Positions 1 through 60,189 of a stretch of 60,189 bases of DNA are shown one piece after another. Source of the DNA: Terriglobales bacterium. GTDB taxonomy: Bacteria; Acidobacteriota; Terriglobia; Terriglobales; SCQP01. The position numbers were made by a program, and so were the translations under genes. The DNA is taken from NCBI GenBank assembly GCA_051959955.1, contig JBQCEU010000181.1, positions 1-60,189 on the forward strand, written 5' to 3'. The notes below the pieces were generated by a model. The model did no database searches. It was not told where the DNA came from and saw only the letters and a program-made list of their open reading frames with translations. Numbering within the stretch: the first letter of the stretch is position 1; every line of letters begins with the position of its first letter.

Positions 1-1
1 A

Positions 2-466
2 CTGCCCGAGGCGGAACGGTTGGCCGCCAGGGCTGCATGCCGCGCGCTCACCGGCGCCATCTACCCCGGCCTGGATGTCAGCCTCGAAATCGAAGCCATC
101 GCCGGCCAGCAACTGGGCGAAACCGTGCTGCTGCGCGGCCCCAGTGGTCTCGAAGCCTTTGCCTGCTGCCACTGCGGCCCCGGCACCGAAGCCGGCAACG
201 ATTCGGTTTATATCAAATTCGCGGCCGTCCGCCCTGGCCCGGGCGCGGCGCACGTTTTCGATTCCTTGCTGGCCGCGGTCCGCGACCTGGCCGCCCGCCG
301 GCAACTGACCCGCGTCGCCACCGGCATCAGCCTTGCCCGCCGCGAAGCCTACCGCCGCCTGTTGTCCCTCGGCTTCCGCACCAATGCCATAGGCGTCAGC
401 ATGCATCGCCCCGACGGCAGCGCCTACAACCGCTCCGACGCCTGGATACTCGACGACTGGCGCTAG
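2..466 (+). CDS. GNAT-like acetyltransferase, C-terminal part (5' end lies outside the window)
   Basis: The frame is open from the window edge (no stop between nt 2 and the listed TTG at 20). Third-position GC bias is strong. The family assignment rests only on general resemblance of the C-terminal region (RREAYRRLLSLGFR) to GNAT folds. Confidence 0.4.
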   Translation: MPEAERLAARAACRALTGAIYPGLDVSLEIEAIAGQQLGETVLLRGPSGLEAFACCHCGPGTEAGNDSVYIKFAAVRPGPGAAHVFDSLLAAVRDLAARRQLTRVATGISLARREAYRRLLSLGFRTNAIGVSMHRPDGSAYNRSDAWILDDWR

Positions 467-509
467 CACGAGCAACGCTGGCTTGCGCCGGTTTGGGATT
501 CCATCCAGA

Positions 510-1178
510 ATGGTGGAAATGGATCTTCTCCTGCTCGGCGACGGCAAGATGAACCGCCTGGTGGCGGAAGTGGCGACCGAACAGGGGCATCGCGTGGCGC
601 GGACCATCGGACGCGGCGACGCCTGGACGGCGGGCTGGTCCCCGGAACTGGTGGCGATTGACTTCAGCGTGGCCGAGGCCGTGCTCGAGCATGTGGATCA
701 GTGCATGGCGGCGGGCATTCCGCTGGTCATCGGCACCACCGGCTGGCTTGACCGCCTGGAGGAGGTCCGCCGCCTGGTGGATGCCGCCCATGTCGGCGCC
801 GTCCACGGCGCCAACTTCTCCATCGGCGTGCAGGCCTTCTATCGCGCCGTAGCCGCCGCCGCGGCGGCGCTGCCCGCCGGCTACGACAGCTTTGTTTGGG
901 AAGCCCACCACCGCGAAAAACGCGACGCCCCTTCCGGCACCGCCCGGCATCTGGCAGAGGTGATGCGCGGGGCCGGTCACGATCCCGGTTCCATCGCCAG
1001 CACCCGCGCCGGCTGGCTGCCGGGCACCCACACCGCCGGTTTTGACAGCCCCGACGATACGCTCACCCTCACCCACACCGCTCGCAGCCGTCGCGGCTTT
1101 GCCGCCGGCGCGCTGCTGGCGGCGCAGTGGATCCTGGGCAAACGCGGCCTGCACGAGTTTAGCGAGGTGATTCCGTGA
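510..1178 (+). CDS. dapB: 4-hydroxy-tetrahydrodipicolinate reductase
   Basis: Contains the EAHHREKRDAPSGTA motif typical of DapB and an N-terminal LLLLGDGKMN dinucleotide-binding start. ATG at 510 (or 519) is preferred over the listed TTG at 483. There is a GTGA overlap with dapA. Confidence 0.85.
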   Translation: MVEMDLLLLGDGKMNRLVAEVATEQGHRVARTIGRGDAWTAGWSPELVAIDFSVAEAVLEHVDQCMAAGIPLVIGTTGWLDRLEEVRRLVDAAHVGAVHGANFSIGVQAFYRAVAAAAAALPAGYDSFVWEAHHREKRDAPSGTARHLAEVMRGAGHDPGSIASTRAGWLPGTHTAGFDSPDDTLTLTHTARSRRGFAAGALLAAQWILGKRGLHEFSEVIP

Positions 1179-2074
1179 ACAATCCCTTCAAGGGCTGCGG
1201 CACCGCCCTGGTGACGCCCTTCGCCGCCGATCAGTCGGTGGACGAAGCTGCTTTCCGCCGGCTCGTCCGCTTTCAGATCGAGCAGGGCATTGACTTCCTC
1301 GTCCCCTGCGGCACCACCGGCGAAACGCCCACGCTCAGCGCTGCCGAACACCGCGGGGTGGTCGCCATGGCGGTCGAGGAAGCCGCGCGTGCGCCGCGCA
1401 AGGTGCCGGTGCTGGCGGGCGCGGGCGGCAACGACACCGCCCACGTCATCGAGCTGGCGAAAACCTGCGCCCAAGCAGGCGCCGACGGCATCCTCTCCGT
1501 CGCGCCTTACTACAACAAGCCCACTCAGGAGGGCCTCTTCCAGCACTTCTCCGCCATAGCCGCCGCCGTCAAGCTCCCGGTGGTTCTCTACAACGTCCCC
1601 GGACGCACCTCCAGCAACATCGAAGCAGCAACCGTGCTGCGGCTGGCCAAGGCTGTGCCCAACATCGTCGCGGTGAAGGAAGCTTCCGGCAATCTGGCCC
1701 AGATCGCCCGCATCATCGCCGGCGCCCGTGCCGGCTTCGATGTGCTCAGCGGCGACGACAGCCTCACCTTGGCCATTCTGGCCCTCGGCGGCCGCGGCCT
1801 GGTCAGCGTGGCTTCCAACGCCGCGCCCGGGGCCATGGCCCAACTGGTGACCGCGGCCTGCGCCGGCGATTTCACGGCTGCCCGCAAGCTGCATTACCAG
1901 TGGCTGCCGTTCATGGAGGCCATCTTCATGGAAAGCAGCCCGGCACCCATCAAATACGTGCTGACCCGGCAGGGGAGGTGCCAGGAAGTCTTTCGCCTGC
2001 CCATGGTGCCGGTTCAGCCCGCCAGCCGCGAAAAGCTCGACGCCGTGATGCGTGACTGCGGTCTTCAGCCATGA
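1175..2074 (+). CDS. dapA: 4-hydroxy-tetrahydrodipicolinate synthase
   Basis: Shows DapA hallmarks: VPCGTTGE, YYNKP and the Schiff-base lysine context VAVKEASGN. It is full length at 299 aa and overlaps both neighbours by 4 nt. Confidence 0.95.
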   Translation: MNNPFKGCGTALVTPFAADQSVDEAAFRRLVRFQIEQGIDFLVPCGTTGETPTLSAAEHRGVVAMAVEEAARAPRKVPVLAGAGGNDTAHVIELAKTCAQAGADGILSVAPYYNKPTQEGLFQHFSAIAAAVKLPVVLYNVPGRTSSNIEAATVLRLAKAVPNIVAVKEASGNLAQIARIIAGARAGFDVLSGDDSLTLAILALGGRGLVSVASNAAPGAMAQLVTAACAGDFTAARKLHYQWLPFMEAIFMESSPAPIKYVLTRQGRCQEVFRLPMVPVQPASREKLDAVMRDCGLQP

Positions 2075-2904
2075 GCCCGCTGGCCGCGGAAATTCTCCGC
2101 CTCGCGGCGCTGCCCGATCTGGAGGCCGAGCGCGACGCCGCCCTCGCTGCCTTCGCGGCGCTGAAGGCCGAGCTCAACGCCGGCCGCGCCCGCGCCGCCG
2201 AGCCCGAGGGAGCGGGCGGCTGGCGCGTGAATGCCTGGGTGAAGCAGGGCATCCTGCTCGGTTTCCGCTTGGGCAGCCTGGAGCCGCATCCATCCCCGCC
2301 GCCCTTCCAGTTCTTTGACAAAGACACGCTGCCCACCCGCGACCTGCGTCTGGCCGACAACGTGCGCATCGTGCCCGGCGGCACCACGCTGCGCGACGGC
2401 GCCTACGTGGCGCCCGGTGTGATTGTCATGCCGCCGGCCTACATCAACATCGGCGCCTGGGTGGGCCCCGGCACCATGATTGACTCCCACGCCCTGGTCG
2501 GCTCCTGCGCCCAGGTCGGCGCGCGCGTGCACCTCAGCGCCGCCGCTCAGATCGGCGGCGTGCTCGAACCTATCGGCGCGCTGCCGGTCATCATCGAAGA
2601 CGAGGTCCTGATCGGCGGCAACTGCGGCGTCTACGAAGGCGCCCAGGTGGGGAAGGGAGCCGTGCTCGCCGCCGGCGTGGTTCTGACCCGCTCCACCCCC
2701 GTCTACGACCTGCCGCGCGAAACCGTGCACCGCGCCACCGCCGAGGCTCCGCTGCGCATTCCGCCGGGAGCCGTGGTTGTCCCGGGCGCGCGCGCCGTCA
2801 CCCGCGGTCCCGCCTGGGGACTGTCGCTGGCCACGCCGGTCATCGTCAAATACCGCGACGCCCGCACCGCCGCCGCTGTCGAGTTGGAAGACTGGCTGCG
2901 TTAA
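2071..2904 (+). CDS. dapD: 2,3,4,5-tetrahydropyridine-2,6-dicarboxylate N-succinyltransferase
   Basis: Has a left-handed beta-helix hexapeptide region (IGAWVGPGTMIDSHALVGSCAQVGARVHLSAAAQIGGVLEP...IIEDEVLIGGNCGVYEG). It sits in a dapB-dapA-dapD operon context. Confidence 0.9.
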   Translation: MSPLAAEILRLAALPDLEAERDAALAAFAALKAELNAGRARAAEPEGAGGWRVNAWVKQGILLGFRLGSLEPHPSPPPFQFFDKDTLPTRDLRLADNVRIVPGGTTLRDGAYVAPGVIVMPPAYINIGAWVGPGTMIDSHALVGSCAQVGARVHLSAAAQIGGVLEPIGALPVIIEDEVLIGGNCGVYEGAQVGKGAVLAAGVVLTRSTPVYDLPRETVHRATAEAPLRIPPGAVVVPGARAVTRGPAWGLSLATPVIVKYRDARTAAAVELEDWLR

Positions 2905-3320
2905 CCGCCAAGCAATTCCACATGACGCCTCCAGTTGCCGGCGCGCCGGGTCAGGAGCTGCACAAAGCGCGCATCCGCGGTGACGAAGGCACAATCGTAG
3001 CTGAGTGCCAGAGCCAGATAGAAGCAGTCGTAGGCGGGATGATCGAGCTCGCCGGCCATCGCCGCCGCCGTCGTCAGGAGTGGGCGGCTGGAGTGCAATT
3101 CCCAATCGGCGTTTTGCAGCAGTCGGGCTCCGATCTCCAGGGCCGCAGGCGTGATCTCATCCCGCCGCACCTTCCGCCAGAGTACGTTCGCGCACTCGGC
3201 AAAAATCAAGTCCGGAGCCAGCAACCGGTGCTCACGACGCAACCGCAGGGCCGCCGCCGATCCCGGTTCATTCACGATCCATTTCATCGCGACGCTGGCG
3301 TCCACCACCCGGCGGGTCAC
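2901..3320 (-). CDS. vapC: PIN-domain ribonuclease toxin (VapC family)
   Basis: Has an N-terminal VVDASV acidic residue and a C-terminal FVTADARF, matching the PIN fold pattern. Its GTG start overlaps the stop of the upstream antitoxin (GTGA). Confidence 0.85.
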   Translation of the reverse strand: MTRRVVDASVAMKWIVNEPGSAAALRLRREHRLLAPDLIFAECANVLWRKVRRDEITPAALEIGARLLQNADWELHSSRPLLTTAAAMAGELDHPAYDCFYLALALSYDCAFVTADARFVQLLTRRAGNWRRHVELLGG

Positions 3321-3559
3321 CGCCGGCGCCGCTCCTCACGCAAAAGCATCTCCGAAGGCGTCTGCTTTTTTCCGCGTTGGTCAATGAGGGCGCGGAGTTG
3401 GGCGGCCAGCGTTTCAAAGTCGCCCGTCGGCTCCAACTCCAGTGCCTGACGCAGAATTTCGCGGTGCTCGGCTTCCGCCGAGCGTCCGTGTCGCGCGGCC
3501 CGCACCTTCAACCGCCGCACCAGATCTTCATGCAGGTCGCGCACCAGCAGGGTGGCCAT
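3317..3559 (-). CDS. vapB: Ribbon-helix-helix antitoxin (VapB/FitA-like)
   Basis: Begins MATLLVRDLHEDLVRRLKVRAARHGRSAEAEHREILRQAL, a classic Arc/MetJ-type RHH antitoxin N-terminus. I chose the internal ATG at 3559 because the longer ORF would run into rpsT. Confidence 0.7.
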   Translation of the reverse strand: MATLLVRDLHEDLVRRLKVRAARHGRSAEAEHREILRQALELEPTGDFETLAAQLRALIDQRGKKQTPSEMLLREERRRR

Positions 3560-3629
3560 GCTATCAATGCTATCACCCCGCGCGGACACCAAGCGCCCGG
3601 CGGAAAGCTGCGTGCGGATGACGGGCGGC

Positions 3630-3899
3630 TTACTTCGCCTGCAGGCGATTGACGGCGAGGGCAAACTGCGACTTGTGGCGGCCGGCGGCGTTGCGGTGCA
3701 GCACGCCTTTCTGGATGCCCTTGTCGATCTGCGCCAGTGTGGGCTGCAGCAGCGTGGCGGCGGTGGCGGTATCGCCCTTGTCGATCGCCAGCTTGAGCTT
3801 CTTCATAGCGGTGCGCAGGCGGCTGGCGTTGGCGCGGTTGCGAATCGTCCGGGAGCGGGTCTGCCGCACCCGCTTCAGGGCGGAAGGATGGTTGGCCAT
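3630..3899 (-). CDS. rpsT: 30S ribosomal protein S20
   Basis: The sequence MANHPSALKRVRQTRSRTIRNRANASRLRTAMKK is the canonical S20 N-terminus. Length is 89 aa. Confidence 0.95.
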   Translation of the reverse strand: MANHPSALKRVRQTRSRTIRNRANASRLRTAMKKLKLAIDKGDTATAATLLQPTLAQIDKGIQKGVLHRNAAGRHKSQFALAVNRLQAK

Positions 3900-3981
3900 G
3901 GTGTCCCAACCATTCTAAGCCACCCGGCCGATGGCGTCAAAGCCGGGAAACCTCTAAACTGGAGGTCACGGCCCCGGACGC

Positions 3982-4983
3982 ATGAAGACCAGCTTTGAGT
4001 TCAGCCCCGGTATCGAGACGCTTTTCGGCCCGCTGGACGAAAATCTGCGCCTGCTCGAAAAGCTGCTGCAGGTCGAGGTGCGGCTGGGCCCGTCGGCCAT
4101 TGAAGCCGAAGGCTCGCCCGAGAGCCTGACCCGGCTGGAGCAGATCATCCTCGATTTTCAGGCCTTGCACGCCGAGGGCTTCGCTTTTGCCAACGGTGAT
4201 CTGCGCACCTTGCTGCAGGTGGTGTTGGAAGATCCCAGCACGACCCTGGGTTCGCTGGCGCGCAGCGGCCGCCAGCGCTCGTTCGGCAAGAAGAGCGTCC
4301 AGCCCAAGACCATCAATCAGCGCCGTTACCTGGATGCCATCGAGCGCCAGGACATGGTGTTCGGCATTGGTCCGGCGGGCACCGGCAAAACCTATCTGGC
4401 GGTGGCCATGGCCGCGGCGGCGCTCAATGCCAAGCAGGTTTCCCGCATTGTCCTCGCCCGACCGGCGGTGGAGGCGGGCGAACGGCTGGGCTTTCTCCCT
4501 GGAACCCTGCAGGAAAAAGTAGACCCCTACCTGCGCCCGCTTTATGACGCCCTTTTCGATCTCATCGAGCCCGACCGGGTTGAACGCCTGCTGGAGCGCA
4601 ACATCATTGAAATTGCGCCTCTGGCCTTCATGCGGGGCCGCACCCTCAACGATGCCTTCATCATCCTCGACGAAGCCCAGAACTCCACCCAGGAGCAGAT
4701 GAAGATGTTCCTGACTCGCATGGGGTTTCGCTCCAAGGCCGTCATCACCGGCGACGTGACCCAGATTGACCTGCCCCAGGGCCGTCGCAGCGGCCTGCTG
4801 CAGGCCACAGAAATTCTGGGAAGCGTGGAGGGCATCGGGGTGGTTTACTTTGACGAGCGCGACGTGGTGCGCCATCCGCTGGTGCAGCGCATTGTCCGCG
4901 CCTACCAGGACTTCGATGCCCGCGGCGCCAACCGCCAACTGGAGCTGCTTCCCGAGGAGAGCCCGTCTGCAACTGGATCGTAG
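3982..4983 (+). CDS. PhoH-family ATPase (YbeZ-like)
   Basis: Has a Walker A motif (GPAGTGKTYLAVA), ILDEAQN and ITGDVTQIDLP. It lies upstream of ybeY, as in most bacteria. Confidence 0.9.
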   Translation: MKTSFEFSPGIETLFGPLDENLRLLEKLLQVEVRLGPSAIEAEGSPESLTRLEQIILDFQALHAEGFAFANGDLRTLLQVVLEDPSTTLGSLARSGRQRSFGKKSVQPKTINQRRYLDAIERQDMVFGIGPAGTGKTYLAVAMAAAALNAKQVSRIVLARPAVEAGERLGFLPGTLQEKVDPYLRPLYDALFDLIEPDRVERLLERNIIEIAPLAFMRGRTLNDAFIILDEAQNSTQEQMKMFLTRMGFRSKAVITGDVTQIDLPQGRRSGLLQATEILGSVEGIGVVYFDERDVVRHPLVQRIVRAYQDFDARGANRQLELLPEESPSATGS

Positions 4984-5389
4984 GGCGCTGAACGGTTTTC
5001 TGGTCCGCGCCCGCGGTGCCGTCGGCCTGCAAGGCGAGGTTGGCCTTCGCCTCATGGACGACGCTGCCATCCGCGAGCTCAACCGCGCCTTTCGCCGCCA
5101 CGACGCACCCACCGACGTGCTTTCGTTTCCCGCCGGCGCGCCGGGCTATGCCGGGGATATTGCCATCTCGCTCGACACCGCCCGGCGCCAGGCCCGCGCC
5201 CGGCGGCATTCCCTGGACAAGGAAGTCTACATTCTCCTGCTCCATGGGCTGCTGCATCTCGCCGGTTATGATCACGAAACCGATGAGGGCGCCATGCGCC
5301 GCCGCGAGCACGAACTGCGGCGCGATTTGGGCCTGCCGCCCGGCTTGATCGAACGGGCGCAAAGGCGCAAGATAAAGGCGCATGGCTGA
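4916..5389 (+). CDS. ybeY: rRNA maturation endoribonuclease YbeY
   Basis: Carries the zinc motif HGLLHLAGYDH and TDVLSFP. The start is uncertain. ATG at 4916 gives 157 aa and overlaps the phoH-like gene; the listed 4766 start is too long. Confidence 0.85.
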   Translation: MPAAPTANWSCFPRRARLQLDRRALNGFLVRARGAVGLQGEVGLRLMDDAAIRELNRAFRRHDAPTDVLSFPAGAPGYAGDIAISLDTARRQARARRHSLDKEVYILLLHGLLHLAGYDHETDEGAMRRREHELRRDLGLPPGLIERAQRRKIKAHG

Positions 5390-5681
5390 CGTGCTTGAGG
5401 TTCGCTGCCCCGACTGCGGTGCCCGCCTGCAGGTGGACGCCCAAACCGGAATGGTCCTCCACCACAGCGCCGGCGCACGCAACCCCAAGGGGGTCAATCT
5501 CGACCAGGCGCAGGAGCAGTTGCGGCGGCAGGAGCAGGAGCGTGAGCGCCGCTTCCAGCAATCGGTCGCCTCGGAAAAGCAGCGCGACGACCTGCTGAGC
5601 CGCAAGTTCGACCAGAGCCTCCGCCGGGTCAAGGAAAACCCCAACGAGCCCCGTCCGCTGCGCGACGTGGACCTTGACTAG
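5382..5681 (+). CDS. Hypothetical protein with an N-terminal CxxC zinc-ribbon-like segment and a charged coiled-coil tail
   Basis: Begins VRCPDCGARLQVD...HH and continues with a Q/E/R-rich helix. It overlaps the ybeY stop by 8 nt and shows good codon bias. Confidence 0.5.
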   Translation: MADVLEVRCPDCGARLQVDAQTGMVLHHSAGARNPKGVNLDQAQEQLRRQEQERERRFQQSVASEKQRDDLLSRKFDQSLRRVKENPNEPRPLRDVDLD

Positions 5682-5685
5682 GGCA

Positions 5686-5714
5686 TTGACAAGCCCGCGG
5701 CCAGTTGCTATTCT
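5686..5714 (+). promoter_or_regulatory. Putative sigma-70 promoter for rho (TTGACA-17 nt-TATTCT)
   Basis: A perfect -35 TTGACA lies at 5686-5691, followed by a 17-nt spacer and TATTCT at 5709-5714. This sits about 120 nt upstream of the rho ATG. Confidence 0.45.
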
Positions 5715-5835
5715 GGACATTCTTACGGCTCTGGCATTCGCTGGCGCTGTTTCCGACCGCCAAAGCTGAAGAAATTCCGTCCCGAGTGGCTTTTCTGCCC
5801 TCGCTCATTCCCTCCAACCCACGTTTGCTCCCCGC

Positions 5836-7086
<1,251 letters not shown>

Positions 7087-7089
7087 GGC

Positions 7090-8706
7090 ATGCCGGAGGA
7101 TCTCGCAAGCCGCATCCGCCTGCTGCATCAGGAGCAGCAGGAGCTGCGCCTGGGCGGCGGCCAGGCAGCCATCCAGCGCCAACACGAGAAGAACCGGCTC
7201 ACCGCCCGCGAGCGCGTTGCCCAGCTTCTCGACCCTGATTCTCCGTGGCATGAGATTGGTCTCTACGCCGCCTGGGGCATGTACGAGGAGTGGGGGGGAG
7301 CGGTGGCTGCGGGCGTGGTCTGCGGTCTGGGCAAGGTCGAAGGCCGCTGGGCGATGGTCATCGCCAACGATGCCACCGTCAAGGCCGGCGCCTTCTTCCC
7401 CATGACCGCCAAGAAGGTGTTGCGCTGCCAGACCATCGCCCTGGAAAATCGCCTGCCGCTCATCTACCTGGTGGACTCCGCCGGCGTCTTCCTGCCTCTG
7501 CAGGACGAGGTCTTTCCCGACATTGACGACTTTGGCCGCGTCTTCCGCCACAACGCCGTGGCCAGCGCCCAGGGTATTCCCCAGATCACCGCCATCATGG
7601 GCAACTGCGTCGCCGGCGGCGCTTATCTGCCGGTGATGTGCGACACCATTTTAATGACCGAAGGCAGCGGTCTTTATCTGGCAGGCCCGGCGCTGGTGCA
7701 GGCAGCCATCGGCCAGCGGGTTACCAGTGAGGAGTTGGGCGGCGCCCGGCTGCATGCCGCCATCAGCGGCACCGCCGATTTTCGCGAGCCCGACGATCCC
7801 GCCTGTTTGCGTCGCATTCGATCGCTCATGAGCCGTTTGGCGCCCCCGCCGCCCCTGCCTTTCGACCGCATCGCCGCGGTTGCGCCCGCGCGTCCCGCCG
7901 ATGATCTCTCGCGGCTCATGCCCGCCGATCCCCAAGCCGCCTACGACATCCGCGATCTGCTGGCCTGTATCCTCGACGGCAGCGGCTTTGACGAGTACCG
8001 CGCCGAGTATGGCCAGACGCTGGTCTGCGGCTACGGCCGCCTGGGCGGTTTTGCCGTGGGCGTCGTCGCCAACCAGAAGAAGACGGTAAAGCGCGCTACC
8101 GCTGCCGGCCCCAGCCGCATCGAGTTTGGCGGTGTCATTTACCCCGAGAGCGCCGACAAGGCCGCACGCTTCATCATGGATTGCAACCAGGCGCGGATTC
8201 CGCTGCTGTTCTTCCACGACGTCAACGGCTTTATGGTGGGCAAGGAGATGGAAGCGGCGGGGATCATTCGCAGCGGCGCCAAGATGGTCAACGTGGTGGC
8301 CAACAGCGTGGTCCCCAAGTTCAGCACCGTGGTGGGGGGCAGCTTCGGCGCCGGCAACTACGCCATGTGCGGCCGTGCCTACGATCCGCGTCTGCTGCTT
8401 GCCTGGCCCACCGCTCGTTACGCCGTGATGGGCGGCGACCAGGCCGCCAACACGCTGATGGAAATCCGCGCCCGCCAGTTGGAGCGCGGCGGACACAAGC
8501 TCGACGACAAGGAACGCCAAGAGCTGCTGCAATCCATCCGCGCCAGCTACGAGGCGCAAACCGACCCCCGCTATGGCGCCGCCCGCCTCTGGCTCGATGC
8601 CCTGATTGACCCGCTCGATACCCGTGCCTGGCTGATCGCCGGACTGGAAGCTGCCAGCCTCAATCCCGAGATTCCGCCTTTCCGCACTGGCGTCCTGCAA
8701 ACCTAG
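7090..8706 (+). CDS. Acyl-CoA carboxylase carboxyltransferase (beta) subunit
   Basis: A two-domain carboxyltransferase of 538 aa, with NDATVKAGAFFP, GNCVAGGAYLP and FHDVNGFMVG. No biotin-carboxylase partner is adjacent, so the substrate (methylcrotonyl- or propionyl-CoA) is not assignable. Confidence 0.9.
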   Translation: MPEDLASRIRLLHQEQQELRLGGGQAAIQRQHEKNRLTARERVAQLLDPDSPWHEIGLYAAWGMYEEWGGAVAAGVVCGLGKVEGRWAMVIANDATVKAGAFFPMTAKKVLRCQTIALENRLPLIYLVDSAGVFLPLQDEVFPDIDDFGRVFRHNAVASAQGIPQITAIMGNCVAGGAYLPVMCDTILMTEGSGLYLAGPALVQAAIGQRVTSEELGGARLHAAISGTADFREPDDPACLRRIRSLMSRLAPPPPLPFDRIAAVAPARPADDLSRLMPADPQAAYDIRDLLACILDGSGFDEYRAEYGQTLVCGYGRLGGFAVGVVANQKKTVKRATAAGPSRIEFGGVIYPESADKAARFIMDCNQARIPLLFFHDVNGFMVGKEMEAAGIIRSGAKMVNVVANSVVPKFSTVVGGSFGAGNYAMCGRAYDPRLLLAWPTARYAVMGGDQAANTLMEIRARQLERGGHKLDDKERQELLQSIRASYEAQTDPRYGAARLWLDALIDPLDTRAWLIAGLEAASLNPEIPPFRTGVLQT

Positions 8707-8837
8707 GCTTTTCAACAGTTTGAAAATAGTTCTAAAGGAATTCTAATCATCGGCCGATCTCTGTCTTTGTCGGGACATGTGTCTCCGATTTCGCCTCAGG
8801 CGAGTCGTGACGGCACTGTCCCAGTAGGAGAAACGGG

Positions 8838-10553
8838 ATGATTTACAATCGCATTGCAGCGCGCCTCGATCTCGGCAGGGGTTGCCGCTTTATAGTTTTG
8901 TGGGCCGCCTTGACCGCCGCCCTCGCTGCTGCCACGTTGCCGGGCCAGGGAGTGCTGGTGCACCTCAACTCCACCGATGTGGCTGGATTCAACTTCCGCC
9001 ATGCGACCCAGGCTTTGCGCCTGAACCCCACCCGCGACCTTTATCTGGTGGTTGCCACCGACGGCCGTACCGACCAGCAGCTCCTGACCGAGATACAGAC
9101 CGATCCGGTGGCCGTCAATCCGGTTCTCAACGCTCCCGTCGCCCTGGCGCAGCCCGCCCTCGACGGTCAGTCCACGGCTTCGGTGCTGAACGGTTCGACA
9201 TCTACGACCACTACCACCACCGCCAGCTCGGGCGGCCTGCTCGGTGGGCTTCTCCAACCTGTGCTCAATTTGGCTGGCAACCTGCTCAACCCGCTTCTGG
9301 GCACAGTGCTGAACGTCAACATCAACTTGGGCGGCAGCACAAGCTCGAGTGGAATTCTCAACTCCGCGCCCACGTATTTCTATGGCGCGGTGGTCCCCCA
9401 AGCCTATCCGCAGCAGAAGGCCGTCAGTCAGATCAGCGCCGGTTCTGCGGCTCATAATCTGGCCACCGGCAAGGGTGTGGAAGTGGCGCTGATTGACAAC
9501 GGTGTCGATCCGTTCAACCCGGTGTTGACGCCGTCTCTCGACGGTAGCCGCGGCTATAACTTCTACGACAACAGCCCCAATTGGTCTGCCTACGCTGACC
9601 TTGCCGATGGCCCGGCATCCGGATCCAATCTCGACGGCCAATCCACGGCTTCGGTGCTGAACGGCCAGTCCACCGCCTCGGTTCTGAATGGCCAGTCCAC
9701 CGCTTCCGTGCTCAACGGCAGTACCTGCCAACAACAGTTCGGTGCCGACGGTTCGCGGCTGAATCAGTCCACCGCTTCGGTGCTGAACGGCCAATCCACC
9801 GCCTCGGTGCTAAACAGCGAGGACAGCACCACGGTGATCAGCGAACTGAACCTGATCCTGGGCTGCGATCCGGATTTTGGCCACGGTACATCGGTAGCGG
9901 GCCTCATCCATCTGGTGGCGCCGCAAACCAGGATTCTGCCCATCAAGGCCTTCGGCCCCGGTGGCACCGCCGATGTGGCGGCGATCTACCAGTCCATCAC
10001 CTATGCCATTGACCAGCATGTGCAGGTGATGAATCTGAGCTTCAGTGCCACCGCCGCCTCGCCGGTCATCCAGGCGGCAATTCAGGAAGCTATTCACGAC
10101 GGCATCGTGGTGGTAGCGGCCGCCGGCAACGACAGCGGAAGCACCGCCGTCTACCCTGCTTCGCTGCCCGGCGTGCTCGGCGCCGGTGCGGTGGATGGCA
10201 CCCAGGCCGGCTTCCCGCGTGCGCCGTACTCGAATTACGATCCCGCGCCGGGCATCATTCAGAACGCGGACGTAGCCGCGCCCGGCACCAGCCTGTTCAC
10301 GACTTTCCCCGGCGGCGGCCAGATTTGGGCCACGGCCACCGGCACCTCCTTCAGCACCCCGCTGATCGCCGGCGAAGCTGCCCTGCTGGCGCAGTTGCAG
10401 CAAACCGGCGCCGCCGGCAGGAAGCTGATCGAGAACACCGCCAACCCCGCGATTACCGGAGATGCCCATGGCGAATTGGGCCACGGCATGGTGAACGTCG
10501 AGTCCGCGCTCCGCTCGGCTTCACCCGGCTTGTTGTCCTGGCTGCTCTGGTAA
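8838..10553 (+). CDS. Exported S8 (subtilisin-like) serine peptidase with a repeat-bearing insertion
   Basis: Catalytic contexts are present: VALIDNGVD (Asp), HGTSVAGLI (His) and GTSFSTPLIAGEAALL (Ser). It has an N-terminal signal-like segment. An AGGAG sequence lies 7 nt upstream of the ATG. Confidence 0.9.
   Translation: MIYNRIAARLDLGRGCRFIVLWAALTAALAAATLPGQGVLVHLNSTDVAGFNFRHATQALRLNPTRDLYLVVATDGRTDQQLLTEIQTDPVAVNPVLNAPVALAQPALDGQSTASVLNGSTSTTTTTTASSGGLLGGLLQPVLNLAGNLLNPLLGTVLNVNINLGGSTSSSGILNSAPTYFYGAVVPQAYPQQKAVSQISAGSAAHNLATGKGVEVALIDNGVDPFNPVLTPSLDGSRGYNFYDNSPNWSAYADLADGPASGSNLDGQSTASVLNGQSTASVLNGQSTASVLNGSTCQQQFGADGSRLNQSTASVLNGQSTASVLNSEDSTTVISELNLILGCDPDFGHGTSVAGLIHLVAPQTRILPIKAFGPGGTADVAAIYQSITYAIDQHVQVMNLSFSATAASPVIQAAIQEAIHDGIVVVAAAGNDSGSTAVYPASLPGVLGAGAVDGTQAGFPRAPYSNYDPAPGIIQNADVAAPGTSLFTTFPGGGQIWATATGTSFSTPLIAGEAALLAQLQQTGAAGRKLIENTANPAITGDAHGELGHGMVNVESALRSASPGLLSWLLW
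9168..9194 (+). repeat. Solo copy of the QSTASVLNG coding module in the subtilase pro-region
   Basis: The sequence cag tcc acg gct tcg gtg ctg aac ggt encodes QSTASVLNG, preceded by LDG as in the first tandem copy. Confidence 0.9.
9639..9818 (+). repeat. In-frame array of five 27-nt modules encoding QSTASVLN(G/S), as 3 contiguous copies, a 45-nt spacer and 2 contiguous copies
   Basis: Copies lie at 9639-9665, 9666-9692, 9693-9719, 9765-9791 and 9792-9818. The QSTASVLN core is identical in all of them, while the codons differ at synonymous sites (caa/cag, acg/acc, gct/gcc, tcg/tcc, gtg/gtt, ctg/ctc/cta, aac/aat). Confidence 0.9.
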
Positions 10554-10627
10554 GGTGCCAGCCGGCACAGTGGCCGTTTTACAGGCAGTTGCTGTAAGCT
10601 GACCGCTGTGCCGTCCTGGAGCCTCTC

Positions 10628-12700
10628 ATGAAATCCCGTCTAATTCTGCTGGGCGCGGTGGTCACTTTGTGGGCCGCCGCGCCGCTTGCTGCTCAGCACC
10701 CGGTAAGTCTGCAAGACGTAATGAACCTGAAGAGCCCCGGTTCCGTGGCCATGTCGCCCGACGGCCAGTGGGTGCTGTACACGGTGCGCGGCTGGACTCC
10801 CGCATCCGCCGGGCAGAAGAAGCCGGTAAAGGAAGAGTCGCGCAGCCATGTCTGGCTGGTCTCGGCCAGCGATCCATCCGGCGCCGGTGCTCCGCGACAA
10901 ATTACCTTCGGTGACAAGGGAGAAAGCGCTCCGGCCTGGTCCCCGGATGGCAAATACATCAGCTTTATTGCCAACCGTCCGGATCCTGACGACCCCGCTG
11001 CCAAGCCTTCGGGCCAGATCTACGTGATGCGAGCCGATGGCGGCGAAGCTCACGCGGTTACCTCGGGCGAGGGCGGTGCCTCCAGCTATGCCTGGTCGCC
11101 CGACGGTACCCGGATTGCCTTCTTGCGCGTTCCCCCCTTGAGCGACGCCGCACAAGCCGCCGAAAAGCGCGGCGACGATGTCGCCGAATATGAAGGTGAC
11201 TTCCGTTTGGCCCGCCTGTGGACAGTGAACCTGGCCAACGGCAAAGAGACAGATTGGACCAGGGGCGACGACTTCACCCTCAAGGGCTCCCCCGTCTGGT
11301 CCCCCGATGGTCGCCAGTTGGTTTTTGCCGCCTCCCCCACCACGCTGCTGCGCGACAATCGCACCAACCTCTATTTGTTGACGTTGGCCACCAAGCAGGT
11401 GCGCCGGCTCACTCAGGGCCTTTCCGCATCTTCCTCACCAGCCTGGTCGCCCGACGGCCTCTCCATCGCTTACCTTTTCGATCCTGACGCCTACAAGGCC
11501 CTCGGGGATGGCATCCCCTTCCAGGACAGCCACAATTCCCACCTGATGCTGCTCGATGTGGCCACCGGCCAAAGCCGCGATCTCTCCTCGCCTGCGTTCG
11601 ATCTCTACGCAGGCAGTCCGGTGTGGTCGCCCGATGGCCGCCAGATTCGCTTCACCACCGGTGATCAGGTCTGGCAGGACGTCTTTTCCTATGACCTCGC
11701 CGGCGGCCAGTACCGCAAGATCACCCATCAACAAGTGATTCGCCTCGATGACCGCAGCTTCAGCCGCGATGGCTCCCGCGTGGCCTTCTTGAGTGAAACC
11801 TCCACCGAACCGGGCGATGTCTATGTCGCGGGCAATGATTTTGCGGCGCCCCGCCGCCTTACCCGCGTCAACCCCCAGGTCGCCGATTTCGCCCTGGGAG
11901 CGACCACGGTATTGCACTGGAAGAGCAGCGATGGCTGGCCGGTCGAGGGTCTGCTGCTTAAGCCCGTCGGGTATCAGCCAGGCCATCGTTATCCGTTGCT
12001 GGTCAACGTCCATGGCGGTCCCACCGGCGCCTTTGCCAACGGCTTCGCCGCCTACAACCAGTTCTGGGCAGGGAAGGGATGGGCGGTGCTTCTGGTCAAC
12101 CCGCGTGGCAGCACCGGCTACGGTGAGAAGTTTCTGCGCGGCAACATCAATGATTGGGGTGGGGGCGACTATCGCGACATCATGACCGGCGTGGACGCGG
12201 CTATTGCCGCCGGTATCGCTAACCCTGACAAGATGGGCGAATGGGGCTGGAGCTACGGCGGCTACATGACCTGCTGGATCGTCTCCCAGACTGGCCGCTT
12301 CAAAGCCGCCATGATGGGCGCCGGGCTCAGCGACCTGGTGAGCATGTACGGCACCACCGATATCCCCAACTACCTCGGCGGCTTCCTCGGCGGTTATCCC
12401 GATGCCGCCACGCTGAAGCTGTATCGGGAGCGTAGTGGCCTTACCTATGCGGACCACGTTACCTCGCCGCTCCTCATTTTGCAGGGCGCCGAAGATGAGC
12501 GCGTACCCACCAGCCAGTCGCTGGAATTTTTCCGCGCCCTGAAGGATCGCGGCAAGACCGTGCGGCTATTCTTCTATCCGCGCGAGCACCACGGATTTGT
12601 CGAGTACTACCATCTGCTCGATCGCTACCAGCGCATTTACGACTGGATCAGCCATTACACCCTGGGTACCGAACCGGTTTTACCCGCGGAGAGAAATTAG
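10628..12700 (+). CDS. Exported S9 family peptidase (beta-propeller plus alpha/beta-hydrolase domain)
   Basis: Has a signal peptide (MKSRLILLGAVVTLWAAAPLAAQ) and repeated W-SPDG propeller motifs. The nucleophile elbow is GWSYGGYM and the C-terminal catalytic His context is EHHGF. Confidence 0.9.
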   Translation: MKSRLILLGAVVTLWAAAPLAAQHPVSLQDVMNLKSPGSVAMSPDGQWVLYTVRGWTPASAGQKKPVKEESRSHVWLVSASDPSGAGAPRQITFGDKGESAPAWSPDGKYISFIANRPDPDDPAAKPSGQIYVMRADGGEAHAVTSGEGGASSYAWSPDGTRIAFLRVPPLSDAAQAAEKRGDDVAEYEGDFRLARLWTVNLANGKETDWTRGDDFTLKGSPVWSPDGRQLVFAASPTTLLRDNRTNLYLLTLATKQVRRLTQGLSASSSPAWSPDGLSIAYLFDPDAYKALGDGIPFQDSHNSHLMLLDVATGQSRDLSSPAFDLYAGSPVWSPDGRQIRFTTGDQVWQDVFSYDLAGGQYRKITHQQVIRLDDRSFSRDGSRVAFLSETSTEPGDVYVAGNDFAAPRRLTRVNPQVADFALGATTVLHWKSSDGWPVEGLLLKPVGYQPGHRYPLLVNVHGGPTGAFANGFAAYNQFWAGKGWAVLLVNPRGSTGYGEKFLRGNINDWGGGDYRDIMTGVDAAIAAGIANPDKMGEWGWSYGGYMTCWIVSQTGRFKAAMMGAGLSDLVSMYGTTDIPNYLGGFLGGYPDAATLKLYRERSGLTYADHVTSPLLILQGAEDERVPTSQSLEFFRALKDRGKTVRLFFYPREHHGFVEYYHLLDRYQRIYDWISHYTLGTEPVLPAERN

Positions 12701-13470
12701 CCCTCCTCCGCGCGCGCAAACAGGTGTCCACTGGCCGGCCAAGCCACCCCGGCGCAAAGCTGCACCCCGCTTTCCGCGTGCAGCAACGAATAGCCGAGCG
12801 GATGCAGCAGCTCGCTGATGGCCTGTGTGCGATCGCACTTGTGGCGGGCCGAGGTGCCATGGATCTCAATCAGCAGGTCAGGGCGGTGCGCGTTCAGCGT
12901 CGCCCGGGCGCCGCGCAACACTTCGAGCTCGTAGCCTTCCACATCAATCTTGATGAATTGCGGCGGAGGCAGCGGTACAGCGCCCATCAGCACGTCCAGT
13001 CTCTCCACCCGAACGGCGCCGGCGGCGAGCCGCAACGGGGTGCGCGCTTCCGAAGCCAGGGAAGCCGTGGTGGGCATGCCGGGCAGCATAAAAATGGTTC
13101 GATCCCCCGGCTCCGCGCCCAGGGCAATTTGCAGCGGCAGCACGTTGCGTATCTGGTTCCGCTGCAGATTGCTGAAGAGAGTGTTAAAGCCGGCCGCCCG
13201 CGGCTCGAACGCCACCACGCGCCCGCCATCCCCTACCCGCCGCGAGAAAAAAAGACTGTAGGCCCCGTTGAACGCGCCCACGTCGTAAACCACAAGGCCC
13301 TGCAGCGGCAGGGTTTCCAGCAGCCGCTCCTCCGGACTGCGCAGCCCCGGCAGGCGCGTCCAGCCGGGCAGGGTCCAGCCGTCGCAGTTGTGGAATCCCG
13401 ACGCCATGTTGCGCCGCAGCAAGCCCGGCCGGTATCGCCCCAATGGCCCCAACCACCGGCGCAGGCTCAC
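12697..13470 (-). CDS. FkbM-family SAM-dependent methyltransferase
   Basis: Contains VYDVGAFNGAYSLFF (SAM motif I) and FIKIDVEGYELEVLRG, typical of FkbM. The GTG start at 13470 forms a GTGA overlap with the upstream stop, so I preferred it to the longer listed ORF. Confidence 0.8.
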   Translation of the reverse strand: MSLRRWLGPLGRYRPGLLRRNMASGFHNCDGWTLPGWTRLPGLRSPEERLLETLPLQGLVVYDVGAFNGAYSLFFSRRVGDGGRVVAFEPRAAGFNTLFSNLQRNQIRNVLPLQIALGAEPGDRTIFMLPGMPTTASLASEARTPLRLAAGAVRVERLDVLMGAVPLPPPQFIKIDVEGYELEVLRGARATLNAHRPDLLIEIHGTSARHKCDRTQAISELLHPLGYSLLHAESGVQLCAGVAWPASGHLFARAEEG

Positions 13471-14216
13471 GGCTGGGCTCCCTCGGCATAGGGCGGCACC
13501 GGGCTGATGCATGAAAACTGAAAGCCGCCGTAGCGGATCGTCAGCACGGCTCGCCCGAACCACCGCAAGTGGGCAATGGTGTGGCTTGCCTCCGGCAGCC
13601 AAAAGTCACCAATCTTTTGGTTGTGGTAATCAAATTCCGCATGGGTCACCCAGAACGAATGAACATCGGGGAGTACACCTTCAATGCGCTCGATGCCAAA
13701 GTCGTCCGGGTTGACCCAAACCTTCCCGTGAAACAGGAAACGTTGGCTCTTGGGCTTTAACGGCGTGGCTCGCAGAACGTAGTCGCGCTGGTTCTCGCCG
13801 TCCGGTTTCTGCAGCAGTTCGAAGCGATAGTTGGCCGGCCCGATCGCCAGCCCTTGCTGGCGGGTCACCTCCGCGTCGTTCTCTTCGGCCTTCACCAAAG
13901 GCTCCAGGACATGGTGCCGCAGCATGCCCGAACCCGCCTCTGAAGTAATGGTGAACCGCTTGGGGCCCGGTTCCTGGTAATCCATGCGCACCGTCATGTC
14001 CGCACTATGGTGCCCCACTCCGCTGTATTCGATGTGGTAAATGCGCATGGCCGAATAGGCATGCAGCGCCTGTGTCCGGGCTGCGTTCATCGCCACCATG
14101 CGCTTCACCACCTCAGCGGCCGGCAATGGCCCTGCGCTGGCGGCGGGCGCGGTCAGTTGCCAGCCCAGACATAGCCCCGCCAACGCCACCACCGCCAGCT
14201 TCCAGTTCTTGCTCAT
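13467..14216 (-). CDS. Exported LolA-like (outer-membrane lipoprotein-sorting-like) protein
   Basis: Has a signal peptide (MSKNWKLAVVALAGLCLGWQLTAPAASA). Overall pattern and size resemble LolA-like or DUF-type lipoprotein-sorting folds, judged from memory. I chose the ATG at 14216. Confidence 0.55.
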   Translation of the reverse strand: MSKNWKLAVVALAGLCLGWQLTAPAASAGPLPAAEVVKRMVAMNAARTQALHAYSAMRIYHIEYSGVGHHSADMTVRMDYQEPGPKRFTITSEAGSGMLRHHVLEPLVKAEENDAEVTRQQGLAIGPANYRFELLQKPDGENQRDYVLRATPLKPKSQRFLFHGKVWVNPDDFGIERIEGVLPDVHSFWVTHAEFDYHNQKIGDFWLPEASHTIAHLRWFGRAVLTIRYGGFQFSCISPVPPYAEGAQP

Positions 14217-14355
14217 TATGTTCAGACGGTTTGGATGCGTCCGGACGGCAGTTTTTTTCGGCTTTCCGCGGCGACGGCCGAGCAAAGCCGGCTGTGCCGG
14301 CGGCAACTTGCCTTACAATACTGGCGTTCTTCATACTCGCGGCTTGGGAGGCCAT

Positions 14356-15636
14356 GTGCGTATTCCGCTTCGGTTCCTTGGGGCATTCGCTCTGGGCGTC
14401 TGCTGTGCGGCTCAGTCCACATCCGGCAATGTGCTGGTAAAAACGGGTACGCTCGTCTTTGACACCCAACAACCCGCCATGGCGAATGGCCAGGTGCTGA
14501 TCCAGAACGGCCGTATTACCGCGGTTGGCCAGAATCTCAAGCCTCCGGCCGGCACCCCGGTGCTCGACCTCTCCAGTCAAACCGTAATGCCTTCTCTGCT
14601 CGACGCCCATACCCATTTGGCCGCGGGTTCCTTTGGCGCATCGCCCAGCGATCCTCTGGCTGCCTTGTACGGCAGTCGCGATGTCGCCTACGCCCTGGAT
14701 TCGGGCGTGGCCGCCATGCGCACGCTGGGATCTTCAGGATTCATTGATGTGGCTCTGGGCAAGGCCATTGATGCGGGAATTATTCCCGGCCCCCACATGG
14801 TGCCTGCCGCCCACGCCATCTCCATCCCCGGCGGCCACGGGGATTTTCTTACCCTTCCCCCTTCCTTGCCCCTCGACGACTACTACGTTCCCATGAACGG
14901 CTTCATCAATTCCGTGGCCGACGCCGAAAAGGCGGTGCACCTGCAGGTCAAATACGGCGCCAAAGTGATTAAGATCATGGCTTCGGGGGGCGTGCTTTCA
15001 CCCTCCGATCTGTTTTCCAGCGAGCAGTTGACCCCGGAGGAGATGAGCAAGATCGTCGAGGTCGCCCATGGCGACAACATCAAGGTTGCTGCTCACGATG
15101 AGAATCTCAAGGCCATCCGCGACGCCGTTCATGCCGGCATTGATTCGCTCGAACATGGCTCCGATGTGGACCAAGGCGTACTTGACTACATGAAGGAGCA
15201 CCACCAGGTCTACGACGCCACCATCTATGTGGTGGACAATATTCTGAAAAACGGCGAGGCCATGCACATGCCCGCCTTTTCGCTGGAAAAGGCGCGCCAG
15301 CTTTCGGTGGCGCACTTTGCCAGCTTCACCATGGCCTTGCGTTCCGGCGTCCTCATGGCGGCAGGTTCGGACCAGGCCTATGGCCCCGGCACCGGCACCA
15401 TCTACAACGAGGTCGTCTCCGAGGTGGAGCACGGCGCCACGCCCGAACAGGCGCTCACCGACGCCACCCAGCACAACGCCGCGCTCCTCGGTCTCGATCA
15501 GCTCGGCACCCTGGCGGTGGGCAAGGAGGGTGATCTGGTCGCCATGTCCGGCAACCCGCTAATGGATATTCATGCCGTTGCCCACTTGACCGCCGTGGTT
15601 TATCAGGGCAAGGTGATTCAAGGGCTCGGTCACTAG
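14356..15636 (+). CDS. Exported amidohydrolase-superfamily metallohydrolase
   Basis: Has a GTG start followed by a signal-like RIPLRFLGAFALGVCCAAQ. Metal-ligand contexts are LLDAHTHL, KIMASGG and AHDE, with AAGSD near the C-terminus. It is a paralogue of the gene at 31105-32427. Confidence 0.85.
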   Translation: MRIPLRFLGAFALGVCCAAQSTSGNVLVKTGTLVFDTQQPAMANGQVLIQNGRITAVGQNLKPPAGTPVLDLSSQTVMPSLLDAHTHLAAGSFGASPSDPLAALYGSRDVAYALDSGVAAMRTLGSSGFIDVALGKAIDAGIIPGPHMVPAAHAISIPGGHGDFLTLPPSLPLDDYYVPMNGFINSVADAEKAVHLQVKYGAKVIKIMASGGVLSPSDLFSSEQLTPEEMSKIVEVAHGDNIKVAAHDENLKAIRDAVHAGIDSLEHGSDVDQGVLDYMKEHHQVYDATIYVVDNILKNGEAMHMPAFSLEKARQLSVAHFASFTMALRSGVLMAAGSDQAYGPGTGTIYNEVVSEVEHGATPEQALTDATQHNAALLGLDQLGTLAVGKEGDLVAMSGNPLMDIHAVAHLTAVVYQGKVIQGLGH

Positions 15637-15642
15637 ACACGC

Positions 15643-16290
15643 ATGAGGTTTTGCAGCTCTTTGGCGATCCTGGGTTTGGCTGCCGGCCTGGCGTGTGCCC
15701 AAACCCCGGCCGGCACCATCATCAAGGCTGAGCTTAAGACCGCCATCAACACCCAGCACGCCCATTCCGGCGACACCATTCAGGCGATGGTGCGCTCCGA
15801 CGTGAAAGTGCATGGGCGAAAGCTTTGGCCCAAAGGCACCCTGCTGACCGGCACGGTGCTAACGGTCATCCCCGCCGAGAGTGACAAATCGCCGGCCCAT
15901 ATCACCCTCGTCTTTCAGCAGGCGACCGGGAAGGGAACTGCTCCCCAGCCGCTGTTGGCGGCCATTGCCAGCGTGGATCAGGCTATGACTTCCATGCCCA
16001 GTGAACCGCCCCGCATCATGCCCAGCGAGCCGCCCGCGGACCCCAACGCCTCCGACAATGGCAAGATGAACACGCTGGGCGAAATGCCCGTGCCCGGCGT
16101 CGTCACCGAAGGCGTACCCAGTCCCGGGCTGGCCTCCAATCAGCCGGCTCGTATCGAGGTCACGCATATGGACAGCCGCGGCAGCGAGCTGTTCAGCACC
16201 CGGGGCGACATTCATCTGCCGGCGGGCACCCGGATTGAGCTCAAGGTGCTCTCCCCGCCCGGCGGCAGCCCACCCCCTCTGCTATTCTGA
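15643..16290 (+). CDS. Secreted hypothetical protein
   Basis: Has a signal peptide (MRFCSSLAILGLAAGLACAQ) and an internal MPSEPP duplication. It starts 6 nt after the amidohydrolase stop. I recognised no family. Confidence 0.6.
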   Translation: MRFCSSLAILGLAAGLACAQTPAGTIIKAELKTAINTQHAHSGDTIQAMVRSDVKVHGRKLWPKGTLLTGTVLTVIPAESDKSPAHITLVFQQATGKGTAPQPLLAAIASVDQAMTSMPSEPPRIMPSEPPADPNASDNGKMNTLGEMPVPGVVTEGVPSPGLASNQPARIEVTHMDSRGSELFSTRGDIHLPAGTRIELKVLSPPGGSPPPLLF

Positions 16291-16293
16291 GGC

Positions 16294-17343
16294 GTGGCTT
16301 CTGCTGACAACTCCCGCCGCCTGCTCACCGGCCAAGCCGGAGAGGAAGACGCCGGGTTTGAGTCTAGCCTCCGCCCCAGGCGCCTGGCAGAGTACATCGG
16401 TCAGACAAAGGCCAAGGAGCAACTGGCGCTGGCGATTGAGGCCGCCCGCACCCGCGGAGAGCCTTTGGACCATGTGCTGCTCTATGGTCCGCCCGGCTTG
16501 GGCAAAACCACGCTGGCCGCCATCATCGCCGAAGAGCTGAGCGTAGCCTTCCAGTCCACCGCCGGGCCGCTGCTCCAGATTAAAGGCGACCTGACGGCCA
16601 TCCTGACCACCTTGCAAGCCCGCCAGGTGCTGTTCTTCGACGAAGTTCACCGGCTGCAGCCGCAATTGGAAGAGATCCTGTATTCAGCGCTCGAGGATTA
16701 TCGCCTCGACATCATCATCGGCCAGGGTCCCGCGGCTCGCACTCACACCATGACCCTGGAGCCGTTCACCTTCGTGGCTGCCACCACCCGCGCCGGGCTG
16801 GTTTCCGCCCCGCTGCGCTCGCGCTTTGGCCTGATTCTCCGCCTCGAGTTCTACGAACCCAAGGACCTGGAGACCATCCTCCACCGTTCCGCCGGCATCC
16901 TCAACGTCCCCATGGATGCCGACGGCGCCGCCCTGCTGGCCCGCCGCTGCCGCGGCACCCCGCGCATTGCCAATCGTCTGCTGCGGCGCGTTCGCGATTA
17001 CGCCCAGGTGCGCGCCCAGGGTCGCATCACAGCCGACGTCGCCGGAGAGGCGCTCAAGCTACTGGAGGTGGACGAGTACGGCTTTGATGAAGCCGACCGC
17101 CGCCTGATGCTGGCCTTGATCGAAAAGTTTGATGGCGGCCCGGTGGGGGTGAACACCCTCGCCGCCGCCCTGGCCGAGGAGCCGGACGCGATCGAGGAGA
17201 TCTACGAGCCGTTTTTGATGCAGATCGGCTTTCTCAACCGTACCCCGCGCGGCCGCGTCGCCACCGCGCTCGCCTATCGCCATTTCCGCCTCACCCCGCC
17301 TCGCCACCGCGACGACCCGCAGGCCGGACTTTTCTCCTCTTGA
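16294..17343 (+). CDS. ruvB: Holliday junction branch-migration ATPase RuvB
   Basis: Contains [12 protein letters not shown], Walker [20 protein letters not shown] and a canonical C-terminal winged helix. It uses a GTG start. Confidence 0.97.
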
Positions 17344-17822
17344 TCGCCTATCTCTCGTTGGGCTCGAATCGCGGCGACCGCGCCGCCCACCTCCACGCCG
17401 CGATGGCCGAACTGGCCGCCGCCGGATTGCGGGTGCTCGAGGTCTCTCCGTTGCTGGAAACGCGCCCTTTGGCGGCGCCGGGCCGCCGCCGCTTTCTCAA
17501 CTGCGCCGTGGCCGTCGAAACCGATCTGCCGCCGCGCTTGCTGCTCCGCCGCCTGCACCGGCTCGAGCGCCGCCACGGCCGCCGCGGCCGTCCCCGTGCC
17601 AACCTGCCCCGCACCCTGGATATCGATCTGATCTTTTACGGGGGCGTGCGTATCCTGACTGCGGAGCTTCAGCTCCCGCACCCGCGCTTTGTCCAGCGCC
17701 CCTTCGTGCTGGCGCCGTTGGCCGCCATCGCTCCCCGCCTGCGCCCTCCGCGGCGCGATCGCACCGTGGCCCAATTGGCTCGTCGGCTTACTCCCCCAGT
17801 CGTCCCACTCAGCCGGTCCTGA
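17340..17822 (+). CDS. folK: 2-amino-4-hydroxy-6-hydroxymethyldihydropteridine diphosphokinase
   Basis: Contains [24 protein letters not shown] and RPFVLAPL, the canonical HPPK motifs. Its TTG start overlaps the ruvB stop (TTGA). Confidence 0.9.
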
Positions 17823-17882
17823 CGCGGCCGGGCGGAGCCGGCCAATGTCGGCGAGACATGGGGTTGTGCCTGTCGGCGGTGC

Positions 17883-19535
17883 TCAATGCGCGCTTTGACG
17901 CGCCAGCAGCACCTGATGGGCGTGCGCTTCCAGCGCCTGCGCCTGCGGCAGCAGGCTCACCGCCTTGGCAACTTCGGGATCCACTTCCATCAGCGTCTTC
18001 CAGCCGTCGTTCAGGCCGTACAGGCTGGAGATGACGCGGAACCGGATCTGCTGCTTCAGCCAGTCGGCGTTGGCGGTCACATCCGCCGGTTTCAGTTCGA
18101 CGTGCTGACCGGCGAGGAAGGCCACGAATTCCTGCAGCGTGCCGGCGTCGGGCTTCCAGCTCTGCGGCACCGATTCGTGCTTGCTCAAAAACTCGTCGGC
18201 AAACTCGTAGAACGCGGTGCGATCCAGGATCATCTGCTGGAAATTGTTCAGATGCTCCGGCGGCAGTGACACATCCGGAGTGATGCCGCCGCCGCCATAG
18301 ACCGTGCGGCCGGTGTCGGTCATCTTCACTTCGCGCTGGCTGAGCGGCGTCTGCTTGTGGTCGTGCACGTAGAAGTAGTCGTAGAGCGATACCCCCTCGT
18401 AGGGGCGTTGGATCAACCGTCCGCTGGGCGTGTAATAGTGCGCCGTGGTCAGCGCCAGGCCGGTGCCGTCATCCAGCCGCATCACCGTCTGCACCAGGCC
18501 CTTGCCGAAGGTGGTCTGGCCCACGATCAGGCCGCGGTCATGATCCTGCACCGCGCCCGAAACGATCTCGGCCGCGCTGGCGGTCATGTTGTTGACCAGC
18601 ACCACCAGGGGAAAATTGTGGCCCCCGTTGCCGTGCAGGGCTGTCAGCACATGCTCGGGAGAGCTGCGGCCGTGGTCGCTGACGATTACCTGATTCCTGG
18701 CCAGGAACAGGTCCGCCACTCCTTGCGCCTGATTGAGCAGGCCGCCGGGATTGTCACGCAAATCCAGCACCACGCCGCGCACCCCGCCGTGCGATTCCAG
18801 ATTGTTCAGGATCGCCGCCATTTCGCTGGTCGTGGTTTCCGTGAATCCGGTGAGGTGGATGTAGGCCACGCCCGGCTCGATCTGGTAGTGCGAATCAATG
18901 CTGTTGTGCTGCACGTCGGCGCGCATCAGGGTGAATTTCAGCAGGTTGGGATGCCCCACCCGCTTCACTTCGATCGTCACCTGGGTGCCGGTCGGTCCTT
19001 TCAGCAGCGTCGCCACCTGATCGGTGCTCATGCCCACGGTGGAGGTGCCGTTCACCGCCATGATCAGGTCGTAGGGCCGCAACCCGGCATTGAAGGCCGG
19101 CGTGCCCTCGAATGGCTGTACCACGCGGCTCTGGTTGTTGCGCGCGTCCACCGCGCCGATCAACATGCCCACGCCGGAGTACCGCCCCTCCTGGTTCTCG
19201 ATCATTTGCGCGAACGCCTTGGGATCCCAGAAGCTGGAGTGGGGGTCCAACTGCCGCAGCATTCCCGGAATCGCTCCATCGTAGATGGCGCGGCTGGCGT
19301 TGACCGGGGCGGCGTAGTTGCTCTCCACCAAGTGGTACACCTGGGCGAACTTCTTCAGGTCCTGCTGGATCACTGCGTCGCTATCGGGCGCGCTGCCGGA
19401 GGCGGGGCTGGTGCTGCTGGCGAACGCCGACTGGGGGGCATAACTGGCCAGCACTTGCGGGCCATACACACCGCCCAGCAGGGCACAAACCGCCAAAACT
19501 AAAAGGATGAGGAGCGGGGTCCGGATTTTAGCCAT
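17883..19535 (-). CDS. S41 carboxy-terminal processing peptidase
   Basis: Has a signal anchor (MAKIRTPLLILLVLAVCALLGG), a PDZ region and the S41 core (GLIVGQTTFGKGLVQ) with a serine context (NNMTASAAEI). Only the 3' 551 codons of the listed 901-aa ORF are credible. Confidence 0.9.
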   Translation of the reverse strand: MAKIRTPLLILLVLAVCALLGGVYGPQVLASYAPQSAFASSTSPASGSAPDSDAVIQQDLKKFAQVYHLVESNYAAPVNASRAIYDGAIPGMLRQLDPHSSFWDPKAFAQMIENQEGRYSGVGMLIGAVDARNNQSRVVQPFEGTPAFNAGLRPYDLIMAVNGTSTVGMSTDQVATLLKGPTGTQVTIEVKRVGHPNLLKFTLMRADVQHNSIDSHYQIEPGVAYIHLTGFTETTTSEMAAILNNLESHGGVRGVVLDLRDNPGGLLNQAQGVADLFLARNQVIVSDHGRSSPEHVLTALHGNGGHNFPLVVLVNNMTASAAEIVSGAVQDHDRGLIVGQTTFGKGLVQTVMRLDDGTGLALTTAHYYTPSGRLIQRPYEGVSLYDYFYVHDHKQTPLSQREVKMTDTGRTVYGGGGITPDVSLPPEHLNNFQQMILDRTAFYEFADEFLSKHESVPQSWKPDAGTLQEFVAFLAGQHVELKPADVTANADWLKQQIRFRVISSLYGLNDGWKTLMEVDPEVAKAVSLLPQAQALEAHAHQVLLARQSAH

Positions 19536-19660
19536 GCGCACAACCGCGAGCCAGAGGCAAGTGGGGCCAACTGCTCGCAGTATATCAGATGCCGACAGGC
19601 TCGCCGCGCCGCCTCCCCGCGCGAGCGCCGTGCCGTTGGCACAGCGGCGCGGAGGGCCCG

Positions 19661-19792
19661 CGCGGAGTTCCGCGCGAAGCTCCGCCTCATCCTCTGGTTG
19701 CGCCGGGCCGGGGCAGAGGGACCCCGGCCCGGCAACTCTGGAGGTTCGGAGAAAGCGGGGTGGCGGCGCAGCCGCCAGGGCCCCCGCGCCAA
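19661..19792. repeat. GC-rich dispersed intergenic repeat, copy A
   Basis: Aligns with 59415-59537 on the same strand. The last 45 nt (ggagaaagCggggtggcggcgcagccgccAGggcccccgcgccaa) match at 42 of 45 positions by my count. It contains a GGCGGC-GCA-GCCGCC hairpin and, in this copy, a 9-bp GGGCCGGGG/CCCCGGCCC stem. Confidence 0.65.
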
Positions 19793-19796
19793 TCAT

Positions 19797-19805
19797 TGCT
19801 ATGAT
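19797..19805 (+). promoter_or_regulatory. Possible extended -10 element (TGCTATGAT) for tatA
   Basis: A TGn-TATGAT element lies 34 nt upstream of the tatA ATG. No convincing -35 is present. Confidence 0.3.
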
Positions 19806-19838
19806 GTTGGCTGGGAAGCTTCTCTCTTCCTCCACACC

Positions 19839-20102
19839 ATGAGCTTTGGCGAGCTGTTGTTTCTGGCAATTCTGGCGCTGCTGGTCTTTGGTCCGCGCAA
19901 GCTGCCGGAGATTGCCCGCACGGTGGGCAAGGTCATGACCGATCTGCGCCGCGCCGGCAATGAGTTCCGCTACTCGCTGGAAGAAGAGATCCGTCGCATT
20001 GAGGTCACCGAGCGTCCCCCGGCCGCCCTCGAAGCGCCGCCCGCGGTGGAAGGAGCGGTGGCGCGGGAACCCGAGCTGCCCAGCACCCCCGCCGCTCCCT
20101 AG
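19839..20102 (+). CDS. tatA: Twin-arginine translocase TatA/TatB-family protein
   Basis: Begins MSFGELLFLAILALLVFGPRKLPEIARTVGK, the canonical TatA/B TM-hinge-amphipathic helix. It lies directly upstream of tatC. Confidence 0.85.
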   Translation: MSFGELLFLAILALLVFGPRKLPEIARTVGKVMTDLRRAGNEFRYSLEEEIRRIEVTERPPAALEAPPAVEGAVAREPELPSTPAAP

Positions 20103-20114
20103 TCCCATTCCCGG

Positions 20115-20912
20115 ATGGCTCTTTTCGATCACTTCCGCTCCGCCCCGCCTCCGCCGGATGGTGGCGCCACCATGTCGTTCCTGCAGCACCTCGAGGAACT
20201 GCGCCGTCGTATTTTTCTGGCCTTGCTGGGCGTGGTGGTTGCCTTTTTTGGCTGCTTCGCTTTCGCCGATGACATTTACGGCTTTATGGAAAAGCCGCTC
20301 ACCGCCATCCTCAAGTCCCACGGGCTCAACCAGCATCTGGTTTACTTCAACCCCATTGATCCTTTCAATCTGTATGTCAAGCTGGGCCTGATCTGTGCCT
20401 TGTTTGTGGCCTCGCCCTGGGTTCTCTACCAGCTCTGGGCTTTTATTTCGCCCGGGCTTTATCCGCGCGAACGGCGCTTCGTCATCCCCTTTGTGCTCGG
20501 CACCTCGACGCTGTTCATCGCCGGCGGCGTGTTCGCCTACCGCTACGCCTTCCCCCTGGCGCTGGATTTTCTCATCGGCTACGCCCACCGCTTTACGCCC
20601 CAGATCAACATCAACGAGTATTTCGATCTGTTCGCCACCGTGGTGCTCGGCTTGGGACTGGTGTTCGAGCTCCCCACCCTGATCTTCTTTCTCTCCCTGC
20701 TGGGGCTGGTCGACGCCCGCTTCCTCATCCGCAATTTCCGTTACGCGGTGTTGATCATCTTTGTACTGGCGGCGGCCATTACTCCCACCGCGGATATCAC
20801 TACCATGATGGTGTTCGCAGCCCCCATGTTGGGCCTCTACGTGCTGGGTATCGGCATCGCCTATCTCTTCGGCAAGGATCGCCGGGCACGCCGGCGCGCC
20901 GCCTCCGCCTGA
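20115..20912 (+). CDS. tatC: Twin-arginine translocase subunit TatC
   Basis: Contains SFLQHLEELRRRI, has a six-TM layout and carries LYQLWAFISPGLY. Confidence 0.95.
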   Translation: MALFDHFRSAPPPPDGGATMSFLQHLEELRRRIFLALLGVVVAFFGCFAFADDIYGFMEKPLTAILKSHGLNQHLVYFNPIDPFNLYVKLGLICALFVASPWVLYQLWAFISPGLYPRERRFVIPFVLGTSTLFIAGGVFAYRYAFPLALDFLIGYAHRFTPQININEYFDLFATVVLGLGLVFELPTLIFFLSLLGLVDARFLIRNFRYAVLIIFVLAAAITPTADITTMMVFAAPMLGLYVLGIGIAYLFGKDRRARRRAASA

Positions 20913-20993
20913 CCGTATGGTTGGGCGGCCGCAGACTCATTCTTAAGGTAGGATTCAGATGGGACACCCGGTCACTGTGGGCCTCCCTACGCG

Positions 20994-21632
20994 ATGAGAC
21001 TGCTAGCGGAACTGGCACACAGCTTCAGCGAGGTCGCACGCTCCATGGGGCTCGTGGGGGTGTTTGCGCTTACTCTCTTTGACGGTTCCTTGCTCTGGCT
21101 TTTGCCCGGTATCAATGACATTGTCCTGATCAGCTTTGTGATTGCCAAGCGCACTCTGGGCTGGGCGGCCCTGGCGGTGGCCGTCGCCACCGCCGGTTCG
21201 GTGCTGGGCGCCATGGCCAGCTATCGCATCGGGCACCGTGGCGGCGCCGACCTGCTGCGCAAGCGCTTTCCTCCCACGCTCTTGAACCGTGTCGAATGCT
21301 GGACCAACCGCCTGGGTGCCATCCCGGTGGGCGTGGCGGCCGTGCTGCCGCCGCCGTTCCCGTACGCTCCGTTCGTCTTCTCCGCTGGCTTGATGAAGGT
21401 GCCGGTCCTCCGCTTCCGCCTTTCGGTCGGGTTGGGCCGCGGCATCCGCTACAGCCTCGACGCCGCCCTGGCCCTCTATTTGGGCCGGCACCTGCTCAAT
21501 CGCCTGAACAGCTTTTATTGGGAGGCGCTGGAGCCGGCGCTGATTCTGGCCGCCGTCGCGCTGTTGGTGTGGGGCGTTTTCCGCCTGCAGTTCGCCAACC
21601 GCGATTCCCAGACCGGACGCTGGCTACAGTAG
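20994..21632 (+). CDS. DedA/YqaA-like (VTT domain) inner-membrane protein
   Basis: A multi-TM protein with RIGHRGGADLLRK and LPPPFPYAPFVFSAGL segments typical of the YqaA/DedA family, assigned from memory. Confidence 0.65.
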   Translation: MRLLAELAHSFSEVARSMGLVGVFALTLFDGSLLWLLPGINDIVLISFVIAKRTLGWAALAVAVATAGSVLGAMASYRIGHRGGADLLRKRFPPTLLNRVECWTNRLGAIPVGVAAVLPPPFPYAPFVFSAGLMKVPVLRFRLSVGLGRGIRYSLDAALALYLGRHLLNRLNSFYWEALEPALILAAVALLVWGVFRLQFANRDSQTGRWLQ

Positions 21633-23174
21633 CTCGGCGAAGCGCACCGGCTCGCCCCGCCGCTGCCAGGAATGCCGGCCGGCCCAGTCAGGGCGGGGGT
21701 GGGGAAAATCGCTGCGGTAATGGGCGCCGCGGCTCTCTTCCCGCGCCCCGGCGGCGCGCACGATGGCGGCCGCCGTAACCGCCGCCAGCGATCCCTCCGC
21801 CGCCAACGGTTCGAGGGCGCGCAGGCCCCGTTGCAGGGCGTCGCCCCGCCGGATCACGCCCGCACAGGCGCTGAGCACGGCCCGTACCTGGCTGAGCACC
21901 GCCGTGTCGTGAGCCGCCAGCTCGGGCCGCGCCTCGCCCGCTTCCGCCTCCTCGTGCCGCGCCGCCACCACGCCGGCCGCCATCGCCCGGCCGGCCCGGG
22001 CGCCGAACACCAGCCCCTCCAGCAACGAATTGCTGGCCAGCCGGTTGGCGCCATGCACGCCGGTGCAGGCGCATTCGCCCGCCGCGAACAGGCCCGGCAG
22101 CGTGGTGCAGCCTGCCAGATCGGTGGCAATGCCGCCCATGGCGTAGTGCGCCGCCGGCCGGATCGGGATCCAGTCTTCCGCCAGGTCCAGCCCGTACTGT
22201 TGCAGCATGGCCGTAATGGACGGAAACCGCCGGTGCAGGTGCGCGGCTTCCACTCCGGTGGCGTCCAGATAGCAGGCCTGGGGTCCGCGGGCCGTGTCGC
22301 CGCCCGCCGCCCACATCTCCTGCTCCAGGGCTCGCGCCACCACATCGCGCGGCGCCAGTTCGGCCGCCGCATGGTAGCGCGGCATGAATCGTTCGCCCGC
22401 GGGGTTGCGCAGCACCGCGCCTTCGCCGCGCAGCGCCTCGGACAACAGAAACCGCGGCGCATTCGCCAGCGCCAGCGCGGTGGGATGAAACTGCACGAAC
22501 TCCATATCCTCCAGCACCGCGCCCGCGCCGTAGGCCAGCGCCGGGCCGTCGCCGGTGGCGATGCCGGGATTGGTCGTCTCCGAATACAGTTGCCCCAGCC
22601 CTCCGGTGGCCAGCAGCACCGCCTCCGCCCGCAGTTGCATCCGCGCGCCCGCCGGCGTGGTGCATTCCAGGCCGGTGATGCGGCCCCGCTCGCTCAGCAG
22701 CCGCATCGCCCGCCCATGCGGCATCCACTGCAGCCGCGGCAGTGCGGCGGCCACCCGCGCCAGCGTGGCCGCAATCTCCCGTCCGGTGGAATCGCCGTGG
22801 GCGTGCAGAATGCGCGAACGCGAATGCGCCGCCTCCCGCGTCCGCTCCAGCCGCGCCCCGCTGCGGTCAAACTCCGCGCCCCAGTCCAGCAGCTCTCCGA
22901 TCGCCGCCGGACCCTCTTCCACCAGCACCTTCACCGCCGCCGGTGACGACAAGCCGGCCCCCGCCGCCAGCGTGTCCTGCTCGTGCAAAGCCACCGTATC
23001 GTCTTCGCCCATGGCCACCGCAATGCCGCCCTGGGCAAACTGGGTGGCCGAATCGCTGACCGCTTCCCGCGTCAGCACCAGCGTATGCGCCTCCGCGCCC
23101 ACTGCCAGCGCCGCCCGCAACCCGGCGATGCCCGAGCCCACAATGATAAAATCCGCGCTCTGGCTCTCGCTCAT
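21624..23174 (-). CDS. nadB: L-aspartate oxidase
   Basis: Has an FAD motif (DFIIVGSGIAGL), VQFHPT, and GANRLASNSLLEGLVFG and RGAHYRSDFP near the C-terminus. I chose the ATG at 23174. Confidence 0.95.
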   Translation of the reverse strand: MSESQSADFIIVGSGIAGLRAALAVGAEAHTLVLTREAVSDSATQFAQGGIAVAMGEDDTVALHEQDTLAAGAGLSSPAAVKVLVEEGPAAIGELLDWGAEFDRSGARLERTREAAHSRSRILHAHGDSTGREIAATLARVAAALPRLQWMPHGRAMRLLSERGRITGLECTTPAGARMQLRAEAVLLATGGLGQLYSETTNPGIATGDGPALAYGAGAVLEDMEFVQFHPTALALANAPRFLLSEALRGEGAVLRNPAGERFMPRYHAAAELAPRDVVARALEQEMWAAGGDTARGPQACYLDATGVEAAHLHRRFPSITAMLQQYGLDLAEDWIPIRPAAHYAMGGIATDLAGCTTLPGLFAAGECACTGVHGANRLASNSLLEGLVFGARAGRAMAAGVVAARHEEAEAGEARPELAAHDTAVLSQVRAVLSACAGVIRRGDALQRGLRALEPLAAEGSLAAVTAAAIVRAAGAREESRGAHYRSDFPHPRPDWAGRHSWQRRGEPVRFAELL

Positions 23175-23205
23175 TTCCCTGTTCTTTACACTACACTGGA
23201 ATCCA

Positions 23206-24378
23206 TTGCCCCACCCCACCCACCACCGCATTCCCGTCGCGCTCGCGCCGCCCTACGACGCCGAAGTCGCGTTCGGTCTTCTCTCGCAAGTGGGGGAGCG
23301 CGTCCGCACCTATCGGCCCGCCGAGGGCAAAGTCATGGTGGTTACGGCGCCTCCCATCCGAAAATTGTGGGGCGCGCCTCTGGAAGCCGGTCTGATCGCC
23401 GCCGGGCTGCCGTTTCACGTCCTGGAACTGCCCGACGGTGAAGCGCACAAGACGCTCGGCGATCTGGAAACGCTGGCCGAAACCATGGTGGCGCAGGGCG
23501 CTGACCGCCACGCCCTGCTGTTGGCTTTTGGCGGCGGCGTGGTGGGCGATGTCGGGGCTTTTCTGGCTTCCATCTACATGCGCGGCATCCCTCTGGTGCA
23601 CGTGCCCACCACGCTGCTGGCCATGGTGGACAGCTCGCTGGGCGGCAAGACCGGCGTCAATCTGCGCTCCGGGAAGAATCTGCTCGGCACCTTCTACCAC
23701 CCCCGCGCCATCCTTGCCGACCCCCAGGTGCTAAAAACCCTGCCCGATCGCGAGTATCGCAGCGGTCTGGCCGAGGCCATCAAATACGGAATCATCGCCG
23801 ATCGCGCCTTGTTCGACGCCATGGCCGGAGAGGCCGCGGCGCTTCGCCGCCGCGATCCGGCCCCGCTCGAGACCGTCATTCCCGCCTGCCTGCGGCACAA
23901 AGCCGCCGTCGTGGTTGCCGATGAGCGCGAGGGAGGCCGCCGCCAGATCCTCAACTTTGGCCATACCCTGGGCCATGCCCTGGAAAGCGCCACCGGCTAC
24001 GAACGCTACCTGCATGGCGAGGCGGTGGCCTGGGGCATGATCGCGGCCGCCCGCATCGCCGTCCACCTTCGCCGTCTTCCGGAATCCGAGTCCCAGCGCA
24101 TCATCGCCGCCATCCTGGCGTTGTGCGGCCCGCTGCCCCCGCTGCTCGAGGATCCGGATCTCCTGCTGCGTCACGCCGCCAGCGATAAAAAGGCCCGGGC
24201 CGGGGTGCTGCACTTTGTGCTGCCCTCGGCGATCGGCGCCGTCGAGGTGGTGCCGGGTGTTCCTGCCGCCGTCATCCGCACCGCGCTGGCCGAGGCCGCC
24301 ACCCTTGGCTCGGACTCTCCTGCCGGTCAAGATCCCGGCGGAACACCACCTGCACCGCCTCGCGCCACTGCTCGTTGA
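23206..24378 (+). CDS. aroB: 3-dehydroquinate synthase
   Basis: Contains FGGGVVGDVGAFLAS, VPTTLLAMVDSSLGGKTGVNL, AEAIKYG and LNFGHTLGHALE. No ATG lies downstream of nadB, so the start is uncertain; TTG at 23206 is proposed. The first ~215 codons of the listed ORF are antisense to nadB. Confidence 0.8.
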   Translation: MPHPTHHRIPVALAPPYDAEVAFGLLSQVGERVRTYRPAEGKVMVVTAPPIRKLWGAPLEAGLIAAGLPFHVLELPDGEAHKTLGDLETLAETMVAQGADRHALLLAFGGGVVGDVGAFLASIYMRGIPLVHVPTTLLAMVDSSLGGKTGVNLRSGKNLLGTFYHPRAILADPQVLKTLPDREYRSGLAEAIKYGIIADRALFDAMAGEAAALRRRDPAPLETVIPACLRHKAAVVVADEREGGRRQILNFGHTLGHALESATGYERYLHGEAVAWGMIAAARIAVHLRRLPESESQRIIAAILALCGPLPPLLEDPDLLLRHAASDKKARAGVLHFVLPSAIGAVEVVPGVPAAVIRTALAEAATLGSDSPAGQDPGGTPPAPPRATAR

Positions 24379-25879
24379 GTCCGAAGCAACTGCACGGCAC
24401 CTCCGGCGACAGCCGTTCCAGCACATGGGCGGTGAGCGGATGCCAGCGCAGGGCCGGCGCCACCAGCCACAGCCGCGGCGGCAGTGGGTTCAGTGGCTGG
24501 CCTGGAAAATAACCGAGACGTTCGAACATTCCCTGCTCGTGGCGGCGCTTCACTTCCAGCCAGTAAGCCAGCGCCTGGACCGGAAATGCCAGGTCTTCGT
24601 CCGCCTTCATTTCGATCACGATCAGCCGTCCATCGCTTCCCCGCGCGAGCAGATCCACCACGCCCAATCCCTGGCCGGTGGTTACCGGTAGCTGCGCATA
24701 CACCGGGCTGCGATTGACATGGGCGTCGAGTACGGCCGGGTCATGGCGGAGAAGGTGCCCCATCCAGGCCTCGGCTTGCGCCGCATAGAGCGGATCGCGC
24801 CTGTCGCCGCCGGGTACGCGCTCCCGGCCCACGGCACGGATCAATTCCTCCAGCAGGGGTTGGGTGGCGGGCAGCAGCGGCGTTTGCTCACGCCCGCAAC
24901 CAAACACGAAGCGCGAGACCGGCGCCGCTTCCGGCTCCGCCTCCTGCACCACGTCCAATCCGTACACTGAAATGCGGCTCCGGCCGTCCGCTCCGGTTTC
25001 CCAGCTTGCCTGCGGGCAGTGCGCGCGCACCTGCTCCAGCAATGCCGCCGCCTCGCGGTCCGGGGCAACCGGGGCGGGCGCGCGCCGCAATCCCTCCAAC
25101 ATATTCCCGGCGCCTTCATTCTCCGACTCCGATCGTGCCAGGCTGCCGGCACTTTTGTCCCACTGGTAGCATTCGAGCGCAGGCTGGGCCCGCAGTCCCG
25201 GCCGCAGCCTCTCGATCCAGCCCGCCATGGAGGGCGGAACGACCAGCCGAACCGCCGGAATCACCGCCTCGGCCCGCCGGCCGCCGCACTGGGCTGCCCA
25301 GACCAGAGCCTGTGCCATCACCGCCGCCGGCTGGGCGCGCGCAGCGGCGATCTCGTCGCCGCTCTCCACCGCGACACAGGGCAGGAGATGTTGTCCACGC
25401 TCCAGCAGCAGACGCTGTACCTGGCTCCGCTCCGGCGCCGGGCCGGAGATGGGCGCCAGCCGCCATCCATGCCAGTCGCGCTGCGCCGCCGCCACGATTG
25501 CTTGCCGGAACTCCAGCCGCCGATTGGGGCCCGCATCCAAGGTATCGGCCGCCACCAGTTCCAGCCGCACGGGGTGCGGCTGGCCCATGCGCACCGCTTC
25601 CATCTCCAGCCTTCCACCCGAATCGTTCGCAACCCCGGTGACCCGGCGAACCAGGTTGCAGTCCAGATCCCAAAGGTGGCACACCAATCGGCTGGCCTCA
25701 GGATGGAGAGAAAAGCCACTGTGCTCGCTGCCCCAGCGGGCGATAACCTGCCCTCGTTCCCGGATCAGGACTTGGGGATGGTTGGCAAAGAACTCACGCA
25801 GCCGCAGCGCCGTCTGCACCGGGTCGCGTTCCAGCGGTCGCGCCCTTCCCGCGCGAACCGGAGTGCCGTGGCTCCTCAT
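24272..25879 (-). CDS. Hypothetical 535-aa protein with a PD-(D/E)xK-like (NucS/restriction-endonuclease-like) C-terminal motif
   Basis: Starts at ATG 25879 (MRSHGTP). The C-terminus GVVDLLARGSDGRLIVIEMKADED fits a D...E-x-K nuclease core. The N-terminal ~400 aa has no motif I recognise. The upstream part of the listed 866-aa ORF is antisense to the sigma factor genes. Confidence 0.6.
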   Translation of the reverse strand: MRSHGTPVRAGRARPLERDPVQTALRLREFFANHPQVLIRERGQVIARWGSEHSGFSLHPEASRLVCHLWDLDCNLVRRVTGVANDSGGRLEMEAVRMGQPHPVRLELVAADTLDAGPNRRLEFRQAIVAAAQRDWHGWRLAPISGPAPERSQVQRLLLERGQHLLPCVAVESGDEIAAARAQPAAVMAQALVWAAQCGGRRAEAVIPAVRLVVPPSMAGWIERLRPGLRAQPALECYQWDKSAGSLARSESENEGAGNMLEGLRRAPAPVAPDREAAALLEQVRAHCPQASWETGADGRSRISVYGLDVVQEAEPEAAPVSRFVFGCGREQTPLLPATQPLLEELIRAVGRERVPGGDRRDPLYAAQAEAWMGHLLRHDPAVLDAHVNRSPVYAQLPVTTGQGLGVVDLLARGSDGRLIVIEMKADEDLAFPVQALAYWLEVKRRHEQGMFERLGYFPGQPLNPLPPRLWLVAPALRWHPLTAHVLERLSPEVPCSCFGLNEQWREAVQVVFRRDLDRQESPSQGWRPRPARCG

Positions 25880-25972
25880 CCCCGCAGAGTAGCGCAGCCG
25901 CGGCTCAGGAGGCAGCCCGCTCCGCCCTTTTGTGGGGGAACAAGCCAATGTTAAACTGCCATCAGCAGTACC

Positions 25973-26590
25973 ATGGCAACCCACCTCGAGCCGGTAGCCG
26001 CGGCTTCCTCCTACAGCGACGAACACGAACTGGTGCGCCGCGCCCAATCGGGCGATCTGTCGGCGTTCGAGGTCATCGTGCAGCGCTACGAGCACCGCAT
26101 CTATCGCCTGGTGCAGCGCATGTTGGCCAACACCGCCGATACCGAGGATGTGCTGCAGGAGACCTTCCTCAAGGTCTTCTCCAAGCTCAAGCAGTTCCAG
26201 GAGCAGTCGAAGCTGTACACCTGGATCGTGCGCATCGCCGTCAACGAAGCCTTGATGAAGTTGCGCAAACGCCGCGGCAATGTCATCTCGCTCGACGCCG
26301 ACGTGCCTTCGGAAGAAGGCCCGATGCCGCGGGAAATCGAAGACAAGCATCCCAACCCCGAGCTCCAGTACCAGACGAGTGAACTGGGGGATCTGCTGCA
26401 GCACAGCCTGGAGGCGCTGCCGCTCGGTTACCGCGTGGTCTTTCAACTGCGGGATGTCGAGGAGCTGTCCACCGCGGAAACCGCGGAAATGCTGGGGTTG
26501 AGCGAGGCGGCGGTCAAATCGCGCCTGCTGCGCGCGCGGTTGCAGTTGCACCAGCGCCTGCGGCGCCATGTCAACCGGGAAGGAGCCTGA
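25973..26590 (+). CDS. ECF (group IV) RNA polymerase sigma factor
   Basis: Region 2 is FEVIVQRYEHRIYRLVQRML...DVLQETFLKVF...WIVRIAVNEALMKLRKR. Region 4 is LRDVEELSTAETAEMLGLSEAAVKSRLLRAR. Confidence 0.9.
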   Translation: MATHLEPVAAASSYSDEHELVRRAQSGDLSAFEVIVQRYEHRIYRLVQRMLANTADTEDVLQETFLKVFSKLKQFQEQSKLYTWIVRIAVNEALMKLRKRRGNVISLDADVPSEEGPMPREIEDKHPNPELQYQTSELGDLLQHSLEALPLGYRVVFQLRDVEELSTAETAEMLGLSEAAVKSRLLRARLQLHQRLRRHVNREGA

Positions 26591-26595
26591 TCCAC

Positions 26596-26850
26596 ATGAA
26601 CTGTCGCGAGCTGCTCGAGCAACTGGAGAGCCTGCTGGACGGCGGCGCCGAGCGCAGCCCCGCCCTGCGGCAGCATCTGGCCATCTGTTCCGGCTGCCGC
26701 CAGCTCGTGGCCACCTGCCGCCAGACCATCCACTATTACCGCAGCGAGCCCGCGCCCCCCATCCCCGCCGCGCTGCATCGCAAACTGATGGAGAAGGTGA
26801 ATGGCAAGGCCGCGCCGCTTGCCCCCCGGCGTCCGCCCGCGAGCAGCTAG
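26596..26850 (+). CDS. Soluble zinc-binding anti-sigma factor (ZAS, zf-HC2)
   Basis: Has an H-x3-C-x2-C motif (HLAICSGC) plus an N-terminal Cys. It is 84 aa with no TM segment and starts 5 nt after the sigma factor stop. Confidence 0.75.
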   Translation: MNCRELLEQLESLLDGGAERSPALRQHLAICSGCRQLVATCRQTIHYYRSEPAPPIPAALHRKLMEKVNGKAAPLAPRRPPASS

Positions 26851-26858
26851 GAGACGAC

Positions 26859-27077
26859 ATGGGCCTATCCATCCTCGGCTGTCCCCATAATCATTTGAGC
26901 TTTCCCATGGTGACGCGCGAGCCCCACGCTCCGGCGCCGCCGGGTGACGCATCCGGCGCGCCGCTGGCCCACGTCACCTGCCTCGACTGCGGCCGCGAAT
27001 TCTGGTACGACTGGGGACGCATGCGCCGGCTCTCCGAGCGCCTCCGCCCGGTCTATCCGCCCCGCCGCGCCGCCTGA
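26859..27077 (+). CDS. Small hypothetical protein (C-P-H-x-H ... C-x2-C, zinc-ribbon-like)
   Basis: AGGAG lies 6 nt upstream of the ATG at 26859. The 72-aa product is MGLSILGCPHNH...VTCLDCGREFWYDW. It is the third gene in the sigma/anti-sigma operon. Confidence 0.45.
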   Translation: MGLSILGCPHNHLSFPMVTREPHAPAPPGDASGAPLAHVTCLDCGREFWYDWGRMRRLSERLRPVYPPRRAA

Positions 27078-27080
27078 GCT

Positions 27081-29198
27081 TCACCCTGCCTCGACCAGTC
27101 CGTAGCGCCGCTGCCAGCGCTGCTGGATCTCGCTCACCAGCGCCCTCATCTCGTCCGGCTGGGCCCGGTCCAGGTAGTCCCGTGCCTGTTGCCGCACCTG
27201 GGCCATCAGCTCCAGGTCGCGCACCGGGTGCGCCACATGAAAGGCCGGCAGGCCGCTCTGCCGGGTGCCGAACATCTCGCCTGGTCCGCGCAGCTTGAGA
27301 TCCAGTTCCGCCAGCGCGAACCCGTCGCGCGTTTGGGCCAGGGCCTGCAGCCGCCGCTGCGCCGCCTCCCCCGGCCGGGGGCCGGTCACCAGGAAGCAGT
27401 GGGAAGGCTCCGCGGTCCCGGCTGCCCGCGGTTGCGGACGTCCGATCCGCCCGCGCAACTGGTGCAACTGCGCGATGCCGAACCGCTCCGCGTGCTCGAT
27501 CACCATCAGCGTCGCGTTGGGTACGTCAACGCCCACTTCGATGACCGTGGTCGCCACCAGGGCCTGCAAGGCGCCCTGCCGAAAGGCCTGCATGAGGGCA
27601 TGCTTTTCCTCTGCCGGCAGCCGCCCGTGGAGCAGACCCAGCCGCAGCCGCGGATATTGGCGCTGCAGTCTGGCAAACATTTTCTGGGCGGGCTTGAGGT
27701 CGAGTTGGGCTGATTCTTCAATCAGCGGATAGACGAAATACGCCTGGCGGCCCGCCTCCAGCCGGCGGTTCACAAAGTCATAGACGGCATCGGCGCGGCT
27801 CGCCTCCACCACGCGCGTATGGATGGGCAAGGCGCCCGGCGGCGCCTGTCGCAGCGTGCTCACCTCCAGGTCGCCGTACAGGGTCAGGGCCAGCGAACGC
27901 GGAATCGGGGTGGCGGTCATCACCAGCACGTGCGCCGCCCGCTCTGTCCCCGCCCGGTCTTTGTGCATCAGTTGGAAGCGCTGCATCACGCCGAAGCGGT
28001 GCTGCTCGTCCACGATCACCAGGCCCAGCCGCTCGAGGCGATGCCGGCCCTCCAGCAGGGCCTGCGTGCCGATGGCCAACTGCGGCTCTCCCGCCGTCCG
28101 CCGCCTGCCGCCGGTCACCAGCGCCACGTGATAGTCGGGCAGCCGCTGCCGCGCCACCAGGTAATGCTGTTCCGCCAGAATCTGCGTGGGCGCCATCAGC
28201 GCCACCTGGTAGCCGTTCTCCATCGCCACCACCGCCGCCTGCAGGGCGACAATGGTTTTGCCGCTGCCGACATCGCCTTGCAGCAGCCTCCGCATGGGAT
28301 GGCCCGAGCACATGTCGCCCACGATGTCGCGCAGCGCGTTCTTTTGGTCGGCCGTGGGGTGGAACGGCAGCAGCTTCTTGAGCGCTTCGCGCATGGGCGG
28401 CTGCACCGTCATCTCCACGCCCGCCTGCCGCCGCACCCGGCGCTGTTTCAGCTCCAGCCCGGCCTGCAGGAAAAACAACTCTTCGAAGATCAGCCGCCGG
28501 TGCCCCGGGGTGCGTGCGTTCTCCAATTCCGCCGGCGGGGTGTCGGGCGGGGGAAAGTGCACCTGCTCCAGCGCCGCCCGCCGGTCCGGCAGCCCCAGCC
28601 CGGCGCGAAGGCCGGCGGGCAGCGCATCCGGCAGCTCTCTGGGCAGCGCTGCCAGCGCGCTGTGCACCAGCCGCCGCAGCCGCGCCGCCCCCAGCGCCCC
28701 GATGGCCTCGTACACCGGCACGATGCGGCCCAGCTTGAGCGAACCCACGGTGCCCTCGTCCGCCTGCAGCCGTTCAATCTCCGGCTGGCGCATGAGCAGG
28801 CGTCCGCGCTCGCGGATCAGTTTCCCATAGAGCGCCACCATCGCGCCCGAGGCAAACTGATCGCGCAAAAACCCGGCGTGATACCAGCCGCAGCGCATCA
28901 TCCCCGTGCCGTCATTCACCAGCATCTCCATGGTGACCACGCCGCGCTGCGTGCGCCCCATGGCCACGGTATGCACTTGCGCCACCACCACCGCCGCTTC
29001 GCCCTCCACCAGCTCGCGAATGCTGCGCCTCCGGCTGCGGTCCTCGTAGCGAAAGGGAAGCGTGGTGATCAAATCCTCCACGGTAAAGACCCCGCGCTGC
29101 TGCAGGACGCGCGCCAACTTCGGTCCCACGCCCTTGACAAACTGCACCTCCGTCGCCAGGCTCAGGCGGGAAGATTCCGGAACGGGCGCATCCAGCAT
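27081..29198 (-). CDS. recG: ATP-dependent DNA helicase RecG
   Basis: Has a wedge domain, helicase motif I (GDVGSGKT), DEQHRFG and QLHQLRGRIGR. I chose the ATG at 29198 (MLDAPVP). Confidence 0.95.
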   Translation of the reverse strand: MLDAPVPESSRLSLATEVQFVKGVGPKLARVLQQRGVFTVEDLITTLPFRYEDRSRRRSIRELVEGEAAVVVAQVHTVAMGRTQRGVVTMEMLVNDGTGMMRCGWYHAGFLRDQFASGAMVALYGKLIRERGRLLMRQPEIERLQADEGTVGSLKLGRIVPVYEAIGALGAARLRRLVHSALAALPRELPDALPAGLRAGLGLPDRRAALEQVHFPPPDTPPAELENARTPGHRRLIFEELFFLQAGLELKQRRVRRQAGVEMTVQPPMREALKKLLPFHPTADQKNALRDIVGDMCSGHPMRRLLQGDVGSGKTIVALQAAVVAMENGYQVALMAPTQILAEQHYLVARQRLPDYHVALVTGGRRRTAGEPQLAIGTQALLEGRHRLERLGLVIVDEQHRFGVMQRFQLMHKDRAGTERAAHVLVMTATPIPRSLALTLYGDLEVSTLRQAPPGALPIHTRVVEASRADAVYDFVNRRLEAGRQAYFVYPLIEESAQLDLKPAQKMFARLQRQYPRLRLGLLHGRLPAEEKHALMQAFRQGALQALVATTVIEVGVDVPNATLMVIEHAERFGIAQLHQLRGRIGRPQPRAAGTAEPSHCFLVTGPRPGEAAQRRLQALAQTRDGFALAELDLKLRGPGEMFGTRQSGLPAFHVAHPVRDLELMAQVRQQARDYLDRAQPDEMRALVSEIQQRWQRRYGLVEAG

Positions 29199-29215
29199 GG
29201 CCTCTATAATGACAG

Positions 29216-31102
29216 GTGGTGTGGAACTCTCGATGTCAGCGGGTTGCGCGGCCGGGCCGCGCCGGGGCCCGCGCCCGCGCATGGCTGCCGGCCTTGCTGG
29301 CAGCTCTACTGGCACAAACGGTTTTGGCTGCAGCGGCGGGTGCAGCCGGGCCCCTTTCCCGGCCTGCGCCGCCGCCGCCGGCGGCCCTGCGCCGCGCCCT
29401 CGAAGCCGCCCACGACGGCCAACTCGACCGGGCGTTTTTCCTGGCCCGCCGCGCCGTCGAACAGCAGCCTGAAAACCAGGAACTGATCACCATCCGCGAA
29501 ATTCTCCGCCAGCGGGCGGTGATGGCCCACCTCCAGTCCGGCCGCAAACTGGCGGGCTTGGGCCGGCATGACGCCGCCGCCGCGGAGTTTCGCTCCGCCC
29601 TGGCTCTCGACCCGGGCAGCGCCGATGCCCGCCTCGGCCTGGCGCAGCAGTATCCTTCCCGCACGCCCGCGGCGCCCACCGACACCCGCCTGCGTGTCGA
29701 GCGCGCGGCTCCGCCCATTCTGGTCGCGGCCGCGCCGGGCCGGCGCGACTTTCACCTGCGCCTGAGCACCCCCGATGCCGCGGCCCAGGTCGCGTCCGCC
29801 TACGGCTTGCGCGCCTACGTCGCCACGGATGTGCCCCGCACCCAGGTGCGCCTCGATCTTGACCACGCCACCTTCACCCAGGCCATGACCGCGCTGCGAG
29901 CGGTGAGCGGCCTCGATTGGATTCCGCTCGACGCCCACACCCTCTACTTCGGCACTGTGGCGCAGCTCAAGGCACGCCAACCACTGGCCACGCGCACCTT
30001 TTACCTGCCTTGGGTGGCGGATACCATCACCTTGAACCAGATCACCGGCGCCGTCCGCACGCTGCTCGCGGTTCCACAGGCGATGCCCGATGCCGATGCC
30101 AATACGCTGACCGTCCGCGGAACCCCGGAACAATTGGATGCCGTCGAGGCGCTCCTGCTGCATCTGCACGGCGCGCCGGGCGAAGTGCTGCTCGAAGTGC
30201 GCGTGCTGGATCTGAGCAGCACCACCGCCCGCGATCTCGGCCTCTCGCTCCCCAACCAGTTCACCATGTTCTCGCTGGCGCCGCTGCTCGCCCAGCTCAA
30301 AAACAGCGGCAGCCTGTCGCAGGACATCCTCAACCTGTTCGAGCAGGGCGGGTTGAATGCCGTCCTCAACTCCGGCATGCTCTCCCCCTCGGACCTGGCC
30401 AACGCGCAATCCCTGCTTTCCCCCCTGCTGCAGAATCCGTTCGTGGTTTTTGGCGGCGGCGCCACGCTGATGGCGGTGTCCGTGCCCAGCTTCACCGCCC
30501 AGTTGAATGCCGCCCAGGGCCGGGTGACAAGCATCGAAACCGCGCTCCTGCGCGCCCAAAGCGGTCAGAACGCCGAACTGAAAATCGGCCAGCGTTACCC
30601 GGTCATCAACGCTTCGTTTGCGCCCATCACCCTCAGCCCGGAGATCAGCAAGGTGCTGGGCAACGGCAGTTTCATCCAGCCCTTCCCCTCCTTCACCTAC
30701 CAGGATCTGGGTCTCGACGCCAAGGTGACGCCCTACGTCGCCCTCAATGGCGAGCTGCGCCTGCAGCTCGACCTCACCATCTCCAGCCTCACCGGCGCCT
30801 CCAGCAACAATATTCCCATCGTCAACCAGCGTCATCTGGTTACCGAAGTCGGCCTGCGCGATGGGGAGCCGGTGATGGTGGCCGGTTTGTTCAACAACCA
30901 GGAGATGCGCAGCCTCTCCGGCCTGCCCGGCCTGTCACAAATCCCCGGCCTGGGCAGGCTCTTCTCCTCCGAAAATCTTCAAACCGCACACAGCCAGTTG
31001 GCGCTGCTGATCACTCCCCATCTGGTGCAATTGCCGCAGCGCCAATCGCCCGGTATCTGGCTCCCCGCCGGCTTCGCCCCGGTCGCCGCCGCCGGTAACT
31101 GA
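29216..31102 (+). CDS. Secretin-family outer-membrane channel protein with an N-terminal TPR-like region
   Basis: The C-terminal secretin signature is VAGLFNNQEMRSLSGLPGLSQIPGLGRLFSS...LALLITPHLV. The N-terminus is signal-like, followed by TPR-like helices. It uses a GTG start. Confidence 0.8.
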   Translation: MVWNSRCQRVARPGRAGARARAWLPALLAALLAQTVLAAAAGAAGPLSRPAPPPPAALRRALEAAHDGQLDRAFFLARRAVEQQPENQELITIREILRQRAVMAHLQSGRKLAGLGRHDAAAAEFRSALALDPGSADARLGLAQQYPSRTPAAPTDTRLRVERAAPPILVAAAPGRRDFHLRLSTPDAAAQVASAYGLRAYVATDVPRTQVRLDLDHATFTQAMTALRAVSGLDWIPLDAHTLYFGTVAQLKARQPLATRTFYLPWVADTITLNQITGAVRTLLAVPQAMPDADANTLTVRGTPEQLDAVEALLLHLHGAPGEVLLEVRVLDLSSTTARDLGLSLPNQFTMFSLAPLLAQLKNSGSLSQDILNLFEQGGLNAVLNSGMLSPSDLANAQSLLSPLLQNPFVVFGGGATLMAVSVPSFTAQLNAAQGRVTSIETALLRAQSGQNAELKIGQRYPVINASFAPITLSPEISKVLGNGSFIQPFPSFTYQDLGLDAKVTPYVALNGELRLQLDLTISSLTGASSNNIPIVNQRHLVTEVGLRDGEPVMVAGLFNNQEMRSLSGLPGLSQIPGLGRLFSSENLQTAHSQLALLITPHLVQLPQRQSPGIWLPAGFAPVAAAGN

Positions 31103-31104
31103 CG

Positions 31105-32427
31105 TCAGCGTTCGCGGTTCTTCACCACGGCGCCGCCCTTCATCACGAACTGCACGTCTTCCAGCAGGCGGATGTTCTGCAGCGGATCGCCGGCCACGCC
31201 CACGATATCGGCGTATTTGCCCACCTCCAATGTGCCGATGTTCTTCTCGTCGCGCAGCAGCTCGCTGGCGTTGAGCGTTCCGGCCTGAATCGCCGCCAGC
31301 GGCGACATGCCGTAGTGCACCATCCAGTAAAACTCCTGCCCCTGCGTGCCATGGGGAAACGGCCCCACGTCGGTGCCCAGGGCGATCGGCACCCCCGCCG
31401 CCAGTTGCTTGCGGAACTCCGCGGCTTTGTACTCGATCGTCCGGCTGGTGCCTCCGGGTCCGCCCATGGCTTTGCTGTTGAAAGCGATGTACACGCTGAA
31501 GGTGGGCACGGCAAAGATGTGCTTGGCGGCCATCAGCTTCATCGTCTCCGGGGAGAGTTGCGTGGCGTGGTCAATGGACGCCACTCCGGCTTGCGCGGCA
31601 TAGAGCGTGCCAGGCTCGCCCGCGTCATGGACGCCGATGAACGTGCCCAGCCGGTCGGCCTCCGCCACGGCGGCGGCCAGCTCGGGCTCGGTGAACTGGT
31701 ACTGCACGGTGAACTTGCCGTTCACCCAGCGCTCGCTGCCGGTTTCATAAATCTTGATGAAGGTGGCGCCCAAATGAAACTGCCGCCGCATCGTCTCCAC
31801 CAACTGGGTGATGCCGGTCACCATGTCGGCATTGTCGGGAATGGGGATGGCGGTATTGTAGCCGCGGGCCGCCTCGTGACCGCCCACGATGGAGATGGCG
31901 TTGCCGGAGATCCACATGCGTGGCCCGGGGATATCCCCGCGATTGATCGCTTGGCGCACGGCCGCGTCGGCATTGCCCGCGCCTTCGGTTCCCATGTCCC
32001 GCTCCGCGGTGAAACCGGCCTCCAGGTCGGCCTTGGCCGCCAACGTGGCCAGGATGGTGCGCTCCGGCACGGTTTCGCGTACCGTCTGCCCCGCCTCGTC
32101 CACCGGCTGTCCCGGCCGGGGTGCGTGCAGAAACAGGTGCACGTGCGCATCAATCAGGCCGGGCAGCAGCGTCAGGCCGCCCAGGTCAATCTCCTTCGTC
32201 CCCGCCGGCGCGGTCAGGTTGGCGCCCATGGCGGCGATGCGGCCATGCTCCACCAGAATCATGCCCGGTCGCGTGTAGGCGCCGGTGCGCACGTTCAGCA
32301 CCGCCGCCGCCTTCAGCAGCACCGGTGGTGTCGCCGCGCTCACGCCTCCATCCACCTGGGCCGCTGCCGGCAGGGCGCTCAGTAGCGCCACTGTGACCGC
32401 GGCCGCCGCCATTTTCAAGCTTTGCAT
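31105..32427 (-). CDS. Exported amidohydrolase-superfamily metallohydrolase
   Basis: Has a signal peptide (MQSLKMAAAAVTVALLSALPAAAQ), LIDAHVHL, KIYETGS, HDAGE and ALGTDVG. It is a paralogue of the gene at 14356-15636. Confidence 0.85.
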   Translation of the reverse strand: MQSLKMAAAAVTVALLSALPAAAQVDGGVSAATPPVLLKAAAVLNVRTGAYTRPGMILVEHGRIAAMGANLTAPAGTKEIDLGGLTLLPGLIDAHVHLFLHAPRPGQPVDEAGQTVRETVPERTILATLAAKADLEAGFTAERDMGTEGAGNADAAVRQAINRGDIPGPRMWISGNAISIVGGHEAARGYNTAIPIPDNADMVTGITQLVETMRRQFHLGATFIKIYETGSERWVNGKFTVQYQFTEPELAAAVAEADRLGTFIGVHDAGEPGTLYAAQAGVASIDHATQLSPETMKLMAAKHIFAVPTFSVYIAFNSKAMGGPGGTSRTIEYKAAEFRKQLAAGVPIALGTDVGPFPHGTQGQEFYWMVHYGMSPLAAIQAGTLNASELLRDEKNIGTLEVGKYADIVGVAGDPLQNIRLLEDVQFVMKGGAVVKNRER

Positions 32428-32446
32428 TGCCTTCTCCCTTCGGCTG

Positions 32447-35017
32447 TCAGTGATAAATGCCGGTGTCCGGCCAGCAGATCAGCCCGTCCTCCGGCGGCGT
32501 TCGCGGCCCCTCGAGTCCGCCGCGTCCGCCGCGTCCCGCGCCTGCGGCGGCGGGCGAAGGCGCGAATTTGGGATCGAGGGTTTGGGCGATCTCGTCCCGC
32601 GCGGCTGCCAGGTGGGCCCGCGTGGCGGCGTCGCGGGCGCGCGGCAGAGCCATGCGGATGTCGTTGGTCAGGGTCACCAGTTGCGCCCGCAGCAGCGCCC
32701 GCGGTTCCGCCATGGCATCGTCGTTTTCCTGGAGCTTGGTGCGCACCACGCCCAGGTAGGCGTCCTGGAGGTTGCGGCGATACGCGTCAATGCCCACCTG
32801 CGGCTGCGTCAACTCGCTCCAGATGCCGTGGCGCAAATCCGCGAGAAAATCCGCCGGCGCATAGGCCGCCGTGCCATCTTCGGCGGCCAGTTGCTCCATC
32901 CGTTCCAGCCGCTGATTTTGCAACAGGATCGAAAGCACCCGCAGTTGGCTGGTGCGAATTTGCCCCATCGCCCCGTCCGGCTCAAAGATGCGCGTGACCT
33001 TCGGCTGAATGAGGAAATGCGGGGTGGCGAAGGCGTTCTGGTTGAGGAAGGCCACCGCCGCCGCCTGCCGCGCCCGCGGCTCGGGCGTAAACTGCGTTCC
33101 GCTCTGGTCGCTGTGCTTGTCCTGCGAATCCACGCCGCCCACCATCACCGCCACATGGCCCATCTCGGTTGCCCACTGTCCCAGAATGCGTGCGTAAACC
33201 TCGTTCATGCGGTCATAGGGCTTGCCGGATTTGGCGGTGGTCGCGGGCGCCAGCATGTTCATCACCCGCTCCAGGTTTTTCAATCCCATGCTGGTGGCGT
33301 AGAGGGCGTCGGCGTCGCCCACCGCCTCGGTGTTGGCGCCCGGATCGGCCCCGTCGGCATGGTCGGTGGTGAAGCGCAGCCACGGCGTCTTGTCCTGCTC
33401 CCGCGACCAGGCGTCCAGGGTCGGCTTCTCCTCATCGGGCGTGGACGCGCCGGGTATGGGCGCGTAGCCCCAATGCACCGCCCACTTGTCGTAGGGGCCG
33501 ATCTTGGGGATCAGATCCTCGGGCGGAATATGATCCTCCGGCTGCGCCACGTAATCGAAGCGGGCGTAGTCCATCAGCGTCGCCACATCCCCCATCGTCG
33601 CCAGCCAGTGGGCGTCGCGCAGATCCTTGACCGGGTACTCCGAACTCGACTTCATGTTGTGCTGGAATCCCAGCGTATGCCCCACTTCGTGGGCCACCAC
33701 GTACTCCAACAGGCGCCCGCTCAGATCCTCAGGTAGCGGCAGGCTGGCCGCCCGCGGATCCAGCGGCCCCACCTGGGTGAAGTACCAGTCGTTCACCAGG
33801 TTCAGTACATTCTGGTAGATCTGCACCTGCGCGTTCAGGATTTCTCCGGTGCGCGGATCGTGGATGTTGGGTCCAACCGAATTCTCGACCGTGGAGGGCA
33901 GCCAGCGGATCATGGAGTTGCGCATGTCCTGCGGACTCCAGGTGGGATCTTCCGCCGGCGTGGGCGCGTCCTTGGCCACGATGGCGTTTTTGAACCCCGC
34001 CGCCTCAAACGCCGGCTGCCAGTCCTCGATGCCCTTGCGGATCCACTTCCGCCACTGCACCGGCGTCGCCGGATCAATGTAATAGACGATGGGCTTCACC
34101 GGTTCCGACAGCGCCACGCCCGGATCCTTCTTCACCAGCCGCCAGCGCGTGATGTAGGTGCGCGTGGGCGCCTTGGGCTCGTCGCGGCTAAAATCCTGCT
34201 GGGTCACGCTGAAATATCCCACCCGGTCGTCAAACAGCCGCGGCGGCATCTTGTCCTCCGGCAGCTTGATCATGCTGAAGTGCATGCGCACCGTCTGGCT
34301 GGGCGGCGCCGGGCGTGCCCCGCGTGCGCCCCGGCCGCCCGTATCCTCTCCCGGCGCGGGCAGCGGGGTGGTGTAGGTCTGGGTGGCCTCGACCTCGATG
34401 TTCTCCGGAAACGCCCGCGCGCTGTCGAAAAAGGAACGCGCGGCGTCAAAGCCGCGCGCCCGCAGCCGCTGCCGGGGGCTGAACTCCGGCACTTCGGTGT
34501 CGTACAGCCGCGTCACATCAATCACCGCTTCGTGATTCGGCCCCCACGCCGCCACCGGAAACGCCATCACGATATTGCTGTTGTTGGAGGCCGCCACCGC
34601 CGAGGCGATCGGCAGCGCCGGGTCGGCCACCATGCGGTAGTCCACCTCACGCAGCAGGATGGTGTCGTCGTGCCGCACCCAGCGCACCACGTGATCGCCC
34701 ACCTGGTCGCCGCCGTAGCCGTCACCGAAGGGCGTGCGCGCGATCAGGCTGGTCCACAGGAAGTCCTTGTCGAGCTGATCGGTGGGAATGGCGAAATACA
34801 GATGCTCGGCGTCGCTGACCTTGTCCTTCTGCGTGTAGACGGTGAAGATGCCGGTCTGCTTCCGCGCCGCACCGGTGATGACCTGATCGAAGGGCTTGGG
34901 AGCGCGACTGGCGCCTGCTCCGGCCTCACCCCGGCCGCCCCGGCCCTGCGCCGTCAAGGGAAGGGAACCCGCGGCCAGACAGGCCGCCAGGCAAGCCGCG
35001 CCAAGGATGCGCTTCAT
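32447..35017 (-). CDS. Large exported zinc metalloprotease (Met-zincin, DUF5117/DUF4953-type architecture)
   Basis: Has a signal peptide (MKRILGAACLAACLAAGSLPLTAQ) and a HEXXH zinc site (VAHEVGHTLGFQHN). Length is 856 aa. The family name is from memory. Confidence 0.85.
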   Translation of the reverse strand: MKRILGAACLAACLAAGSLPLTAQGRGGRGEAGAGASRAPKPFDQVITGAARKQTGIFTVYTQKDKVSDAEHLYFAIPTDQLDKDFLWTSLIARTPFGDGYGGDQVGDHVVRWVRHDDTILLREVDYRMVADPALPIASAVAASNNSNIVMAFPVAAWGPNHEAVIDVTRLYDTEVPEFSPRQRLRARGFDAARSFFDSARAFPENIEVEATQTYTTPLPAPGEDTGGRGARGARPAPPSQTVRMHFSMIKLPEDKMPPRLFDDRVGYFSVTQQDFSRDEPKAPTRTYITRWRLVKKDPGVALSEPVKPIVYYIDPATPVQWRKWIRKGIEDWQPAFEAAGFKNAIVAKDAPTPAEDPTWSPQDMRNSMIRWLPSTVENSVGPNIHDPRTGEILNAQVQIYQNVLNLVNDWYFTQVGPLDPRAASLPLPEDLSGRLLEYVVAHEVGHTLGFQHNMKSSSEYPVKDLRDAHWLATMGDVATLMDYARFDYVAQPEDHIPPEDLIPKIGPYDKWAVHWGYAPIPGASTPDEEKPTLDAWSREQDKTPWLRFTTDHADGADPGANTEAVGDADALYATSMGLKNLERVMNMLAPATTAKSGKPYDRMNEVYARILGQWATEMGHVAVMVGGVDSQDKHSDQSGTQFTPEPRARQAAAVAFLNQNAFATPHFLIQPKVTRIFEPDGAMGQIRTSQLRVLSILLQNQRLERMEQLAAEDGTAAYAPADFLADLRHGIWSELTQPQVGIDAYRRNLQDAYLGVVRTKLQENDDAMAEPRALLRAQLVTLTNDIRMALPRARDAATRAHLAAARDEIAQTLDPKFAPSPAAAGAGRGGRGGLEGPRTPPEDGLICWPDTGIYH

Positions 35018-35080
35018 AAGAAAGGTGCCTCCGGGCTAATTCGGCCTGAGTCTAACACAGCCAACTGTGTGTGTGAGACG

Positions 35081-35533
35081 ATGGGGCCAATGCTCTCCGA
35101 TTTCTGCGATCGCTTCCGCCCGCTGGCGCTGACCCTGCTGCGGCTGGCCGTGGGCGTGGTCTTTCTCTCTCACGGCTGGGGCAAGGTTTCGGATTTGCCC
35201 AAGTGGTCAGGCATTTTCATCCACATGGGTTTCTCCGGATGGGTCGCCTACGGCATCGGCCCGCTGGAGTTTATCGGTGGAGCGCTGCTGATTGTGGGCT
35301 TATTCAGCCGCCTGTTCGGCCTGCTGCTGGCGGGCGACATGCTGGTGGCGCTGCTCAAGGTGCACCGGCCCGGCGGCCCGCTGTTTCCCACTGGCCGCTT
35401 TGAAGAGGTGATGATCCTCTCCGCCATGAGCTTCGCCGTCTTCGCTTACGGCGGCGGACCTATCTCCGTAGACGCCATCCTCTTCGGCCGCAGCCGCTCC
35501 GGTTTCGCCCGCCGCCGCAGTGCCCGCGCGTGA
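35081..35533 (+). CDS. DoxX-family membrane protein
   Basis: Contains LLRLAVGVVFLSHGWGKV and EFIGGALLIVGLFSRL, a four-TM DoxX pattern. It starts at ATG 35081; upstream ORF sequence is antisense to the metalloprotease. Confidence 0.85.
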   Translation: MGPMLSDFCDRFRPLALTLLRLAVGVVFLSHGWGKVSDLPKWSGIFIHMGFSGWVAYGIGPLEFIGGALLIVGLFSRLFGLLLAGDMLVALLKVHRPGGPLFPTGRFEEVMILSAMSFAVFAYGGGPISVDAILFGRSRSGFARRRSARA

Positions 35534-35552
35534 GAGCTGCGCCCGCCCTCCT

Positions 35553-36524
35553 TCACTGTTCGGCAACCTCGTCCAGCCGCTGCCAGCGATAGACTCCCAG
35601 CGCTGCCACCCAGCTCAATACGAATAACCCGATGATGGCGTAGCCCAGCGCGGCGAAGTGATCATTGAGCCAGCGCGCGCCTCCGGCCAGGCCCATCAGC
35701 TCGATGGCGCCCACCAGCAGCGCCATGCCCGCCGAGAGGCCGGTGACGGTGAGGTTGTAGAACATCCGCCGCATGGGCTTGGCGAACGCCCAGCCATACG
35801 CGCCGGTCATGAGCACGCTGTCGCTAGTGTCCACCAGCGCCATGCCGGCGGCGAACAGGGCGGGAAAGACCAGCACCGCTCCCAGCCTCAAGCCGCGCGC
35901 CGCCTCGGCCGCGGCGATGGCCAGCAGACCTACCTCCGTGGCCGTGTCGAAGCCCAAGCCGAACAGAAAGCCCAGCGGGTACATATGCCAACTGGCGCGC
36001 ATGCGCGCAAACAGCGGCCGGTAGAGCCGGGCCAGCAGCCCGCCCCCGGGCTGGGTCCAGTCGAAGCTTGTGTCCGGCCCGCCATCGCCGCGCCGCAATT
36101 GGCGAAAGCGGGCGCGCAGCGACCGCCATACCGCCAGGTTCGCCAGTCCGATCCCCAACAGGAAAATGCCGGAGATGCAGGTGCCCAGCACTCCGCCGAT
36201 ACTCCTCCATTCGCCCAATCCATTCAGCCGCACGGCCGCACCCGCCAGCAGCGCCGCCCCGATCACCACCACGGTCGAGTGACCCAGCGAGAACCACAAC
36301 CCGCTGCTCAGCGCCGGCCGCCGTTCCTGCATCAGCTTGCGGGTGACATTGTCTATGGCGGCGATGTGATCGGCGTCCACCGCATGCCGCAGGCCCAGGC
36401 TGTAGGCCACCAGCGCCATGCCCAGCAGTCCGGCGTTGTGGCGCAGCGTCAGCGCCGCCCACAGCCACGCGGCCGTGTTGCCGGCCAGCAGCCCGGCGTA
36501 AAGCCAGCCCAATCGCGCCTTCAC
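35553..36524 (-). CDS. hoxN: NiCoT-family nickel/cobalt permease
   Basis: Carries the NiCoT signature RHAVDADHIAAIDN and LGFDTATE. The GTG start at 36524 forms a GTGA overlap with the hypB stop. Confidence 0.9.
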   Translation of the reverse strand: MKARLGWLYAGLLAGNTAAWLWAALTLRHNAGLLGMALVAYSLGLRHAVDADHIAAIDNVTRKLMQERRPALSSGLWFSLGHSTVVVIGAALLAGAAVRLNGLGEWRSIGGVLGTCISGIFLLGIGLANLAVWRSLRARFRQLRRGDGGPDTSFDWTQPGGGLLARLYRPLFARMRASWHMYPLGFLFGLGFDTATEVGLLAIAAAEAARGLRLGAVLVFPALFAAGMALVDTSDSVLMTGAYGWAFAKPMRRMFYNLTVTGLSAGMALLVGAIELMGLAGGARWLNDHFAALGYAIIGLFVLSWVAALGVYRWQRLDEVAEQ

Positions 36525-37177
36525 GTGCCGGCCACCAGGTGCTGCAGTTCGTCCATCCCCTCGCCGCTGCGCGCCGACACCACGCACACGCGCATGCCCG
36601 GCCGCACCGACTCAATATTGCCGCGCAGCAGGCCGAGGTCGCAGCCGGCGGCCGCCGCTAAATCGTTTTTGGTGATCACCGCCACATCGGCGGTGTTGAA
36701 GATGGTGGGATACTTCAGCGGCTTGTCTTCGCCTTCGGTAACCGCCGCCAGCACCAGGCGCAGATCCTCGCCCAAGTCGTAGGCCGACGGACACACCAGG
36801 TTGCCGACGTTCTCAATCAACAACAGGGCAAGTCCGGCCAGATCCCAACCGGCGATGGTCTCCTCGATCATGCGCGCCTCCAGATGGCAGACGGTGCCGG
36901 TGGTGATCTGCCGCGCCGGCGCGCCGGCGGCCGCCAGCCGCCGCGCGTCGTTGTCGGTGGCCAGGTCGCCCACCAGCGCGGCCACGTGCTTTTGGCCCGC
37001 CAGCCGCGCCACCAGCGCCGCCAGCAACGCCGTTTTGCCCGCGCCCGGGCTGGAAACCACGCTGACCACGCGCACGCCCGCTTCCTGAAACCGCCGGCGC
37101 AGCTCCCGGGCGCGCAGATCATTGTCCTTGAGCAGATGGCGGCGCACTTCCACCAGCCGCGGCACGGCCGTACTCAT
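36521..37177 (-). CDS. hypB: Hydrogenase nickel-incorporation GTPase HypB
   Basis: Has a P-loop (SSPGAGKTALL), the CH motif (TVCHLEARM), ENVGNLVCP and ITKNDL. There is no His-rich or CxxCGC N-terminal segment. Confidence 0.95.
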   Translation of the reverse strand: MSTAVPRLVEVRRHLLKDNDLRARELRRRFQEAGVRVVSVVSSPGAGKTALLAALVARLAGQKHVAALVGDLATDNDARRLAAAGAPARQITTGTVCHLEARMIEETIAGWDLAGLALLLIENVGNLVCPSAYDLGEDLRLVLAAVTEGEDKPLKYPTIFNTADVAVITKNDLAAAAGCDLGLLRGNIESVRPGMRVCVVSARSGEGMDELQHLVAGT

Positions 37178-37419
37178 GGGTCCACCTCCAGCGCGAAGAT
37201 TTGCATGCCGGTTCCTGCCACGATTTCCGTAACCAGCCGTGAGCCTGCGAGCGCCGTGCCCTGGCAGGCCACTTCATAGGCGAAGCGCAAAGCCTCCCCC
37301 TGCGCGCCCGAATATTCGCCCAGCCGCAGGTGCACGGCGCGCACCCGCAGACCGCCGCGGGCGGCGCACTCCGCCTCCACGCCTTCCAGCAGGCTCAGCG
37401 CCAGCGACAACTCGTGCAT
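37174..37419 (-). CDS. hypA: HypA-like nickel metallochaperone lacking the zinc (CxxC...CxxC) module
   Basis: Has the N-terminal MHELSLA (MHE nickel-binding start) and a HypA-like core, but is only 81 aa with no CxxC pair. It lies between the maturation protease and hypB, with an ATGA overlap to hypB. Confidence 0.75.
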   Translation of the reverse strand: MHELSLALSLLEGVEAECAARGGLRVRAVHLRLGEYSGAQGEALRFAYEVACQGTALAGSRLVTEIVAGTGMQIFALEVDP

Positions 37420-37423
37420 GGCG

Positions 37424-37528
37424 CTACATCGAATACATCTTCAGTTCCCGCTGCAGATCCGGATACAGCGCGTAGGCGGCGTAAGCCGCCAGCCCCAGCA
37501 CCGCTGTCCACAGCAATGTGCGCTTCAT
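37424..37528 (-). CDS. 34-aa single-TM microprotein (hypothetical)
   Basis: Sequence is MKRTLLWTAVLGLAAYAAYALYPDLQRELKMYSM. Its ATG overlaps the protease stop (ATGA) and its stop lies 4 nt before the hypA ATG. Codon bias is consistent with coding. Confidence 0.4.
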   Translation of the reverse strand: MKRTLLWTAVLGLAAYAAYALYPDLQRELKMYSM

Positions 37529-38019
37529 TGTTTGGCCACCTCCAGTTCGTTTCTCACCATCGTCATCACCACCTCCCGCACCATCTCCAGGGCTTCGGGC
37601 AGCGCCGCCGCCACCGGCGGGCTCAGTTCTTCCTGATCGAAATCCGGCTCCAGCCGCAGCGGCTCGCAGCCGATGAGATGCATGGGCGGCAGAGGGATGT
37701 CCATTTGTTGCGCCAGCGCCCGCGCGCTTTCCACGTTGACGGTGTGGCCGTCGGGCGCGGCGGGCGGTTGCTCCGGTTGATCGAGAAGCAGGTGCCAGAG
37801 GGTCCCGGGCGCATGGCCCTGCCGCACCGCGTCCACCACCACCACCCCGGTCCAACCTTCACCCAGGGCAAACACCAAATCCAGGCAGCGGATGCCGAAC
37901 TCGCGCAGCACCACGCCCTCCGGCCAGGCTTGCGCGGCCAGCCGCCGCACCGCCTCGACGCCAAAGGCATCGTCGCCGAGGAACAGGTTGCCGATGCCGG
38001 CAATCAGCACCCGGGTCAC
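37525..38019 (-). CDS. [NiFe]-hydrogenase maturation endopeptidase (HyaD/HupD family)
   Basis: Contains VLIAGIGNLFLGDDAFG and VVVDAV, the canonical protease motifs. Its GTG start overlaps the upstream stop. Confidence 0.9.
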   Translation of the reverse strand: MTRVLIAGIGNLFLGDDAFGVEAVRRLAAQAWPEGVVLREFGIRCLDLVFALGEGWTGVVVVDAVRQGHAPGTLWHLLLDQPEQPPAAPDGHTVNVESARALAQQMDIPLPPMHLIGCEPLRLEPDFDQEELSPPVAAALPEALEMVREVVMTMVRNELEVAKQ

Positions 38020-39050
38020 AGCGGTTCCACCTCCTCGAGGGCAAAGAAGAACCGGTGTCCGGTCTGCTTCGCCTCGCCCAGGTCGGCGCCGGGGTCATCA
38101 TCCACCACCACGGCCAGTTGCACCGCGCCTTCGACCTCCTGTTCCACCGCCTGAATGCGCGCCGCCTTGCCGTCGAGCACGCGGTTGAACAGGTCCCCGC
38201 CCGGCCGCGGATGCAAGCGTACACGGTCGCCGGCGCGCAGCGTGCGCCCCTGGCAGCGCACCGCCGCCGGCGGCGAGGCATACGCATCCCACGCCCGCCC
38301 ACCATGTAGCTCCGGCGCCGGCCCCGCCGTGCAGCGCTCCAGAATGGACTGCCCCAGCCCGCCGCGGTCGCGAATTTCCGCCTGCTCCGCCTCGCTCAGC
38401 GTCATCACGCGCAGGGTCAGGAGTTCATCCATCTCGGTGGCGTCACAAAAATCCCCGCGGCTTTGCGCCGCCACCCGGGCGTGATCCTCGAGAATGATCG
38501 GCGCCCCCAGCAGCAGGTCGCGCTCGCCTGGCAATCCCGCCAGAATCGGGTAGAGCCCATCGCTGTGGCAGGCGGCCGCTTCCGCCGCGCGCGCCGGCGG
38601 CGGATCCTGCGCCGAAACAAAGGCCCCGCGCTCCAGCCCGCAGCGCATCTGCGCCGAGGCCAGCACCGCCTGCGCGTCCGCCTGCAGCGTGGTATTCGCC
38701 GCGGTGGCGCTGAGCCGCCAAAGGTGCGAATCCAGCCGGATCAATTCGACCTGCAGTGCGCCGGCCACGCCGCCGCGTTCCCATTCCGCCATTCCCGGAA
38801 GTGCGGCCTCGGCCCACGCCCGGCCTTCGCCCTCGAGCCACACCAGCCGCACCAAGCCCCGCGGACGGTCATCGCACTCGATCAGCGCCTCCAGCCGCGC
38901 CTGCGAGCGCTCCTCCGCAATGGCGGCCGGGTGCAGGCTGCCGAAGCACCACGCCCGCTGGTTTTTGAGCGCGCTCGGCCGGTAGGGATACAGCAGGTGT
39001 CCCTCGTACAGCACCGTGGTCGCCAGCGGTTCGAAGCGCTCCCAGTTCAT
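38016..39050 (-). CDS. Hydrogenase-cluster hypothetical protein (344 aa)
   Basis: Begins MNWERFEPLATTVLYEGHLLYPYRPSALKNQ. It has ATGA and GTGA overlaps on both sides and strong codon bias. I recognised no catalytic motif. Confidence 0.7.
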   Translation of the reverse strand: MNWERFEPLATTVLYEGHLLYPYRPSALKNQRAWCFGSLHPAAIAEERSQARLEALIECDDRPRGLVRLVWLEGEGRAWAEAALPGMAEWERGGVAGALQVELIRLDSHLWRLSATAANTTLQADAQAVLASAQMRCGLERGAFVSAQDPPPARAAEAAACHSDGLYPILAGLPGERDLLLGAPIILEDHARVAAQSRGDFCDATEMDELLTLRVMTLSEAEQAEIRDRGGLGQSILERCTAGPAPELHGGRAWDAYASPPAAVRCQGRTLRAGDRVRLHPRPGGDLFNRVLDGKAARIQAVEQEVEGAVQLAVVVDDDPGADLGEAKQTGHRFFFALEEVEPL

Positions 39051-39694
39051 GCCGCCTCCTGCCGCGCCGCTGCGGGCGCCAGCAGCGCCTCCACGGTCTG
39101 CTCCCAACTGGCGTGACCGCCGGCGGCGCGAAAGGCCAGCAAGCGGGCGAACACCTCCGGCGTCAGCCCCAGCCAGCGCCGCTCCTGCCACACGGCCTCG
39201 AGCGCCGCCTGCCAGGCGGCGGCGGGCATGCGGTAGCGTGCCTCGATCTCCCAGGGAATCGGCGCCGCCTGCACGCCCGAAAGGCTGCGCAACAGCGCCA
39301 CACCGCTGAACAGCAGCCGCAGCGGCACGTGCCCGCCCGCCAGCGACTCGCAATACTGGCTTCCGGCGAGCGCCACGTCCAAACTGCAGGGCAGGAGCAG
39401 CTCGCACACCGTGGTGCCGGTGAAGCCCGGCACCATAACGGCCACCTCCTGCCAGAGGAAGGGACGCAGGGTCTCGCTCCAGCGCTCGGGTGATCCGAAC
39501 AATCCCGCCAGCCTCGCCGCCTCCGCGGCGCTGTAGCCGCGCAGAGCCGGTTCGATCTGCACCGTGCAGCGCAGCCAGATGGCCTCGACCGGCTCGGGAG
39601 AGCCGTTGACCACGCGCAGCCCCATGCGCAGCGCCGGCGTCAGCGCCCGCGGCGCCGGCTGCAATTCTTCCACCAGAAACCGGAACTCAGGCAT
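39047..39694 (-). CDS. Hydrogenase-cluster hypothetical protein (215 aa; possibly the family annotated DUF6084)
   Basis: Begins MPEFRFLVEELQPAPRALTPALRMGLRV. It overlaps the upstream gene by 8 nt. The DUF assignment is from memory of actinobacterial hhy clusters and is not verified. Confidence 0.65.
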   Translation of the reverse strand: MPEFRFLVEELQPAPRALTPALRMGLRVVNGSPEPVEAIWLRCTVQIEPALRGYSAAEAARLAGLFGSPERWSETLRPFLWQEVAVMVPGFTGTTVCELLLPCSLDVALAGSQYCESLAGGHVPLRLLFSGVALLRSLSGVQAAPIPWEIEARYRMPAAAWQAALEAVWQERRWLGLTPEVFARLLAFRAAGGHASWEQTVEALLAPAAARQEAA

Positions 39695-40310
39695 CCGCCC
39701 GCTCCCTGCGCCCGCCGGGCGCCGCCCACTGCGCGCAGAACGCGCCCACCTGCCGCCGCACTTCCGCCCCGCCCGACAGCCCCTGCCAGTGGCGGCGCAC
39801 CAGCCCCGCCAGCCGGTAGGCCTGGTCAAGCGGCAGCACCAACATCTCCGCAGCCGGCAGCAGGCGCTGGATCAGGACACATTCCAACTCCGGTTGCAGC
39901 CGCTCCAACTCCGTGTGCGCCGCCCGGATCGCCGCCCACGCCTCCGGCGCCACCGCCGCCCGCGCCACGCCGCCCGGCCCGGGATAGCCGGCCGTCACCG
40001 CCCCATTGCCGTGCACGGTCACAAAGGTCAGCTTCACCGGAATCGCCAGGCTGGCCCATTCCCGCTCCGTCAACCGGCAGCCGAGCGCGCGGGCGTCGCG
40101 CGGCAGCCGCCGCCGTTCCTGCCCGGGGCGGTCAAACAGCAGCGCGCAGGCGGTGCAACTGCAGGCCAGCCCGCCGGTGGCCATCTCCAGCACATGCTCG
40201 TGGGGCTCGCCCAGGGCTTCGCTGCAAAACTCGCACACCGCCGCCGCTTCGCGCCCGGCCGTCGTCAGGCGGGCCAGCCGCCGCAGCGCCGTGATCTCCC
40301 GCGCCTCCAT
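39687..40310 (-). CDS. Hydrogenase-cluster hypothetical protein with a CxxC-x20-CxCxxC motif (possibly DUF5947)
   Basis: The Cys motif reads CEFCSEALGEPHEHVLEMATGGLACSCTAC. Length is 207 aa. The DUF assignment is from memory and is not verified. Confidence 0.65.
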   Translation of the reverse strand: MEAREITALRRLARLTTAGREAAAVCEFCSEALGEPHEHVLEMATGGLACSCTACALLFDRPGQERRRLPRDARALGCRLTEREWASLAIPVKLTFVTVHGNGAVTAGYPGPGGVARAAVAPEAWAAIRAAHTELERLQPELECVLIQRLLPAAEMLVLPLDQAYRLAGLVRRHWQGLSGGAEVRRQVGAFCAQWAAPGGRRERADA

Positions 40311-40328
40311 GCCTGTCTCCCGTCCGCC

Positions 40329-40655
40329 TCAGGCCGGCGGCAGGTGCGGCATGCGGTGGTCCACGGCGTCGTGCAGCGTGGGGTTGATGGAGGTGGCGCT
40401 GCGCGCCTGCCGCGACCACCCCACCCGTCCCTGTTCGGTGGCGTGCAGCGCCCACTCCTCGCCGCGGTTCGTACCCGGTGTGTGCGAAGGCGTATCCGGG
40501 CGCACACGCGCCCTGCCCACGCGGATCCCCTGCCGCGTCTCCACCACGCGCAGCTTCGCCGCCCGCTTTTCGAGCCCGCGCTGCTGCCAATCCAGCACCT
40601 TGCGGTCCAACTGCTCCCGCTTCTCGTCATCCTGCAGTGGGTTCAGCCACGACAT
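40329..40655 (-). CDS. Hydrogenase-cluster hypothetical protein (108 aa)
   Basis: Begins MSWLNPLQDDEKREQLDRKVLDWQQRGLEKR. GC3 bias is good, it is co-directional within the operon, and I recognised no motif. Confidence 0.5.
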   Translation of the reverse strand: MSWLNPLQDDEKREQLDRKVLDWQQRGLEKRAAKLRVVETRQGIRVGRARVRPDTPSHTPGTNRGEEWALHATEQGRVGWSRQARSATSINPTLHDAVDHRMPHLPPA

Positions 40656-40953
40656 GCCCGCCTCCTCCCGTCAGCACGGTAACCGGCACAAAGTTGCCCG
40701 CCGCCGCCGCCGGCCGCTCCGGCCGCAGCTCGTGCAGCTCCAGCAGCCCGCGCACCTCGCCGTCGCGCTCCCAAGCGGCCCACAGCGCCTCGAGGCGCGG
40801 GGCATCGGCGGCCGCCTGCAGCATCTGCCGCAGGCCGCGGGCGTGCAGAGCCAGAATGCGCTGCAGCAGCTCGATCATGTCGCCGCGCAGCCCGGCGTCG
40901 GGAATGGCCTCGCAGCGCGCGATCAGCGCCTCCAGCCGCTCGGCGTCACTCAC
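40627..40953 (-). CDS. Hydrogenase-cluster hypothetical helical protein (108 aa)
   Basis: The GTG start at 40953 overlaps the hhyL stop by 8 nt. The sequence SDAERLEALIARCEAIPD...MIELLQRILALHARGLRQML resembles the N-terminal half of NifU-family proteins that follow hhyL in other clusters (from memory), but no CxxC NifU domain follows. Confidence 0.5.
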   Translation of the reverse strand: MSDAERLEALIARCEAIPDAGLRGDMIELLQRILALHARGLRQMLQAAADAPRLEALWAAWERDGEVRGLLELHELRPERPAAAAGNFVPVTVLTGGGGHVVAEPTAG

Positions 40954-42763
40954 GGTCGTGCCCCGCTCCGCCCGCCACCCCGAACATGGGCGAGTGCCGC
41001 ACCTCCACCGTCCGCCCCTGGCCGACGTACATGTGCACCCCGCACGGCAGGCAGGGGTCGAAGCTGCGCACCGCCCGCATGATGTCCACCCCCTTGAACT
41101 TCGCCGGCCCGTTCTCCTCGAAGATCGGCGTGTTCTGCACCGCGTCCTCGTACGGCCCCGGCGTGCCCAGGCTGTCGCGCGGGCTGGCGTTCCACGGCGT
41201 GGGCGGATAGGGATGATAGTTGGCGATCTTGCCGCCACGAATCACCACATGGTGACTCAGCACCCCGCGCACCGCTTCGTGGAAGCCGCAGCCGATCGCT
41301 TCCTCGGGTACGGTGAACGGCGACCAGGTGCGGTTGTCGCCGCCCAGCAGCGTGGCCATCGCCTGCTCGTAAAAGTACAGCGCCATGCCCGCCGCATAGG
41401 CTTGAAAGTAGGTCCGCGCCCGGTCGCGCTCGATCGCGTTCGACCACTGCGGCGGCCGCCAGGTGAACTTCGCCGCCGGCAGATCCGAGGTCTTCGGCAT
41501 TTCGATCTCGATCGCGCCGCCGCCGGCCTTCACGTAGGGGGTGTGCACCAGCCCCTGCAGCGCCGTGGACCACAGCCGCGCGATCGGCCCGCCGCCGGTG
41601 TCCAGCGCCAGGTAGTCGCCGGTGTGCTTGTTGTACCAGCGCGGCGACATCACCCAGGTGTAGTTGCCCTCGAAGTTCCGCTTCTGCGGCCGCGGCGTGG
41701 TGGTCTGGTTCCACGGATGCCGCTGGTCCACCGGGTTGCCCAGCGGATCGTGGCTGACGAACATCTCCCGGTTCGCCCAGTCGTCGTAATAGGAGTGGCC
41801 CAGCAGGATGCGGATGCCCAGGTTGATCTCCACCAGATCATTGGTCACCAGCCGGCCGTCCACCACCACCCCCGGCGTCACAAACATGTGCCGCCCCCAC
41901 TCGCTCATCGTCTCGTAGCGGTAGTCGCAGTACTCCGGGTTGTTCCACGCCCCCCAGCAGCCCAGCAGGATGCGCCGCTGCCCCACCTTCTCGTACCCCG
42001 GCAGCGCCTGGTAGATGAAGTCGAACAGATCGTCGTGCAGCGGCACCACGCGCTTCATGAAGCTCACATACTTCAAAAGCCGCGTCAGGTAATCGGTGAA
42101 CACCTGCGGCGTCGCCACCGTCCCCACCCCGCCCGGATACAGCGTCGAGGGGTGCACGTGCCGGCCTTCCATCAGGCAGAACATCTCCCGCGTCAGCCGG
42201 CTCTTCTCCAGCGATTCGCGGTAAAAGCTGCCGGTGAACGGGTTCAGCGCCCGCATGATGTCGGCCAGGGTGCGGAACCCGTGCACGGCGGCGTGCGGCG
42301 CCGCGGTCTTCTGCGCCTTCTCCCACACCCCCGGGTTGGTCTCCTTCACCATCTCCTCGCAGAAGTCCACCCCCACCAGGTTGTCCTGGTACAGGCAGTG
42401 GTCGAACATGTACTCCGCCGCCTCGCCCAGGTTGACGATCCACTCCCCCAGCGGCGGCGGCTTCACCCCGAAGGCCATCTGCTGCGCATAGTTGGCGCAG
42501 GTGGTGTGGTTGTCGCCGCAGATGCCGCAGATGCGGCTGGTGATGAAGTGGGCATCGCGCGGATCCTTGCCCTTCATGAACACGCTGTAGCCGCGGAACA
42601 GCGAGCTGGTCGCGTGGCACTCGGCCACCTGCTTCTGTTCGAAATCAATCTTGGTGTAGATGCCCAGGTTGCCCACGATCCGCGTCACCGGGTCGAAGTT
42701 CATCTCCACCAGCCGCCCCGGGCCCTGGCCGATGCCGCCGCTCGTCTCCGTCGTGGTTGCCAT
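40946..42763 (-). CDS. hhyL: [NiFe]-hydrogenase large subunit, group 1h/5 (Hhy-type)
   Basis: The L1 motif is TSRICGICGDNH and the L2 motif is SFDPCLPCGVH, followed by a cleavable C-terminal extension. Length is 605 aa. Confidence 0.97.
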   Translation of the reverse strand: MATTTETSGGIGQGPGRLVEMNFDPVTRIVGNLGIYTKIDFEQKQVAECHATSSLFRGYSVFMKGKDPRDAHFITSRICGICGDNHTTCANYAQQMAFGVKPPPLGEWIVNLGEAAEYMFDHCLYQDNLVGVDFCEEMVKETNPGVWEKAQKTAAPHAAVHGFRTLADIMRALNPFTGSFYRESLEKSRLTREMFCLMEGRHVHPSTLYPGGVGTVATPQVFTDYLTRLLKYVSFMKRVVPLHDDLFDFIYQALPGYEKVGQRRILLGCWGAWNNPEYCDYRYETMSEWGRHMFVTPGVVVDGRLVTNDLVEINLGIRILLGHSYYDDWANREMFVSHDPLGNPVDQRHPWNQTTTPRPQKRNFEGNYTWVMSPRWYNKHTGDYLALDTGGGPIARLWSTALQGLVHTPYVKAGGGAIEIEMPKTSDLPAAKFTWRPPQWSNAIERDRARTYFQAYAAGMALYFYEQAMATLLGGDNRTWSPFTVPEEAIGCGFHEAVRGVLSHHVVIRGGKIANYHPYPPTPWNASPRDSLGTPGPYEDAVQNTPIFEENGPAKFKGVDIMRAVRSFDPCLPCGVHMYVGQGRTVEVRHSPMFGVAGGAGHDRE

Positions 42764-42781
42764 GACGATGCCTCCCTCCCT

Positions 42782-43831
42782 CTACGCCGATTTCAGGTAG
42801 CCCGTGCTCAGCCCCGGTCCCAGGTGCCGCCACCTCGGGTCCTGGTTGCCGCTCCGGTTCGTCAGGCTGCGCAGGCTACGGATCGCCCGCCCATAGACAA
42901 ACCCGGCCGCCACCGACACGCTCGACCCCGGCGGCTCATCCATGAACGGCATGAACTTGTCCGGGAACCCCGGCATGGTGCAGGTCATGCAGATCCCGCC
43001 CACATTCGGACAGCCGCCGAGGCCGCTCATCCACCCCCGCTTGGGCACGTTGCAGTTCACCACCGGCCCCCAGCAGCCCAGCTTCACCAGGCATTTCGGC
43101 GAGCCGTACTCCAGCGCAAAGTCCGACTGCTCGTAGTACCCCGCCCGGTCGCAGCCCTCGTGCACCGTCTTGCCGAACAGCCACGTCGGCCGCAGCTTGG
43201 CGTCCAGCGGAATCATCGGCGCCATCCCCGCCAGCTCGTAGAGCAAGTAGGTCAGCGTCTCCATGAAGTTGTCGGGCTGCACCGGACACCCCGGCACGTT
43301 GACGATCGGCAGCCCCGCCGCCGAGCGGTAATCCCAGCCCAGGTAATCGGCCAGCCCCATGCTGCCGGTCGGGTTGCCGGCCATGGCGTGAATGCCGCCG
43401 TAGGCGGCGCAGGTGCCGACGGCGATCACCGCCAGCGCCCGCGGCGCCAGCTTGTCAATCCAGGTCGTGGTCAGGATCGGCTGCCGCGTCTCCGGATCCT
43501 CGCCCCACGCCGCCCAGTACCCTTCGTCCTTCACCTCTTCGTTGGGGATCGAGCCCTCCATCACCAGCACATAGGGCCGCTCGTTCTCCCCCCGCCAGGC
43601 CTTGCGGAACGGCGCCAGAAACTCCTCGCCTACCGCCGCGGCCAGCACCGGATTGTGCAGGTATACCTTGGGCAGCCCGGGGATGCCCTGCAGCACCACA
43701 TCCTCGATCGCCGGCTGCTGCGCCGCGGTGATGGACACCGAGTCACCGTCGCAGCTCATGCCCGCCGTGATCCAGAGAATATCCAGCTCCTCGACCGGGA
43801 GTTTCACATCGGGGGAAGGGGTGCTTGCCAT
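42782..43831 (-). CDS. hhyS: [NiFe]-hydrogenase small subunit, group 1h/5, no Tat signal
   Basis: Contains ILWITAGMSCDGDS, GTCAAYGGI and GCP/CxxC cluster ligands toward the C-terminus. It starts MASTPSPDVK with no RRxF motif. Confidence 0.95.
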   Translation of the reverse strand: MASTPSPDVKLPVEELDILWITAGMSCDGDSVSITAAQQPAIEDVVLQGIPGLPKVYLHNPVLAAAVGEEFLAPFRKAWRGENERPYVLVMEGSIPNEEVKDEGYWAAWGEDPETRQPILTTTWIDKLAPRALAVIAVGTCAAYGGIHAMAGNPTGSMGLADYLGWDYRSAAGLPIVNVPGCPVQPDNFMETLTYLLYELAGMAPMIPLDAKLRPTWLFGKTVHEGCDRAGYYEQSDFALEYGSPKCLVKLGCWGPVVNCNVPKRGWMSGLGGCPNVGGICMTCTMPGFPDKFMPFMDEPPGSSVSVAAGFVYGRAIRSLRSLTNRSGNQDPRWRHLGPGLSTGYLKSA

Positions 43832-43866
43832 GTTTGCCCCGATGGCTGCCCGCCGCGGGAAGGTTG

Positions 43867-44940
43867 CTAACAAATACGCGGCAACTGTTCGTGAAACTGC
43901 GTGTCCAGCACCCGCGTCCCTCCCACCCCGGTGGCCAGCAGCACCATGCCCGCTGGCGCCTCAACCACGGCGCCGATGCGCCGCGCCCCCGCCCCCAGCG
44001 CATGCGCCCGCAGCGCCGCCAGCGCCCGCTCCGCCGCCTCCGGCGCCACCACGGCCACCAGCTTGCCTTCGTTGGCCACATACAGCGGGTCAATGCCCAG
44101 CAGCTCACACGCCGCTGCCACTTCCGGCCGCAGGGGTATCGCCGCCTCCTCCAGCCGCATTCCCACCCGCGAGCGCCCGGCGATCTCGTGCAGTGCCGTG
44201 GCCACGCCGCCGCGCGTGGGGTCGCGCAGGCAGCGCACCGCCCCCGGCGGCACCGCCTCGAGCAGCGCCGCCACCAGCCCGGCGAGGGCGGCGCTGTCGC
44301 TGGTGATGGCCCCTTCAAACTCCAATCCCTCGCGTTGCGACAGGATTGCCATGCCGTGCTCGCCCACCGTGCCGCTAAGCAGCACCGCGTCGCCCGGCCG
44401 CGCCTGGTCGGCGCTCAACCGCACCCCCGCCGGCACCCAGCCCACGCCGGTGGTGGTAATGAACACCTGATCGCCCTTGCCGCGGTCCACCACCTTGGTG
44501 TCGCCGGTGACGATCTCCACCCCCGCCGCCCGCGCCGCCCGCGCCATGGATTCCACCACGCGCGCCAGCACCGTCCGCTCCAGCCCTTCTTCGAGAATGA
44601 AGGCCGCCGCCAGCCCCAACGGCCGCGCCCCGCCCATCGCCAGGTCGTTCACCGTACCGTGCACCGCCAGCGAACCAATGTCGCCGCCAGGGAAAAATAT
44701 CGGCGTCACCACGAAACTGTCGGTGGTCACCGCCAGCCGTCCGGCGGCCGTGCCCGGCACCGCCAGCACCGCCTGGTCATCCATGCGCTCCAGCACCGGA
44801 TTGCGGAAGGCCGGCAGAAACACCTCCTCCAGCAGCGCCGCCGTCAGCTTCCCTCCCGCTCCGTGCCCCAGCACGATGCGTTCCTGCTCCAGCCGCGGCA
44901 CCGGACACACCGCGTTCAGCAAACTCGGCCTTTCGCTCAC
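43867..44940 (-). CDS. hypE: Hydrogenase maturation protein HypE
   Basis: Has a PurM-like fold, GHGAGG, and the diagnostic C-terminal PRIC. Its GTG start overlaps the upstream stop (GTGA). Confidence 0.95.
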   Translation of the reverse strand: MSERPSLLNAVCPVPRLEQERIVLGHGAGGKLTAALLEEVFLPAFRNPVLERMDDQAVLAVPGTAAGRLAVTTDSFVVTPIFFPGGDIGSLAVHGTVNDLAMGGARPLGLAAAFILEEGLERTVLARVVESMARAARAAGVEIVTGDTKVVDRGKGDQVFITTTGVGWVPAGVRLSADQARPGDAVLLSGTVGEHGMAILSQREGLEFEGAITSDSAALAGLVAALLEAVPPGAVRCLRDPTRGGVATALHEIAGRSRVGMRLEEAAIPLRPEVAAACELLGIDPLYVANEGKLVAVVAPEAAERALAALRAHALGAGARRIGAVVEAPAGMVLLATGVGGTRVLDTQFHEQLPRIC

Positions 44941-45569
44941 ACCACGTCCTCCTCGCCCAGCGCCACATGGATCAGGTCCCACAGAATATGCAGCAGCGCC
45001 ACGTGCGACTCCTGAATGCGGTGGGTGCTGAAGCTGGGCACGGTGAAACAGTACTCCGCCGCCTCCTGCAGCCGCCCGCCGTCCTTGCCCGAAAAGCCAA
45101 TGGTCAACATCTCCCGCCCGCGCGCCGCCTCCAGTGCATAAATGAGGTTGGGGGAATGGCCAGAGGTTGAAAGCGCCAGCACCATGTCGCCCGCCTTGCC
45201 CCAGAGCTGCAATTGGTCCACGAAGATCTTGGCGAAGTCCTTGTCGTTGCTGATCGCCGTCACCACCGCCGCCTGGCTCACCAGATCGAGCGCCGGCAGC
45301 GCCCGGCGCTTTTCGATGATGGGGTGGATGAACTCCACCGCCACGTGCTGCGCATCGCAGGCGCTGCCGCCGTTGCCCATCACCCACAGCTTGCCGCCTG
45401 CGCGGAAGCTGGCCGCCATGCGCTGGCTCAGCGCGCCGATCTGGTCGGCGTAGGTGGAAAAGAACGTCTGCTTCACCTCCACCGACTCCTGGCACTTGCG
45501 CAGCACCTTGCTGCGCCAAGAGTCGTGGTCATGGGCCAGAGGCTCAATCGCGGGCTCCGCCGGGGTCAT
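44937..45569 (-). CDS. SIS-domain protein (GmhA/DiaA-like) embedded in the hyp genes
   Basis: Contains [30 protein letters not shown] and a C-terminal ESH context, matching the phosphoheptose-isomerase-like SIS fold. It has ATGA and GTGA overlaps with hypD and hypE. Confidence 0.85.
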
Positions 45570-46672
45570 GAGTGCGCTCCTTGGGTAAGATGCCGGCCAT
45601 AGGCGTAGTAGGCGGCGCAGGCGCCCTCGGCCGAGACCATGGTGGCGCCCAGCGGATGCAGCGGCGTGCACACCCCGCCAAACGCCGGGCAGTCGTGCGG
45701 CTTCTTGGTGCCTTTCAGAATCTGGCCGCTGATGCACGCCGCCGGCTCGACCGTGTCCACATCCTTCACCTCGAACTTGCGCTCGGCGTCGTGGTCGCGG
45801 TACTCCCAGCGCAGCTTGTAGCCGCTTTTGGGAATCGCGCCCACGCCCCGCCACTTGCGGTCCGCGACCTCGAACACGTCAAACACCACCCGCCGCGCCC
45901 CCGGGTTGCCGTCACGATCGAGAATGCGCGCGTACTGGTTCTCCACCCGGTGCTCGCCCCGCTCCAGTTGCCGCACCGTCATCAGCGTGCCCTGCAGGAT
46001 GTCAAGCGGCTCAAAGCCGGTGATCACGATCGGCACCCGGAAGCGGGCGGCGATGGGTTCGTACTCGCGATACCCCATGATGGCGCACACATGACCCGGC
46101 CCCAAAAACCCCTGCACGCGGTTGTGCGGCGATTGCAGGATGTTGGCGATCGCCGGCGGCACCATGACGTGCGACACCAGCACCGAAAGATTCTTGAGGC
46201 CTTCGGCGTGCGCTTGCGCCACCAGCATGGCATTGGCCGGCGCGGTGGTCTCAAAGCCGATGGCGAAAAACACCACCTCCTTGTCCGGGTGTTGCCGCGC
46301 CAGCTTGAGGCAGTCGAGCGGGGTGTACACCACCCGCACCTGGGCCCCCTGCGCCTGCAGCGTGAACAGATCGCCCGACGATCCCGGCACGCGCAGCATG
46401 TCGCCAAAGGAGCAAAAGATCACCTCCGGCCGCCGCGCGATGGCGTGCGCCTTGTCAATCATCTCCAGCGAGGTCACGCACACCGGGCACCCCGGCCCGT
46501 GCACCAGCTCCAGCCCCTCAGGCAGCATCTGGTCCAGCCCGTGCTTGACGATCGAGTGCGTCTGGCCGCCGCAGACCTCCATCACCACCCAGGGCCGGGT
46601 CTGCACCCGCCGGATCTCGTCCACCAATTGCCGCGCCAGCTTTTGGTCGCGGTACTCGTCCATGAACTTCAT
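45566..46672 (-). CDS. hypD: Hydrogenase maturation protein HypD
   Basis: Begins MKFMDEYRD and contains [19 protein letters not shown] and PGHV, the canonical HypD motifs. Confidence 0.97.
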
Positions 46673-46941
46673 CCCTCGTCCCCGCTGCCGCCCACCACCG
46701 GCGCTTCCAGCTCACCCAACTGGTTCAGCTCCTCCAGCGCCCGGTAGGTGCGCTCGGCCTCGGCGGCGTTCACGCAACTGATGGCGAAACCCACATGCAC
46801 CAGCACGTAGTCGCCCACCCCGGCCCCGGGCGTATACGCCAGGCAGGCCTCGCGTGTGATCGCCCCAAACTGCACCCGCGCCATCGGCAGCCCGCGCTGC
46901 TCAAAGGCGCTGACAATCTTGCCCGGTATGGCCAGACACAT
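46669..46941 (-). CDS. hypC: Hydrogenase maturation protein HypC
   Basis: Has the N-terminal [10 protein letters not shown]. Length is 90 aa. Confidence 0.95.
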
Positions 46942-46947
46942 TGGCTT

Positions 46948-49263
46948 CTACTCCCTTCCGGCCTGGGCCAGCGCCACCGCCGCCTGTCCCAGCGCCAACC
47001 CGCCATCGTTGCCCGGCACGCGCCGCGGCACCAGCACCCTCCATCCCCCGGCCTCCAACCCCGTCGCCATGGCGGTCAGCAGCCGGCGGTTCTGAAACAC
47101 TCCGCCGGTCAAACACACCTCGGCGCTTTCCGGTTCACCGCCGGCGGCCGCCCGCAGCCGCTGTAGGGTCTCGACTCCGGCGGCCGCCACGCTGGCGTGA
47201 AAGCGCCGCGCCATCACTTCGATGCGCTCGCCCCGCAGCCGGTCGGCTGCCAGCGCCGCCAGCAGCGGCCCGGGGTCAATTTGCAGCGGATTTCCGGCTA
47301 TCAGCCCGTAGGCATAAGCCTCCGCCTCCGCCCCTTGACCGGCGGCGTTCTCCAGCGCCAGCGCCGCCTCCCCCTCGAAGCTCGCCGTCCAGTGCTCGTC
47401 CACCACCCCCGCGATCGCCGCCGCGGCATCAAACAGACGCCCCACCGAGCTCGTGACCCAGCCCAGCCGCGGCCGCTGGAGCATCTGCTGCTCCAGCTTC
47501 ACCCGCCGCGCGTCCACGTCCGGCCACCATTGCCTGGCCAGCTCCGCCGCCCGCTCTTCGCCCACCGCCTGCTGCAAATGGCCCAGCGCCGCCCGCCAGG
47601 GATGCCGCACCGCCTGCTCGCCGCCTGCCAGCCGCACCGGCCGCCAATGGGCCACCCGCTCAAACCCCCGCCGGTCGGCCCAGAAAAACTCTCCGCCCCA
47701 GATCGTCCCATCGCTGCCGTAGCCGGTCCCGTCCCAGGCTAGGCCCCACACCGGCCGGCGCAGCCCATGCTCGGCCAGGCAGGCCGCCACGTGGGCATGG
47801 TGATGCTGCACCCGCGTCACCTGCCTAATCCCCAGCTCCGCCGCCAGCTCCAGCGCCCAGCGGTTGAGCTGATAGCCGGGGTGAAGGTCGAGCACCAGCC
47901 GCTCCGGGTGCACCTCCAATAGCTTCAGGTAATGCTTCAACGTTTGCCGGTAAACCTGCCAGCACTCCAGGTTTCCCATGTCGCCGATATGCGGCGACAA
48001 GAAAGCCTGCCCGCCCCGGGTGAGACAGAAAGTGTTCTTCAGCTCCGCCCCCGCCGCCCACACCGCCTCGCCGCCACGCCCCACCTCGACCGGCTCGGGC
48101 ACATACCCCCGCGCCCGCCGCAGCAGCCGTACTTCGCCCCGCCAGCACTCGACCACCGAATCGTCCACCCGCGCCGCAATCGGCCGGTTGTGGTCCAGGA
48201 AGCCCTCGGCCACCCCGCCCAGCGCCTGCCGTGCTTCTCCCGCCTCGGTCGCCAGCGGCTCTCCCCCGTGATTGCCGCTGGTCATCACCACGAGCTCCTG
48301 TCCGCTGGCCGCCAGCAGCAGCTCATGCAGAGGGCTGCTGGGCAGCATCACGCCCAGGCGCGGCTGACCCGGGGCCACCGCCGCCGCCAGTTGCCAATCC
48401 GTCGCCGGCCGGCGCTCCAGCAGCACAATCGGCCGCGCCGGGTCTTCCAGCGCCCGCTGTTCGCACTCTGCTATCCGGCACACCCGCGCCGCCGCTGCCA
48501 CATCCCGCGCCAACAGGGCAAACGGCTTGCGCTCCCGTTCCTTCCACCGCCGCAGCCGCTCCACCGGCGCCGCTTGGGCGGCATCACAGGCCAGTTGATA
48601 CCCGCCCACGTTCTTCACCGCCAAAATGCCGCCGCCGGCCAGCAGCCCGCCCGCCCACTGCAGGCTCGCGTTCAGCCGCGGCCCACACGCCGGACAGGCA
48701 TTGGGCTGGGCATGGAAGCGCCGCTCCGCGGCAGCTTCGTACTCACGCCGGCACTCCGCGCACAGCCGGAACCCGGCCAGCGTGGTGCGCGGACGGTCGT
48801 AGGGAAGCGAACCGACGATGGTGTAGCGCGGTCCGCAGTGGGTGCAGTTGGTGAACGCATACCCCTGGCGACGATTGCCGGCCGTCAGGTAGTCGGCGCG
48901 GCAAGCCGCGCACGGCGCCGTGTCGGGCGCCACCCGCGCCGCCGCCTCACCCCCGCCTGCCGCCTCGCTCGTGGCGATGACGAATTGCTGTTCTCCGTGT
49001 GGCGCCACGGCCATGCGGCGCATGTTATCCACCCGCGCCAGCGGCGGAGGCCGCCGCTCCAACTGCTCGACAAACCCGCGCACCGCCGTCTCCGGGCCCT
49101 CGATTTCGACCACTACCCCGGCGGCCGAGTTCCACACCGCTCCCCCCAGCCCCATTTCCGTCGCCATCCGGTACACCCAGGGTCGAAAGCCCACCCCTTG
49201 CACCGCACCGCTGATCTCGATCCGCTGCCGCGCTCTTACCGCCGCCGCCGTCTCCGTGGCCAC
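46948..49263 (-). CDS. hypF: Carbamoyltransferase HypF
   Basis: Has an acylphosphatase domain (GAVQGVGFRPWVY), two CxxC-x18-CxxC zinc fingers, and YrdC-like and Kae1-like domains. I propose the GTG start at 49263; the listed longer ORF would approach the bamA start. Confidence 0.93.
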   Translation of the reverse strand: MATETAAAVRARQRIEISGAVQGVGFRPWVYRMATEMGLGGAVWNSAAGVVVEIEGPETAVRGFVEQLERRPPPLARVDNMRRMAVAPHGEQQFVIATSEAAGGGEAAARVAPDTAPCAACRADYLTAGNRRQGYAFTNCTHCGPRYTIVGSLPYDRPRTTLAGFRLCAECRREYEAAAERRFHAQPNACPACGPRLNASLQWAGGLLAGGGILAVKNVGGYQLACDAAQAAPVERLRRWKERERKPFALLARDVAAAARVCRIAECEQRALEDPARPIVLLERRPATDWQLAAAVAPGQPRLGVMLPSSPLHELLLAASGQELVVMTSGNHGGEPLATEAGEARQALGGVAEGFLDHNRPIAARVDDSVVECWRGEVRLLRRARGYVPEPVEVGRGGEAVWAAGAELKNTFCLTRGGQAFLSPHIGDMGNLECWQVYRQTLKHYLKLLEVHPERLVLDLHPGYQLNRWALELAAELGIRQVTRVQHHHAHVAACLAEHGLRRPVWGLAWDGTGYGSDGTIWGGEFFWADRRGFERVAHWRPVRLAGGEQAVRHPWRAALGHLQQAVGEERAAELARQWWPDVDARRVKLEQQMLQRPRLGWVTSSVGRLFDAAAAIAGVVDEHWTASFEGEAALALENAAGQGAEAEAYAYGLIAGNPLQIDPGPLLAALAADRLRGERIEVMARRFHASVAAAGVETLQRLRAAAGGEPESAEVCLTGGVFQNRRLLTAMATGLEAGGWRVLVPRRVPGNDGGLALGQAAVALAQAGRE

Positions 49264-49361
49264 CCTACGCCCCCCCACTGCCCGATGTTCCTCTCTGCCT
49301 GCGGGGTTGCCGCCCGCTCGACTGGCGCTGCGGCCTCCCCGCCAGCCCGCGCTCGCGTCGT

Positions 49362-52300
49362 ATGATGGGAGGAGCTTTGGGATTGGGGCGGATCCAGTTA
49401 TGGGCGGTCCTTGTGTGCCTTTGCGCCGCGTTGGCGGCACAACAGCCTGCGGCGGTTTCCGCCCCCAACGCCGAAGATTTCACCCTCTATGCCGGCCGCC
49501 CGGTGGTCTCGCTCGAGCTCGCCGGCCAGCCCGCACTGCTCTCCGAGAACGCCGAGGCCGCCTTGCTGGCCAAGCTGCCACAGCAGTCGGGCGCCCCGCT
49601 CGATGTGGACAAAATACAGCAGTCGCTCGTCGTCTTGCGTGACGCTCTGCCCCGCGACCGCGTCACCGGCATCTCCGTGCACGTGGTCCCCGAAGTCGCC
49701 GGCATCCGCGTCCAGTTCCTGCTCGAGCCGGCGGAGTATTTTGGCGTCTTTCAGTTTCCCGGGGCGCTCCGTTTTCCCTATCTGCGCCTGATGGAGGCCA
49801 GTCAATATGCCAACCAATCCCCCTACAGCAGCCAAAGCCTGCAAACCGCGCTCACCGGCTTGCGGGATTTCTTTCGCCAGGAGGGCTACTTCCAGGCGGT
49901 GGTGCGGCCCCGCATCCAGGCGCTCCCGGTGCAAGGGTTGGTCAACGTTGATTTCGACACCGTCCTCGGCCGCCGCGCCCGCTACGGCGCGCTGACTTTT
50001 CAGGGCGCCACCGCCGCCCAGTCGCAGCGCATGCGCGCCCAGCTCACTTCCTGGACCGCCCGCCTGCTGCGCCGTTCCGTCATTCCCGGCCATACCTATT
50101 CCCTGCAGCGTCTCCAGGCCGCCGCCGCCAACCTGCAGTCCAGTCTCAACGACGAGGGCTTTCTGGGCGCCCAGGTGACGTTGGCCGGCGCCCGCTACCA
50201 CCAGGACACCAACCTCGCCGACATCACCTTCGAGGTCAAACCCGGCCCCCGGGTCGAACTCCAGGTCACCGGCGCCCATCTCTGGCCCTGGACCCGTCAC
50301 AGCCTGCTGCCCATCACCAGCGAAAGCAGCGTGGACCCCCTGCTGGTGCAGGACGGACAGGAGAACCTCGCCAACTACTTCGCCTCCCAGGGCTACTTCA
50401 CCGCTCAGGTCACCACCACGGTTCAGACCACCGCCCCTGGCGGCGCAACCGAAACCCGCGTCACCCAAGCCTCGGCCGCGGCTCTCGCTCCGCCTCCGCC
50501 TCCGCCTCCGGCCCCGGCCGCGCCGCCGGCGGCGAAATCCATCGTCTATAAGATTGATAAAGGACCGCGCCACGACGTGGTCGGCATCAGCTTCAGCGGC
50601 AACCGATTCTATGCCCGCGAGGATCTGCTGCCGCTGGTCAAGATTCAGACTGCCGGCGTGTTCAGCCACGGCAATTTCAGCCAGGCGCTGCTGCGGCAAA
50701 GCGTCAGCAATATCGAAACCCTCTATCAGAACTCCGGCTACAGCAGCGTCGCGGTCACGCCCGTGATCACCCACCCCGGCGGCAATCTGGCGGTTAACTT
50801 CAAAATCGTCGAGGGCCCTCAGGACTTTGTCCAATCCCTCAGCATTGAGGGCAACATTGTCAGCCCCGACCTCTTCGCTCCCCAGGGGCTGATGATCGGC
50901 ACCGGCACCCCCTTTGCCCAGCAGCTCATTGCTCAGGACCGCGCTCAGATTCTCGCCTACTACCTCTCCCACGGCTACCTCAACGCCACCTTCCGCGCCA
51001 GCGCCCAGCGTCTGGCCGGCCAACGCCATCTGGTCAATGTCATCTATCACATCTCCGAAGGGCCCCAGGTGCGCGCCCGCCGCATCCTTTTCTCCGGCGC
51101 GCAGTACACCCAGCCGCGCCTGCTCCAGCGCCTCACCTCCAACCTCGTGCCTGGCGCCTTCGTCACCGAAAACGACCTGCTCACCGCCGAAAGCCGCCTC
51201 TACAGTCCCGGCATCTTCGATTGGGCCACCGTCGCGCCGCGCCGCCCGATTACCGACCAGACCAACGCCGACGTGGTGGTGAAAGTGCACGAAGCCGCCC
51301 GCAATTCGCTGGTCTATGGCTTCGGTTTCGACCTCACCAACCGCGGCGGCAGCGTGCCTTCTGGAACCGTCGCGCTGCCCGGCCTGCCGGTCGTCGGCCT
51401 GCCCAGCAACTTCACCACCAGCCAGGCCACCTTCTTCGGTCCCAGCGTCAACGCCCAGTACACCCGCCTCAACTTTACCGGCAACGCCTCCACGCTCAGC
51501 CTCGGCGGCTATGCCGGCCGGCTCGATCAGCGCGGCTCGATTACCTACGCCAACCCCTACCTGTTCTGGTCCTCGTTCAGCGGCAACCTCTTGCTGTCGG
51601 CCGAGCACGACGCCCAAAACCCCATCTTCACCGCGCGCACCGGCGAGGCCAGCTACCAGCTTGAGCGCCCGCTCAACCCCGACCGCACCACCAATCTTTT
51701 CCTGCGCTACGGCTACAGCCAGACCCTCCTCACCCGCCTGCTTATCCCCGACCTGGTGCCCGAGCGTGACCGCAATATCCACCTCTCCACCCTCTCGGCC
51801 ACCTTCCTGCGCGACACCCGCGACAATCCCCTCGACGCCCACAAGGGCATCCTGGAGAGCTACGAGCTCGATTTCAGCGCCCAGGCGCTGGGCTCGAGCG
51901 TGACCTTCTCCAAACTGCAGACGCAAACCGCCTATTACCGGCAGATGGCGGATGGTATCGTCTGGGCCAACAGCCTGCGCCTCGGCCTCGCCCACGCCTA
52001 CGGCTCCAGCTTCGTGCCCCTCAGCCAGGCCTTTTTCACCGGCGGCGGCAGCACCCTGCGCGGCTTCCCCCTCGACGGCGCCGGACCGCAGAAAACCATT
52101 CCCGCCTGCAGTAATCCCAACGACCCTTCCACCTGCACCCTCATCCAGGTGCCGGTGGGCGGCAACGAGCTGCTGATCTTCAACTCCGAGTTGCGCATCC
52201 CTACCCCGCAAATCTGGGATCACCTCGGGCTGGCGCTCTTCTACGACGGCGGCAACGTCTTCGACCACGCCGGCCTCAACAGCATCGGCGCCAGCTACAC

Positions 52301-52433
52301 CAACAGCATCGGCGTCGGCCTGCGCTACCAAACCGCGGTCGGCCCCATCCGCCTGGATCTCGGACATAACCTTAACGGCCTGCCCGGCGTCCAATCCACT
52401 CAGTTCTTCATCACTCTGGGGCAGGCGTTCTGA
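49362..52433 (+). CDS. bamA: Omp85-family outer-membrane protein assembly factor (BamA/TamA-like) with POTRA domains
   Basis: Has a signal peptide and POTRA-like repeats. The C-terminal beta-barrel carries RGF (STLRGFPLDG) and ends in F (TLGQAF). Length is 1023 aa. Confidence 0.9.
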   Translation: MMGGALGLGRIQLWAVLVCLCAALAAQQPAAVSAPNAEDFTLYAGRPVVSLELAGQPALLSENAEAALLAKLPQQSGAPLDVDKIQQSLVVLRDALPRDRVTGISVHVVPEVAGIRVQFLLEPAEYFGVFQFPGALRFPYLRLMEASQYANQSPYSSQSLQTALTGLRDFFRQEGYFQAVVRPRIQALPVQGLVNVDFDTVLGRRARYGALTFQGATAAQSQRMRAQLTSWTARLLRRSVIPGHTYSLQRLQAAAANLQSSLNDEGFLGAQVTLAGARYHQDTNLADITFEVKPGPRVELQVTGAHLWPWTRHSLLPITSESSVDPLLVQDGQENLANYFASQGYFTAQVTTTVQTTAPGGATETRVTQASAAALAPPPPPPPAPAAPPAAKSIVYKIDKGPRHDVVGISFSGNRFYAREDLLPLVKIQTAGVFSHGNFSQALLRQSVSNIETLYQNSGYSSVAVTPVITHPGGNLAVNFKIVEGPQDFVQSLSIEGNIVSPDLFAPQGLMIGTGTPFAQQLIAQDRAQILAYYLSHGYLNATFRASAQRLAGQRHLVNVIYHISEGPQVRARRILFSGAQYTQPRLLQRLTSNLVPGAFVTENDLLTAESRLYSPGIFDWATVAPRRPITDQTNADVVVKVHEAARNSLVYGFGFDLTNRGGSVPSGTVALPGLPVVGLPSNFTTSQATFFGPSVNAQYTRLNFTGNASTLSLGGYAGRLDQRGSITYANPYLFWSSFSGNLLLSAEHDAQNPIFTARTGEASYQLERPLNPDRTTNLFLRYGYSQTLLTRLLIPDLVPERDRNIHLSTLSATFLRDTRDNPLDAHKGILESYELDFSAQALGSSVTFSKLQTQTAYYRQMADGIVWANSLRLGLAHAYGSSFVPLSQAFFTGGGSTLRGFPLDGAGPQKTIPACSNPNDPSTCTLIQVPVGGNELLIFNSELRIPTPQIWDHLGLALFYDGGNVFDHAGLNSIGASYTNSIGVGLRYQTAVGPIRLDLGHNLNGLPGVQSTQFFITLGQAF

Positions 52434-55400
52434 TGGCAGGCGGACTCAACTGGCGGGCTGGGCTGAAGTGGACGGCTGTTGCGATCGCCGCCGTCGTGGT
52501 GGTCGTGGTGGCCGCGGCTTATCTGATCTTTTCCAGCAGCCGCTTCCAGCGCTGGGCTGGCCGCAAGGCAGAAGCCGCGGCTTCTCAGGCGCTGGGGACC
52601 CCGGTCCACATCACCAACTTGCGCCTGCAAGGGTTTGGCCTTTCGCCCTCCGCCGATGTCTCGAGCTTCTCCATCGCCGGCCGTGGGCCGGCGGCCGCCC
52701 CGCCGCTGCTCACCGTGGATCACGCCCACGTCGCGGTGCGCATCACCTCCCTCTGGCGCCGCACCTGGCAGCTCGAAACTGTCGAACTCGACCATCCGGT
52801 CGTCCACCTCCGCGTCGCCGCCGACGGTTCCACCAACCTTCCCCAACCCCCGCGGGGCGGCGGCCAGGGTCCGGACATCTTCCAGCTCGGCATCCGTCAC
52901 CTCGCCCTTCGCCAAGGTGAAGTGTTTATCAATGACCGTCAGGCGTTGCTTGCTGCCGATCTGCGCTCGCTCGCGCTCAACGCCACCTTCGATCCTGCCA
53001 CTGAGCGCTATACCGGCGGCCTCGCCTATCAGCAGGGCAGTATCACTTGGGACAAGCACGCTTCGCTGTCCCACAGCCTTTCTCTCGCCTTTGATGCCGG
53101 CCGCGACGGGCTGAAGATTCCCCGCCTCTCGCTGACCAGCGATGCCCTGACCGTCACCGCTTCTGCCGTCATGCCCCGCTATGTGCCCCCCCAGGCCGAG
53201 GTGCAATATCGCATGCAGTTGGCGCTGGCCGGCTTGCGTCCGCTGGTCGGCGAACGCAACCTGCCGCGCGGCGCCGTGGACGTCGAAGGCACGGCAGCCT
53301 GGCGCAACGATCACTTCACCGCCCAGGGCCATTTCACCAGTTCAGAACTTGTGACCACCGCCGCCGCGCTGAGCCTTCCGGTGCGCAACCTCTCGGGTCA
53401 GTATCAGTTCACCGGCCGCGATCTCACGGTCAGCGGCATCGGCGCTGCCGTGCTCGGCGGTTCGCTGCGCGCCGAGGCCGTGGTCCACGATGTCGGCGGC
53501 CGCAACCAGGGCAGCTTCCACGCCCGCCTGAGCGGCGCGCGGCTGGAGCGCGTTGCCCGGCTGGCGCCCGCCGGCGGCCGCACGCTGGGTGAGCTGGGCA
53601 TTGCCGGCATCGCCGCCGGCGAAGCCACCGGAGCGTGGCAGGGCCGCTTCGACACGCTGGTGCTTCGTACCCAGGCCAGCCTTCAGGCCGGGGTCCAGGG
53701 CCAGCCCCTCACGGCCTCGCTCAACGCGGTCTACGACGCCCAGCGGCAGCTTCTCACCCTTGCGGACACCAAGCTGGAAACCGCCGGGCTCAACCTCACC
53801 GCCAACGGAACGCTCACCGCCGGCGGAGCTGGCGCCATCGCTCTCCAGACCACATCCCCGAACCTCGGCCAGGCCGAAGCCCTGGCGGCTCGCCTGGCTG
53901 TTGCGCTCGGCCGTCCGCTGCCGCCCTTGGGCCTCTCCGGGCAGGCGACCTTCCATGGCAGCATCGCCGGCCCGCTGGCTGCGCCGCACATCGCCGGCCA
54001 CTTGCAGGCCGCACCCCTCACCGTGCGCGGCGTGAGCTGGCGCTCCCTGGCCGCCGATGTCAGTGCCGCGCCCGACCGGATCCGCCTGCAGAACGTGCGC
54101 GTGCTGGCAGGCACCGAGGGCCGGATCACGCTCGACGCCACGCTCGGTCTTGCCGCTTGGCGGCCATCTGCGGCCAGCGCGGTTTCGGGCTCCCTCACCG
54201 CCTCCCATTTCGCCCTCGATCAGGTTGCGCCGCTCGTTCCCGGCCGCATGCCGCTGACCGGCATTCTGAACGCCCATGCCGCGCTGCAGGGGACGCTGGC
54301 CGCGCCCCAGGGCGAGGCCGTCGTTGCGGTATCCCAAGCCCATCTCCATATCGGCGGTAAGGATGAACTCGGCGGTGGTCTGCAGTCGTTCACGGTTACC
54401 GCCCATGGCGCCGGTGCGGTCATCACCTTCGATGCCTCCGCCCAGCTTCTCTCCGGTCCGCTCACCGCCCAGGGCAGCTTCAATTACCAGACCCGCTCCT
54501 TCCAAGGCGGGCTCCAGGCCGACAAGATGGCGCTCGATCGCCTGCCGGCCATCACCCGGCGCCGCCTGCCCATCGCCGGCGAGGTGAGCCTGCGCGGCGC
54601 GGGGCAGGGAACTCTCGCCGCCCCCACCTTCCAGCTCACCGCCACCGCGCCCCAGTTGGTGATCGCCGGCCAGACCATCACCGGCCTGCAGCTCGATGCC
54701 CGGCTCCAGGACAGCCGTGTGCACGCCACCTTCGCCGCCACCGCGCTCAAGACCGCCCTCACCGCGCAGGCGGATCTCGGCTGGGGCGGCGCTTGGCCCT
54801 TGCAGGCCCGGCTCGACGCACCGGCCATCCCCATCGCTCCCCTGCTGGTCGCCTTCGCGCCGCAGCAGGCCGAAGGTGTACACGGGCAGACCGAGCTCCA
54901 CGCCACGCTGAGCGGTCCGCTCACTCACCCCGAGGCTCTCCAGGCCCAGGTCACCTTCCCCACCCTTTCGCTTGCCTATGGCAGCACGCTGCGGTTGCAG
55001 GCGGCGCAACCCATCGAGGCGCGTCTCGAGCAGGGCGTGGTGACCCTCCAGCCGGCGCACCTCACCGGCACGGATACCGATCTGCACCTCTCCGGCAGCC
55101 TCCCGCTGCGCGGCAACGTGGCCGCCGCCGCCCTGCATGTGGCCATCAACGGCACCGTGGATGCCAGGCTGCTTGAGGCCTTCGTGCCCAACCTCACCTC
55201 CTCCGGGCGGCTGCAGCTCAATGTCAATGCCGGCGGCACGCTCGCCCAGCCGCACCTGGCGGGCGCCATCCAGATCAGCGATCTGGCCATCAACAACCCG
55301 GACTGGCCGGTGGCGCTGCAAGCCGGCCACGGCGCCCTGCGTCTGGCCGACGACCGCATGGATGTCACCGCCTTCGAGGCCAGCGTGGGCGGCGGCACGC

Positions 55401-56305
55401 TGACCCTCAGCGGCGGCCTCAACCTCGGCGCCGCGCCCCGCTTCAACCTTGCCCTCGCCGCCCGCTCCATCCGCTTCCGCCTGCCCCCGTCACTGCGCGA
55501 TACCGTCAACGCCGATCTGGTCTTCAGCGGCACGCCGCAGCAGGCGCTGCTCAGCGGACGCGCCCAGGTGCTGCAGGTCATGCCGGTTCCCGGCTTTGAC
55601 TTTGCCGCCCTGGCCACCGACCTCTCCACCCAGGCGGTCACCCTCGCTTCGCCCGACAGCTTCCTGCGCAATCTCCGTCTCGAGGTGGCCGTCACCACCC
55701 CCAACCAGATCGCCATCACCTCGCGCGACTTCAGCCTGCGCGCCAATGCCAGCCTCAACCTGCGCGGCACCGGCGATGCCCCCGTCCTTCTGGGCCGGGT
55801 GGACGTGACCAGCGGCGATCTGATCTTCCGCGGCAACCGCTACGTGCTGCAGGCCGGTACGCTCGATTTCGTCAACCCCACCCGCACCATCGCCAACGTC
55901 AACATCGCCGCCGACACCAACATCAACCAGTACGCCGTCCACCTGCGCCTGCAGGGTCCGGCCGACAACTTGCGCACCACCTACAACTCCGAACCCGCCC
56001 TGCCGCCCGCCGACATCATCAACCTGCTGGCCTTCGGCCAGACCACCGAATCCGGCAGCGCCAACCCCCTGCCCGGCAACCTCGGCGCCGAAACCCTGGT
56101 CGCCGGCGCCGTCACCAGCCAGATCACCGACCGGGTGGAGAAGATCGCCGGCATCTCCCACCTCTCCGTGGACCCGGTGCTCGGCGGCAACCAGCAGGGC
56201 AACGGCGCCCGCATCACCCTGCAGCAGCGCGTCACCGGCAACCTCTACGTCACCATCTCCACCGATGTCACCAGCACCCAGCGCGACGTGATCGAAATCC
56301 AGTAA
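52433..56305 (+). CDS. tamB: Translocation and assembly module protein TamB (AsmA-like), as terminated by an in-frame TAA
   Basis: Has an N-terminal signal anchor (WTAVAIAAVVVVVVAAAYLIF), a long beta-rich repetitive body and a DUF490-like C-terminal region. The ATG overlaps the bamA stop (TGATG). Confidence 0.9.
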   Translation: MAGGLNWRAGLKWTAVAIAAVVVVVVAAAYLIFSSSRFQRWAGRKAEAAASQALGTPVHITNLRLQGFGLSPSADVSSFSIAGRGPAAAPPLLTVDHAHVAVRITSLWRRTWQLETVELDHPVVHLRVAADGSTNLPQPPRGGGQGPDIFQLGIRHLALRQGEVFINDRQALLAADLRSLALNATFDPATERYTGGLAYQQGSITWDKHASLSHSLSLAFDAGRDGLKIPRLSLTSDALTVTASAVMPRYVPPQAEVQYRMQLALAGLRPLVGERNLPRGAVDVEGTAAWRNDHFTAQGHFTSSELVTTAAALSLPVRNLSGQYQFTGRDLTVSGIGAAVLGGSLRAEAVVHDVGGRNQGSFHARLSGARLERVARLAPAGGRTLGELGIAGIAAGEATGAWQGRFDTLVLRTQASLQAGVQGQPLTASLNAVYDAQRQLLTLADTKLETAGLNLTANGTLTAGGAGAIALQTTSPNLGQAEALAARLAVALGRPLPPLGLSGQATFHGSIAGPLAAPHIAGHLQAAPLTVRGVSWRSLAADVSAAPDRIRLQNVRVLAGTEGRITLDATLGLAAWRPSAASAVSGSLTASHFALDQVAPLVPGRMPLTGILNAHAALQGTLAAPQGEAVVAVSQAHLHIGGKDELGGGLQSFTVTAHGAGAVITFDASAQLLSGPLTAQGSFNYQTRSFQGGLQADKMALDRLPAITRRRLPIAGEVSLRGAGQGTLAAPTFQLTATAPQLVIAGQTITGLQLDARLQDSRVHATFAATALKTALTAQADLGWGGAWPLQARLDAPAIPIAPLLVAFAPQQAEGVHGQTELHATLSGPLTHPEALQAQVTFPTLSLAYGSTLRLQAAQPIEARLEQGVVTLQPAHLTGTDTDLHLSGSLPLRGNVAAAALHVAINGTVDARLLEAFVPNLTSSGRLQLNVNAGGTLAQPHLAGAIQISDLAINNPDWPVALQAGHGALRLADDRMDVTAFEASVGGGTLTLSGGLNLGAAPRFNLALAARSIRFRLPPSLRDTVNADLVFSGTPQQALLSGRAQVLQVMPVPGFDFAALATDLSTQAVTLASPDSFLRNLRLEVAVTTPNQIAITSRDFSLRANASLNLRGTGDAPVLLGRVDVTSGDLIFRGNRYVLQAGTLDFVNPTRTIANVNIAADTNINQYAVHLRLQGPADNLRTTYNSEPALPPADIINLLAFGQTTESGSANPLPGNLGAETLVAGAVTSQITDRVEKIAGISHLSVDPVLGGNQQGNGARITLQQRVTGNLYVTISTDVTSTQRDVIEIQ

Positions 56306-56395
56306 CACTTTACCCCCCGCGTCTCCATCACCGGCGTCCGCAAACAAAACGGCGGCTTCGGCGCCAACCTGCAGTTCAAAAAAACCTGGCACTGA
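56306..56395 (+). other. In-frame post-stop continuation encoding the expected TamB C-terminal strands
   Basis: Immediately after TAA (56303-56305) the same frame reads HFTPRVSITGVRKQNGGFGANLQFKKTWH, then TGA. This resembles the conserved extreme C-terminus of TamB/DUF490 proteins. Confidence 0.7.
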
Positions 56396-56613
56396 CCGAT
56401 ATAAGCCAGCCAACCCAACTATGTGGCCCCCGCCGTCGGCGGGGAGGAGGTCAGACGGGCGGAAGGCGGTAGCATCTCGGTTTGCGCCGCGCGAGGGCGG
56501 CCGCCGGCCACCGCCTGGCGAGGCGCTCCGCTTCGGCCGCTACGCGGCATCCGCTCCTGCCCTCGCCGCCGTCACAGCGGGAAAGCCGGACAGCTCGAGT
56601 TGATCGCAAAAAT

Positions 56614-56656
56614 GGGACATTTCTATCGAGCTAAAAAAGGGGACATTTTAATCGAG
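56614..56656 (+). promoter_or_regulatory. Pair of 18-nt direct repeats (GGGACATTTCTATCGAGC / GGGACATTTTAATCGAGC) abutting a TTGACA box
   Basis: The repeats lie at 56614-56631 and 56639-56656, 16 of 18 identical with starts 25 nt apart. TTGACA lies at 56659-56664. They sit upstream of the CxxC-protein operon. Confidence 0.5.
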
Positions 56657-56680
56657 CGTTGACAACTAACGACATGCCTC

Positions 56681-56709
56681 TTGACGCTCAAATCGCGGTG
56701 TGATAGCAA
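56681..56709 (+). promoter_or_regulatory. Weak candidate promoter (TTGACG-17 nt-TAGCAA) for the 56730 operon
   Basis: The -35-like TTGACG lies at 56681-56686 and the -10-like TAGCAA at 56704-56709, 20 nt before the ATG. The -10 match is poor. Confidence 0.25.
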
Positions 56710-56729
56710 TGTGACAGGACGAGATCAAC

Positions 56730-57332
56730 ATGAGCAGGCTTCCAGCCATGTCGCTAAGCGTTCAGTGGCTCGTTTGCGCCATCGCGATCGGACTGTTCTG
56801 TCTGGATGCCGCCCTTGTCCTGCAAAACCGCACATTGAAACGTGAACTTCGATCCGGGGGAACCTCCCTCGCGCCGCCACTCGGCGCCACGGTGCCCGGC
56901 ATCTCGGGAGTTGATTTGGCAGGGCACCCGGTAACCCTGACCCCGAGTTCCGGGAAATCGCTGCTGTTGTTTGTATTTTCCCCGGACTGCGCCGTTTGCG
57001 ACCAAACGTGGCCCAAGTGGGAAGTCTTGCTGCCGAAGATAGACACGCGCCGCTTCAGCGCTGTGTTCGCAAGTTCCGGCCCCGGCCTGACGAGGGCGTT
57101 CGCATCCGAGCACGGAATCTCGGGGTACCCCGTCCTGCGCGCGGTTGATCCAGCGACGGTCATCGCCCTCAACCTGCGCCTTGCCCCGGAAGTTCTGGAG
57201 TTCACCCCACAAGGAAAACTGCACGCTGCCTGGGTGGGTGGCTTGGATCGTGACTCGTTCGACCATATGGCTGGTGAACTCGGCGCCGGCGTATATTGGC
57301 AATCACCGGGACTTCAGGGGGACTCAGGATGA
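56730..57332 (+). CDS. Membrane-anchored thioredoxin-fold thiol:disulfide oxidoreductase (TlpA/ResA-like, CAVC active site)
   Basis: Has an N-terminal TM segment (WLVCAIAIGLFCLDAALVL), then SLLLFVFSPDCAVCDQTWPKW, the position and context of a redoxin CxxC. Length is 200 aa. Confidence 0.75.
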   Translation: MSRLPAMSLSVQWLVCAIAIGLFCLDAALVLQNRTLKRELRSGGTSLAPPLGATVPGISGVDLAGHPVTLTPSSGKSLLLFVFSPDCAVCDQTWPKWEVLLPKIDTRRFSAVFASSGPGLTRAFASEHGISGYPVLRAVDPATVIALNLRLAPEVLEFTPQGKLHAAWVGGLDRDSFDHMAGELGAGVYWQSPGLQGDSG

Positions 57333-57571
57333 AACAGTCTGCATCGACCTCTCGTTCTGCCGCACTTGTGGCAGCATTATTTGGCCTGCTGTTCGCACTT
57401 TGTGTCGGCGCGTCAGCCTTCCAATTGAAAGCCAGCTCAGACTATTCGCTGCGAGCCTGCGGTACGATCCAATGCTCTTCCGATGCGGAGTGCGAAGGGA
57501 CGTTTTGCCCCTTCTGTGACACGGCGGTGTCCGGCACGTGCCGCGATCATCTCACCGATACCTCGCGTTGA
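57329..57571 (+). CDS. Secreted cysteine-rich mini-protein (30-aa signal peptide plus ~50-aa mature part with 6 Cys)
   Basis: The ATG overlaps the upstream stop (ATGA). The signal peptide is MKQSASTSRSAALVAALFGLLFALCVGASA. The mature pattern is C-x4-C-x5-C-x4-C-x2-C-x7-C. Its stop overlaps a TTG start of the next gene. Confidence 0.6.
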   Translation: MKQSASTSRSAALVAALFGLLFALCVGASAFQLKASSDYSLRACGTIQCSSDAECEGTFCPFCDTAVSGTCRDHLTDTSR

Positions 57572-59304
57572 GAACTGTGCACCCCAGCACCGTCGTTTTG
57601 GCAGGATTGCTGTGCGCGCTTTCCGCCTCGCCTCAACAAGCCGAGGTGCAGGCACACGCCTATGCCTACACGCTTCCGCCCGTGATTATTACGGCCAACA
57701 CCCAACGAGTTGTCGTGGACGTAGTGGCGCGGCGCCCCGACGGTACGCCGGACGACGGTTTGACGCGATCGAACTTCATGATCACCGACAACGGTCGGTC
57801 CCGCGCCCTTACGAGTTTTTCCGTCCTCCGGGCCGCATCGCTTCGCTCCGCCCCCCCGCCGACCACCACCAGTCAGTCGCCGGCAACCGACAGGTCGGCG
57901 TCGGCCTCGCGATCCGTGGCCCTTTTCTTCGATGATGTCAACAGCGAGGGCACCGACCTGCAAAATGCCCGCAATGCGGCCACCCGCTTCGTCCACGAGG
58001 GACTGGGGCATACCGATCGCGTCGGCATTTTCACCAACTCCGGCTGGAGCGAAGTCAATTTCACCACCGACAGCCACCGTCTGCTGACCGCCATTGCGGC
58101 GCTTTCGGCTCACCCCCGTGCCACCCGCAGATCCAGTGACTGCCCGCACCTCACCGATTTCCAGGCCTTCCAGATCGCCAACCACCGCGGCGCCATGGCC
58201 CTGAACGCCGCCGTAATTGAGAAAAAGCGTTGCGACGAGCAGTTGGGCATTGTCGTTGACGATGGCAGCCAGATCTACAATGCCGGCCACACCATGGCCG
58301 GCTACGATAATCCATCGGAAGAGGTGTTGGTAACCGCCAATGCCCTGTGGGGTCAGGCCCGGGCCGCAGCCTACTCCACTTTAACCTCGCTGCGTAATGT
58401 GATCGGCTTGCTGGCTCAGCAACCCGGCAGCCGCATGTTGCTGCTCACTTCGGGCGGTTTCCTCAGTGGGACGCTGGAGACCCTTGAGGACCACATCGTC
58501 CAGGAAGCCTTGCGGGACCAGGTGGTGATCAACTCGCTGGAAGCGCGCGGGCTGTACACCCAGGGTCCGGGACGCCCGATTGACTATGTACCCGATCTGA
58601 TGAAACTTCCCATCCCCACCTATGCCTACGAGGAGAGCTCGAAACTCTCCGAAGATGCGGCCAGGGACGAGGCCATGGCCGATCTGGCCGAGAGCACCGG
58701 CGGACTGTTTTTTCATGACAACAACGATCTGACCCTCGGCTTCGACCGCCTCGGCCTTATCCCCTCCGTCACCTATGAGTTGAGTTTCGCACCGTCTGAC
58801 ATTGCCCACGACGGCCGGTTTCACAAACTGAAGGTCGAGATCACTCCCCAGTCCCATGACGTCGTCCAGGCTCGCCCCGGCTACTTCGCTCCCATAACTG
58901 TCTCCGGCCCCGGCCTGCAGGCGCAATTGGATACCGCGATGCGTGCTGGCGGTTCCGAGGCGGGTCTTGCGGTTACTGTCGCTCTCCGCCCCGTCGCCGG
59001 TAAGGTTACCGTGGAGATGCGCCTCGATGCCGCCCACTTGCCCTTTCAGGACCAGAAAGGCCGCCACCGCCTGAACCTGCATTTCATCGCCGGCCTCTTC
59101 GACGTCCAGGGCAAATTCGTCACCGGCAAGGAAGCCGAAATGGATCTGGCACTCAAGGACGCTACCTGGCGCCGCCTGGTGTCGCACGGCCTGAACACCA
59201 ACCTCACCCTCGACGCTCCCTCCGCCGCCTACACCCTCCGCGTCGTGGTCGCCACCAGCCCCACTGCTTTGTTCGCGACTTCACTCCCGCTCACCATTCA
59301 CTGA
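57568..59304 (+). CDS. VWA-domain protein of the Acidobacteria-expanded VWFA-related family
   Basis: Has an N-terminal signal-like VVLAGLLCALSASPQQA and a VWA-like core (VALFFDDVNSEG ... RMLLLTSGGF ... VVINSLEARG). The C-terminal beta-rich region is like TIGR03436-type proteins (from memory). The start could be TTG 57568, GTG 57577 or GTG 57538. Confidence 0.8.
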   Translation: MRTVHPSTVVLAGLLCALSASPQQAEVQAHAYAYTLPPVIITANTQRVVVDVVARRPDGTPDDGLTRSNFMITDNGRSRALTSFSVLRAASLRSAPPPTTTSQSPATDRSASASRSVALFFDDVNSEGTDLQNARNAATRFVHEGLGHTDRVGIFTNSGWSEVNFTTDSHRLLTAIAALSAHPRATRRSSDCPHLTDFQAFQIANHRGAMALNAAVIEKKRCDEQLGIVVDDGSQIYNAGHTMAGYDNPSEEVLVTANALWGQARAAAYSTLTSLRNVIGLLAQQPGSRMLLLTSGGFLSGTLETLEDHIVQEALRDQVVINSLEARGLYTQGPGRPIDYVPDLMKLPIPTYAYEESSKLSEDAARDEAMADLAESTGGLFFHDNNDLTLGFDRLGLIPSVTYELSFAPSDIAHDGRFHKLKVEITPQSHDVVQARPGYFAPITVSGPGLQAQLDTAMRAGGSEAGLAVTVALRPVAGKVTVEMRLDAAHLPFQDQKGRHRLNLHFIAGLFDVQGKFVTGKEAEMDLALKDATWRRLVSHGLNTNLTLDAPSAAYTLRVVVATSPTALFATSLPLTIH

Positions 59305-59414
59305 CGCCCAGGTCAGACGCGGGGGCCGCGCCGCTGGCACCGTGGGCCAAGTCGGCGCGGAACTGTTTATTAAAAATTCGCACCGTGTCGGGCCGGCCCC
59401 AGCAAGCAACCCGC

Positions 59415-59537
59415 CGCGGACCTCCGCACAAAGCTCTGCCTCATCTTCCCGTCGCGCCGGGTTTGGGCCCAGCCCGGCATCGTCGAAGGCCGGGAGAAAG
59501 TGGGGTGGCGGCGCAGCCGCCGAGGCCCCCGCGCCAA
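59415..59537. repeat. GC-rich dispersed intergenic repeat, copy B
   Basis: Same-strand homologue of 19661-19792 (cgcgga..aagctcYgcctcatc..gcgccggg..ggagaaagYggggtggcggcgcagccgcc..cccccgcgccaa). It lies between convergent gene ends. Confidence 0.65.
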
Positions 59538-59559
59538 GAAATGGCCGCTGACCACTGCC

Positions 59560-60051
59560 TTATTCCGCCCGCAGCACCCGCACCGGGTCGGTCCGCAGCG
59601 CCTGCCATGCCGGCCGCAGGCAGGCTGCCGCCGCCACCAGCAGCAGCAGCCCCGCCCCGCCCGCCAGCGACAACGGGTCCATGGTGCCCACCCCGAACAG
59701 CAGATGGCCCCACACCCCGCCCAGCAGATACGCGCCCACCAGCCCGATGACCGCGCCCGCGCCCACCAGCTGCAGCGTTCCGCCCAGCACCCGTCCGGCC
59801 AGCCCGCGCGGCGTGGCGCCCAGCGCCATGCGCACCCCCAGCTCCCGCATCTGCGTCGCCACCCGCTGCGCCGTGATGGCGTAAATGCCCAGCGCCGCCA
59901 GCAGCAGCGCCAGCAGACCGAAGCCCGCCATCAGGCCAGTGAGAAAATCGCGCCGTTCCAGCCCGCGGCTCACCGCCGCGGTCATCAGCTCCGGCGGTTG
60001 CAGCGTGGGCACCGCCGCTGCCAGGGCCATGGTTTCGTTCACGATCGCCAC
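59560..60051 (-). pseudogene. FtsX-domain permease remnant (ADOP/MacB-like C-terminal domain only)
   Basis: The C-terminal FtsX domain is intact (GIYAITAQRVATQMRELGVRMALGATP ... LRTDPVRVLRAE). The IVNET-type periplasmic-domain start is joined almost directly to the last TM bundle. The same frame has a TAG at 60124-60126, so no full-length (~800 aa) permease can be encoded. It is near the window edge. Confidence 0.5.
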
Positions 60052-60189
60052 CAGCGGCGCCCGGGCGTGATCGCCACCGTGGGGCCAATTGCTGGCCGAC
60101 CTGCAATACCGCCCCTTCCGCCCCTATGGGTGTACCGCGCTCCCCGGCACCCCGTCGCGCGCCCGGCGCGCGCCCCCCAAGCGCGCGGC

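Follow-up and report, generated by a model that had tools for sequence, protein, structure and literature searches.

Among the closest described systems to the one considered here are the RRNPP(A) systems of Firmicutes (Rap-Phr, NprR-NprX, PlcR-PapR and PrgX). There, exported proteases process a secreted precursor, and the resulting short unmodified peptide, which occurs in lineage-specific variants, is imported by an Opp-type ABC transporter and read by a cytoplasmic TPR protein. Tandem copies of identical short peptides are known from the fungal Kex2-processed precursors (alpha-factor and the ustiloxin-type dikaritin precursors), which are cut by an S8-family kexin and vary in copy number between species. 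The multi-core precursors of the cyanobactins (PatE) are cut by S8 proteases (PatA/PatG), and in the borosins the core peptide is fused to an enzyme, its own N-methyltransferase, from which an S9 peptidase sets it free. During the maturation of ordinary subtilisins with an I9-type pro-domain, this domain is docked on the catalytic domain and autoprocessing takes place at its C-terminal junction. Large insertions between the catalytic Asp and His are tolerated in subtilases, as in tripeptidyl-peptidase II and IS1 of Tk-subtilisin. We know of no described subtilase in which an insert or junction is made of lineage-specific octapeptides that are identical to one another and evolve together across copies and paralogues. 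Finally, the type III-E Craspase module (Cas7-11, the TPR-CHAT protein Csx29, Csx30, Csx31 and the ECF sigma factor RpoE) encodes together a cytoplasmic TPR-CHAT protease, an ECF sigma factor and the soluble inhibitor cleaved by this protease (PMC10028731).

The gene described here lies in a 60,189-nucleotide stretch of DNA from a Terriglobales bacterium (contig JBQCEU010000181.1), the whole of which is referred to as the window. The gene, its parts and its two downstream neighbours are as follows.

8838..10553, + strand: gene for a secreted S8 subtilase with repeats, 571 aa (ORF list; Pfam PF00082, E 6e-30)
8838..8945, + strand: signal-like N-terminal segment, aa 1-36 (hydropathy scan, AlphaFold2)
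8946..9149, + strand: pro-domain with a subtilisin-propeptide-like fold, aa 37-104 (AlphaFold2, Foldseek)
9168..9191, + strand: octamer copy 1, aa 111-118, directly after the pro-domain, preceded by A-L-D-G
9192..9362, + strand: low-complexity linker with a Thr run, aa 119-175 (AlphaFold2 pLDDT 42-49)
9495..9497, + strand: catalytic Asp220, in ALIDNGVD (nearly invariant column, alignment A1)
9612..9821, + strand: Asp-His insert, aa 259-328, a predicted disordered surface loop holding copies 2-6 (AlphaFold2 pLDDT 33-47)
9639..9662, + strand: octamer copy 2, aa 268-275, preceded by N-L-D-G
9666..9689, + strand: octamer copy 3, aa 277-284
9693..9716, + strand: octamer copy 4, aa 286-293
9765..9788, + strand: octamer copy 5, aa 310-317, preceded by R-L-N
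9792..9815, + strand: octamer copy 6, aa 319-326, 22 residues ahead of GHGT
9882..9884, + strand: catalytic His349, in GHGT (invariant column, alignments A1 and A2)
10128..10130, + strand: oxyanion-hole Asn431 (invariant column, aligned to Asn155 of subtilisin BPN')
10347..10349, + strand: catalytic Ser504, in G-T-S-F-S (invariant column)
10628..12700, + strand: S9 peptidase (Pfam Peptidase_S9, E 1e-49)
12697..13602, - strand: FkbM methyltransferase, convergent (Methyltransf_21)

Peptidase_S8 is the only domain matched in the carrier protein. It contains the Asp-His-Ser triad in that order together with the oxyanion Asn, which places the protein among the subtilases of MEROPS family S8. Variants of subtilisin BPN' are its top sequence matches with solved structures. 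The AlphaFold2 model has a mean pLDDT of 77.8. At its N-terminus the hydropathy scan shows a basic segment followed by a hydrophobic stretch (aa 15-36), and the model places a helix of low pLDDT at residues 12-30, within the signal-like segment. The pro-domain is predicted with a pLDDT of 96-98 (aa 39-102) and has the pattern beta-alpha-beta-beta-alpha-beta. In a Foldseek search with the whole model, the top match was unprocessed pro-subtilisin E (3whi), with a TM-score of 0.82 on the target over both domains. The Pfam search returned no I9 sequence match, and the protein is a subtilase with an I9-type propeptide by predicted fold only.

The original prediction described six identical copies of the octamer QSTASVLN in this peptidase, one ahead of the catalytic domain and five between the catalytic Asp and His. 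This is borne out. Exact copies begin at residues 111, 268, 277, 286, 310 and 319, the last five lying between Asp220 and His349, and a search of all frames of the window finds no further copy. The first three copies of the insert are also recovered by Tandem Repeats Finder as a 27-nt array with 83% matches. In addition, the protein contains five extra [VIL]-L-N sites, restricted to the C-terminus of the pro-domain and the linker. Four of these degenerate hydrophobic-Leu-Asn half-sites (PVLN, NLLN, TVLN and GILN) lie in the linker, which corresponds to the pro/mature junction region in alignment A2, and GILN ends 5 residues ahead of the conserved start of the catalytic domain.

The octamer is not a peculiarity of the window gene. 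As the original prediction had proposed, QSTASVLN-like repeats were sought in S8 homologues and their copies counted. The module is present in orthologues, and 146 of 194 non-identical homologues carry at least two copies of a motif of the form Q-S-T-x-x-[IV]-L-[DNE]. The motif takes the form of 45 distinct octamers, in 2-27 copies per protein and at spacings of 8, 9 or 10 residues; some family members have a single copy (family range 1-27). Gln1 and Leu7 are invariant, and conservation is highest at Q1, S2 and T3. Copies are identical within a protein and among the paralogues of one genome, and genomes differ from one another. For example, two S8 paralogues of one metagenome-assembled genome, P0003 and P0016 (26 copies), have QSTASVLN in common. 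More than 7,600 protein clusters (90% identity) were found among the matches listed for one member at E <= 1e-40, and the octamer marks out a very large acidobacterial clade of secreted subtilases. Outside S8 genes, the locus-specific heptamer was never found in 50 loci, and a synthetic tandem-octamer query for non-S8 carriers returned one S8 fragment only, HMMER composition filters having probably removed most matches. The motif strings gave no relevant match in a full-text literature search, and NCBIfam has no specific model for the S8 protein or for the TPR-CHAT and anti-sigma-like proteins described below. A sequence resembling GATTCTAA upstream of the S8 genes was considered as a shared promoter element, and it was present in 9 of 96 only, mostly close relatives.

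The codons of the repeats argue that the peptide itself is under selection. Among the six window copies there are 7 variable nucleotide positions, all of them third codon positions, and no non-synonymous differences. The exception among the codons is that of Ser2, which is TCC in 6/6 copies. The original prediction held that nearly every position able to vary synonymously does so; it was right that all differences are synonymous, and 7/8 codons vary, but the copies differ on average by 3.2 nt per 24 in pairwise comparison, against 6.1 +/- 0.7 expected from independent codon draws. Their divergence is about half of saturation, somewhat below what that wording implied. This shortfall is one of two observations that could favour a neutral origin by slippage or gene conversion, with the repeats having no function. 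The other is that arrays clearly do expand in this family, P0016 having 21 tandem 9-residue units with few DNA differences. However, such an origin is at odds with copies that have accumulated many synonymous differences and no non-synonymous ones, and with a motif retained over so many protein clusters. The claim of purifying selection on the peptide, as opposed to recent slippage, gains further support from relatives, where the octamer is strictly retained despite an overall identity among orthologues of only 50-65%, and where copies that differ at up to 14/24 nucleotides encode the same peptide.

Comparison of paralogues and of closely related genomes extends this observation. In eight tandem S8 paralogue pairs, the two members share only 52-58% identity within a genome and arose by a duplication older than speciation, and still a single octamer is common to both paralogues of a genome and differs between genomes. 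The octamer of locus L012 is QSSTSILD, and this locus is nested among genomes with QSTTSILD, the octamer of L018 and L022. Its seven Ser3 codons (AGC, TCC, AGT, AGT, TCT, TCC and AGC) represent two different one-step routes from ACN. In the same comparison, the codon class of Ser5 is kept copy by copy across species, and the copies have therefore not been homogenised by gene conversion. The window's own clade shows the same Thr to Ser pattern in L094 (QSSASVLN). Since all copies changed from Thr to Ser by different codon routes in two lineages, parallel selection is indicated and not gene conversion. With both classes of Ser codon reached independently at one position, and with orthologous copies retaining their own class across species, the codon evidence contradicts neutral slippage or gene conversion, to which we assign a negligible probability. 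These sequences indicate that the copies are under selection for identity and change in lockstep.

The second feature that distinguishes the octamers is their surroundings. Each octamer has Leu-x on either side. For the 382 copies that begin a run, position -2 is Leu in 63% and a hydrophobic residue in 84%, and the background rate of [LVIMF][DNE] dipeptides is 3.3%. Structure prediction of the insert, a check suggested with the original prediction, gave a disordered surface loop that lacks stable secondary structure and varies widely in length among homologues. The loop copies of a minimal family member (P0072) have a pLDDT of ~60 with one short strand and one helix, and copy 1 of the window protein is predicted as a short strand (aa 114-117; pLDDT ~50-60). 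Copies ahead of the Asp are located by alignment at the pro/mature junction. The idea that copy 1 occupies the active-site cleft cannot be sustained; going by alignment with the ...VEEDHVAHAY junction of subtilisin, V-A-L-A (aa 101-104) may be the canonical P4-P1 instead. Taken as sequence, the Leu-x flanks fit excision at a subtilisin-type P1 Leu.

The same features bear on three other roles for the octamers. Structural or glycosylated linker modules (Ser/Thr O-glycosylation, the strands of a repeat fold, or amyloid-like assembly), in which the octamer is not a ligand, would agree with the Ser/Thr-rich units and the Thr run nearby, and identical strands could conceivably favour in-register stacking. 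However, the loop copies are predicted with low pLDDT and no repeat fold in both the window protein and P0072, and spacing and copy number vary between family members. Low pLDDT and variable spacing together lead us to reject a repeat fold. Glycosylation would not demand an invariant Gln1 and Leu7 or identical copies in two paralogues, and N-x-S/T sequons are not conserved across the spacing variants. This role is therefore very improbable.

The octamers might instead act uncleaved, as docking motifs in disordered loops for a periplasmic or extracellular partner such as an Opp-type binding protein, a component of the cell envelope or a second molecule of the protease, with multivalency providing avidity. 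Predicted disorder is typical of short linear motifs, copy number and spacing vary, and identity across copies and paralogues fits one common binding partner; both the peptide-binding protein described below and the S8 protein are predicted to be exported. What docking explains less easily than defined cut sites do is the need for Leu-x upstream even of the first copy in each run, and the presence of copies at the junction where all pro-subtilisins are cut. Cluster-C peptide-binding proteins, moreover, normally need free peptide termini. Docking is somewhat less improbable than a linker role, and still unlikely.

A stronger competitor assigns the octamers to the protease alone. They would be autoprocessing or pseudo-substrate sites that inhibit the zymogen and are removed stepwise on activation, any peptides being by-products that carry no signal. 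The original prediction had listed segments removed on activation among its alternatives, and this remains a live rival. Copies occur at the pro/mature junction and in the loop beside the catalytic His, the linker is filled with degenerate hydrophobic-Leu-Asn sites, and the whole model resembles an unprocessed pro-subtilisin. Subtilisin BPN' prefers hydrophobic residues at P1 and P4, and the x-[IV]-L positions match this general preference; in addition, every unit has its Leu-x flanks. There are also orphan genes, that of the window among them, with no regulatory cluster nearby. Against a role in the protease alone, the most conserved residues, Q1, S2 and T3, would be P7-P5, outside the usual S4-S1 subsites, while P4 and P3 are the most variable. 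The conservative replacement of Thr3 by Ser swept all copies of both paralogues in parallel with no change in the catalytic domain to go with it, which a cleft of broad specificity would not enforce. Because no column of the catalytic domain co-varies with the Thr/Ser switch, the reader of the peptide probably lies outside that domain. Finally, this explanation leaves the operon with a peptide importer and cytoplasmic sensing proteins, described below, unexplained. We consider it possible but rather unlikely.

The original prediction drew attention to the S9 peptidase and the FkbM methyltransferase downstream, both of which are found where it located them, and proposed that the octamers are RiPP-like cores inside an enzyme, released or modified by these two proteins. 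Apart from their presence in the window, the only point in favour is a weak, sub-threshold similarity of the S9 protein to the lasso-peptide isopeptidase model (177 bits against a cut-off of 400). The association is not maintained in relatives: in the syntenic loci L001/L002 and L093, no S9 gene separates S8 from FkbM, and neither S9 nor FkbM is near the S8 gene in L003, L092, L094 and L095. FkbM is merely syntenic and is on the strand opposite to S8, both peptidases have signal-like N-terminal segments, and the window S8 protein scores 65.5 bits against the cyanobactin PatA/PatG model (NCBIfam TIGR03895), for which the cut-off is 421. No modifying or tailoring enzyme is conserved with the S8 gene across 64 loci. 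The locus is thus unlike the cyanobactins and borosins in lacking a separate precursor, a conserved modifying enzyme and a conserved S9 peptidase, and in having enzymes that are predicted to be exported. As the linkage is not conserved, a pathway with S9 and FkbM is rejected, and RiPP-like cores are a highly improbable explanation. The part of the claim that peptides are meant to be cut out is plausible in another form, in which the peptides are unmodified and are associated with an Opp importer and a TPR-CHAT/ECF sigma module; its RiPP frame is unsupported.

This module was identified in relatives of the window gene, in 64 species-representative loci with a motif-bearing S8 gene, by counting partners within 10 kb. 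A gene for a TPR-CHAT protease is present in 60/64 loci, an anti-sigma-like protein in 57/64, an Opp-type peptide-binding protein (SBP_bac_5) in 52/64 and an ECF sigma factor in 51/64. The stop and start codons of the SBP, ECF and CHAT genes overlap in L007. One long-type S8, which shares 60% identity with the window protein, has the SBP-CHAT-HD genes on one side and the ABC ATPase genes on the other. The TPR protein of the cluster ends in a CHAT domain, and the anti-sigma-like protein has an HL..GC..C motif and a beta-sandwich. Among the cluster proteins, signal-like N-termini are predicted on the SBP and S8 proteins only; the ECF, CHAT, anti-sigma-like and HD proteins have no signal or transmembrane segment, isolated internal hydropathy peaks near the threshold not being read as membrane segments. 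Of what the cluster encodes, the importer would therefore be the only way across the membrane. When lineage-specific substitutions were counted for L012 relative to L014, L018 and L022, none of the SBP, ECF, CHAT, anti-sigma-like and S8 proteins stood out, and the count pointed to no protein among SBP, TPR-CHAT and S8 as co-evolving with the octamer. No such cluster occurs near the window gene within 60 kb. P0064, from another metagenome-assembled genome, does belong to a canonical cluster and carries QSTASVLN. The window gene is thus an orphan copy, and its link to the module rests on the relatives.

This context is RRNPP-like in that relatives of the window gene encode an SBP_bac_5 protein, an ABC transporter and a cytoplasmic TPR protein together with the peptide carrier; the TPR protein and the Opp-type importer accompany the peptide source in 60 and 52 of the 64 loci, respectively, and the window itself has neither. 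It is unlike RRNPP(A) in that the peptide is embedded in multiple copies in the protease itself and not encoded by a small separate gene, the TPR protein carries a CHAT protease domain and not a phosphatase or HTH output, the output would be an ECF sigma factor, and the hosts are Acidobacteriota; release and sensing are here inferred. The carrier also differs from the Kex2-processed precursors, which are separate proteins cut at dibasic sites in the secretory pathway, in being the protease, with Leu-x as the flank. As in type III-E Craspase, genes for a cytoplasmic TPR-CHAT protein, an ECF sigma factor and a soluble protein, here anti-sigma-like, occur together, the match of the CHAT domain to the Csx29 model being sub-threshold (49 bits against a cut-off of 300). 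Unlike Craspase, no Cas genes were found among the called genes of the loci read, the anti-sigma-like protein is of a different family, and the proposed activator is an imported peptide and not a target RNA. PADLOC gave weak matches only, and the cluster is not a recognised defence system. A full-text literature search for the cluster (CHAT, ECF, oligopeptide, S8, HD-GYP) yielded no relevant match, and the main text of the ECF reclassification paper mentions neither CHAT nor peptidases.

The explanation that we favour, with a confidence a little short of even, is that the six QSTASVLN segments are copies of a genome-specific octapeptide cassette, common to relatives, that is self-excised, imported and sensed. 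It starts from the motif and the selection on it, the lockstep change, the Leu-x flanks, the linkage of genes in relatives, and disorder and topology as predicted, and from these we infer cleavage, release, import and sensing. The exported and folded protease, or its paralogue, would cut beside the invariant Leu found on either side of each unit. This would remove the pro-domain and linker and free identical peptides of ~7-10 residues, which may then be trimmed back to the invariant N-terminal Gln. The peptides would serve as a specific ligand, taken up in most relatives by the Opp-type ABC importer of the same operon. In the cytoplasm, the TPR-CHAT protease would sense the peptide and control the soluble anti-sigma-like protein and the ECF sigma factor; a conserved L-x-F-D-S site is the candidate point of cleavage in this step. 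The window gene, an orphan paralogue with expanded repeats, would supply further copies of the same peptide. Together, these features suggest a hitherto undescribed peptide-signalling device rather than a natural-product pathway.

Several observations fit this cassette explanation less well. Cleavage after Leu would give peptides that begin differently (D-G-Q, N-G-Q or N-Q) unless they are trimmed. An Opp-type binding protein beside a secreted protease could simply serve nutrition, and the HD-GYP-like gene has no role in the model. Single-copy family members exist, and the window gene is without an adjoining TPR-CHAT/Opp/ECF cluster. A more general form, held more tentatively still, is that across Acidobacteriota and some neighbouring phyla the subtilase is the multi-copy precursor of a species-specific unmodified peptide, which is self-excised, imported by Opp and activates the TPR-CHAT protease; this would destroy the soluble anti-sigma protein and free the ECF sigma factor.

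If so, the module would provide a peptide-import route for ECF signalling, and possibly for cell-cell communication with pherotype-like variants (Thr3/Ser3), in which the window gene would act as an orphan amplifier of the signal. The clade belongs to the dominant soil bacteria, whose signalling is almost unknown. To our knowledge, a protease serving as its own multi-copy pheromone precursor would be the first of its kind. Excised signals would also extend import-and-sense peptide signalling beyond Firmicutes, and TPR-CHAT proteases would gain a function outside CRISPR systems that is under the control of a ligand. If they are self-recognition sites and no more, the octamers would still provide an unusually clean natural example of selection for repeat identity, with up to 7 dispersed copies in two paralogues changing in lockstep by independent mutations. 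The Thr3 and Ser3 forms are a ready natural pair of specificity variants. Both occur among 120 close relatives of P0089, where QSTVAVLD is present three times in 107 proteins and QSSVAVLD three times in 8, with mixed copies in 3 only.

The S8 gene of the window (ORF 8838–10553, forward strand) encodes a 571-residue product with a Peptidase_S8 domain (Pfam) and six exact copies of the octamer QSTASVLN. A scan of the whole window found no seventh copy in any frame. The copies, all on the forward strand, start as follows:
9168, residue 111
9639, residue 268
9666, residue 277
9693, residue 286
9765, residue 310
9792, residue 319
Asp220, His349, Asn431 and Ser504 occupy invariant or nearly invariant columns of the homologue alignment. 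The first copy is therefore N-terminal to the catalytic domain, and the other five lie between the catalytic Asp and His, as the original prediction had placed them. Seven nucleotide positions vary among the copies, all at third codon positions, and leave the peptide unchanged. The earlier description is correct, although divergence is about half of saturation and not complete (copies differ pairwise by 3.2 nt per 24 on average, where independent codon draws would give 6.1). The first three insert copies form a 27-nt array with 83% matches (Tandem Repeats Finder, TRF). The protein also contains five further [VIL]-L-N tripeptides (PVLN twice, NLLN, TVLN and GILN) and a linker Thr run, STSTTTTTTASS (TRF array 9202–9220), located at:
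9111–9362, forward strand, residues 92–175, C-terminus of the pro-domain and linker
The last of these tripeptides ends five residues ahead of the conserved start of the catalytic domain, and none occurs downstream of His349. A 332-residue ORF (8796–9794, reverse strand) runs antisense to the S8 gene, and other long antisense ORFs cover neighbouring genes. These ORFs match no family, are typical of high-GC sequence and were treated as artefacts.

A protein search found 231 relatives; almost all of them come from metagenome-assembled genomes (MAGs) of Terriglobales and other Acidobacteriota, and their only annotation is 'S8 family serine peptidase'. The S8 clade bearing the octamer is very large, and at least 7,638 clusters were matched at E ≤ 1e-40 in a second search. 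QSTASVLN-like repeats, which the original prediction proposed to seek in acidobacterial S8 peptidases, are common: Q-S-T-x-x-[IV]-L-[DNE] is present in two or more copies in 146 of 194 non-identical homologues drawn from the protein search and the genome loci. There are 45 distinct octamers in this set (for example QSTASVLN, QSSASVLN, QSTVSVLN, QSTVAVLD, QSTAAVLD, QETTPILD, QRTVAVLD and QHTAAMVD), with 2 to 27 copies per protein (relaxed motif count). Family-wide, neighbouring copies are spaced 8, 9 or 10 residues. In short members, one to a few copies end 6–9 residues ahead of GHGT; the long type, which includes the window protein, additionally has copies after the pro-domain, and a helix before His. 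P0003, the orthologue of the window gene, shares QSTASVLN with P0016, an S8 paralogue in the same MAG. P0016 (locus L092, 10001–12175) carries 26 exact copies, 21 of them within one tandem array of 9-residue units, as well as degenerate units (GQTTASVLN, GKSTSSVLN and DQSSAPVLN). The array DNA differs mostly at third positions of Thr and Ala codons, which indicates recent expansion of the array atop old dispersed copies. In one Thermoanaerobaculia locus, a second S8 beside the motif-bearing one (L017, 7428–9941) has a different C-terminal repeat, DGLLWS in six copies.

Eight loci contain two tandem S8 paralogues (types a and b). Identity between genomes is 62–81% within either type but only 52–58% between the a and b proteins of a single genome, which places the duplication before the species diverged. 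Both paralogues of a genome always carry the same octamer, which differs between genomes (QSSTSILD, QSTAGILD, QSTTSILD, QSTAGILE, QSTESILD and QSTSTVLE), and as many as 14 of 24 nucleotides differ between copies. Locus L012 (QSSTSILD) is nested among three QSTTSILD genomes. The position-3 Ser codons of its seven copies (AGC, TCC, AGT, AGT, TCT, TCC and AGC) represent two distinct single-step routes, AGY and TCN, from Thr ACN, so each copy switched from Thr to Ser independently. The Ser5 codon class (AGY or TCN) is kept copy by copy across these four species, and with the two Ser3 routes this means that the copies are old and orthologous, not homogenised. Mixed-route Ser3 codons also occur in the window's own clade (L094, P0012, QSSASVLN: AGC, AGC, TCG, TCC, TCG and TCG). 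In a set of 120 close relatives of P0089, three copies of QSTVAVLD occur in 107 and three of QSSVAVLD in 8; only 3 are mixed. Some selective force keeps every copy in a genome identical in peptide; purifying selection had been proposed originally, and the parallel switches by independent codon routes, with no homogenisation, bear it out. The octamer is almost certainly a selected functional module. Within the S8 catalytic domain, no alignment column was found to co-vary with the Thr/Ser switch, which argues that the recogniser of octamer positions 1–5 is probably not the protease cleft.

The AF2 model of the window protein (mean pLDDT 77.8) is confident for both the pro-domain (residues 39–102) and the catalytic domain, and the best Foldseek match spanning both is 3whi, unprocessed pro-subtilisin E. 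Values are 42–49 in the linker (residues 119–175) and 33–47 in the Asp–His insert, which is predicted to be a disordered surface loop. In a minimal family member both loop copies have pLDDT of about 60. The units are thus read as short linear motifs lying in exposed segments and not as a repeat fold.

At position −2 to the Gln, counted after stripping Gly spacers, Leu stands in 63% and a hydrophobic residue in 84% of 382 run-initial copies. Directly ahead of Gln comes D, N, S, T or Q. [LVIMF][DNE] dipeptides have a background frequency of 3.3%. Ahead of the window's three run-initial copies stand A-L-D-G, N-L-D-G and R-L-N. Leu-x therefore brackets every unit on both sides, as would be expected were each cut out with defined ends. 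Subtilisin BPN' favours a hydrophobic P1 such as Leu, and an acidic residue at its position 156 disfavours acidic P1. By alignment, this position corresponds to Asp432 of the window protein, and most S8 members with a D-type motif have Glu or Asp there. Given the bracketing, the P1 preference and the acidic position 156, a cut after Leu, with D/N/E as P1', is favoured. After trimming, the invariant Gln1 could become the N-terminus and, speculatively, might be cyclised to pyroglutamate. Proteolytic excision of the units is probable. The main alternative, that they serve zymogen control and autoprocessing only, would account for unit position and Leu-x. However, it explains neither the invariance of Q-S-T nor the lockstep Thr/Ser switches without catalytic-domain change, and we regard it as rather unlikely.

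The genomic context was surveyed in 80 species-representative loci, 64 of which have a motif-bearing S8. Within 10 kb of it lie a TPR-CHAT protein (60 of 64), a ~200-residue HL..GC..C beta-sandwich protein (57), an SBP_bac_5 protein (52), an ECF sigma factor (51) and an HD_5 protein (22); many absences are contig ends. The SBP, ECF and CHAT genes overlap by stop/start codons in L007. Variant units (for example YTTAILD, QSLQPILE and EQSITALVE) occur in other cluster-linked members. The ~200-residue protein, which we infer to be anti-sigma-like, is encoded just upstream of S8:
L005, 7365–7964
L007, 7225–7848
L003, 7261–7899
and 52 others
It matches no Pfam family above threshold. Its conserved residues begin with HF..WADF.R...HL..GC..C and continue with L.FDS, where the TPR-CHAT protease may cut; the C-terminal region is beta-sandwich-like (N.FGEF), with a weak CarboxypepD_reg hit. 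Signal-like N-termini in the cluster are confined to SBP and S8. A hydropathy scan found no signal or transmembrane segment in the ECF, TPR-CHAT, anti-sigma-like and HD_5 proteins, isolated near-threshold internal peaks not being read as membrane segments. No locus-specific heptamer was found outside the S8 genes in 50 loci, and a count of lineage-specific substitutions in cluster proteins and S8 singled out no partner co-evolving with the octamer. In L009, the gene after S8 (9594–10682) encodes a 362-residue protein with a PEP-CTERM-like C-terminal tail (PTPEPATFAVAGLGLLALVALKRARV); such a neighbour occurs in loci where S8 stands apart from the SBP-ECF-CHAT genes.

The regulatory proteins of the cluster are thus all predicted to be cytoplasmic and soluble, the sole membrane-crossing route it encodes is the peptide importer, and its sole exported partner is a protease with multiple copies of a strictly selected, lineage-specific peptide and plausible cut sites around each. 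The simplest model joining these elements is excision, import and sensing; zymogen control and autoprocessing would leave this operon context unexplained. In the excision model, the protease would excise peptides from itself, the Opp-type system would import them and the TPR-CHAT protein would sense them, then cleave the anti-sigma-like protein and release the ECF sigma factor. On this model, the role of the window gene would be that of a repeat-expanded orphan paralogue adding more of the same peptide. This joint reading, of self-excised peptides imported and sensed, is close to evenly balanced, and import and sensing as such are put forward tentatively. The model takes from RRNPP systems the logic of exported precursor, Opp import and TPR receptor, and from the type III-E Craspase module that of a TPR-CHAT protease governing an ECF sigma factor by cutting its inhibitor (PMC10028731). 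The defining features of the RRNPP and Craspase families are absent as sets, so the relationship is one of analogy, not membership. No description of the motif or cluster was found in the literature searched, and NCBIfam (June 2026) and PADLOC have no specific model. The gene is a previously undescribed member of family S8. As a protease carrying co-evolving lineage-specific peptide copies it is a far variant of multi-copy peptide precursors, and could prove a new signalling architecture.

The S9 peptidase and FkbM methyltransferase, first proposed as partners of S8, are not conserved across relatives' loci:
L001/L002 (P0003) and L093 (P0006), syntenic: rho, carboxyltransferase, S8, FkbM (reverse strand); S9 absent
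L094 (P0012): S8 neighbours unrelated
L003 (P0027): anti-sigma-like protein, S8, HD_5
L092 (P0016): S8, HD_5
L095 (P0017, long type, 60% identical to the window protein): permease, SBP_bac_5, TPR-CHAT, HD_5, S8, two ABC ATPases
L091 (P0064, short type, octamer QSTASVLN as in the window): ECF, TPR-CHAT, anti-sigma-like protein, S8
Only in the window does S9 stand between S8 and FkbM, which are directly adjacent in L001/L002 and L093; it was therefore inserted here or lost there, and is not S8's partner. Both S8 and S9 of the window have signal-like N-terminal segments. Other features of the window are:
10628–12700, forward strand, S9 peptidase (PD40 propeller and Peptidase_S9, signal-like N-terminus)
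13467–14306, reverse strand, 279-residue ORF with a signal-like hydrophobic segment, between the FkbM and amidohydrolase genes
25973–26590, forward strand, ordinary ECF sigma factor (Sigma70_r2, Sigma70_r4_2)
26568–27077, forward strand, 169-residue ORF without Pfam match, overlapping the 3' end of the ECF gene
27081–29315, reverse strand, recG, adjoining these two
The window lacks CHAT, anti-sigma-like, SBP and HD_5 genes and has only this ordinary ECF sigma factor, with neither a CHAT nor an SBP gene nearby; its anti-sigma factor is possibly the 169-residue ORF. The 279-residue ORF has no Pfam or NCBIfam match; an unannotated 252-residue gene occupies the corresponding place in L093.

Non-coding DNA ahead of the S8 start (~8728–8795) is conserved between the window and the orthologous loci L001 and L093, despite a protein identity of only about 62%. 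It reads TCTAAAG..TTCTAAyC.TC.GCCGATCTCT...GGGAmA.GTGTC; a conserved ribosome-binding region, GTAGGAGAAAC, comes next. The stretch may serve as promoter or operator. Only 9 of 96 S8 genes have a related GATTCTAA element upstream.

Follow-up and report, generated by a model that had tools for sequence, protein, structure and literature searches.

Three short, chained genes close to one end of a contig from a soil acidobacterium raise the question of whether a membrane-anchored thioredoxin-fold protein (g1), a secreted six-cysteine mini-protein (g2) and a VWA-related protein (g3) constitute a working unit, or whether they came to lie side by side by chance, import or decay. The window analyzed here is the whole stretch of 60,189 nucleotides from a Terriglobales bacterium (contig JBQCEU010000181.1). 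As judged from sequence comparison, the trio is a real but rare conserved operon and not a chance neighbourhood, being found in four Terriglobales lineages: that of the window (L009-L014), L001 (a sample of at least 24 contigs), L015 and L111. For its function we favour, tentatively and somewhat short of calling it probable, an accessory operon whose redoxin would service the cysteines of the mini-protein, the latter in turn cooperating with the VWA protein.

Locus layout and composition

The three co-directional reading frames (Table 1) are linked by two stop/start overlaps, both read directly in the sequence and both already described in an earlier, sequence-only reading of this DNA. Three starts are available to g3 (57538, 57568 and 57577); gene callers on related contigs picked 57577, and the TTG of the TTGA overlap is the sole start position conserved across all trio lineages. 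An SD-like motif, AAGGAG or AGGGGG, stands at -13 to -8 of g2 in three lineages. Translation of g3 is probably coupled to that of g2, because its start overlaps the g2 stop, is a weak TTG or GTG and lacks a visible Shine-Dalgarno sequence.

Table 1. Coordinates of the trio, its internal features and its flanks in the window
Feature	Position	Strand	Size or residues	Remarks
tamA	49362-52433			Precedes tamB; Omp85 and POTRA matches
tamB	52433-56305	+		Pfam TamB, YhdP and DUF748 matches
24-nt direct repeat, two tandem copies	56608-56657	+		GGGACATTTnnATCGAGC core; start-to-start spacing 26 nt
Promoter-like stretch	56659-56709	+		Read from sequence
g1	56730-57332	+	200 aa	ORF; membrane-anchored ResA/TlpA-type thioredoxin-fold protein
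g1 hydrophobic (TM) segment	56766-56822		aa 13-31	Single such segment
g1 CxxC	56988-56999		C87-A-V-C90	
g1 cis-Pro	57186-57188		P153	
g1 stop/g2 start overlap	57329-57332			ATGA
g2	57329-57571	+	80 aa precursor	ORF; Sec-type signal peptide and mature mini-protein
g2 signal peptide	57329-57418		aa 1-30	
g2 mature mini-protein	57419-57568		50 aa	
g2 stop/g3 start overlap	57568-57571			TTGA
g3	57568-59304	+	578 aa from TTG of TTGA	Secreted TIGR03436-type VWA-related protein
g3 DDVNS	57931-57945			In place of MIDAS DxSxS
g3 Cys pair	58141-58143 and 58231-58233			Invariant in 21 homologues
45-nt element	59493-59537			Second copy at 19748-19792
ADOP-family (MacB/FtsX-like) permease gene	59560-60189	-		Decayed 3' part; TIGR03434 and FtsX matches

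Upstream of g1, the tandem 24-nt repeat, which has just two matches across the window against 0.37 expected by chance, sits immediately 5' of a TTGACA box and may be a regulator-binding site. The promoter-like stretch that follows comprises TTGACA (56659-56664), TTGACG (56681-56686), a 17-nt spacer and TGA-TAGCAA (56701-56709), stopping 20 nt ahead of the g1 ATG; its -10 box ends in A, for which reason it escaped a consensus scanner, and we would call it a promoter with little confidence. The L001 lineage keeps the upstream block CTCTTGAC..AAATCGCGG.GTGATA.CAATG. By eye, direct repeats of differing sequence also adjoin a TTGAC box 5' of g1 in L001, L015 and L111.

The lower GC content that had been noticed by inspection was borne out once windowed GC and GC3 were computed. 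The trio block has a GC of 0.620 against 0.671 for the window, within the lowest 2% of sliding 2.6-kb windows, and GC3 is 0.68 in g1, 0.59 in g2 and 0.76 in g3 compared with 0.85 for tamA and tamB, g1 and g2 having the lowest values among all window genes. The corresponding figures are 0.70, 0.64 and 0.76 versus 0.91 for neighbouring genes in L015, and 0.76, 0.80 and 0.80 versus 0.86-0.89 in L111, with g1-g3 falling below their neighbours in all four trio lineages. This depression would be expected if the whole block were foreign DNA that owes its low GC to a donor, an origin compatible with the other readings and separate from function; the occurrence of the block in two different genomic contexts and of an IS-like HTH fragment near the locus in one lineage also favours it. 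We nevertheless consider this origin improbable. The VWA gene belongs to a clade with 98% support whose tamB-adjacent position is common to trio and trio-less relatives, the block matches nothing in viral contigs, and the GC3 of the VWA gene is similar in genomes with the trio (0.75-0.80) and without it (0.78-0.83), which implies that part of the GC contrast stems from GC-richer flanks; flanking genes in trio-less genomes are themselves less GC-rich.

The "compositionally distinct islet" of the sequence-only reading thus keeps its low GC3, but we did not assign this deviating segment to a genomic island, as no tRNA was found at the trio locus and neither an integrase or transposase nor a matching pair of flanking direct repeats in the window's locus. 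Repeats are indeed present on both sides, as had been reported, but they do not bracket the block as a pair, the upstream one being the 24-nt tandem and the downstream one the 45-nt element; the flanks have only one repeat in common, a 15-mer that matches at all but two positions, by our estimate at about chance level. The adjoining permease gene was correctly described as decayed: an intact copy of 784 aa stands on the L009 contig, which is 98.4% identical to the window, and compared with it the window gene has suffered an internal deletion and gained an in-frame stop. The gene is broken up differently across L001-L008.

The three gene products

The first gene encodes the anticipated TM-anchored redoxin with a CAVC site. 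Three lineages share C87, C90, W94, P95, W97 and P153-E-V-L without variation, and their active sites read CAVC, CGIC or CEVC. Matches to HMMs (AhpC-TSA, TlpA, MauD) are weak and below every curated Pfam or NCBIfam cut-off: 17.3 bits against 26 for PF00578, 14.9 against 230 for TlpA (NF047696) and 12.1 (E 0.097) against 188.6 for MauD (TIGR02661). An AF2 model of moderate confidence (pLDDT 70.7, pTM 0.62), built from an alignment with three sequences, has a strand and helix order that fits a thioredoxin fold with an N-terminal beta-hairpin and a central insert, and its best Foldseek matches are ResA (4nmu, 1st9), TlpA (1jfu, 4txo), Etrx2 and AhpE, with E-values of 1e-7 to 1e-5 and TM-scores of 0.6-0.69 normalized on the target. 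Besides, the g1 profile spans the full domain of Bacillus subtilis ResA (E 0.003), aligning the CxxC with CEPC and the P153 region with "PLPTTF", whose proline is the cis-Pro in the ResA structure. Model and profile together show g1 to belong to the ResA/TlpA-type thioredoxin fold class.

The orientation of this domain may be extracytoplasmic (periplasmic). By the positive-inside rule, the K+R counts in the N- and C-terminal flanks of the anchor would put the domain in the cytoplasm for the window protein (1/4) and are ambiguous for L015 (3/4) and L111 (4/4, counted by eye). Characterized members of the ResA/TlpA group are known as extracytoplasmic reductants, not oxidants. The gene lists of the trio loci contain no member of the CcdA, DsbD, MauE or DsbB families.

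The second product matches its earlier description in signal peptide, cleavage context and cysteine spacing. Its signal peptide combines an n-region bearing K2 and R9 with a 17-residue hydrophobic core, cleavage is predicted after GASA (GASA|FQ), and the mature region is spaced C-x4-C-x5-C-x4-C-x2-C-x7-C. The six cysteines and a CP[FY]C motif are invariant in the trio lineages, and the C-x3/4-C and CP[FY]C knuckles hold to their spacing, whereas the other loops vary, two of them changing length from 4 to 11 and from 7 to 4 residues. Searches yielded no Pfam or NCBIfam match, no significant PDB match and, with phmmer against 1.84 billion representatives, only the protein's own cluster and two spurious matches; its relatives come from trio loci alone. 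Weak resemblances comprise RING-like chance matches among PDB sequences (E of at least 0.1, the CBL RING at 0.1) and a CEGWHCPLC repeat protein, for which the E-value of 1.8e-8 is a sum across repeats. For the mature protein, AF2 gave an unreliable model (pLDDT 52) that supports no disulfide pattern or fold, and Foldseek returned no match with E below 6. By these searches, g2 belongs to no described family.

The third product was also named correctly, matching NCBIfam TIGR03436 with an E-value of 3.4e-50 (171.4 bits against a cut-off of 81.25, profile positions 3-324 of 324). The DDVNS that had been singled out in it is no peculiarity of the trio: FFDD[VI][NH][TS] occurs in 21/21 subfamily members of the alignment, including some with as little as 37% identity, so that this motif and the cysteine pair are subfamily-wide features and not trio-specific ones. 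At the level of sequence, no canonical VWA domain was recognized in g3, in which DxSxS is absent and general VWA models and solved structures go unmatched. It has no Pfam match at E below 0.1, VWA_2 touches just 3 of the 21 relatives (best E 0.021), and no VWA chain was among the PDB matches of the single sequence or of the 21-sequence profile. Its relatives at E below 1e-20 number 222, annotated at source as "VWFA-related protein", and about 85 VWA paralogues have neither redoxin nor peptide. A full-text literature search for TIGR03436 found no paper.

Inheritance of the trio and competing readings

The gene order and tight junctions recur in all four lineages and in two genomic contexts, as L111 carries the trio in a different neighbourhood without tamB; the unit surmised from one genome is thus found beyond it. 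The g1/g2 junction is an ATGA overlap, or a 3-nt gap in L111, and the g2/g3 junction is a 4-nt NTGA overlap in 4/4 lineages. Frames, starts, SD-like motifs and overlaps are kept out to 36% identity, and dN/dS is 0.19 for g1 (versus L015), 0.12-0.20 for g2 and 0.15-0.21 for g3, dropping to 0.03-0.05 in the cysteine core of g2, which together mark all three as real genes under purifying selection. The ratio of the window-L111 to the window-L015 distance is 2.57 for g1, 2.47 for g2 and 2.16 for g3, and because the three diverge in proportion, the trio has been inherited as one unit. None of the outcomes that the sequence-only reading had named as fatal to it, such as a peptide confined to this genome or a composition indistinguishable from the flanks, was encountered.

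In seven sampled lineages, the VWA gene lies 3' of tamB. Bootstrap support for the tamB-linked clade of the VWA tree is 98%, and the L111 protein falls outside this clade, so that a single gain with subsequent loss makes a simpler history than precise insertion several times over. A sister VWA clade of four lineages, at 52-54% identity and likewise adjoining tamB, has neither redoxin nor peptide, and HMMs of g1 and g2 matched nothing in the other loci fetched; on this distribution, g1 and g2 were gained and lost together. The gap between tamB and the VWA gene differs between genomes and holds a DUF5996 gene in L104.

In the L001 lineage, an in-frame deletion of 345 bp (115 codons) removed the whole thioredoxin core of g1 and left g2 and g3 intact, which implies that cells can do without the redoxin, at least on short evolutionary timescales. 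An HTH_23-like (IS-like) fragment adjoins the g1 remnant. Such a deletion, the absence of the pair from the sister clade and the independent decay of the neighbouring ADOP gene in two lineages are what functionless remnants in a region falling apart would leave behind. That g1 and g2 are such leftovers is nevertheless hardly credible, given dN/dS values of about 0.2 and the intact frames, conserved starts and overlaps at deep divergence.

The mini-protein could instead be an exported toxin, inhibitor or signal, loosely bacteriocin-like, that the redoxin matures, with the VWA protein unrelated or acting as a carrier. It is small, has a Sec signal peptide and six invariant cysteines, is low in GC3 and shows a narrow, patchy distribution with losses in sister lineages; moreover, some disulfide-containing bacteriocins are accompanied by thioredoxin-like accessory proteins. 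We consider this quite unlikely, since the trio loci hold neither an immunity gene nor a C39-peptidase exporter nor any other hallmark of bacteriocins, PADLOC gave no match, and the ADOP permease next door is in decay and missing from L111. Typical conflict genes, moreover, do not show such strong purifying selection, under which the mature region has diversified little.

A less remote alternative, though still an unlikely one, is that redoxin and mini-protein form a self-contained cassette of two genes ahead of the VWA gene, with no interaction between mini-protein and VWA protein and with the VWA gene simply the downstream gene of a shared transcript. In one version, the mini-protein would be a Cys-rich metal binder of the periplasm, which the reductase would keep reduced for loading in the way that TlpA serves ScoI. 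The joint coming and going of g1 and g2, the pair-less VWA orthologues at the same chromosomal site and the variable tamB-VWA gap (DUF5996 in L104, the HTH_23-like fragment in L001) all suit this arrangement. So do the constant knuckle spacing amid varying loops, the weak zinc-knuckle resemblance of g2 to the CBL RING and the CEGWHCPLC repeat protein, and the fact that characterized ResA/TlpA-type enzymes are reductants (PMC6696091). However, the pair precedes a VWA homologue in L111 too, where the neighbourhood is unrelated and the overlap is once more 4 nt, divergence is proportional across the three genes, the L001 lineage retained g2 together with g3 after the loss of the g1 core, and the pair was never seen without the VWA gene among the four known lineages. 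By our reading, the g2 alignment shows no conserved His or Met that would hint at a metal site.

Proposed mechanism and relation to known systems

In the accessory operon that we favour, g1 would work outside the cytoplasm on the thiols of the mini-protein, probably keeping the six cysteines reduced or reshuffling them, so that the reaction would be reduction or isomerization more than oxidation. Once matured, the mini-protein may join the VWA protein as its ligand or as a small subunit, the two acting together. The proposed enzyme-client relation is modelled on ResA, CcmG, TlpA and MauD, each with its own single client. The sequence-only reading had tentatively cast the redoxin as a dedicated oxidative-folding or redox-switch partner of the peptide; the partnership agrees with the co-inheritance of g1 and g2, but the ResA/TlpA-type fold and the loss of the thioredoxin core in L001 count against that role. 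Its further proposal, that the peptide may be a partner of the VWA protein, finds its support in co-inheritance and gene overlap, whereas the nearest VWA orthologues (52-54%) lack both partners. These trio-less orthologues imply that the VWA protein works without the peptide, and no VWA feature tracks peptide presence, DDVN[ST] and the cysteine pair being family-wide.

ResA, CcmG (DsbE) and TlpA are thioredoxin-like reductants, anchored in the membrane and active outside the cytoplasm, each of which is dedicated to one or two clients, namely apocytochrome c or ScoI and CoxB. TlpA, for example, reduces ScoI and COX II (PMC6696091). g1 resembles them in its N-terminal hydrophobic anchor, in a thioredoxin fold with an extra N-terminal beta-hairpin and central insert, in the aligned positions of CxxC and cis-Pro, and in the location of its gene beside that of a Cys-bearing exported protein, its putative client. 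It differs in scoring under all curated family cut-offs, in an active-site dipeptide without Pro and the lack of a Trp before the first Cys, and in a conserved basic stretch, QNRxLKRxLR, behind the anchor. Its locus has no CcdA or DsbD gene nearby, and its putative client is an orphan six-Cys mini-protein where those of the known enzymes are a cytochrome or a copper protein.

The likeness to MauD lies in a thioredoxin-like CxxC protein serving a small Cys-rich periplasmic protein, MauD acting on the six-disulfide small subunit of methylamine dehydrogenase (bioRxiv 10.64898/2026.03.05.709764). Membership of g1 in MauD was rejected (12 bits against a cut-off of 189); the trio loci, unlike the mau cluster, contain no MauE, MauA or other mau genes, and none of the searches run related g2 to MauA. 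The g3 protein passes by a wide margin the curated cut-off of TIGR03436 (acidobact_VWFA), an expanded acidobacterial family of secreted VWA-related proteins. Its subfamily differs from that family in having FFDD[VI][NH][TS] for DxSxS and an invariant cysteine pair in an insert, is barely seen by Pfam VWA models and goes unseen by PDB sequence profiles; redoxin and mini-protein precede such a relative in just four lineages.

Like knottin and EGF-like mini-proteins, mature g2 has about 50 residues, is exported and carries six cysteines with loops in the broad knottin range, but it has no sequence or fold match to them and two of its loops change length. Its knuckle-like motifs, C-x3/4-C and CPxC, would suit a metal site as well as knottin- or EGF-like disulfides. 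The novelty of the trio is modest, a variation on the theme of a dedicated redoxin and its client.

Three overlapping genes and their products

The three open reading frames proposed by the sequence-only reading, here called g1, g2 and g3, were found where they had been placed and are chained by two overlaps read directly in the sequence, ATGA between g1 and g2 (57329-57332) and TTGA between g2 and g3 (57568-57571). For g3, the start codon within the NTGA junction is the sole one common to all lineages. A Shine-Dalgarno-like AAGGAG or AGGGGG lies 8-13 nt 5' of the g2 ATG. Comparison with two related lineages gave dN/dS values of 0.19 for g1, 0.12-0.20 for g2 and 0.15-0.21 for g3; the neighbouring tamB has 0.26, and the 30-codon Cys core of g2 has 0.03-0.05. 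All three are genuine genes, forming a real, conserved and rare module whose six-Cys member has not been described before.

Coordinates of the trio and associated features in the window and in related loci
Feature	Sequence	Position	Strand	Remark
g1, ResA/TlpA-type CxxC redoxin	window	56730-57332	+	ORF, 200 aa
g2, six-Cys exported mini-protein	window	57329-57571	+	ORF, 80 aa
Mature g2 (search query)	window	57419-57568
g3, VWA-related protein	window	ends 59304	+	ORF
DDVNS motif of g3	window	57931-57945
tamA to VWA gene	window	49362-59304
Repeats and TTGAC box before g1	window	56608-56664
Repeats and TTGAC box before g1	L001	~7630-7690
Repeats and TTGAC box before g1	L015	3190-3235
Repeats and TTGAC box before g1	L111	3245-3285
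Tandem 24-nt repeat	window	56608-56657		two copies, upstream of g1
45-nt GC-rich element	window	59493-59537 and 19748-19792		copies 93% identical
ADOP-family permease	window	59560-60189	-	next to trio
ADOP-family permease	L009	6678-9032		next to trio
ADOP-family permease	L001	10015-12348		next to trio
Truncated g1	L001	7747-8004		85-codon ORF
75-aa ORF in tamB-g1 spacer	L001	7378-7605	-	beside g1 remnant
DUF5996 gene in tamB-VWA gap	L104 and L105	4054-4959	-	one trio-less lineage
VWA homologue, then 585-aa gene	L110	5001-8497		no tamB or trio

The g1 product carries, as had been read, a single hydrophobic segment (aa 13-31) and a C87-A-V-C90 site, with a conserved basic stretch, QNRxLKRxLR, C-terminal of the anchor and one Arg only on its N-terminal flank in the window, charges that bear on its membrane orientation. 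HMM searches returned AhpC-TSA, TlpA and MauD, all sub-threshold. The AF2 model (pLDDT 70.7) begins with a long helix at the N-terminus and continues through a beta-hairpin into a thioredoxin core that carries an insert; its best Foldseek matches are ResA, TlpA, Etrx2 and AhpE (E 1e-7, TM-score 0.6-0.69 on the target). A g1 profile built from three lineages aligns over the full domain with Bacillus subtilis ResA (E 0.003), pairing the CxxC site with ResA CEPC and P153 with the cis-Pro. Because this alignment spans the full domain and P153 is invariant, the cis-Pro is assigned to P153 and not to GYP (aa 132-134), a candidate loop suggested by PDI-type alignments that reads GYQ in L111, the most divergent trio locus.

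The g2 product begins with a standard Sec-type leader ending GASA/FQ, and its mature part has the spacing C-x4-C-x5-C-x4-C-x2-C-x7-C, both as originally described. The six Cys, the cleavage context GA[SA]A and the CP[FY]C motif are invariant in the alignment; in L111 two inter-Cys loops differ in length, with all six Cys kept. Searches gave no Pfam or NCBIfam match, nothing significant among PDB sequences and no fold match, and the AF2 model, unreliable at pLDDT 52, was discarded on both grounds. Among 1.84 billion representatives searched exhaustively with phmmer, only the g2 cluster itself and two other proteins were recovered, one with CEGWHCPLC repeats and one of low complexity, both of which we regard as spurious. 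The former, the best match outside the cluster, is a presumably eukaryotic protein of 952 aa with six to eight C-x5-C-x4-C-x2-C modules (E 1.8e-8 summed over repeats), followed by CBL RING domains at E 0.1; the likeness probably reflects convergent Zn-knuckle-like spacing. Since the C-x3/4-C and CPxC knuckles of g2 are constant in spacing and resemble Zn knuckles, the peptide may bind metal.

The g3 product passes the NCBIfam model TIGR03436 (E 3.4e-50, 171 bits against a cut-off of 81), and DDVNS was confirmed at the position of the metal-site motif MIDAS, canonically DxSxS. It belongs to a large subfamily (222 relatives at E <1e-20) in which all 21 aligned members share FFDD[VI][NH][TS] as well as a pair of invariant Cys, so the odd MIDAS does not set the trio apart. 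The subfamily is hardly recognised by general VWA models or PDB profiles, and its designation as VWA comes from the NCBIfam model. A full-text literature search for TIGR03436 returned no paper. At one further locus, a VWA homologue of 47% identity, lacking tamB and the trio, is followed by a gene of 585 aa without a recorded Pfam match, which overlaps the end of the VWA stop codon by a single base and may be a tandem paralogue.

Distribution and shared history

The trio is found in four lineages, namely that of the window (L009-L014), L001, L015 and L111. The L001 lineage, known from at least 24 contigs in ENA, JGI and Logan samples, is 85% identical to the window in the peptide and 81% in the VWA protein; L015 is 64%, 63% and 70% identical in g1, g2 and g3, respectively, and L111, a Terriglobales MAG, 36%, 36% and 48%. 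The L111 trio lies in an unrelated neighbourhood without tamB, preceded by a polysaccharide deacetylase gene and followed by a ferredoxin gene, and its peptide/VWA junction is again a 4-nt overlap, GTGA. Distances from the window to L111 exceed those to L015 by factors of 2.57, 2.47 and 2.16 for g1, g2 and g3; the divergences scale together, which marks one history common to the three genes. A two-gene insertion before a resident VWA gene was dropped as a model because L111 holds the entire trio elsewhere and the three genes diverge proportionally.

To call g1 and g2 orphans confined to three lineages is too strong, as L111 has true homologues at 36% identity. Annotated as hypothetical proteins in the searched collection, its g1 and g2 were missed there by single-sequence searches, which found close relatives only, so there may be further members at greater distance.

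In seven Terriglobales lineages the order is tamA-tamB-VWA (window, L001, L015 and L103-L108), with two BNR/sortilin genes after the VWA gene wherever the contig extends far enough. The tamB-linked VWA genes form one clade with 98% bootstrap, one branch of which has the trio while the other lacks it; the L111 VWA falls outside. Given this topology, it is simpler to suppose that the ancestor had the trio and that g1 and g2 were later lost than to suppose repeated precise insertions. One contig, L112, has 139 nt only 5' of its VWA gene. The recurrence of the gene order, together with the well-supported clade, hints at a VWA subfamily with an outer-membrane or TAM-related role.

The gap between tamB and the VWA gene varies in content. 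In L001 the tamB-g1 spacer is swapped for unrelated DNA with a 75-aa ORF, a suspected insertion-sequence remnant with a weak, below-cut-off match to the homeodomain-like helix-turn-helix family HTH_23 (E 1.9e-4), and in one trio-less lineage the gap holds an oppositely oriented DUF5996 gene. It is thus a variable spot, taking up different insertions from genome to genome.

Composition, repeats and gene decay

The block is, as claimed, poor in GC (0.620 against 0.671 for the window, in the lowest 2% of sliding windows), and g1 (0.68) and g2 (0.59) have the lowest GC3 of all window genes, against 0.85 in tamA and tamB. The other low-GC stretch of the window, at 4-16 kb, consists of ordinary genes, among them rho and several peptidases, whose GC3 is 0.73-0.86. 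In each of the four trio lineages GC3 is again low, and that of the VWA gene is 0.75-0.80 in trio genomes versus 0.78-0.83 in trio-less ones; GC-richer neighbours account for much of the contrast. Horizontal transfer of the block, one of the remaining rivals, is a question of origin and does not conflict with the functional readings; alongside the composition, the locus shows no tRNA, integrase or flanking repeat pair, and no link to viral contigs was found. The repeats said to bracket the block are both present, but they are unrelated to each other and delimit no island. One copy of the 45-nt element lies in the g3-ADOP spacer and the other within the long ORF of an S41 peptidase gene, and a 15-nt repeat in both flanks was rejected as a boundary, being at chance level by our own estimate. 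An effector role for g2 is likewise a remaining rival; g2 carries an export leader, and PADLOC found no defence system.

Direct repeats stand immediately 5' of a TTGAC(A/G) box before g1 in all four trio lineages, with a period of ~24-26 nt in three and ~17-18 nt in L111. Their sequences are not alike between lineages, and the layout resembles that of an activator-dependent promoter. Rfam gave no RNA element in 56.0-60.2 kb, and a scan for terminator-like sites found 4 against 2.8 expected from shuffles, not above chance.

The adjacent permease gene is indeed decayed, with an internal deletion and an in-frame stop relative to an intact 784-aa copy on a contig 98.4% identical. In the L001 lineage its fragments differ from sample to sample, and the decay looks ongoing and independent in the two lineages.

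An accessory pair and its possible partner

The nearest VWA orthologues (52-54% identity, four lineages) lack g1 and g2 and follow tamB directly in the order tamA-tamB-VWA-BNR/sortilin, and HMMs of g1 and g2 matched no other locus fetched. In the L001 lineage, an in-frame 345-bp deletion removes the thioredoxin core of g1 including the CxxC site, leaving the anchor, the ATGA junction, g2 and g3; it is not an artefact, since it is present in independent assemblies. The truncated g1 keeps its start and linker intact as well, has a dN/dS of 0.31 against the window, and may be retained only for coupled translation of g2 or through a role of the anchor and linker themselves. Decay of the genes is a remaining rival that this deletion brings to mind, to be set beside the low dN/dS of the full-length trio. 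About 85 VWA paralogues (29-45% identity) have no tamB, redoxin or comparable upstream mini-protein, non-homologous Cys-rich secreted ORFs 5' of 62 other paralogues proved spurious, and none of 127 proteins fetched fuses a g1 or g2 domain to VWA. The trio-less orthologues, the L001 deletion and the partnerless paralogues mark the pair as accessory, with a VWA protein that can function in its absence and a peptide that can outlast the redox domain.

The best fit, tentative and put at somewhat under even chances, is an accessory operon in which the ResA/TlpA-type enzyme would tend the cysteines of a single client, the small exported peptide, and the client would act with the VWA protein, whose synthesis the overlap would tie to it. 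We infer all three of the enzyme-client relation, the redox direction and the peptide-VWA contact; of the system first imagined, the conserved module stands, while the specific roles are offered as hypotheses. The oxidative folding originally proposed for g1 is disfavoured, because its fold class favours reduction or isomerisation. That the pair is independent of the VWA protein, as VWA genes lacking it might suggest, we consider unlikely; the three genes share overlaps and a common history. Less probable still is the boldest form, in which g2 founds a new family of exported mini-proteins, disulfide-knotted or with Zn/Cu knuckles. It would have a ResA/TlpA-like enzyme of its own for maturation, and a MIDAS-less VWA-like protein, whose gene lies beside those for TamAB outer-membrane assembly, would require it as a ligand or small subunit. 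If true, it would constitute an undescribed three-part envelope module in Acidobacteriota and open a first route to the function of the large TIGR03436 family.

Acidobacteriota abound in soil, and no function has been assigned to such expanded families of theirs as TIGR03436 and ADOP. The co-inherited, overlap-coupled trio offers a defined three-protein set as a possible entry to such an uncharacterised family, with natural controls in the lineage whose redox domain is deleted and the sister clade without the pair.

Redoxins with defined clients are familiar from ResA and CcmG, which act on apocytochrome c. Precedents for a dedicated client include TlpA with ScoI and CoxB (PMC6696091) and MauD with the six-disulfide small subunit of methylamine dehydrogenase (bioRxiv 10.64898/2026.03.05.709764). 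If the enzyme-client relation holds, g1 would be another single-client redoxin of the ResA/TlpA type, its client being an orphan six-Cys protein. Narrow in distribution, the trio would then be a variant of a well-known theme, that of a dedicated periplasmic redoxin and its client.
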